Below the pieces are notes generated by a model. The model was given only the letters and a program-made list of their open reading frames with translations. It was not told the origin of the DNA and made no database searches. From NCBI GenBank assembly GCA_964549075.1, contig CAZJUB010000029.1, positions 1-30,924 of the forward strand: 30,924 nt of DNA, written 5' to 3'. The position numbers were made by a program, and so were the translations under genes. This DNA is from an uncultured archaeon (GTDB lineage Archaea; Asgardarchaeota; Heimdallarchaeia; Heimdallarchaeales; Heimdallarchaeaceae). Positions 1 through 30,924 of the stretch are shown piece after piece (positions within the stretch are counted from its first letter, which is position 1; the number at the start of each line of letters is the position of its first letter).

Positions 1-711
1 TTTAGCTTTTGAAGGTATAAGTTTATCAACAGCATCAAAAATGACATCATAAGTTTCTTCTTTTGAAGTGAAATCTTCTTTAGTATAATCTAGAACTGTA
101 TCTGCACCTAAGGATTTCACCAAATCTAGATTTTTTGTACTACAAATACCTGTTACCTTTGCACCATAATATTTAGCTATTTGTACAGCAAATGTACCAA
201 CACTGCCTGATGCTCCATAGATCAAAACTTTCTGATCTTCTTGGATATTTGCTTTACGTAGAGTTACAAGAGCTGTAATAGCTCCTGATGCAAAACCTGC
301 TGCACTTTCTTCAATAGTTAAATTAGAAGGTTTTGGAGCTATTACTCCATCTTCAGAAAGACATACATATTCAGCATATGCTCCAAAATTGAAACCAGTG
401 GAAGCAAAAATCTGGTCTCCTTCTTTGAATTTTGTTACATTTTTTCCAGCAGCCTCAATAACTCCAGCTAATTCCATTCCTAAAATCCTTTTCTTAGACT
501 TCGGCTTTCTAAAACCTAGTATAACTCTCAACATTATCGATTGAAATTTCGAATCTGGATGCTTTCCCCTTCTTATTATCACATCACCTATCGTAACAGA
601 AGTCGCATGATTTTTTACTAAAATCTCATTATCTTTAGGAACTGGTTTCTCAACATTTTTTAACTTAAGAACTTCAGGAGTACCATATTGTTCAAAGACT
701 ACAGCTTTCAT
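1..711 (-). CDS. MDR-family NAD(P)-dependent oxidoreductase (quinone oxidoreductase / alcohol dehydrogenase-like), 3' end truncated by the window edge
   Basis: Not in the ORF track. Manual translation from ATG at 711: MKAVVFEQYGTPEVLKLKNVEKPVPKDNEILVK...ILGMELAGVIE...GAYAEY...VLIYGASGSVGTFAVQIAKYYGA...LGADTVLDY. GroES-like N-domain plus Rossmann GASGSVG motif; frame open to base 1. Confidence 0.9.
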   Translation of the reverse strand, partial: MKAVVFEQYGTPEVLKLKNVEKPVPKDNEILVKNHATSVTIGDVIIRRGKHPDSKFQSIMLRVILGFRKPKSKKRILGMELAGVIEAAGKNVTKFKEGDQIFASTGFNFGAYAEYVCLSEDGVIAPKPSNLTIEESAAGFASGAITALVTLRKANIQEDQKVLIYGASGSVGTFAVQIAKYYGAKVTGICSTKNLDLVKSLGADTVLDYTKEDFTSKEETYDVIFDAVDKLIPSKAK

Positions 712-731
712 GTTTTAAAAATAAGTGGAAG

Positions 732-1478
732 CTATTTAAGATATTTTCTCAATTTTTCTATCTCTTTATTTGCAGATTCTAAGGTTGGTACTTCAATATT
801 CTTTAATTGACCAAATATGAGAGGATTATCTTTAGCTGCTCTCCCAATCATTACTCCCCAACAACCAATTTTTTTCATCTCTTCTACATCTTTTTTAGTT
901 CTAATATCTCCGTTAGCTATGATTTTTTTCCCAGTCGTAACACATTCAGGGAAAACATTCCAATCAGCTTTAACATCATACGACTCTGAACGATATCTAG
1001 CATGAACTACAAAAAAATCAGCATCTACTTTTTCTATTAGCTTGATATACACTTTCTCTTTTTTCTCTCTCCAATTTACTCCAAGACGTAATTTAATATT
1101 AACATTAAAATCAAATCTCTTTATTAAATCAACTATTTTCATAACTTTTGTAGGTCTCTTTACCATTGCACTCCCAATGCCTTGTCGAACATAGGATTGA
1201 GAAGGACATCCTAAATTAAAATTAAAGCCTCTAAAACCTACTTCAGGAGCAAAACTGTTTAAGAACTTTTTGAGTTTCTCTTCATCTTTTCCCATAATCT
1301 GTATCATAGTAGGAGTATTGTCAGGTATTTTTATTCTCTCTAAAGCAGATTTGGTTCTCTTTGCAAGAGTTTCAAATCTTATTTGTTCTGTAAATGTAAG
1401 ATCTGCACCATATTTGTGACAGATAGATCTAAAACTAGCATCAGTTATCTTCTCCATAGGTGCAAGCATATACTCCAT
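732..1478 (-). CDS. dus: tRNA-dihydrouridine synthase family FMN protein (short, TIM barrel only)
   Basis: Dus motifs LAPM, NFNLGCP (catalytic Cys), GIGSAM, VHAR, IIANGDI, GVMIGRA. Confidence 0.9.
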   Translation of the reverse strand: MEYMLAPMEKITDASFRSICHKYGADLTFTEQIRFETLAKRTKSALERIKIPDNTPTMIQIMGKDEEKLKKFLNSFAPEVGFRGFNFNLGCPSQSYVRQGIGSAMVKRPTKVMKIVDLIKRFDFNVNIKLRLGVNWREKKEKVYIKLIEKVDADFFVVHARYRSESYDVKADWNVFPECVTTGKKIIANGDIRTKKDVEEMKKIGCWGVMIGRAAKDNPLIFGQLKNIEVPTLESANKEIEKLRKYLK

Positions 1479-1481
1479 AAT

Positions 1482-1500
1482 TATACATATTTTATGTATA
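1482..1500. promoter_or_regulatory. Perfect 8-bp inverted repeat, putative operator between the TATA-like box and the dus start codon
   Basis: TATACATA-TTT-TATGTATA, separated by 3 nt from the dus ATG (1478); minus-strand TTTTAAGA at ~1501-1508. Confidence 0.4.
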
Positions 1501-1568
1501 TCTTAAAACATTTTATCTTCCTTTCTTCTATTTTACATTTCTTATTGTTTGTATGTTCTCCATAGTTG

Positions 1569-2786
1569 CTATAAATTTTGAATTCTATAGAACTCTTCGA
1601 TTTTTTCTGCAAGGAATTTAATTTCTTTTTGTTTCATTATAGCGGGAGAAGGGAGATAAACAATCCCATCATTAAATTTTTTATGTTTTTGATCTCCTTC
1701 ATATGAGTGATTGAACATCTTATAAGTTGGATTTGTTATACATGGAATTTTATTTTCAGTAAGAAATTCTAGGAATTGGTCAACAAGACTATCTTCCATC
1801 AAGATTGTATTATATGGCGTTAAAACTGGATCTCCTCTATTCCAAGGGAAGAATTTGTGCAATAATTTTGGTGAAAAAGAATCATAAAATATTCTATATT
1901 TTCTTGTGTATAGAGCTTCCATTTTTTTATAATTATCTAAATTCTTATACATCGATTTTAACAAAGCATTAGAAGGCTTTAACATATAATTATAATGATT
2001 AAATCCTGGATTTTTAGTTCTATATGACTTAGTAAATTTAAGAAGACTGACGTTATTATTAAAAAAACCGACAATATCAAAGATATCAAAGAAAAAAGCT
2101 ATAAACAATCTGCTATTGTAGAAGAAATAAGTGGGAACTTTTTTAAGAAGATCTCCAAATCTCTTTCGTAGCTTTTCTGTTGGTGAAGTTTCAACTGTTC
2201 GTTTAACATCTTCGATTAATTCTTGATATTTATTTCTTATAAACATAAATCCTCCACCAAGTGCAATTGGTTTTTTATCCATACCCATAGAATAAATGGA
2301 AATATCAACTACTTCATTACTAAACTTTTTGTCTAAAGTTCCCCCTTGAACCCTATCTTCTATAATAATACAGTTATGTTTCTTCTTAAAATCAGAAAGT
2401 ACAGATAAATCCAAATCTTGTCCAAAAAGATGTGTTATAACGATTAGGTCACACCTATTAATGTCTGGGATTTTTGCAATCCCGTTATAATCTTTATTAA
2501 ATTCTATAATATGTATATTTTCAGGTTTTACAAAGCGCTCTAGAATATTCCTGAAGGATGTATGATGTAGAGGTGTTGTTGCAACCACTAAGTCCTTTCT
2601 GTTGTAATGGCACATACACGCTTCAAATAAAGCTCGACAAGAAAAACCTAATTGCATTGTATAATCTTTATTTTCTATCCATAGATCAAAAGTCTTGATT
2701 GTGAATAGATCAAAGAAATGTCTGAAAAAAGAGAAAAAACCAATTGGTAAGTAATCAGGAGCTGCTTTAATACTGTGCTGAGCCAT
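1569..2786 (-). CDS. DegT/DnrJ/EryC1/StrS-like PLP-dependent (fold type I) protein, divergent
   Basis: ITHLFGQ, IIEDRVQ (cf. IEDAAQ), IYSMGMDKK (cf. FSF..xK PLP-lysine region), ALGGG, C-terminal VYLP. Confidence 0.7.
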   Translation of the reverse strand: MAQHSIKAAPDYLPIGFFSFFRHFFDLFTIKTFDLWIENKDYTMQLGFSCRALFEACMCHYNRKDLVVATTPLHHTSFRNILERFVKPENIHIIEFNKDYNGIAKIPDINRCDLIVITHLFGQDLDLSVLSDFKKKHNCIIIEDRVQGGTLDKKFSNEVVDISIYSMGMDKKPIALGGGFMFIRNKYQELIEDVKRTVETSPTEKLRKRFGDLLKKVPTYFFYNSRLFIAFFFDIFDIVGFFNNNVSLLKFTKSYRTKNPGFNHYNYMLKPSNALLKSMYKNLDNYKKMEALYTRKYRIFYDSFSPKLLHKFFPWNRGDPVLTPYNTILMEDSLVDQFLEFLTENKIPCITNPTYKMFNHSYEGDQKHKKFNDGIVYLPSPAIMKQKEIKFLAEKIEEFYRIQNL

Positions 2787-2884
2787 TCTAATATTGTTCT
2801 TTTCAAGTTATTTAAAAGAATAATGCTGAAACTAAAGAAAAAATAAATGAAATAAAGAAAATTTGATAATATTCTTCTTACTAC

Positions 2885-4225
2885 TTATGTTAAAGGTTCC
2901 ATTATTTTTCTTTGTCTAAATTTCTTGAAATATTGATTAAATGATGATGGGAATTTGGTTGTATCTTTTAACAATAAATAGGGAAAAGCTGTTAAGAATC
3001 TTCCCAAAGCAGAAATTGCTAAAGCTATTATAACTGCTAATCTATATCCTTGAGAAGGTACTAGTGCATCTACAACATAACCGCAAGTTAAAGAACCAAA
3101 GAATTGTATTATCCCATTTCCCATATTAAATAAACCTATGTAGGTTCCTCCTGATTTTTCCGGGACAATATCAAATAGATAAGCTGTTAAACTAGGTAAT
3201 CCTAAAGTTGAAATCGAACTAACAAAGAAAACTGCAACTAGTAACTGCCATATTTCAGAAACAAAAATAAAAGTAAATGGAAAAAAAACAATGGTTAGTC
3301 TGTTCAAGAAGATCAATTTTGTTCTGCCGAATTTATCAGATAATTTTCCCCCTAAGCTTAAAAACAAGATGGCAGTAATGGCATAAATAGCATTAAAGAG
3401 TGATACATCTAAAACTGTACCGTTAAGAAACTCCTCATGTCTAAGAACAATAGGTATGAGTGGCCAAGTAAAAGCAAAGAAAAAACCATGAATCATAGAT
3501 ACGCCAAAAAATTTTCTAAAAGGTTTATTCTTCAAACATTCTTTGAATTTTTCAACTTTGATTGTTTCACCATTTATATCTTCCTTCCTTCTTTTCTTTG
3601 GTTCTTTTATTGTTAATAAAGGAAGAATACTCAAAACAGATATTCCTAAAGCTATTACTGTTGGTATCCATATATAATGCTGTACTTCTGTATCTTCTAA
3701 AGCCAAAGTAATTAAAAGCCCTGTTAGAATTAATGTAAATAAACGACCAATTGAATCGAAAATTAATATGTTTCCAGCTAATTTTGCCCTCACTTTTGGT
3801 GGAAAAAGAGAATTTTGAAGAGCTATCCAAGAAGGTGTTCCTAAGCTGATTAGAATATTAACAGCTGCTGTGATTAATATGATAAATATTGGGTTTGTTA
3901 TCCACCCAAGAAAAATATAAGGTAGGATCCAAAATAAACTCGATGTTATAACAAAAGGTAACCTCCTTCCAATAATATCTGATAACTTTCCAAAGAGAGG
4001 ATTAAGAAGTGTTGATAACAGATTAGTAATTGATTGAATCCATGCAAGAATAGAAGCTTTTGATCCCATATCTACAGCTATTAATCCAACAAAAGGAGTA
4101 ACTAAGCCTCCAGCCATTGCAGAAGCTGTAGTTTTAGAATAAAGGGCTGTTAATTCTTTTTTTGAAATTTTTTGATCTTTATGACTCTTAGGTACAATTG
4201 AATTAGTTTCTGCACTCTCAGACAT
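2885..4225 (-). CDS. MFS transporter
   Basis: About 12 hydrophobic segments; MFS motif A twice (FGKLSDIIGRR, GGKLSDKFGRT). Confidence 0.92.
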   Translation of the reverse strand: MSESAETNSIVPKSHKDQKISKKELTALYSKTTASAMAGGLVTPFVGLIAVDMGSKASILAWIQSITNLLSTLLNPLFGKLSDIIGRRLPFVITSSLFWILPYIFLGWITNPIFIILITAAVNILISLGTPSWIALQNSLFPPKVRAKLAGNILIFDSIGRLFTLILTGLLITLALEDTEVQHYIWIPTVIALGISVLSILPLLTIKEPKKRRKEDINGETIKVEKFKECLKNKPFRKFFGVSMIHGFFFAFTWPLIPIVLRHEEFLNGTVLDVSLFNAIYAITAILFLSLGGKLSDKFGRTKLIFLNRLTIVFFPFTFIFVSEIWQLLVAVFFVSSISTLGLPSLTAYLFDIVPEKSGGTYIGLFNMGNGIIQFFGSLTCGYVVDALVPSQGYRLAVIIALAISALGRFLTAFPYLLLKDTTKFPSSFNQYFKKFRQRKIMEPLT

Positions 4226-4353
4226 AAAGAATCTTCCTTTTCAAATTAAATTAGAACGAATCTATCTTGGTATAAAACATTTCGGTGATGCTAGTTAAGT
4301 TTAAAAGAGTGCTACTTATAATGAAAAACCAAATGTTTAGAGAAATTTTTGTG

Positions 4354-4361
4354 TTTATATA
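4354..4361 (+). promoter_or_regulatory. Archaeal TATA box for the ncRNA-TROVE unit
   Basis: TTTATATA lies at -29..-22 relative to G4383, the first base of structured element 1, which is canonical archaeal spacing. Confidence 0.55.
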
Positions 4362-4382
4362 TTCAAAACTTATTATGAGATA

Positions 4383-4460
4383 GGAGCTGCGAAGAAAGCA
4401 GTTACTTCGAAACACTCCCAAAACACACGTTTGATTATACTGCTTTCGCTTGTTCTCTCC
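4383..4460 (+). ncRNA. Putative TROVE-associated small RNA, copy 1 (vault RNA / Y RNA-like)
   Basis: GGAG(4383-86) pairs with CTCC(4457-60); perfect 9-bp helix GAAAGCAGT(4394-4402)/ACTGCTTTC(4439-47); TACTTCGA motif 4403-10; homologous to copy 2; directly upstream of a TROVE gene. Confidence 0.7.
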
Positions 4461-4523
4461 ATTATATTTCAATCTAACACTATTTCGCCACATTTAGAGG
4501 AGCCAGCTTTGATAATAAGATAC

Positions 4524-4598
4524 GGGAGCTACTTAGAAGGCGGATACTTCGACTGAATGCTCATTTCGTGAAAATGACCGCTTTCAAGTATACTCTCC
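4524..4598 (+). ncRNA. Putative TROVE-associated small RNA, copy 2 (vault RNA / Y RNA-like)
   Basis: GGGAG/CTCTCC terminal pairing; TACTT(4530-34)/AAGTA(4586-90), bulged A4535, GAAGGCGG(4536-43)/CCGCTTTC(4578-85); TACTTCGA 4545-52; internal hairpin TCATTT-CGTGA-AAATGA (4561-77). Confidence 0.7.
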
Positions 4599-4669
4599 TA
4601 ATAATAAACAAAACAGGTACAATTCATGACTTTTCTTGTCGAAGATCATGATACGGGGAGAAGGACTTT

Positions 4670-4675
4670 AGGAGG
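4670..4675 (+). promoter_or_regulatory. Shine-Dalgarno of the TROVE gene
   Basis: AGGAGG 10 nt before ATG 4686. Confidence 0.7.
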
Positions 4676-4685
4676 TTAAGTAAAA

Positions 4686-6287
4686 ATGAAATTAAATGTT
4701 AAAAATAAGCCAGATTATTTATCTAGAAGGGATATAACTCTCAATCACGAAGGAGAGATATCTTACCTTTGGTCTGACAAAATTGAGTTATTCAAACAAG
4801 TAGCAACATGCTTCTTTGGCGAACCAAAATTTTATACAAACAGCAAAACCTCTGCAGAAAATCTAATTCAAATCGCTATCAAAGTAGCAAAAGAAGATCC
4901 TGATTTTGTGTTGAGGTTAGCAATTAAAGCACGACATGAATATAATCTTAGAACTGTACCAATTGTTCTACTCAATATTGTAGTTAACACTAAAATTCAC
5001 CCAAATACTTACAAAGCTGTTGCAATGACTATTAGTAGAGCTGATGAGTTAACAGAAATTGTTGCAGCAGCTCAGTTATTCTCACGCAAAGATGGTAAGA
5101 ATAAGCTTATTCTTCCTCAAGCTATTAAGAAAGGAGTAGCATTAGCTTTCAACAAATTTGATTCTTATCAATTTGCAAAATACGATCGTAAAAACTATGA
5201 AATCACATTCTCCAATCTACTTGATTTGACTCACCCCAAACCTAAGAACAATGAACAGTCAACTATATTCAAATCCATAAGAGACAGATCTTTAGCTTCT
5301 CCAAATACTTGGGAAGTAATAATTTCAGTAAAAGGAAGCACTAGAGAGAACTGGGAGAAAGCACTTGAACAGATGCCTATCTTTGCTTTTCTAAGAAATC
5401 TGAGAAACCTAATGAAAAATGGTGTAAATTTTGAAGACAAATTAGTGGGTATTTTCCATAATGAGGAAATAATTAGAAAATCCAAATTACTACCATTTAG
5501 ATTCTATTCAGCTTTTCAAGAGATACTCAAATTTTCATATACTTCTAGTTACATCTCAAACATCGAAAAACACGGATATGGTGATAATAGTAAATTCAGA
5601 GACATACTCAATAAAACTAAGAATGCATTGAACAAAGCCTTGGAATTATCCATACCCAATATTTCAATTCCAGATGGTAGAAACTTGATATTGGTTGATT
5701 TATCAGGATCAATGGATTCTCCAATTTCAAGTAAAAGTACAATACGAAACCGAGATATTTCAGCACTATTTGGAGCTGTGCTCCATTCTAAACTTGGTGA
5801 TAGAAAAACATCTATTTGGGGATTTGGTGAAACAGCTAAGGAAATATATCTAGATGAAATGAACAAATTATCTTTGTTAGACAAAGCTAAAGCTATAGAA
5901 ACATTAAATGTAGGACATGCAACAAATGCACATCTACCAGTTCAAAACGTAACACAACAGAATAGGTATTTCGATAGAATCTTTATCTTTACAGATGAAC
6001 AGGTTTACGACAGTAGATATCCTTCTTACAATAGATCTAGAGGAGTTTTAAGAAATGCAATACTAAAATATCGAGAAGAACTTAATCCACAAGCTCAACT
6101 CTATATTTTCAATCTTGCTGGATATAGTACAGGTTCAATTATGCCTGAAGACGATGGTTTTACACATCTCATAGCTGGATGGTCGGATGCTATATTCAAA
6201 TTTATTGAAGTAAATGAGAGAAGTCACGAAGCTATACTCAAATCTATTTACGAAAATACTGATTATGAAAACTATACTATTTCTTAA
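4686..6287 (+). CDS. TROVE-domain RNA-binding protein with C-terminal vWA domain (Ro60/TEP1-p80 family)
   Basis: NHEG, LRTVP, RADE, FNKFDSYQFAKY, THPKP, TWE, MPIFAFLRNLRN, SKLLPFRFYSA; vWA MIDAS LVDLSGSM and FIFTDEQ; C-terminal IAGWSD. Confidence 0.93.
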   Translation: MKLNVKNKPDYLSRRDITLNHEGEISYLWSDKIELFKQVATCFFGEPKFYTNSKTSAENLIQIAIKVAKEDPDFVLRLAIKARHEYNLRTVPIVLLNIVVNTKIHPNTYKAVAMTISRADELTEIVAAAQLFSRKDGKNKLILPQAIKKGVALAFNKFDSYQFAKYDRKNYEITFSNLLDLTHPKPKNNEQSTIFKSIRDRSLASPNTWEVIISVKGSTRENWEKALEQMPIFAFLRNLRNLMKNGVNFEDKLVGIFHNEEIIRKSKLLPFRFYSAFQEILKFSYTSSYISNIEKHGYGDNSKFRDILNKTKNALNKALELSIPNISIPDGRNLILVDLSGSMDSPISSKSTIRNRDISALFGAVLHSKLGDRKTSIWGFGETAKEIYLDEMNKLSLLDKAKAIETLNVGHATNAHLPVQNVTQQNRYFDRIFIFTDEQVYDSRYPSYNRSRGVLRNAILKYREELNPQAQLYIFNLAGYSTGSIMPEDDGFTHLIAGWSDAIFKFIEVNERSHEAILKSIYENTDYENYTIS

Positions 6288-6297
6288 TCTTTTTTTC
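6288..6297 (+). terminator. Oligo-T archaeal terminator
   Basis: TCTTTTTTTC immediately after the TROVE stop codon. Confidence 0.5.
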
Positions 6298-6493
6298 GCC
6301 TTAATTGTAAGATATTTAACCAAGCTATTTTATGGATTATTAACTGCCAAAAGAGAGTGATATTATTACTACTGTAGAAGAGCGTACTTCTATTATTGAT
6401 GATCTAATTAAAACTTACAAGTATAGTACTGCCCTTGAGGAAATTAATGATTTAGAAGGATTACCTGCACTTACAGAAAAGCAGTTTGCAGAA

Positions 6494-8305
6494 TTGATGA
6501 CTAAGAAAGCATCTGTTCTGAGCAATTTAGGATTCTTTGAACAAGCAAAATCACTAGCACACCATACTATCAATCTTTTCGGAGAAACTACTCTTTCATT
6601 AGATGAAAAGTACCATCTGTTTATCATAGTAATAGAAGCTTTATGGCAACTAGGTGAATTTGAAGAAAGCTTGTTAATGATTGAAAGAATCGAAAATAAA
6701 ATCAAAAATGATGAAAAAAATGTTCCTCTTGCACTACTTAACAAAGTTAATGCTTATCTCTCTTTGAATAAAAGCTCAATTTATAGTTTTACTGATTTAC
6801 TTAAATCAGAAGAATATATTGAACGTACTTTAGAGTTTTCAGAAGAAATTGATGATGAAATTTTAAATGCTCAGAGTTTATATCGCAAAGGAAAAATACT
6901 GACTTATCAAGGAAAATTAATCCAGGCAGTATCAATATTGGAAAAAAGTCTTGCTATTGGGAGAAAACTTAACAATTATTTGATTATGGCTGATGCTTTG
7001 GTTGCAATAGGAGAGATACATCGTTTGAGAGGAGATTTTGGTAAAGCTCTCCAATTTTACAATACTGCACTCATATTACATCAAGAAATAGGGAATACAT
7101 ATGGTATGGCTATAATTTACAATAATGTTGGAATTGTATATTACAGTAAAGGAGATTTCGATAACTCCTTTGAATATTTTACTAAAAGTTTACGTAGAGC
7201 ACTAGAGATAAATTTTAGATTTACCGTTGTGGAATCTTTATTCTATCTGATAAATATTCTAGTAAGCAAAGATCAGCTATTTGAAGCTAAAGAACATCTC
7301 CAAATCGCAAAAGATACTGCTTTAGATCAGAAAGATACGATGATCTACTATTATTCCCTTCTCTCAGAGGTCGTACTTCTTAGAAACGAAAATAGATTTT
7401 CTAGTTTAGGTAGAGCATATGATATCCTTCAAGAGATCATCAGTAAGAATCTAGTTTATCAAGAAATAACCATACATGCAATGCTCAATCTATGTGAAAT
7501 ATTACTCAATGAATTGAAATATTCAGGAAAGGAAGAGATACTTGAAGATTTGGATGATCTCACAGATAAACTACTAGAAATAGCAGAACAGCAATTTTCC
7601 CATTCCTTATTAGCAGAAGTATATTGGTTAAAAGGAAGGCTTGCTTTAGTAAATGCAGATTTAGATAAAGCTCGCGGATTTCTCTCAACTGCTCAATCCA
7701 TTGCAGAAGTCCAGAATTTAGAGAATTTGGCTAGAAAAATTTCAAATGATCACGATAACTTATTGTCTCAGCTGAATATGTGGAAGAATCTTATCGATGA
7801 AGATGTAAGTCTTGCTGATAGAATTCAAGAATCAAAAATTGATAAATTAGTAGCAAGTATGATAAATCGTGCAACTTTCGATATACAAGAAATAGAGAAC
7901 GATACCCCAGTTATGTTAATTCTTCTAAATGAAGGAGGTGTACCATTATTTTCCTTACAGTTTGGAACAGGAAAAACAGTTAATCAAATTTTACTCTCTG
8001 GATTCTTATCAGCAATCAATAATATTGTTCAAGAAGTATTCGAAACCAAAGGATCTATAAGAAGAATAGAACATCAAAATTATCTTTTAATATTTCAGAA
8101 TATTGAAAATATTATTGTATGTTATGCTTTCAAAGGTTCAAGTTATTCTGCAAGGAAGAAATTGAATTATTTCATAAAACAGATTGAAACATCATCTTTC
8201 AAGGAAGAGTTTATGTTTTCTTCATCAACAGGAAAAGTTCTTGATAATGAGAAAAATGAAATTTTAGAAAAATGGGCAACAGAAATTTTTGAAATGAAGG
8301 CTTAG
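6494..8305 (+). CDS. TPR-repeat protein with C-terminal longin-like domain (Asgard-type); true start possibly upstream (frame open from 6344)
   Basis: TPR units (ALVAIGEIHRLRGDFGKALQFYNTAL, IYNNVGIVYYSKGDFDNSFEYFTKSL); C-terminal ILLNEGGVPLFS...LLSGFLSAI longin-like pattern. Confidence 0.82.
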   Translation: MMTKKASVLSNLGFFEQAKSLAHHTINLFGETTLSLDEKYHLFIIVIEALWQLGEFEESLLMIERIENKIKNDEKNVPLALLNKVNAYLSLNKSSIYSFTDLLKSEEYIERTLEFSEEIDDEILNAQSLYRKGKILTYQGKLIQAVSILEKSLAIGRKLNNYLIMADALVAIGEIHRLRGDFGKALQFYNTALILHQEIGNTYGMAIIYNNVGIVYYSKGDFDNSFEYFTKSLRRALEINFRFTVVESLFYLINILVSKDQLFEAKEHLQIAKDTALDQKDTMIYYYSLLSEVVLLRNENRFSSLGRAYDILQEIISKNLVYQEITIHAMLNLCEILLNELKYSGKEEILEDLDDLTDKLLEIAEQQFSHSLLAEVYWLKGRLALVNADLDKARGFLSTAQSIAEVQNLENLARKISNDHDNLLSQLNMWKNLIDEDVSLADRIQESKIDKLVASMINRATFDIQEIENDTPVMLILLNEGGVPLFSLQFGTGKTVNQILLSGFLSAINNIVQEVFETKGSIRRIEHQNYLLIFQNIENIIVCYAFKGSSYSARKKLNYFIKQIETSSFKEEFMFSSSTGKVLDNEKNEILEKWATEIFEMKA

Positions 8306-9339
8306 AAAAAAATATCTTTTATTTTAATACCAAAGCATTTTTCTTCTAGATATTTTTTAAAACCCATTCTTTCATTAATACTTAACATTGGCGTATTTGA
8401 ATCAGCATTCCCAGTAATTATAACTTGAACATCTGGATACTTATCTCTTATAAATAAGAGCATCTCAGCTTTTAACCATTTACCTAGTCCTCTTCCTCGA
8501 TGTTTCAACGTTACTCCAGTTAACTCTTGCTCAACTTGATGAGGTCTTGATTCATGGTAGAAAATTTCGGTAAGTCCACTCAAATCTCCTGAAGATTCTC
8601 TGGTAACCATCGTATGCCATTTATATCCTATTGTTTTTCTTCTTTGCTCCTCTTCTCTGATTTTTTTTGGAGTAATAGTTTCAGGTCGCCATTCGAAATC
8701 TCCTATCGGGACTAATTTCATGATGGTTGTATATAATTTTGCGTAATCATAGATTATATCTTCTGGGCATCTATCAAATGAAATCAATTCTATCTTTTCT
8801 TTTTGTGCTCTTTTATGACCAGATTGTTTCCACTTGTTCATCAATTCCCAATTAACATCTTCAAGATATAATCGATTTTGAGCACCAACAATTAAGACCT
8901 TAGCACTAAGCATCTCCCAGAATTGTTTTTCCCTTGCTCTATAAGTGCAAGTTTCGATAGTAGTAATATCCTTATATTCCTCAAGAATTTTTAAAGCATC
9001 TTTTAGTAGGATCTCGGCAAATTTCTGAAATTCATTTATTTCCAGAGACGTAATAAACATGTTTGCTATGGATTTATTTTTCTCATAATCTGAATTATCT
9101 GGTGTTCTGACCAAGATAATATTACAAGCACATATTTTTCTGTCTTTATCATAAATTATTCTTCTTATTAATTTCTCACCGATTTTTTTCGACCTTATCT
9201 GTTTTTGAGAGTATTCTTTAGGAGGTACAGGATCTCTAGGATATAATTCTTTAAACAGAGTATTATGATATTCTGTATAGACATCAAATGATTGGGCATC
9301 AACTTCATCGGGATTGAAGTCTTCTATTATTAAATCCAT
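8302..9339 (-). CDS. GNAT-family N-acetyltransferase (tandem GNAT)
   Basis: Acetyl-CoA motif TGVTLKHRGRGLGKWLK and TGNADSNTPMLSINERMGF; ATG at 9339 preferred over TTG at 9357. Confidence 0.88.
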   Translation of the reverse strand: MDLIIEDFNPDEVDAQSFDVYTEYHNTLFKELYPRDPVPPKEYSQKQIRSKKIGEKLIRRIIYDKDRKICACNIILVRTPDNSDYEKNKSIANMFITSLEINEFQKFAEILLKDALKILEEYKDITTIETCTYRAREKQFWEMLSAKVLIVGAQNRLYLEDVNWELMNKWKQSGHKRAQKEKIELISFDRCPEDIIYDYAKLYTTIMKLVPIGDFEWRPETITPKKIREEEQRRKTIGYKWHTMVTRESSGDLSGLTEIFYHESRPHQVEQELTGVTLKHRGRGLGKWLKAEMLLFIRDKYPDVQVIITGNADSNTPMLSINERMGFKKYLEEKCFGIKIKDIFF

Positions 9340-9392
9340 AGGGGTAGAAAAATTCAAAACTATTAAATGTTTCAGCTTTACACTAGAGTATT

Positions 9393-9441
9393 AAAAAAGA
9401 AAGAAAAAAAATTAATAGAGAGTAATTATATCCTCTCTATT
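9393..9441 (-). terminator. Hairpin plus T-tract terminator after the DUF1624 gene
   Basis: AATAGAGAG(9414-22)/CTCTCTATT(9433-41) 9-bp stem with 10-nt loop, followed on the minus strand by TTTTTTTTCTTTCTTTTTT. Confidence 0.6.
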
Positions 9442-10853
9442 CACTTTTTAGCTTTGACCATGACATCTACAAACATTACTGGCTCTACATCATAGACTAT
9501 ACCGCGTGTACGAATAGGATCTAGATGATTTATTTTTCTTCTACCAACAATGAGGTTGATGTAAGCAAATAACCATTCCCAAGTCCCAATAAATCTGAGT
9601 TTATCCCAAATTCTGATTACAATATCTGCTGCAATAAAGAAAACAATTGATAATAGAGCTGCATTCAAGAATGGCATTTGATATCTAGTCACATATTCCC
9701 AGCTGAATCCTCCAGCAGCTGCTACGATGTTTAGAACTTTCTCTGGAATAAAAATGAGTACCTGCGACATATAAACAGTTAAAGCTACTATTCCCCATCT
9801 TCGGACAAATCTGGATCTTCTCAACCACTTATCCACTTTTAATTTCGAATTAAATTCAACTTTATGAATTAGGAATAGTAAAGCTGCTAATTCCAATCCT
9901 GTATTTGCTAACATAAACCAAGTAGGATGAACATGTTGAAAAACAAGTACTCCACTATTGTTTGGTCCAGTACTGAATAAACTCACAGTAAATAATTTGG
10001 AATCCACAAATACAAACCAAATACCACCTAATAGGAATAATCCTAAAGATGTCCAATATCCTACTTTTAGGAATTTCTTAGATGGGTTGTCTTGTGCTAA
10101 CCACATTCCAATTATTATTCCTATTATTGCAGAAGCGAGCATCGGAAAAATTGGAGCCTCTCTACCTCCAAAGAAAATCAACCAATAACGCGCAAATGGG
10201 TGAGGAATTGGTTGAAGGTATGGCGGTCCAGCATCTGTTCGAAAATCAACTAATACACCTGGTTGGTATTCAATGCCTATAGCTTGATTAATCCCTTGTT
10301 GAACAAAAGGTGCAACGAAGATAATAATTAGAGCTAAAACACTGAAAATTATCGAATTTCGTAATAATTTCTTCATTCCACCTTTTCTACTTATGAAATA
10401 GAAAATAATACTTGCAATAATAATACTGAAAGCTATATCTTGTAAAGCTTCTACAAAGAAAACAAAATCTGTAGCAATCTGCCAATTCCATGTTCCATGA
10501 GTTCTATGCCATGTGTCAATAATTCCAAAGGTATTGAAAATAGCATTATACAATGTTCCAATACCCCACAGCACAAAACCAGCAAAGATGTTTTTGAGCA
10601 TTATACTGAGCCTATTATTGCCTTCTTTGAGTCTTTTTGCCATTACATAAGTGTGTACAGCAGCTGAAATCATGATAAAGAAACCACGCCAGTGACCAAA
10701 GATAAAGAAGAGAAAAGCAAAAGGTAATTGCCAAGTTAAACTTCCCAAATCTCCGGTACCAAAAAAGTCCCAACTATTGAAAAAACCGTGAAACAAAGTC
10801 ATTCCCATGACTGCAAGTCCACGAGCGAAGTCAAGTGAAGTTATTCTTTTCAT
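9441..10853 (-). CDS. DUF1624 / HGSNAT-N-like polytopic membrane (acyl)transferase
   Basis: N-terminal RITSLDFARGLAVMGMTLFH motif; many TM helices; PIFP and RWG..LTVY shared with the neighbour. Confidence 0.72.
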   Translation of the reverse strand: MKRITSLDFARGLAVMGMTLFHGFFNSWDFFGTGDLGSLTWQLPFAFLFFIFGHWRGFFIMISAAVHTYVMAKRLKEGNNRLSIMLKNIFAGFVLWGIGTLYNAIFNTFGIIDTWHRTHGTWNWQIATDFVFFVEALQDIAFSIIIASIIFYFISRKGGMKKLLRNSIIFSVLALIIIFVAPFVQQGINQAIGIEYQPGVLVDFRTDAGPPYLQPIPHPFARYWLIFFGGREAPIFPMLASAIIGIIIGMWLAQDNPSKKFLKVGYWTSLGLFLLGGIWFVFVDSKLFTVSLFSTGPNNSGVLVFQHVHPTWFMLANTGLELAALLFLIHKVEFNSKLKVDKWLRRSRFVRRWGIVALTVYMSQVLIFIPEKVLNIVAAAGGFSWEYVTRYQMPFLNAALLSIVFFIAADIVIRIWDKLRFIGTWEWLFAYINLIVGRRKINHLDPIRTRGIVYDVEPVMFVDVMVKAKK

Positions 10854-10906
10854 AACAATCAAAAAAAATGAACTAATTAAAAAGATTTTGGAGAAAAATT
10901 ATTTAT

Positions 10907-12370
10907 TTAATCCTCTAATCCTGATGAGGTTTCTTTGTAACTAATCCAGATAACTTCCTCTTTCTTGATACCACTATCTAATTTGTTAGATTTCACTTTA
11001 GAAAATAGACCTTGAATGTTAACAAAGATCCACTCCATAGAACCTTTCATCTTAACTTGAATAAGAATCTGAACAACTAATTCATAATACATCAGAACAT
11101 AGATGACAATGAAAATAATAACCCAAAACAGTTCTTTGGGAATTACATAATGTTCCATGAGATTTATCCCTGTTGTAGGTTCAGAAATAAGGGTTAAAAT
11201 ATACCTTGGAAGAAGTTCAAGAATGTGTAGAGAGTAGATTGTTAGAGAAAAAGTGCCCCATCTTCTAAAGAATTTCCAAACAAAACCATTCGCAAATTTT
11301 TCACCTTTACCCTTAAATTCAACTTGACTTAAGATGATCATTAATAGAATTATTTGACCACCTAACCTGACCATGTAATAACCTACTGCAGGCGGATTTT
11401 CTATGGTAGTGAATTTGAAAATGTGGTAGCTTGTAGAAAGTTCAGGTTTAATAAAACCTAGAATTACAAAGGTACCACCTATTAGAATCATACTTATTCC
11501 TGTAATGATGAAATTCCAAAGAATCTTTTTCCTCGGTTTAGGATCAGCTAAAAACACACCAATCAAAGATCCCATAAATGCTGAAGCTAAAAATGGTAAC
11601 ATAGGAAATTTCGGTCCACACAATATTGTAAGTAACCATACCCCAAATGATTTGTGACCACCTAAAGAATTAATATCTGGCCAATTAGGAATCAGTGACT
11701 TTGCTACTAAATCATTGATAAATGGAGTGGCAAAAAAAACAATTCCAGTCATTACACCAATAATCATTGTATTTCTTTTTGTCTTTTTGTATCCATCGTT
11801 TTTTAGGAGAAGGAAGAGAATAACGCCGTTGATTATTATTGCTATTCCTATAATTTGAAGAGTTTGAATATAGAAATTTTCTGCAACAAAAGGTCTAAAA
11901 CTCGAGAAAGATTCGACAAAATTTCCAGTTATAGCCCAGTTTCTAAAAGATGTTCCAAAGTACCCCCAATAACCAAGTCCCTCAACCAAATAACCTAATA
12001 CAACAATAAAAGTCCCACCAACTATATTTTTCTGCAAAAGTTTCTTTGGATTTACTCCCATTCTTACTTTACGAGCAAATACTAAAGAATTAACTGTTGC
12101 TGAAATAAAAAGAAAGAAACCATGCCAGGTTCCCAAATATCCTAGAATAATAACCAGAATCCAAGTAAATACTCCAAAATCTAAATTCCCTGAATTTATT
12201 GAATCCATTAACCAAGAAGCATCAAATAATTTGTAACTTACATGAACAAGGATCATACCAAAAATTGCTATACCTCTCAGAATATCTAATGTAACTAACC
12301 TTTGTGGAATCTCTTTTTTCAAATCACTAGGTATATCTTCTCGTAGATTCAATTGGATCCCTTTAGGCAT
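10907..12370 (-). CDS. DUF1624 / HGSNAT-N-like polytopic membrane (acyl)transferase, paralog
   Basis: RLVTLDILRGIAIFGMILVH motif; GTWHGFFLFISA vs GHWRGFFIMISA in the neighbour. Confidence 0.72.
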   Translation of the reverse strand: MPKGIQLNLREDIPSDLKKEIPQRLVTLDILRGIAIFGMILVHVSYKLFDASWLMDSINSGNLDFGVFTWILVIILGYLGTWHGFFLFISATVNSLVFARKVRMGVNPKKLLQKNIVGGTFIVVLGYLVEGLGYWGYFGTSFRNWAITGNFVESFSSFRPFVAENFYIQTLQIIGIAIIINGVILFLLLKNDGYKKTKRNTMIIGVMTGIVFFATPFINDLVAKSLIPNWPDINSLGGHKSFGVWLLTILCGPKFPMLPFLASAFMGSLIGVFLADPKPRKKILWNFIITGISMILIGGTFVILGFIKPELSTSYHIFKFTTIENPPAVGYYMVRLGGQIILLMIILSQVEFKGKGEKFANGFVWKFFRRWGTFSLTIYSLHILELLPRYILTLISEPTTGINLMEHYVIPKELFWVIIFIVIYVLMYYELVVQILIQVKMKGSMEWIFVNIQGLFSKVKSNKLDSGIKKEEVIWISYKETSSGLED

Positions 12371-12433
12371 GATTCTTATTTTTGAGACTTATATAAAACT
12401 TATCAGAAGCAAAGGTAAAGATTATACTCTTTC

Positions 12434-14233
12434 TTAATCAGCTATTGTATCAGGTTGCTTAATAGATAAATCTGCTTCTTCAGTAGTTGGTATTTTTTGA
12501 TCCAGTACATCAAAATCTGTATCTGCTATATAATCACTTTCCAAATTAAAAGGTAAATAATCAACATCTCCAAAATTATTCAAAAGAGCATAATTTCTAA
12601 ATTCAGGTATAAAAATCGAGTATGGATCAAAGTATTGAGGTGATACTAATCTTCTCATATCATACGAAGCTTCTTCATTGTTTAAAGCCATACAGAGGTT
12701 GGTGAGATAAATCTCTATTTCTGAGTTAAATTTCTGTGTAAATGCTAAATAGTATTGTTCATGAACCTCCTTCACTCTATTAGAGAATTCCTCTATCGAT
12801 ATCTCCTTTTGAATAACCAAAATTAGATTTCCTAACAAAGTAAAAGCAAATGCATCTCTAGGAGCATATTTGGAGTAATCAGATAACCTAATCAATTTAT
12901 GAGCAAGTCTTTCAAGTTCATCGTATCTTTCTTCACGAGTAGCTAGAGTAGTTTCATAGATCGCTAATAATCCATTGAGTTTAGGATATCGTTTCATTCC
13001 ATCTTCTGAGAAGAAATATTGATACTCTTTCAAAATTTTCTCCATATGAGTATAATTCTGCATCTTTAAGGCCATAATCCCTCCAAAATAGATGAATTCT
13101 TCCAACATACCACCTATTCCATCAGCCATCTGGCTATTAATGAAATCTGGACTGTCCATAAGATGTGTGTATTTATCCATATACTCATACAATTTTGGCA
13201 TAACTTCATTTTCGATTGGATGAAAATATTTCATATCATCTTTAATGATAATATTATAAGCTGCTTTTAAACCAATTATGAAGGCTTTTGTAACCTCTAA
13301 TTCATAGATTGTTTCACTTACATCATTATCTGTAAGAGGATTGTCATTTAAATTGAAGTATCCTTGATTTACATGTTCTTTTAAATCTGCAACATAGTTT
13401 TCTCCTTTCTTCAACAGATTTTCCATAGAATTAAGGAACCCTTCTGGATTAGTAATATCTATCACTTCATTATTAGAGCTGATTTTTAAAGAATCATTGT
13501 AGAGATATCTCTGCAAATCCATCAAAAAGGTAATAATATAATCAATCGCTGCAAAAGTAGCATAATACATCGAATAATTACGTTCTTTAGGTATTTTTTT
13601 TGCTAGCTCTATATTTTTTTTCACATTCCAGAATTTATCCATATAATTAATGTACTGGATACTTGCCTTCAGTCCTTCAGTCATCCAATGTTCTAAATCA
13701 TGTTTGTATATCTGTGTTAAAGATTCACATAAGCTAAAGAAGAATAAGTATGCTGAGCTTAAATAATTGAGTATTAATTTCCTCCTTCTGTGAAATTGGT
13801 GATGATCCCAATCAACATATAGATCTTTGACATCCAAAGTAGATATCCCAATAAGAACATTAGCTAATGCATGAGCAGAACCTGCGACTTGCAATTCACC
13901 AGCTTGTCCATATTGTAATGCGTACATAGATGCATATCTCAATCTGAAAAGTTCAAGTTCATACCATTGAATAGGTAATTTATCTTGAGGTAAGTTAGTG
14001 AGAATCAGAGTTATTTTTTCCAGAACAGATTCAAAGAAGAAGGAAGCTTTTTCAGAATCAGTTAATAAATCATCAGGAATCTCACTTAAGATGTGTTTCA
14101 GCTCATCAACTCTCTGAGATACAAGTATTCTAACTCTAGTTTCTGAGTAATTGCTCCAATTAATATTATTTACAATATCGTTTATATTGTCAAATAACTC
14201 CAAAATTTCTTTAAATATCTTATCTTCAGACAT
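12434..14233 (-). CDS. Hypothetical soluble, predicted alpha-helical protein (~600 aa)
   Basis: Long ORF; ATG 14233 preceded by SD-like AGGGGGT; acidic C-terminal tail; no motif recognised. Confidence 0.75.
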   Translation of the reverse strand: MSEDKIFKEILELFDNINDIVNNINWSNYSETRVRILVSQRVDELKHILSEIPDDLLTDSEKASFFFESVLEKITLILTNLPQDKLPIQWYELELFRLRYASMYALQYGQAGELQVAGSAHALANVLIGISTLDVKDLYVDWDHHQFHRRRKLILNYLSSAYLFFFSLCESLTQIYKHDLEHWMTEGLKASIQYINYMDKFWNVKKNIELAKKIPKERNYSMYYATFAAIDYIITFLMDLQRYLYNDSLKISSNNEVIDITNPEGFLNSMENLLKKGENYVADLKEHVNQGYFNLNDNPLTDNDVSETIYELEVTKAFIIGLKAAYNIIIKDDMKYFHPIENEVMPKLYEYMDKYTHLMDSPDFINSQMADGIGGMLEEFIYFGGIMALKMQNYTHMEKILKEYQYFFSEDGMKRYPKLNGLLAIYETTLATREERYDELERLAHKLIRLSDYSKYAPRDAFAFTLLGNLILVIQKEISIEEFSNRVKEVHEQYYLAFTQKFNSEIEIYLTNLCMALNNEEASYDMRRLVSPQYFDPYSIFIPEFRNYALLNNFGDVDYLPFNLESDYIADTDFDVLDQKIPTTEEADLSIKQPDTIAD

Positions 14234-14374
14234 TTTTACCCCCCTACTTAATAGTAGAGGAACCACTGTTCTCTTCTAAGTCAGATTCTCATTTCAGCAC
14301 ACTGACAATATATAGAAAAAGTAGTTTATTTTTAAACTTCTCCTTGAGGTAAAATGAAAAAGTAGTGAAAATAG

Positions 14375-15214
14375 CTAATTATACTCTTCAAACTCAAAAT
14401 TACATGCTTTATTTACTATTTTCCAGTTATCGTTCACTTTTAAAAGAGTAAGAAAATCAGTCGTATGACCTATTCCCTTTGCTGTTAAAGCTTTCCAATA
14501 CATAACAGCAATAGCAGCAGTACCTCTCTGGTCTATATGCATAATCTCAGTTTCGAATTTCGTTCCTTTTGCTTTATGTTCATCTAGAATTTCTTTCCAA
14601 ACAGCATAAGGTCTAAATTGATTTCTTAATTCTTCAGTTTTCAAATCTACCGAATTCAATCGCATATCTGGATGAAAAGATTGTTTTATACACTCAATAT
14701 CCCAGTTATAAAAAGCATTAGCATAGTTTTCTAGAAGTTCTCTTATATTTTCTACTTCGTTCTGATCATTATAAGGTATTTGAGTGTCATTTATCACTCT
14801 ATCCAATAATTCTTCTGAAGTTAGAGAGATTGTATGTCCAGATTTGTTGATAATTTTCCAAATCTCACCAAATTTCATGAGTGTCAAATAATCTGTAGTA
14901 TCTCTTGGATCATCTGAATCATCCACTAAGAATCTAACTCTAGAATAAGCAACGGTACCAGTTTGGTAAATACTTTCAATATTTACATAATAATTGACTT
15001 CAGGATGTAATTTTTGATTCTCTAGAAAATCAATTACCCATCTATAGCACAGACCTTTGTAGAAATTATCTTGTTCAGGTATATACCAGTAAACCATTGA
15101 CTCGTAGTGGAAAGCCCTTGTTAATTTTTCAATACTCCATTCATTAAATGCTTCATCATATAGTTGGATCGTTTTCTCTATCTCTTCTATCTCAACATTT
15201 TCTCCATTAAACAT
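14375..15214 (-). CDS. Tandem NTF2/SnoaL-like (Lumazine_bd_2-type) double-domain protein
   Basis: Two repeats: Y..AF..W..E....FH ... TDYLTLMKFGEIWKIINK / TDFLTLLKVNDNWKIVNK; SD GGTGGT. Confidence 0.8.
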   Translation of the reverse strand: MFNGENVEIEEIEKTIQLYDEAFNEWSIEKLTRAFHYESMVYWYIPEQDNFYKGLCYRWVIDFLENQKLHPEVNYYVNIESIYQTGTVAYSRVRFLVDDSDDPRDTTDYLTLMKFGEIWKIINKSGHTISLTSEELLDRVINDTQIPYNDQNEVENIRELLENYANAFYNWDIECIKQSFHPDMRLNSVDLKTEELRNQFRPYAVWKEILDEHKAKGTKFETEIMHIDQRGTAAIAVMYWKALTAKGIGHTTDFLTLLKVNDNWKIVNKACNFEFEEYN

Positions 15215-15223
15215 TTTACCACC

Positions 15224-15613
15224 TTAGTTTTTTAATTTCTTAACATCCGTTATTTTAGCAACTATCTTCCACTGATTATTCATTCTTAGAAGAGAAAGAA
15301 AATCTGTAAATATTGTTTTCTTATCTTCTTTCTCTTGATACCATTGAAGTAAGACTGTTGCAGCTTTTCCAACCCTATTGATTTCTTTAATCTCTGCTTG
15401 TTGACTTATTTTTCCTTGTGGTTTTTCTTTAGGTCTTGATTGAACCAAAGTAAGTTTCTCAAGACTACCATTCGTTTTATCAAAGTGTATTTTTACTCCT
15501 TCAGGATGCCAGGATTTTTCAGCTTTTTCGAAGTTAAATTCGATAACACCATCAATATAATCTTGTACTATTTCTTCGATATTATCTAATTCCTTTCTAT
15601 AGTTTTCTTCCAT
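15224..15613 (-). CDS. NTF2/SnoaL-like (Lumazine_bd_2-type) single-domain protein
   Basis: YIDG...WHPE...FTDFLSLLRMNNQWKIVAK; SD GAGGAG. Confidence 0.8.
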   Translation of the reverse strand: MEENYRKELDNIEEIVQDYIDGVIEFNFEKAEKSWHPEGVKIHFDKTNGSLEKLTLVQSRPKEKPQGKISQQAEIKEINRVGKAATVLLQWYQEKEDKKTIFTDFLSLLRMNNQWKIVAKITDVKKLKN

Positions 15614-15772
15614 TCTTATCTCCTCAATAACACTAATATTAAGCTAGACAAAAGTCAATTCATTTGTAGGAAAACAACTTTCTCTGTACGTGTGTGCGAC
15701 TTCATGCACTTATAACTTTTATTGACATCTCTGAAAGATAAAATTCTTATTTGTTTATTGTAACATTCAACC

Positions 15773-16750
15773 ATGAAAGTCCTTGTTACAGGAGCTTTTG
15801 GCAATTTGGGAAAAAGTACATTAGAAGCTCTACTTAAGTCAGAGCACAATATTACAGCTATGGATGTAAAAACTCGAACAACTAAAAAATTGGCAAAGAA
15901 ATTCTCTAATATAAGCGAAATTAAGTGTCTTTGGGGTTCTATACAAGACATATCTTCTGTAAAAGAATCAGTTACAAGTCAGGATTGTATTATACATCTC
16001 GCTGGAGTGACACCTCCTTTTACGGAAAACAATCCAGAACTTTCCTATAAGATAAATGTACTTGGAACACAAAATGTTATAGAAGTAGCTCAAGAAGAAA
16101 AAAATCAACCTAAATTTATTTTCCCAAGTTCAGTTTCAATTTATGGTCCTCTATCACCTTCATCCAAACTCTTAACATCAGATTGCCCGATAAATCCTAC
16201 AGATGTTTATACAAGAAATAAAGCAGAAGCAGAAAAAATAATACAAAATAGTTCTTTACCTTGGACAATTCTAAGAATAACAGCTGTTCCTTCACCTTCA
16301 ATTTTTAAAAACAAAATAAACCTGCTCTATAATATTCCTTTAGATCAAAAGATAGAGTTTGCTCATACTAAAGATATTGGGAAGGCTATTGCCAATACAG
16401 TAACAGCTTCTACTGAAGGAAAAATATTACTCTTAGGTGGTGGTGAAAAATCCCAATTAACGAATAGAGTTTTTGTTCAATGTATCTTAGATACTTTAGG
16501 GCTTGAAATGCTTCCAGAATCAGTTTTTAAAATACCTAAAAGCAAAACTGATTGGTACTATACAGGTTGGCTGGATTCCCAAGAAGCTCAAGAATTGTTA
16601 GAATATCAATCACGGTCATTTTCTGATTATCTAGATGAAATAAGTGAAAAAACAAAATTTCTTCGCCTAATTATAGGATTTTTAAAACCAATTGTCAGAA
16701 AAATATTAATTTCTCAGTCACCTTATTACAAAGAAAATTTACAACGCTAA
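15773..16750 (+). CDS. NAD-dependent epimerase/dehydratase (extended SDR)
   Basis: VLVTGAFGNLG, IIHLAG, NVLGT, SSVSIYG, YTRNK (YxxxK). Confidence 0.9.
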   Translation: MKVLVTGAFGNLGKSTLEALLKSEHNITAMDVKTRTTKKLAKKFSNISEIKCLWGSIQDISSVKESVTSQDCIIHLAGVTPPFTENNPELSYKINVLGTQNVIEVAQEEKNQPKFIFPSSVSIYGPLSPSSKLLTSDCPINPTDVYTRNKAEAEKIIQNSSLPWTILRITAVPSPSIFKNKINLLYNIPLDQKIEFAHTKDIGKAIANTVTASTEGKILLLGGGEKSQLTNRVFVQCILDTLGLEMLPESVFKIPKSKTDWYYTGWLDSQEAQELLEYQSRSFSDYLDEISEKTKFLRLIIGFLKPIVRKILISQSPYYKENLQR

Positions 16751-16795
16751 TTTTTTTCAGATAGACTAATATTCTAGTTTGAAAATTTTTATAGG

Positions 16796-17656
16796 ATGGA
16801 AGATAAAATCTCTAATTCAAAAATATTAGAAAAAATTAAAAAATGGATTATGGAAAACACAGTAGATAATAATACAGAAGCTGCTCTTCTAGTTGGTTCT
16901 TGGGCAGAAGATAGAGCTAAAGAAAAAAGTGATGTTGATATAGTTTTGATAAAGAATGATCAACCTGAACCTATTCAGAACATTAAAACAAATGTTGAAG
17001 GAAAAAATCTTGATATTTGGATTCATTCTCAAGAATATATACTAGAAAATTTACAGAAGGACAATTCTAGTCTAAGTGATATCTACCAGAAATCTCTAAT
17101 TATTACCTTTTTTAACAATTGTAAGATTTGGTTTGAAAAGGAGGATTATATTAAGAAGTGTAAATCAATTTGCGAAAATTGGCAGTGGGATCCAAAAGAT
17201 AGAATTTATATTAAAATGATGGGAAAGCCTCCAAAAATGGACTGGGCTAAGGAAGCTTATGAGGAAAATCTTCGACTTTTACATTTATTTGAACAGAAAT
17301 TTGATAATAATTTACCAATATCGCATTATCTCAAAGACTATCCGGAATTGTATAAACCTGTAGAAAAGTCTAAAGTTATGAGTCTTTACAAATTGGTGAT
17401 TCCTTTGTTTGAACAGTTGAATATAGAAAAAGAATGGATAGAAATAACTGATACAAAAAAAGCCATACTTGAAGAAGATTGGGATATAGCTTTTGTTTCA
17501 CTCAAGGATGTTCTTTATTTTCTCTTGAGAAGATATGTTTCCCCTCCCTCTATGGAAAGGAGAGATCCAAGTTTCTGGAGTTTTGTCGAATCAAAAATCA
17601 TTCCACAAGAGTACATCAAGGCTTTAGAGATCGCATATTGTAAAATTGATGCATGA
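16796..17656 (+). CDS. Pol-beta superfamily nucleotidyltransferase domain protein with helical C-terminal region
   Basis: LVGSWAEDRAKEKSDVDIVLI (hGS..DxD), third Asp in NLDIW. Confidence 0.8.
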   Translation: MEDKISNSKILEKIKKWIMENTVDNNTEAALLVGSWAEDRAKEKSDVDIVLIKNDQPEPIQNIKTNVEGKNLDIWIHSQEYILENLQKDNSSLSDIYQKSLIITFFNNCKIWFEKEDYIKKCKSICENWQWDPKDRIYIKMMGKPPKMDWAKEAYEENLRLLHLFEQKFDNNLPISHYLKDYPELYKPVEKSKVMSLYKLVIPLFEQLNIEKEWIEITDTKKAILEEDWDIAFVSLKDVLYFLLRRYVSPPSMERRDPSFWSFVESKIIPQEYIKALEIAYCKIDA

Positions 17657-17672
17657 CTATGGATAGTATAAG

Positions 17673-18095
17673 TTATTTAACTAAATGTTTGAATCTTATC
17701 TGAAAATCTAATATGATCTGTTCTACTTTTTTCCTAAATTCATCTGTTTGAAAATAAATTGCTTTATTCAGATAACTTTCAAGTTCTTTCCAATTGACCA
17801 ATTCATAAATTAATCTCAAAAATCTCTTAGCACTTGTTGATTTAACTTTAGTGTGCATCCCAACTACAAAGATGAAATCATCTCTTGTTCTAAAATAATA
17901 GTTAACTCCTTCCATCTGTATGGAATATAACTCTGAACCTAATTCTCTAGAAAAAGCTATCATTGCAGCACTAAATCCACTAAATAATAGCTCGTCCATA
18001 ATCTCACTTACGTATGAACGATGAAAAACAGCTAGTCCACTTAAGTCTACCACTGTAAATCGAAGAAGAGGTGGTTTTTCAGGGATTTCAGACAT
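17673..18095 (-). CDS. Small longin/roadblock-like domain protein (eukaryotic-signature type)
   Basis: FTVVDLSGLAVFHRSY...DELLFSGFSAAMIAFSRELGSELYSIQME...FIFVVG pattern; ATG 18095 preferred. Confidence 0.68.
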   Translation of the reverse strand: MSEIPEKPPLLRFTVVDLSGLAVFHRSYVSEIMDELLFSGFSAAMIAFSRELGSELYSIQMEGVNYYFRTRDDFIFVVGMHTKVKSTSAKRFLRLIYELVNWKELESYLNKAIYFQTDEFRKKVEQIILDFQIRFKHLVK

Positions 18096-18276
18096 TTTGG
18101 ACTGTTCTCTTATTTTCGAAGATTTAGCGTTCAATATTGCACCTATATATTCACTTCAAGAATTATTATACAACTTAGCTAATTAAAAAGTGTATGGTGA
18201 AAATTTGCTGAAAATATGATTTTATCTTAGAAAGTTGCTAGAAAACACTTTTATTTTTGCGTTTTAAAAAAATCAC

Positions 18277-19062
18277 ATGCGTGCATTGGTAGTTTTAACA
18301 CATTCTGAATGTAAGAGACTTATTGCAAAAGGATTGAAAGAACATCCTGAAATTAAGGAAGCTATGAAAGAATCAAAGATTTTTATTTCGAGAGGATCTA
18401 CAACAGCTTATGTTTTGGAAGAATTATTAGGTGAAGAAATAGATAAATCTCATTATGTTGCTGGACAAGTAACAGGAGATAAAAAAAATCTATTCAGACT
18501 TGGTAGTCTTAAAACTGATAAACGAATAAAAGAAGTGTTTTTAGAAAAGGGAAAGAAAAAGGAAGTAGATAATTTGAGAGACATCATCGAGGATTTCCAT
18601 CCGGGAGATGTTATCATAAAAGGTGCAAATACACTTGATTTTGAAGGTGTTGCTGGAGTTTATATGGCTCATCCAATTGGTGGAACAGTAGGAGCCTTTC
18701 TACCTATCGCAATAGCTCGTGGAATTACTATAATTGTTCCAGTAAGTATCTCACGATCTACTGATGATAGTGTTTGGGAGTTATCACAAATCTTAGGGAA
18801 CGAAACAGTTGATCCAGAATACTCAATGGGACACCCTATAGGGATTATGCCTATTCCTGGTGAAGTTTTCACTGAATTTGATGCTTTTGATTTGCTTTAT
18901 CCTGAAGTTAATGTGTTTCATATCGGATCAAGTGGAGTAGGTAGTGGTGAAGGTTCGTTACATTTCTTATTTATAGGAGAAGATGATAAAGTCAAGGAAG
19001 CTTATAATGATATGGTGAAATTGGCAAAAGAAGAGCCAAAATATATTCCTGATGAGGAGTAA
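18277..19062 (+). CDS. Conserved hypothetical alpha/beta protein (possibly NagB/RpiA/CoA-transferase-like fold)
   Basis: SECKRLIAKG, RGSTTAYV, VIIKGAN, GGTVG, IIVPV, GVGSGEGS; function not assignable from sequence. Confidence 0.6.
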   Translation: MRALVVLTHSECKRLIAKGLKEHPEIKEAMKESKIFISRGSTTAYVLEELLGEEIDKSHYVAGQVTGDKKNLFRLGSLKTDKRIKEVFLEKGKKKEVDNLRDIIEDFHPGDVIIKGANTLDFEGVAGVYMAHPIGGTVGAFLPIAIARGITIIVPVSISRSTDDSVWELSQILGNETVDPEYSMGHPIGIMPIPGEVFTEFDAFDLLYPEVNVFHIGSSGVGSGEGSLHFLFIGEDDKVKEAYNDMVKLAKEEPKYIPDEE

Positions 19063-19098
19063 TTTTTTTTGAAAAAAATAAAAAGGAGTCTCTGCAAA

Positions 19099-19494
19099 TT
19101 ATGCGAGATATAAACTTACGTTTGCAAAGACTCTGATGATATAAACAATTAGAAGAATTAAAGTTGTAATTCCTAAAGCAAGGTAGAAATTCTTGGGTTT
19201 TAGCCATTTATGTATCAAAGCTATAGTTAATGCAAAAGCAAGTATTATAGATAGAGGGAATAAATCTTGATTATTATCAAAAATAAAGAAAGAACCTACC
19301 CAACCTGTAACAACAACAAATATGATTATACATAATGCCGCTATAAAAGATTTCCAGATGGTTGCTTTTCTAAATTCCTTTCTTCGATCTAAGAATTCCA
19401 TAAAAACTAACATTCCAAATATAAGAAGAATTTCAGCAGCCCAAACGAGCCACTCCCACCACAATGCATGAAATGCAAATACGACTTGTGCCAT
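19099..19494 (-). CDS. Small 4-TM membrane protein, unknown function
   Basis: Four hydrophobic segments separated by basic loops. Confidence 0.75.
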   Translation of the reverse strand: MAQVVFAFHALWWEWLVWAAEILLIFGMLVFMEFLDRRKEFRKATIWKSFIAALCIIIFVVVTGWVGSFFIFDNNQDLFPLSIILAFALTIALIHKWLKPKNFYLALGITTLILLIVYIIRVFANVSLYLA

Positions 19495-19549
19495 TTTTTG
19501 GTCTATTCGTTGGAGATGTGAATGGTGTATTTAAACAAGTTTCTAAAGG

Positions 19550-19569
19550 CTTATTTAACCTTAAATAAG
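19550..19569. promoter_or_regulatory. Perfect 9-bp inverted repeat, putative transcription-factor site in a divergent promoter region
   Basis: CTTATTTAA-CC-TTAAATAAG. Confidence 0.35.
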
Positions 19570-19763
19570 ATTCTTTCTTAAAATCTATTTTTCATTATTT
19601 TGTATAAAATTCGATAATTTTGTAGTTTTAAGATTTCAGTGAAATTTGTTATATGAAAATATGAGGTAAATTTGTATCTAATTTCGAAATTTTTGTTATT
19701 CCCAATACTATAAAAATACACAAACACCTCGTATTGGTTAGAGTATTTTCAAGGTGTAAAATT

Positions 19764-21389
19764 TTGAAAGATGGTATTTTTCAAGTTCCAAAACCTAAGA
19801 ATGAATCAATTTTAGGTTATCTTCCAGGGAGTAATGAAAGAGAAGAACTAAAGAAAAAATTAGACTTTATCAAAGAGAAATTCGAGATACCTCTAATCAT
19901 TGATGGCATTGAGGTTTTAAGTGATAATAAAGGAACTTGTGTTCCTCCACACAACCATCAATTAGTCTTAGCAGATTACAATAAAGCGGGAGAAGAAGAA
20001 GTAGAAGCTGCAATAGAAGCTGCATTAAATGCAAAAGAAAACTGGGAATTATTTCATTGGTCAGATAGAGCAGCTATATTATTGAAAGCTGCAGATTTTA
20101 TGGCAGGTCCATATAGACAAATTATGAACGCAGCAACCATGCTCGGGGTAAGTAAAAACGTTTTCCAAGCTGAAATTGATGTAGTTGAATTGATAGATTT
20201 CTTCAGGTTTAATGCTTATTACATGAGTCAAATATATGAACAACAACCTAGTTCTCCTCGAGGTCAATGGAATAGATTAGAATATAGACCTCTTGAAGGA
20301 TTTGTGTTTGCTATTACTCCGTTTAATTTTATCTCTATTACTGGGAATTTACCTACTTCACCTGCTTTGATGGGAAATACTGTTGTATGGAAACCTGCTT
20401 CATCAGCTGTCTATCCCGCTTATTATATCATGCAAATACTTATGGAAGCTGGATTACCTCCAGGTGTGATAAACTTCGTTCCAGGCCAAGGATCTACAGT
20501 GGGTAAGCAAATCTTGAATCATCCAGATTTAGCAGGGATTCACTTTACTGGCAGTACCGGAGTCTTTCAGTGGATCTGGAAAACAATTGGTAATAATATA
20601 ACTAAATATCGAACCTATCCAAGATTAGTAGGTGAAACTGGAGGAAAAGACTTTATTTTTGTACATGAATCAGCAAATGTCAACGAAGTTGCAACTGCCT
20701 TGATTCGAGGAGCATTCGAATTTCAAGGTCAGAAATGTTCTGCAGCCAGTAGGACCTATATTCCTGAGAGTATGTGGGAAGGAATTAAAGAACAATTAGT
20801 TAAAGCTACTTCAGAATTTAAACAAGGAGATGTGGAAGATTTTACTACTTTCATGAATGCTGTAATAGACCAACCTTCGTTTAACAACATTACAAGCTAT
20901 ATAGATTATGCGAAAAATTCAGAAGAAGCAGAGATTCTAACTGGAGGGAACTTTGATGATAAAAAAGGTTATTTCATCGAACCTACCACAATAGTTACAT
21001 CTAATCCAAAATTTAAAACAATGGAAGAAGAAATCTTTGGACCAGTTTTAACAGTTTATGTTTATCCTGATGAAAAATTCAAAGAAACCTTAGATCTCTG
21101 TGATAATATTTCTCCTTATGCATTAACGGGATCAATTTTCGCAAAAGATAGAACTGCAATAGAGTTAGCAAGTAAGATACTAAGAAATGCTGCAGGAAAT
21201 TTCTACATCAACGATAAACCAACTGGAGCAGTAGTAGGACACCAACCATTTGGTGGGGCAAGAGCATCAGGAACTAATGATAAAGCAGGAAGTTATTTGA
21301 ATTTACTTAGATGGACTTCAGTAAGAACAATTAAGGAGAATTTTATCCCTCCAAAAGATTATTCTTATCCTTATATGATAGAAGAATGA
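19764..21389 (+). CDS. pruA: L-glutamate gamma-semialdehyde (P5C) dehydrogenase
   Basis: ALDH motifs ITPFNF, WKPAS, FTGS, GETGGKDF, FEFQGQKCSAASR (catalytic Cys), EEIFGPV, QPFGGARASGTNDKAG; TTG 19764 preceded by AGGTG. Confidence 0.95.
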   Translation: MKDGIFQVPKPKNESILGYLPGSNEREELKKKLDFIKEKFEIPLIIDGIEVLSDNKGTCVPPHNHQLVLADYNKAGEEEVEAAIEAALNAKENWELFHWSDRAAILLKAADFMAGPYRQIMNAATMLGVSKNVFQAEIDVVELIDFFRFNAYYMSQIYEQQPSSPRGQWNRLEYRPLEGFVFAITPFNFISITGNLPTSPALMGNTVVWKPASSAVYPAYYIMQILMEAGLPPGVINFVPGQGSTVGKQILNHPDLAGIHFTGSTGVFQWIWKTIGNNITKYRTYPRLVGETGGKDFIFVHESANVNEVATALIRGAFEFQGQKCSAASRTYIPESMWEGIKEQLVKATSEFKQGDVEDFTTFMNAVIDQPSFNNITSYIDYAKNSEEAEILTGGNFDDKKGYFIEPTTIVTSNPKFKTMEEEIFGPVLTVYVYPDEKFKETLDLCDNISPYALTGSIFAKDRTAIELASKILRNAAGNFYINDKPTGAVVGHQPFGGARASGTNDKAGSYLNLLRWTSVRTIKENFIPPKDYSYPYMIEE

Positions 21390-21473
21390 TATTTAGAGGA
21401 ATTTACTCCTTTTTACAATATAAGAATCAAAATCAAAAAAAATTAGAATAATTTTAAAAAAACCTGTGTGTTT

Positions 21474-21668
21474 CTATACGTCTTTAGCTGCAACAGTTTT
21501 TCTACCGTTAGCTTTTGTTCTCTCTACTGCCATTTTGATCTTTTTAGCAACAAGAACATTTAGTTCATCATAAAAATCGCTAGAAACGTTGTAATCACCA
21601 AGTGTCTTGACATAGTCTTTCACTTTTGATTTTACAATTAAAACTTCTAATACTTCCTTTTTAGGCAT
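21474..21668 (-). CDS. Short histone-fold protein (face-to-face / HTkC- and Bd0055-like type)
   Basis: LIVKSKVKDYVK...NVSSDFYDELN...AVERTKANGRKTVAAKDV with histone RKTxxxxD motif; strong SD GGAGGT; TTTATAAA box upstream. Confidence 0.88.
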   Translation of the reverse strand: MPKKEVLEVLIVKSKVKDYVKTLGDYNVSSDFYDELNVLVAKKIKMAVERTKANGRKTVAAKDV

Positions 21669-21715
21669 TTTTTAAACCTCCAAATTAGGTTTCAAATCTT
21701 TTATTGCGCTAATAG

Positions 21716-21723
21716 TTTATAAA
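21716..21723 (-). promoter_or_regulatory. TATA box of the histone gene
   Basis: TTTATAAA preceded on the minus strand by purine-rich AAAAAGAG (BRE-like), ~50 nt upstream of the ATG. Confidence 0.5.
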
Positions 21724-21824
21724 GTCTCTTTTAGTTTCATTCTAAGTATTTATTTTGGAAGAAGGTAGCTTTTTATAGAAGTTATCTGTTCATTTATTTA
21801 GAATTTTGTTTGGATCTAATATAA

Positions 21825-23045
21825 ATGTTTGATACTGGAAATACAGCTTTTATGCTTGTTGCCACTAGCTTAGTAATGCTTATGACTCCAGGTCTTGCCT
21901 TTTTTTATGGTGGACTTGTCAGTCGAAAGAATGTTTTGACAATAATGATGCAAAGTTTTGTGTCTCTTGGGTGGACAACCATATTATGGGTAACTGTTGG
22001 ATTTACAATGTGCTTTGGAGATGACTTAGGTGGAATAATTGGAAATGGAAAATATATTTTTCTTCGTAATATTACTGTTGATACACCAATTAGTGCAGTA
22101 CTAGAAGGTAGTACGGCTAATATCCCTATATTGGTCTTCGTAGCTTATCAGATGATGTTTGCAATTATTACGCCTGCTTTAATAACAGGTGCTTTTGCAG
22201 ATAGAGTCAGATTTAAAGCATACATGATTTTCCTTACCGTCTGGTTACTGTTTGTCTACTTCCCACTTGTACATATGGTCTGGGGAGGCGGATTCCTTTC
22301 TAATTGGGGTGTTAAGGATTTTGCGGGAGGAATTGTGGTTCATGCAAGTGCAGGTTTTGCCGCTCTAGCCTCGATTTTCGTTGTTGGAAAAAGAAAAATG
22401 AAAGTATCAAGACCTCACAGTATTCCATTAGTTGCAATAGGAACAGCTCTGTTGTGGTTTGGATGGTATGGTTTCAATGCTGGAAGTGAATTACAAGTTG
22501 ATCATATAACAGCTATTGCTTTTGTTAACACAGATGTTGCAGCTTCATTTGCTGCTATTACTTGGTTAATAATATCAATGATTTTTGAGAAAAAACCAAA
22601 AATTCTAGGTATGCTAACTGGTGCAGTAGCAGGTCTAGCAACTATTACTCCAGCAGCTGGATATGTAACTGTACAAACATCCATGATAATTGGTGTACTT
22701 GCAGCTATATTTTGCTATCTCGCTATTTGGTTTAAAAATAAAAGAGGTTGGGACGATGCTCTAGATGTGTGGGGAGTACATGGTGTTGGAGGATTTTTAG
22801 GAATTGTAATGTTAGGTATAACAGCATGGCCTGAAGTGAATGGAGTTACTGGATTAATCCGTGGCGGTTGGCAATTCTTTTTGAAGCAACTAGCTGCAGT
22901 TTCTGGTGTTGCTGTTTATGCATTTGTTTTTAGTTTTGCTGCTCTATGGCTTATAAACAAAATTACTCGCGTAAAAGTTCCAGAAAGTGCTGAAGAAGAT
23001 CTTGATAAATTCGAATTTGCAGAAGAAGCTTATATCGAAGAGTAA
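21825..23045 (+). CDS. amt: Ammonium transporter (Amt family)
   Basis: LMTPGLAFFYGG, QMMFAIITPALITGA, DFAGGIVVH, WFGWYGFNAGS, GLATITP, DDALDVWGVHGVGG (twin His present). Confidence 0.97.
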   Translation: MFDTGNTAFMLVATSLVMLMTPGLAFFYGGLVSRKNVLTIMMQSFVSLGWTTILWVTVGFTMCFGDDLGGIIGNGKYIFLRNITVDTPISAVLEGSTANIPILVFVAYQMMFAIITPALITGAFADRVRFKAYMIFLTVWLLFVYFPLVHMVWGGGFLSNWGVKDFAGGIVVHASAGFAALASIFVVGKRKMKVSRPHSIPLVAIGTALLWFGWYGFNAGSELQVDHITAIAFVNTDVAASFAAITWLIISMIFEKKPKILGMLTGAVAGLATITPAAGYVTVQTSMIIGVLAAIFCYLAIWFKNKRGWDDALDVWGVHGVGGFLGIVMLGITAWPEVNGVTGLIRGGWQFFLKQLAAVSGVAVYAFVFSFAALWLINKITRVKVPESAEEDLDKFEFAEEAYIEE

Positions 23046-23075
23046 TAAACAGTTTTCTAAAAATACCTTCTTTAC

Positions 23076-23096
23076 TTTTTTTCTTTTTTTCTTTTT
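23076..23096 (+). terminator. Oligo-T terminator after amt
   Basis: TTTTTTTCTTTTTTTCTTTTT. Confidence 0.55.
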
Positions 23097-23202
23097 AAAA
23101 CTCCTTCTAATATAATAGCTAACGTCTGATGGGAAATCTTTTATTAAAACAAGATTGTTAGAACATCGAGAGAAAATAAATCGAATGTTGGAGATGCTTT
23201 AA

Positions 23203-25134
23203 TTGATAACTGTTGGAAAAGAAAACCTTTACTCAAACAATAATTATGGAGTAGAAATTCAGAGCGTTATTTTACAAAAGTATAAGAATTCTACTAGATG
23301 GTTTTGGTCAGCTTTTACACGTTATCCTTTTCGATACTTATTAGGTATTATACTCCTAGTTATCAGTACTTATTCTTCAACTAAAACTCTAGCACTTATA
23401 GGAGATGTTTTAGGAATTATACAACGAAATCTCTCATTAAAACTAACATCTTTTCTCCCGATAAACATCTCAGAAATTACAACTATAGGTTGGGGACAAA
23501 CAACTATCAATATGTTCACACCAGATTTTATTCGAACAATTATTTGGATGGTAATTTATGTTATCATCGCTTGGGTAACATTAAGTGTAAATATAGCTAT
23601 ATGGGCTGATACTTCTTTCCGAGTGCAAAGAGATATGAGACAAGAATTCTATGAGGTTGTTCAAAACCATTCTATGGCATTTTTCGATGTTAATGACTCA
23701 GGAGTTATTCTTTCAATGGGAATGAATGAAATCAACCAAGTTCGCATGGCTTATCACCCTTCGTTAAGAAATTTGTTAGGGTCAGTTATGACGATTGTGA
23801 TTACAACCGTATTACTCTGGATTTATGACTGGATTATTGGAGTCGTGTTTTTGGTCTCATTTATTCTTTATTTGATTATTGCTTGGATATATGCAGCAAA
23901 GGTAGCTCCAATACGTCAAAAACTTGCAACTGATTTAGGTTCGATGTCTTCTATTTCACAAGAGATGTTCAAAGGTGTAGATGTTGTTAGATCATTTAAT
24001 AATCATGAGAAAGAAATTACTAAATTTAACAAAGTGAGCTTAGAGTATGCTGACGATATGAGAAGAGAAGGATATTTGAGTGCTTTCTACTGGCCAGCTG
24101 TAATCTCTATTTTAGTAACAGCAGGAGCATTTGCTTTTGGAATATATAGTGTGATAATTGGTCGATATGTAAGTATAGGTATTCTAATATCAATTCTGTC
24201 TCTCTTATTAAATCTCAATAGACAGAATTTCATGATACCACAACGTCTTATAATGTTACAAGCTGGACTTCAAAATTCTAGACGTTTATGGAATGTGATG
24301 AGTTTTAAAGATCCCTTGGAACAATCAGAAACTCCAATTGAAGGAAACTGGAATAAAGAAGTGGTTTTTGAAAATGTGAGTTTTGCTTATCCAGGAACAG
24401 AAAAATTAGTGCTCAATAACGTATCTTTCTCTATTCATGCTGGGGCTAGAGTTGCACTTATTGGAGGTCCTGGATCAGGTAAATCGACTATTCTAAAACT
24501 ATTATTAAGACTATATGATCCAACTAGTGGGAAAATCAAAATTAATAATTCTAATATCAAAGATATGCATACAAGCTATGTTCGTTCAAATGTAACTATG
24601 GTTGAACAAGATATCTTCTTATTTTCAGATACTTTAAAGGCTAATATAGCGTTCGCAAAACCAGAAGCTACTGATGAAGAGATAAGAGCTGCTGCTGATA
24701 AAGCTCAAATTTCCCAATTTATTGAATCATTACCAGAAGGTTATCAGACAATAATTGGAGAAAGAGGAGTTACTCTTTCTGGTGGTCAACGTCAGCGTAT
24801 TGCAATTGCTCGTGCTCTTTTATCCAATCCAAATTTGTTACTTCTAGATGATAGTACAAGTGCTGTTGATATAAAGACCGAGTTAAGACTTAGATATGCA
24901 ATGGAAGAATTAATGAAAAATCGAACTAGTATTGTAGTAACACAACGATTAACAACACTAGTTGCAGCAGACATGATTATTCTGATGAAAAAAGGTAAAG
25001 TAGTAGATATTGGTCATCATGAGGAGTTAATTCAAAGATGCTCAGATTATCAATTTATGTGTCAACACTTACCTATAGCTAAAGGTTCTGCAAGTTCTGA
25101 CCTAGCAGATGCTATTTCGGGAGGGAGAGATTGA
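23203..25134 (+). CDS. ABC exporter half-transporter (TMD+NBD), degenerate-site subunit
   Basis: Walker A GGPGSGKST, LSGGQRQR, Walker B LLLLDD (E to D), switch TQR (H to Q). Confidence 0.93.
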   Translation: MITVGKENLYSNNNYGVEIQSVILQKYKNSTRWFWSAFTRYPFRYLLGIILLVISTYSSTKTLALIGDVLGIIQRNLSLKLTSFLPINISEITTIGWGQTTINMFTPDFIRTIIWMVIYVIIAWVTLSVNIAIWADTSFRVQRDMRQEFYEVVQNHSMAFFDVNDSGVILSMGMNEINQVRMAYHPSLRNLLGSVMTIVITTVLLWIYDWIIGVVFLVSFILYLIIAWIYAAKVAPIRQKLATDLGSMSSISQEMFKGVDVVRSFNNHEKEITKFNKVSLEYADDMRREGYLSAFYWPAVISILVTAGAFAFGIYSVIIGRYVSIGILISILSLLLNLNRQNFMIPQRLIMLQAGLQNSRRLWNVMSFKDPLEQSETPIEGNWNKEVVFENVSFAYPGTEKLVLNNVSFSIHAGARVALIGGPGSGKSTILKLLLRLYDPTSGKIKINNSNIKDMHTSYVRSNVTMVEQDIFLFSDTLKANIAFAKPEATDEEIRAAADKAQISQFIESLPEGYQTIIGERGVTLSGGQRQRIAIARALLSNPNLLLLDDSTSAVDIKTELRLRYAMEELMKNRTSIVVTQRLTTLVAADMIILMKKGKVVDIGHHEELIQRCSDYQFMCQHLPIAKGSASSDLADAISGGRD

Positions 25135-27194
25135 TGTCTCATGGACATCCAAGAGGTGGTCCTGGTCGAGCATTTGGAGCGATTAAATATGATCGAGCTC
25201 GTTCAACTAAGGTTCTTGTTGGTAATTTGTGGAGATACATCAGAGTTTATATCAAACCAATAATACTGGTTGTCTCTATCTCTATTGTCTATTCCATTAT
25301 GAGGGTGGTTAGTCCAATAATTATTGGACGGGGAATCAACGTTTTAACTGAAACACCTAGTGCAACAAGTCTGTTAATTGGTCTTACTGTAGCTTTCCTT
25401 CTTTTGACTATTGTAGGATGGGTACTCGATTCTCTATCAACCCGAATACAAGCAAAAATGAATTCAGAAATGTTACATGAAGTAAGATCTGATCTTTATA
25501 GAAAACTTAGTTACTCAGACATGGCTTACTTGAAAAATGAGCAATCTGGTAATGTAACTGCTCGAGTCACAGCTGATACTGGCGAATTAGCTACTGGATT
25601 AATTTTATTTACATCTGTTGTATCTCAATTATTAGTAATAGTTGGATCATTTGTCTGGTTGATGCTTTCAAACTGGATAATTGGTTTAATCTCACTCACT
25701 GCAGTTCCTATTGCTTTTCTCATGGCTAATATTCTTAGTTTTTTTGCTCGTAAAATTGTATTAAGAGTAAGGAGAGCTTTTGGAGTAGTTTCAGCAAAAA
25801 TGGCAGAAGGACTAGAAGGTGTTGCTGTAGCTAAATCATTCAACAGAGAACGAGATTTAGCTACAGAATTACGTGAGTTAAATCATCAGCATTACAAATA
25901 TTCACGGCAATTCGGATTTTTAATGATGTTTATCAATCCAACAATGACAGCTTTAACTTATGGTCTTTTTATTGCAATAATCTATGCGAGTGGATGGATT
26001 AATCAACATACTGGAATCCAATTGGGAGATATTTATACTGATGTTCAACTCTCTCAATCATTCTTATTTCCAATGGTGATGCTATCTATGATGTTTCCAC
26101 AGCTGGAATCTGCTTTAGGTGCTATGGACAGAATTATAGACGTTTTCGAAGCTAAATTAGCTGTAGCAGACAAAACTGATGCAGTGAATCTTCAACAAAC
26201 CGATGATAGTGTCCATTTTGATCATGTAAGTTTTGCTTATACTGATGATAATTATGTTCTTCAAGATGTTACTTTTACGACTAATGCTGGTGAGATGATG
26301 GCTATCGTAGGGCATACCGGTGCAGGTAAAACTACACTATTTTCTTCTCTTCTAACGAGATTTTATGATGTTAGTAAAGGAGCGATTAAGATAGGAAATC
26401 AAGATATTCGAGATGTTAAACAGTCTTCTCTACGTAAAACAATTGGTTTAGTAACTCAAGAACCATTTTTATTTAATGGAACAGTGTTGGAGAACATCTT
26501 ATACGGCTCACCCGATGCAACAAGAGATGACGTTTACTCTATAAGTAAGAGGATTAATGCTGATGAATTTATTGAAGCTTTACCAAATGGTTATGACACT
26601 GTTGTTGTAGAAGGTGGAAAAAAACTCTCTGCAGGACAGAGACAAATTATTACTGTAGCAAGAACCATGCTTGCTGATCCCAGAATATTGGTCTTAGATG
26701 AAGCTACTAGCAGATTGGATACTTATACTGAGTCTCTTATACAAGCTGCTCAACGAGAACTTTTCAGAGGAAGGACGACATTTGTCATTGCTCACAGACT
26801 TTCTACAATCAAAGATGCTGATAGAATAGTAGTTTTTGAAGAAGGAAAACTTATGGAAATGGGTACTCATAATGAATTAATGAAATTAGATGGGATTTAT
26901 GCAGATCTTTACAATACTTACTATGTTCATCAAGGTTTAGAGGACATTTCGCTTTCTCTAGAGGATTTGGAACCAGAGACTTTGGATGAAAGTATTCAGA
27001 AACAATCAATGAACAAGCCTACTTTTACTGTAGGAGCTGGAGGTTCTCATCCATCCGGAAAACCTAAAGAGATGCCTGATAAAAAACAAATGCAAGAATT
27101 TATGGAAGAGCTCAAGAAAAAAGGAGACGAAAAACAACTCCAACATGTCGAAAAAATGATGAAAATGATGAAAAATATGAAGAAAGATGATTAA
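25134..27194 (+). CDS. ABC exporter half-transporter (TMD+NBD), consensus-site subunit with long C-terminal tail
   Basis: GHTGAGKTT, LSAGQRQ, LVLDEATS, IAHR; TGATG stop/start overlap with the partner gene. Confidence 0.93.
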   Translation: MSHGHPRGGPGRAFGAIKYDRARSTKVLVGNLWRYIRVYIKPIILVVSISIVYSIMRVVSPIIIGRGINVLTETPSATSLLIGLTVAFLLLTIVGWVLDSLSTRIQAKMNSEMLHEVRSDLYRKLSYSDMAYLKNEQSGNVTARVTADTGELATGLILFTSVVSQLLVIVGSFVWLMLSNWIIGLISLTAVPIAFLMANILSFFARKIVLRVRRAFGVVSAKMAEGLEGVAVAKSFNRERDLATELRELNHQHYKYSRQFGFLMMFINPTMTALTYGLFIAIIYASGWINQHTGIQLGDIYTDVQLSQSFLFPMVMLSMMFPQLESALGAMDRIIDVFEAKLAVADKTDAVNLQQTDDSVHFDHVSFAYTDDNYVLQDVTFTTNAGEMMAIVGHTGAGKTTLFSSLLTRFYDVSKGAIKIGNQDIRDVKQSSLRKTIGLVTQEPFLFNGTVLENILYGSPDATRDDVYSISKRINADEFIEALPNGYDTVVVEGGKKLSAGQRQIITVARTMLADPRILVLDEATSRLDTYTESLIQAAQRELFRGRTTFVIAHRLSTIKDADRIVVFEEGKLMEMGTHNELMKLDGIYADLYNTYYVHQGLEDISLSLEDLEPETLDESIQKQSMNKPTFTVGAGGSHPSGKPKEMPDKKQMQEFMEELKKKGDEKQLQHVEKMMKMMKNMKKDD

Positions 27195-27207
27195 TTTTTA
27201 TGCCTTT

Positions 27208-28245
27208 CTACTCATTCTTCTTTATCCTTTTTGTTATTTCAATTAATCTTTCGAGACATTTTTTTGTTGATTCTTGCTGATTTTTACCAATCAGTGTTGC
27301 AAGATTCATCTGTAGATTAAATGTTATACGAAATTCAAAGAGAGTGTAGATAAGATTTAAACCTTCAAAAGAGCTCAAAACTATATTCCTTCCTTCTAAA
27401 TATTCTTTCCAGATTCTTTTTCTAATCTCAGGAAAATTCTCCCACCATTTCCATATTCCGAATCCCCACTCGCCAAAATTGAACTCCCAAATAGGATTAT
27501 CTACTCTTACTGTTTCCCAATCCAATATCCCTGTTATTTCCAAATTATCCTTGGTTGCTACTAAGATTTGATCTTCATGAATATCACCATGAAGAAGAAC
27601 ATGATTAAGAGCTACTATTTCTTTGATACAATTTTTCCATAATTTTATTGTCTCCTCCTCGCTAAGAATATCAAATTGAGTAAGTTTATTTTCTCTAATA
27701 TATTTGAGAATTTGATTGTGAACAAAATTGAAAGTTTCTTCCCAAGTTTCCACAGATAGTAATTTTATCTCAAATTTGTATCTTTCAGAGTCGTATATCT
27801 TTCTTTGTACAATCGCTGAAGGTATCTCTTTTAATGAAATATTATGCCAAATCGAAAATAATCTTGCTAAACTAGTATGTATCCTTAGCAATTGTTCCAA
27901 AGTTAAATTATCTTCAATTTTAGAATAAGCAATACCTTTCAATCTCGAAACTTCTGCAAATTCATAAAACGATATGTCAGGAACATAGAATCTTTCAATA
28001 AATCTAGGAATAGGTAAATTTTTCAGATTGTTAAGAAATTCGTAAGTAGTTAGTTCAATATCTAACCATTCGACTCCTTTGGGATCTCTTGGAAATAGAA
28101 AAACTCTTTCTTCAGTAAAAAGAATTAATTTTCTCCAACCATCAAAATTAGCTCTAATATCTTGCGGTTGAACATCAGTTAATTTGCAGAATTTGTCTAA
28201 TTGTTCGTAATTTAAAACACCAAAAACTGCATAATCTACATCCAT
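27208..28245 (-). CDS. Aminoglycoside phosphotransferase / choline kinase-like (APH family) protein
   Basis: LLHGDIHEDQILV and ITGILDWETVRVDNP; ATG 28245 avoids overlap with the divergent gene. Confidence 0.85.
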   Translation of the reverse strand: MDVDYAVFGVLNYEQLDKFCKLTDVQPQDIRANFDGWRKLILFTEERVFLFPRDPKGVEWLDIELTTYEFLNNLKNLPIPRFIERFYVPDISFYEFAEVSRLKGIAYSKIEDNLTLEQLLRIHTSLARLFSIWHNISLKEIPSAIVQRKIYDSERYKFEIKLLSVETWEETFNFVHNQILKYIRENKLTQFDILSEEETIKLWKNCIKEIVALNHVLLHGDIHEDQILVATKDNLEITGILDWETVRVDNPIWEFNFGEWGFGIWKWWENFPEIRKRIWKEYLEGRNIVLSSFEGLNLIYTLFEFRITFNLQMNLATLIGKNQQESTKKCLERLIEITKRIKKNE

Positions 28246-28331
28246 GAAGATTAAGACATATACACAATAATAACTATTTCTTTTCTTTGGTTTGTTCGAT
28301 AGATTTATTATCGTATCAAGAACTAAAAGGA

Positions 28332-29225
28332 ATGATGAATAAGAAACAAGAAACCACAGATACTGACAAAGCTGCAAACGGAGAATTGGTTGAAGAAATC
28401 AAAGCGATGAACAGACGTTGGTATCAGAAAAAATGGTTAGTAATCTTAAGTTTGATTTTAAGCGTTACAACATTTATTGGAGGTTTCTATGTTGAATTCG
28501 ATTCAATATGGCAGTCTGCTGTTCAAACTGTCGTTTTTATTATATCTGCAGGATTCTTTGTTTTAGTACTTTCATATGTTTTCAATATCACCTGGTTCTA
28601 TACACTCAAAAAAAAATCAGATAGAGAATACATGCTATCTGCACTCTTACAGGTTTTCAGTATCTTTGCAATTATCCCAAATATTATTTTAGTGAGTATA
28701 CGTTATACTACCGATTTTATCCTCACAGATGTAAGAGGAGCTTATTTGTTTACTTATTACAAAAACAATTATTCTTCATTATTAGATGATGTATACATAA
28801 GTTGGAAAGTGCTATTTAGTGGTGACAAATTTTGGTTTCAATATCATTTAGGAGTTGAAAATACACAACTTCTCATCGTTTTAATTGTTATCTATTCATT
28901 AATTATCATTATTTTAGGTTTCACTACTTATGCTACCATAAAGAAGATGAAGAAACCATTTAACCTTAAAGACCATCTGAAATATCTTCTGGACTTATTT
29001 TTAATGTTCTATTATGGAATAATGGCTCTCTATGTTTTTATTAAGAAACTAGTCTCTGCAGAAAAATCTAAGAAAACTGATTTTGTTTATTTCCGTAAAT
29101 TCAAAGAGACGGTGATCTTTCTACTAGTCCCATTACTCTTTGTTGGATTATTCTTTGCTCTCTATCTGTTTAGCAATTTTGCAATAGAGTTTCTATTAGA
29201 TTCACCTTGGCCACTATTTTTTTAA
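28332..29225 (+). CDS. Hypothetical multi-pass membrane protein
   Basis: About 6 hydrophobic segments; ATG 28332/28335 more plausible than 28287. Confidence 0.7.
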   Translation: MMNKKQETTDTDKAANGELVEEIKAMNRRWYQKKWLVILSLILSVTTFIGGFYVEFDSIWQSAVQTVVFIISAGFFVLVLSYVFNITWFYTLKKKSDREYMLSALLQVFSIFAIIPNIILVSIRYTTDFILTDVRGAYLFTYYKNNYSSLLDDVYISWKVLFSGDKFWFQYHLGVENTQLLIVLIVIYSLIIIILGFTTYATIKKMKKPFNLKDHLKYLLDLFLMFYYGIMALYVFIKKLVSAEKSKKTDFVYFRKFKETVIFLLVPLLFVGLFFALYLFSNFAIEFLLDSPWPLFF

Positions 29226-29313
29226 AAATTCTAAATTGTGTTCAAAACTACACAAGTACTCTTTTCTAGAATCAATTTATATTTATCTATCATAAAATAA
29301 AAAGTGATACGCT

Positions 29314-30924
29314 ATGGTTAGAGTAAGAAAGAACCGAACTTTAATTTTACTTTCTATTTCTATTTTAACATTAATGATTATGATACCAGCTTTGAGAGCT
29401 GTTGCTTTCACTGATTCAACTCCAACCAATCCTTTCTTAATAATGGAATATAATCCAAATGAAGTCTATTTTGTCAACTCACAAACAATTATAGATAGTT
29501 CAAACCGTGTTCATTTCTTCCTTCAAATCAGGTACTTCAACAGTACCTTTGTTATTCTTCATATCACAGAGGATAAGCTGATAGAAGTAGAAAGAGGACT
29601 TTTTCCAGGATATTTATTCCAAGCTTATTGTATTGGAAACAACGTCAGTTTGATTTACCAATTAGAGAATCAGATTTATCGACATACTCTCAAATTTTAT
29701 TCGTGGAATAATGTGACAGGATCTTCATTATCAACAGTATATACCACTAATGATGTCATCTTTGATCCAAAAGTAATTTTCGAAGATACTATACTTCACA
29801 TTTTAGTTACTAAGTATGAATATAGTTACCCTGAAGGTCTGGATATTACCCATATAAGGATATATCAGAACGGTACAACAGAAGAAGATACATATTTCAT
29901 AGAAGGTATAGTTGACGAGAATGAGCCTTTTATACTAAATAATCAGCTATTTGTTTATCTCAAATATTACAATTACAATGAAACTCTAGAATATTATGAT
30001 AGCACTACAATAATAATAACAGGATTAACTTCAGATGGATATTATAATTCAACTGTGTTTATTATTAATGATACTTGGTTCTTTTCCCAAATATCTGTAA
30101 GTTCTGATAAGAAATTCTATCTAACTTATATTTTATATGGCACTCTTTATACATTCAAATTTGGAATAAATGAAACAATTCTTCCTGAGAATTTCAGAGA
30201 AATTAATTTCGATTCTTATTATTTTAATGGGGTGTTTGATGTCTTTTCATACACAAATAAAACTTATATTGTGTACCAAGATTCCCCAGTTTATTGGTTA
30301 GAATCAATACCCTATTATTATGATCCTTATCAGAAAACGAAGACTCTTAAATTACATGTTATTATCGATGATAACGAGACTTTAAAACAAGATAGTGTAA
30401 TATTTGATGACTTTCCTAATGAGTATCAATTTGAATCTGTCAGTTATGAATTTGTAGAGAACGGCTCATATTCTTTCTTATATTCAGTTATTTTGGAATC
30501 TAGTAGTTTTGAAGATATGAGGTTCATATCTAAGTATGTCTTTGCTTGGAAAGCTTCTTCAGATTTAGATTTGAAGCTTCGTGATGTACCCATTCTATTT
30601 GGAATCAGAAGTTTTACTCCATTCGCATATTTCTGGATCAAATACTGGTATGCTGTAGTTTCACCACTGGTTGTTTTAATGTTGATTTATGTTATTTTCA
30701 GGAAAAGGATTAACAGGGGAATAAAGAAAATGGTAAGGTTCTTACTCCGACCTATAATCCCTGGAGCAAAAAAAATTGAATTGATAGCTGTAAATCTTTG
30801 GTTATTCATAAAAAATGCGTCTTCATTGATATTTATTTTATGGAAAGCAAATAAAAGAAGGCTTGTTATAAGTCTTATAGGAGTCACCATTTTATCTACA
30901 ATAATAGTTACTAGTAAAAGTTTT
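29314..30924 (+). CDS. Large membrane glycoprotein: signal anchor, beta-rich ectodomain, TM, then start of a probable FtsX/MacB-like permease; truncated by the window edge
   Basis: Not in the ORF track. I read 537 stop-free codons from ATG 29314 (MVRVRKNRTLILLSISILTLMIMIPALRA...); many N-x-S/T sequons; TM YWYAVVSPLVVLMLIYVIF-RKR; then LWKANKRRLVISLIGVTILSTIIVTS. Confidence 0.85.
   Translation, partial: MVRVRKNRTLILLSISILTLMIMIPALRAVAFTDSTPTNPFLIMEYNPNEVYFVNSQTIIDSSNRVHFFLQIRYFNSTFVILHITEDKLIEVERGLFPGYLFQAYCIGNNVSLIYQLENQIYRHTLKFYSWNNVTGSSLSTVYTTNDVIFDPKVIFEDTILHILVTKYEYSYPEGLDITHIRIYQNGTTEEDTYFIEGIVDENEPFILNNQLFVYLKYYNYNETLEYYDSTTIIITGLTSDGYYNSTVFIINDTWFFSQISVSSDKKFYLTYILYGTLYTFKFGINETILPENFREINFDSYYFNGVFDVFSYTNKTYIVYQDSPVYWLESIPYYYDPYQKTKTLKLHVIIDDNETLKQDSVIFDDFPNEYQFESVSYEFVENGSYSFLYSVILESSSFEDMRFISKYVFAWKASSDLDLKLRDVPILFGIRSFTPFAYFWIKYWYAVVSPLVVLMLIYVIFRKRINRGIKKMVRFLLRPIIPGAKKIELIAVNLWLFIKNASSLIFILWKANKRRLVISLIGVTILSTIIVTSKSF

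Follow-up and report, generated by a model that had tools for sequence, protein, structure and literature searches.

The RNA partners of Ro60 described so far all come from animals, bacteria or phages. In metazoans the Y RNAs are transcribed by Pol III from genes unlinked to the Ro60 mRNA. Ro60 proteins themselves are said to occur in all three domains of life (PMC12135203, available sections). The survey of Chen et al. 2014 (PMC4201824) covers bacteria and phages only, and the word 'archaea' occurs 0 times in the available portions of its text and supplements. The initial annotation of this DNA knew of no characterised archaeal RNA bound by a TROVE protein; a full-text literature search agrees with it, having returned no described archaeal Y RNA.

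In the same portions of that survey, the YrlA architecture is given as a T-arm followed by a D-arm, and the YrlA seed rows read GNCGAA(G), about 7 nt and then GGTTA(C/T)C. Characterised Y RNAs are quoted there as 80-130 nt long, and the metazoan Y RNA motif GGUCCGA is likened to GNCGAA. Table S1 of PMC4201824 places YrlA 3' of rsr in Bacteroides, Chitinophaga and Chryseobacterium. In M. smegmatis both YrlA and YrlB are encoded 5' of rsr and arise by processing of a single precursor. In the phage phiLo two Yrl RNAs are located upstream of the Ro60 gene, carry a CGAA motif in a bulge and were bound in vitro (PMC12135203, available sections).

The locus described here was found in 30,924 nucleotides of archaeal DNA (the window). 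It is most probably a Ro60-Y RNA module of a Heimdall-type Asgard archaeon, in which two elements upstream of the Ro60 gene are short Y RNA genes. The earlier suggestion that these elements are Y-RNA-like partners of the adjacent Ro60 is strongly backed by comparative evidence. They do not constitute a new RNA class: judged from sequence, each belongs as a short member to a family already known, that of the bacterial Y RNA stem. Both hairpins have the conserved stem through which bacterial Y RNAs bind protein, and the known Ro60-RNA partnership therefore probably extends to archaea. The locus offers a concrete, testable candidate for a Ro60-Y RNA pair of archaea, and it does so in the lineage nearest to eukaryotes.

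Layout of the locus and predicted folds

Two homologous elements lie on the + strand 5' of the TROVE open reading frame (ORF). Their 3' ends are 226 nt (copy 1) and 88 nt (copy 2) from the ATG at 4686, on the same strand. The features of the unit are as follows.

4354..4361, + strand: TTTATATA, likely archaeal TATA box, about -30 to -22 from 4383
4383..4460, + strand: Y RNA candidate 1, 78 nt (fold, covariance models and profile)
4525..4598, + strand: Y RNA candidate 2, 74 nt (architecture like that of copy 1)
4650..4660, + strand: GATACGGGGAG, third copy of the junction motif, in the mRNA leader (direct repeat and three-way alignment)
4670..4675, + strand: AGGAGG, Shine-Dalgarno-like (SD), 10 nt 5' of the ATG at 4686
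4686..6287, + strand: Ro60 ortholog, 533 aa, stop codon 6285-6287
6290..6296, + strand: T7 tract, likely archaeal oligo-T terminator of the whole unit, 3 nt past the stop

The TATA box, the SD and the T7 tract were all read at the positions that had been claimed for them. An archaeal TATA box is usually centred at about -26, and the distance of TTTATATA from 4383 thus predicts initiation at about the first base of copy 1. Sites of the form TTTAWATA are depleted in the 30.9-kb window (5 against 16.0 +/- 4.2 expected), and four of the five precede copy 1 or an ORF start by 20-41 nt, with matching strand. The box at 4354-4361 is the only canonical one in the RNA-Ro60 unit. Neither RNA element is followed by a T-tract, the stretch from the elements to the ORF holds no terminator-like site, and the count of bacterial-type hairpin terminators in 4100-6500 was 0. 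Oligo-T tracts act in archaeal termination. Taken together, the single TATA box, the lack of a terminator between the units and the T7 tract after the ORF suggest that both RNAs and the Ro60 ORF form a single processed transcript. A sigma-70-type scan (9 promoter-like sites against 10.6 expected) is uninformative and has no bearing on an archaeon. An inverted repeat that encloses both copies (4370-4380 / 4594-4604) was judged to be a chance occurrence in A/T-rich DNA, because the predicted start falls 3' of its 5' arm.

The homologous tandem elements with a spacing of 142 nt had been noticed from the sequence, and a repeat search recovers both of their blocks. The 5' blocks form a direct repeat (4371-4410 / 4513-4552, 73% identity, spacing 142) and so do the 3' blocks (4439-4460 / 4577-4598, 73%, spacing 138). 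The pattern GGAGCT-N5-GAARGCRG-W-TACTTCGA...A-CYGCTTTC-N7-CTCTCC is true of both copies. Within the 30.9-kb window the core motif occurs at these two sites only. With up to 3 mismatches 0.38 matches would be expected, and two were reached in 5 of 100 shuffles; GGAGCT-N5-GAARGCRG with up to 2 mismatches has 3 matches against 0.22 expected, a number reached in 0 of 100 shuffles.

In minimum free energy (MFE) folds both copies are end-paired rods, with the 5' and 3' blocks pairing as proposed. In copy 1 the ends pair as a 4-bp terminal stem (GGAG/CUCC). A middle region containing CGAA (4390-4393) leads into an 8-bp helix, in which 4394-4401 pair with 4440-4447, followed by the conserved UUACUUCGA and a small hairpin at the apex. 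The 8-bp helix of copy 2 is formed by 4536-4543 with 4578-4585, and its middle region reads CUUAG, against CG(U/A)AG in the family. The middle helices, GCGA:UUGU in copy 1 and UACUU:AAGUA in copy 2, are one position out of register. Two differences that preserve the helix had been pointed out, and both are right: A4400-U4441 becomes G4542-C4579, a compensatory change seen in sequence and folds, and A4397-U4444 becomes G4539-U4582. The loops, at first called unrelated, are not entirely so, as both apical hairpins open with UC, a bulged G and A in the MFE folds. Copy 1 folds at -21.0 kcal/mol (z -3.39; 0 of 200 shuffles as stable) and copy 2 at -20.4 kcal/mol (z -3.03; 2 of 200). In a fold of 4383-4700 as a single RNA, the MFE structure retains the hairpin of copy 2 and loses that of copy 1.

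Related elements beside bacterial TROVE genes

The loci scanned were the best 80 of 576 confirmed TROVE relatives in genome contigs, all 80 of them bacterial. A covariance model built on the two window copies alone (R2), which scores copy 1 at 97 bits, gave 38 matches in these loci at E<=10, of which 37 were on the TROVE strand. For the 28 R2 matches at E<=0.1 the paired fraction of cells is 97.9% (66.5% in shuffled controls), and the figure drops to 45-60% when the partners are slid by 1-3 columns. Double-sided changes are found at 12/12 modelled pairs of the same 28 matches, and their covariation score is 0.866 against 0.226 in shuffles. RNAalifold independently predicted 14 pairs, all 14 with compensatory changes.

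A rebuilt model (R3) detected 275 matches at E<=0.01, namely 273 in the loci and the 2 in the window, all on the strand of the TROVE gene. By hand count, 71 of the 80 loci (the best 80 of 576 relatives) are positive, and with filters off 4 of 6 further loci have a match at E<0.01. R3 scores copy 1 at 58.6 bits (E 2.3e-12) and copy 2 at 46.7 bits (E 4e-9). Both copies keep the invariant UACUUCG. At copy 1's CGAAG position bacterial relatives mostly read CGUAG, and at the loop base that is best conserved in the family, G in 149 of 150 aligned members, copy 2 has U. This substitution and the lack of CGAA suggest, from sequence, that copy 2 may bind weakly or be decaying. In the reverse direction, a profile prepared from 148 bacterial members without the window rows found copy 1 as its best match in the window (E 1.1e-4) and copy 2 as the second-best (E 0.052), a reciprocal test that is not fully independent because the bacterial members were first gathered by a window-seeded model.

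Strand and spacing also bear on whether the repeats are RNA genes at all or instead act as DNA (an operator palindrome, a small mobile repeat). Copy 1 does contain a perfect 9-nt inverted repeat (4394-4402 / 4439-4447), and the minus strand of copy 2 folds with a z of -2.66 (copy 1: -0.11), as a DNA element might. However, only the + strand tolerates G-U pairs, family members differ in how far apart their arms stand (about 20 to >100 nt), the gene strand is used in 273/273 locus matches, and no further copy exists in the 31-kb window. A role as DNA is scarcely credible on these grounds.

Among the best 150 R3 matches, 95 exceed 110 nt in length and 40 do not exceed 90 nt. Of the 95 long members, 74 have T-arm and/or D-arm motifs with T preceding D, which is the published YrlA architecture. 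Short Y RNAs that lack the tRNA module and share the YrlA stem are therefore widespread beside bacterial rsr (40 of the best 150).

The hairpins could alternatively be cis-acting parts of the mRNA leader, for example autoregulatory Ro60 sites, that are never released as small RNAs. Such a role would fit the one canonical TATA box (4354-4361), the lack of a terminator or T-tract between the elements and the ORF, and the reappearance of the junction motif GATACGGG in the leader just 5' of the SD. In the bacterial loci, however, the elements lie downstream of TROVE as often as upstream, at distances reaching about 3.5 kb and in arrays with as many as 8 in one locus (L018), for which a leader role is insufficient. 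Relatives known from the literature are set free as RNAs, and in M. smegmatis both YrlA and YrlB are cut from a precursor (PMC4201824, available portions). A leader function without release is quite unlikely, and short Y RNA genes remain the preferred reading.

Conservation of the motif and helix beside TROVE orthologs, on which the initial annotation had staked its proposal, is confirmed for bacterial loci (71 of 80, with covariation) and was not detected in six haloarchaeal plasmid loci, where R3 gave no significant match and the haloarchaeal units, such as the three upstream of the plasmid TROVE gene in Natrinema versiforme or Haloarcula, went unscored. R3 gave no significant match in Halovirus HGTV-1 either. 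An nhmmer match in that virus (E 0.049) lies inside an annotated tRNA-Asp intron, has no Y-like rod fold and is probably due to chance. A search of the window with Rfam yielded no family at the gathering score and nothing meaningful at E<=10 in 4226-4700. In 39 bacterial TROVE loci Rfam named only tRNA and Flavo-1, and it appears to be without a model that scores these bacterial Y RNAs.

Comparison with described Y RNAs

Two features by which Y RNAs are recognised are seen in both copies: a position no more than a few kb from a Ro60/TROVE gene on the same strand (PMC4201824, available portions) and a long stem formed by paired 5' and 3' ends. The GNCGAAN0-1G motif is represented in copy 1 by UGCGAAG, in which CGAA is present and the first G is U, and in copy 2 by UACUUAG, which has no CGAA. 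Set against the YrlA seed rows, copy 1 reads GCGAAG, 7 nt and then GTTACTTCG. With their predicted ends the RNAs measure 78 and 74 nt and fall below the quoted range of 80-130 nt.

Homology to RNAs that bear the tRNA-like module of YrlA is detectable, R2 and R3 matching both the short and the long kinds. For the module itself, ARAGORN found 0 genes in the window, Rfam found no tRNA, and the apical part is only about 30 nt long. The window RNAs are not filed as YrlA because they have no T-arm, acceptor-like or D-arm module. Common to YrlA and the window RNAs are the terminal stem, a 5' CG(A/U)AG (CUUAG in copy 2), the 8-bp helix and then GUUAC; the apical part is a tRNA mimic of about 60 nt in YrlA, whereas in the window RNAs it is a hairpin of about 30 nt.

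In the stem the two RNAs are homologs of the YrlA type, and they resemble the short hairpin type, YrlB (S. Typhimurium, M. smegmatis) and Yrn2 (D. radiodurans), a likeness by description and not by direct sequence comparison. Like these, they lie beside a Ro60 ortholog on the same strand, where short Y RNAs are often paired with a second Y RNA, and they have a hairpin closed by the 5' and 3' ends and no full tRNA-like domain; a CGAA-type 5' motif is present in copy 1. Unlike the YrlB and Yrn2 systems, the host is an Asgard archaeon, the promoter is of archaeal type, and both RNAs are short, with no YrlA partner in the window. M. smegmatis YrlB has a possible T-arm (PMC4201824, available portions), whereas the window RNAs have none.

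The phiLo system (PDB 9KOP, 9L5Y) likewise has two tandem RNAs 5' of the gene, and its Ro60 is the closest solved protein. It belongs to a phage of a bacterium, however, and the proteins are about 27-29% identical. R3 gave no significant match upstream of the phiLo gene (the best hit of the locus, E 0.6, is downstream), so the phiLo Yrl RNAs are not detectably homologous in sequence. Metazoan Y RNAs are similar in that the end-paired stem is the Ro60 site, contacted mainly through its 5' strand, and in that several paralogs occur per genome. The metazoan Y_RNA model of Rfam did not match, even at E<=10, in 4226-4700.

The Ro60 protein, its host and the proposed mechanism

The gene was annotated as TROVE/vWA from its sequence, and Pfam bears this out (TROVE 1.2e-21, vWA_Ro60 1.5e-10). 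In the protein a TROVE HEAT-repeat ring precedes a vWA domain. The MIDAS motif of this domain is intact, its residues D338, S340, S342, T413 and D437 being invariant across 42 relatives. Its AlphaFold model has a pLDDT of 87.6 and a pTM of 0.88. The best PDB sequence match is Ro60 of Thermus phage phiLo (E 1.8e-33), and similarity to X. laevis Ro60 is weak (E 2e-4). Foldseek matched the model to phiLo Ro60 with an E of 5e-20, to the Ro60 of X. laevis with a TM of 0.72 and to Rsr of D. radiodurans with a TM of 0.56, and over its full length the fold matches Ro60 structures with a TM of 0.56-0.73. As far as sequence and predicted structure can tell, the ORF product is a full-length Ro60.

The window is archaeal and of Heimdall type according to relatives of the neighbouring genes, which upholds the archaeal assignment made at the outset. 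For Dus, all 12 organism-named matches among 120 listed are archaeal, and the 6 relatives at 70-79% identity that carry an organism name all belong to Heimdallarchaeota, Heimdallarchaeaceae or Asgard group. The nearest named relative of the P5C dehydrogenase (81%) is from Heimdallarchaeaceae. The closest Ro60 orthologs by identity are P0002 (81%), P0003 and P0004 (both 45%). In a quick tree the protein is placed among bacterial, CPR and DPANN-named relatives, apart from other archaeal TROVE proteins. Since the RNA is of the kind seen in bacteria and the protein groups with relatives from bacteria and CPR, the two probably travel together as one module. The Asgard Ro60 found here is probably not the direct ancestor of eukaryotic Ro60.

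The same tree position would also be expected if the module was horizontally acquired and is decaying, with one or both RNAs, copy 2 above all, reduced to non-functional relics. Copy 2 does lack the near-invariant G of CG(U/A)AG and scores lower than copy 1 (46.7 against 58.6 bits). However, all pairs of the 8-bp and terminal helices are kept in both copies by compensatory changes, UACUUCG is retained in both, the ORF is intact and its MIDAS conserved. GC content is uniform across the window (0.30-0.35), and a protein of 81% identity exists elsewhere. A module acquired in this way and now decaying is very improbable.

In a functioning Ro60-Y RNA module, the transcript would start at about 4383 from the TATA box at 4354-4361 and extend across the two RNAs and the ORF as far as the T7 tract. 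The A/U-rich linkers would then be cut or trimmed back to the stems. Each RNA would dock on the outer surface of Ro60 through its 5' strand (CGAAG region) and the neighbouring helix, and binding is predicted to be sensitive to the CGAAG, 8-bp helix and UUACUUCG region. By analogy with the described systems, the docked RNA would gate the access of misfolded RNA to the ring, and its apical part may serve as a tether between Ro60 and a nuclease. The locus raises the question of which nuclease is recruited by an archaeal Y RNA.

In its most far-reaching form, the proposal would make these the first archaeal RNA partners of Ro60, acting as those of bacteria cannot. The Y RNAs, free of the tRNA module, would be the 5' part of the Ro60 mRNA under one TATA box, they would, as archaea are not known to have PNPase, tether the protein to the PNPase-like exosome or another archaeal nuclease, and the partial third repeat at 4650-4675 would let Ro60 control its own translation. 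This version is unlikely.

A partial third repeat overlaps the leader just 5' of the SD, at 4650-4675. The junction motif reads GAGATA then GGAG before copy 1 and GATAC then GGGAG before copy 2. From its sequence, the third copy, GATACGGGGAG, may serve as a signal for processing or initiation, or it may be what is left of a third unit.

Two candidate Y RNAs upstream of a Ro60 gene

The 460-nt gap between a divergent MFS transporter gene and the ORF at 4686-6287 (plus strand) contains two homologous elements.

2885-4225, minus: MFS transporter gene, divergent neighbour of the TROVE ORF
4354-4361, plus: TTTATATA, TATA-like (sequence)
4383-4460, plus: element copy 1 (repeat, pattern and fold)
4525-4598, plus: element copy 2 (repeat, pattern and fold)
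4670-4675, plus: AGGAGG (sequence)
6290-6296, plus: T7 tract downstream of the ORF (sequence)

The pattern by which the initial annotation had described the elements fits both copies exactly, the two helix differences it named are both real, and TTTATATA, AGGAGG and T7 had been placed correctly in the sequence. The motif has no third occurrence in the window, where Rfam and ARAGORN also found nothing. The plus strands fold as end-paired rods (copy 1: -21.0 kcal/mol, z -3.39; copy 2: -20.4 kcal/mol, z -3.03) and the minus strand of copy 1 folds poorly (z -0.11). The predicted sizes of 78 nt (copy 1) and 74 nt (copy 2) fall short of the 80-130 nt given in the available text of PMC4201824 for Y RNAs that have been characterised.

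The ORF matches TROVE and vWA_Ro60 in Pfam, its MIDAS residues are invariant (42 relatives), and its AlphaFold model (pLDDT 87.6, pTM 0.88) aligns at full length with Thermus phage phiLo Ro60, X. laevis and human Ro60, and Rsr, the D. radiodurans protein. Because of these domains, residues and structural alignment, the modelled product is a complete Ro60-type protein. By sequence its top solved relative is phiLo Ro60 (E 1.8e-33); X. laevis Ro60 matches at E 2e-4, and D. radiodurans Rsr gave no match at 1e-3.

Relatives beside bacterial TROVE genes

For comparison, loci were taken around the best 80 of 576 relatives of the protein. All of these are bacterial, none archaeal, and the top locus is from Patescibacteria (39% protein identity). 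A covariance model of 12 base pairs (R2), seeded by the two window copies only, found 38 matches at E<=10 over these loci; 37 lie near the gene on the TROVE strand. In the 28 matches at E<=0.1, two-sided changes occur in all 12 pairs, and paired cells make up 97.9%, a share that is 66.5% in shuffles and falls to 45-60% when the partners are slid; RNAalifold detected 2 further covarying pairs.

A second model (R3), built from the 28 matches, was run over 582 kb at E<=0.01. It returned 275 matches, all on the plus strand: 273 in the loci and the 2 window copies. A hand count gives R3 matches in 71 of the 80 loci. Among the 9 others, 3 have almost no flank; 6 were rerun with filters off and 4 of these reach E<0.01. 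A reciprocal sequence profile of 148 members, with the window copies left out, had its best two window matches in copy 1 (E 1.1e-4) and copy 2 (E 0.052), the third being at E 3.6.

The family consensus begins with a 4-6-bp terminal stem, G-N-C-G-(U/A)-A, an 8-bp helix and (G)UUACUUCG, followed by a variable apical part, the return strand of the helix and UCG-N-UU-N-UU. Across 150 aligned members, UACUUC is kept in 146-150. Copy 2 has CUUAG versus the family CG(U/A)AG, with U in place of a G found in 149/150 members, and copy 1 fits GNCGAAN0-1G only in the form UGCGAAG.

Among the best 150 R3 matches, 95 are longer than 110 nt, and in 74 of these T-arm and/or D-arm motifs are present, the T-arm preceding the D-arm. 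This is the architecture of YrlA, a bacterial Y RNA with a tRNA-like module, in the available text of Chen et al. 2014 (PMC4201824). The YrlA seed alignments there have GNCGAA(G), ~7 nt, then GGTTA(C/T)C, and seed rows share the 5' module of copy 1 (GCGAAG, 7 nt, GTTACTTCG). Table S1 of that paper lists YrlA of 120-145 nt downstream of rsr, the bacterial Ro60 gene, in Bacteroides, Chitinophaga and Chryseobacterium, agreeing in position and length with the long R3 matches. A further 40 of the 150 are <=90 nt, and both arm motifs are absent in 34 of them. The predicted window RNAs are members of this short class and belong to a known family, the bacterial Y RNAs. R3 fails to recognise the phiLo Yrl RNAs, which were shown experimentally to bind Ro60. 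This failure weakens the case for Y RNAs, as do the short predicted sizes, the CUUAG of copy 2, the incomplete motif fit of copy 1 and the loss of the copy 1 hairpin when 4383-4700 is folded whole.

The protein's closest genome relative (Patescibacteria, 39%; locus L001) has two short tandem elements just upstream of its TROVE gene (2666-2731, 2824-2879), visible only with filters off (E 0.0053 and 0.34). In many bacterial rsr loci, long and short Y RNA genes stand together in tandem arrays of 5-8, all on the rsr strand, and some arrays alternate with true tRNA genes. In 7 Weeksellaceae loci the Rfam motif Flavo-1 (RF01705) lies directly 3' of the TROVE stop codon; these sites have no R3 match and neither strand beats shuffles in folding.

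Y RNA arrays (R3 matches), rsr strand: L018 4912-7169; L055 4588-5831; L076 4597-5665; L040 2194-2934
Flavo-1 (Rfam), opposite strand to TROVE: L015 4600-4690; L018 4535-4624; L023 4568-4643; L050 4552-4629; L072 4569-4657; L073 4527-4613; L075 4565-4653

The host and other archaeal loci

The window most likely comes from the chromosome of a Heimdall-type Asgard archaeon because of the relatives of two proteins, an even GC content (0.30-0.35) and the absence of integrase or phage genes near the Ro60 locus. For the Dus protein (732-1478, minus), among 120 matches listed, all 12 organism-named ones are archaeal, and all 6 organism-named relatives at 70-79% are Heimdallarchaeota, Heimdallarchaeaceae or Asgard group. 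The nearest named relative of the P5C dehydrogenase is from Heimdallarchaeaceae (81%), with Thorarchaeota and bacteria both among the next named ones (65-68%). A 153-aa ORF (17673-18134, minus) has a weak, sub-threshold longin match (Fuz_longin_1, E 0.0019); longin-domain proteins are a eukaryote-like kind known from Asgard archaea. Dus is a tRNA dihydrouridine synthase, and 3 kb separate its gene from the Ro60 locus. Salmonella DusA modifies YrlA, according to the available text of PMC4201824; the window RNAs have no D-arm and the proximity is probably a coincidence.

In the phage collection the window protein matches Halovirus HGTV-1 best (30%), and the 11 best places in the plasmid collection are all haloarchaeal plasmids (29-30%), of which six loci were compared. 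In 6/6 of these (megaplasmid) loci the TROVE gene stands behind an array of 4-20 same-strand tRNA genes, and just upstream of it, between tRNA-Glu and tRNA-Arg, are three tandem unannotated units.

L085 2435-2767 (also L083, L084, L086, L087, L088): three tandem units upstream of TROVE CDS 2956-4485

When folded, each unit has a long terminal stem that leads to an internal loop containing (G)UCGA and a 9-bp helix with compensatory changes between units; UU(U/G)CUUCG / UUNCUUCG and a hairpin resembling a T-arm come next. Both R3 and the sequence profile leave the units of the six loci unscored, so their Y-RNA-like architecture is a likeness by inspection and folding only. In HGTV-1 the intron of an annotated tRNA-Asp (L081 28-159), 2.8 kb upstream of the TROVE gene, holds GCGUUACUUCGC; it has no Y-like rod fold, and the match is probably due to chance.

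In a quick, unrooted FastTree of 97 TROVE proteins, with skewed composition in several rows, the window protein clusters with metagenome proteins inside a mixed Patescibacteria / Bacillota / Aenigmatarchaeota-named set. Haloarchaeal and HGTV-1 proteins form their own clade (support 99), as do Bacteroidota (support 100). The grouping suggests separate acquisitions. TROVE/Ro60 genes were noted in Asgard viruses (bioRxiv 10.1101/2021.07.29.454249) and Borgs (PMC11208441) in the available text of both sources. A full-text literature search found no description of an archaeal Y RNA. As a candidate Ro60-Y RNA pair from archaea the locus would be the first concrete one, and it points to joint movement of protein and RNA between domains.

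Proposed function and expression

In the available text of X. laevis, D. radiodurans, S. Typhimurium and phage phiLo studies, the Y RNA docks with its stem on the outside of the Ro60 ring, chiefly through the 5' strand, acts as a gate for misfolded RNA approaching the ring, and with its apical part tethers an effector, PNPase in bacteria. By analogy, the window RNAs would dock in the same way. Since Archaea are not known to have PNPase and use a PNPase-like exosome, the exosome would be the obvious candidate for a tethered effector.

TTTAWATA occurs at 5 sites in the window versus 16.0 +/- 4.2 expected (three-fold depleted), and 4 of the 5 precede an ORF start (2786, 12370, 19494) or copy 1 by 20-41 nt, on the matching strand.

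TTTAWATA sites (window scan): 2809-2816 (minus), 4354-4361 (plus), 12390-12397 (minus), 14210-14217 (plus), 19528-19535 (minus)
Junction motif (repeat alignment), plus: 4377-4386, 4519-4529, 4650-4660

This placement fits functional archaeal TATA boxes and suggests mostly leaderless or short-leader transcripts. The box at 4354-4361 would set initiation at ~4383-4385, where copy 1 begins. Neither copy 2 nor the ORF has a canonical TATA box of its own in front of it, and no T-tract follows either RNA, the T7 coming after the ORF; the simplest reading is hence a single Y1-Y2-Ro60 mRNA transcript that would be cut back to protected stems. M. smegmatis YrlA/YrlB are likewise processed from a precursor, according to the available text of PMC4201824. 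When 4383-4700 is folded as a single molecule, the MFE structure loses the copy 1 hairpin. A junction motif, (GA)GATA(C)/GGG(G)AG, with the slash marking the junction, precedes both copies and occurs again in the leader of the mRNA, immediately 5' of the SD. It reads GATAC/GGG(G)AG at copy 2 and 4650-4660, and GAGATA/GGAG at copy 1; the leader may be the relic of a third unit.
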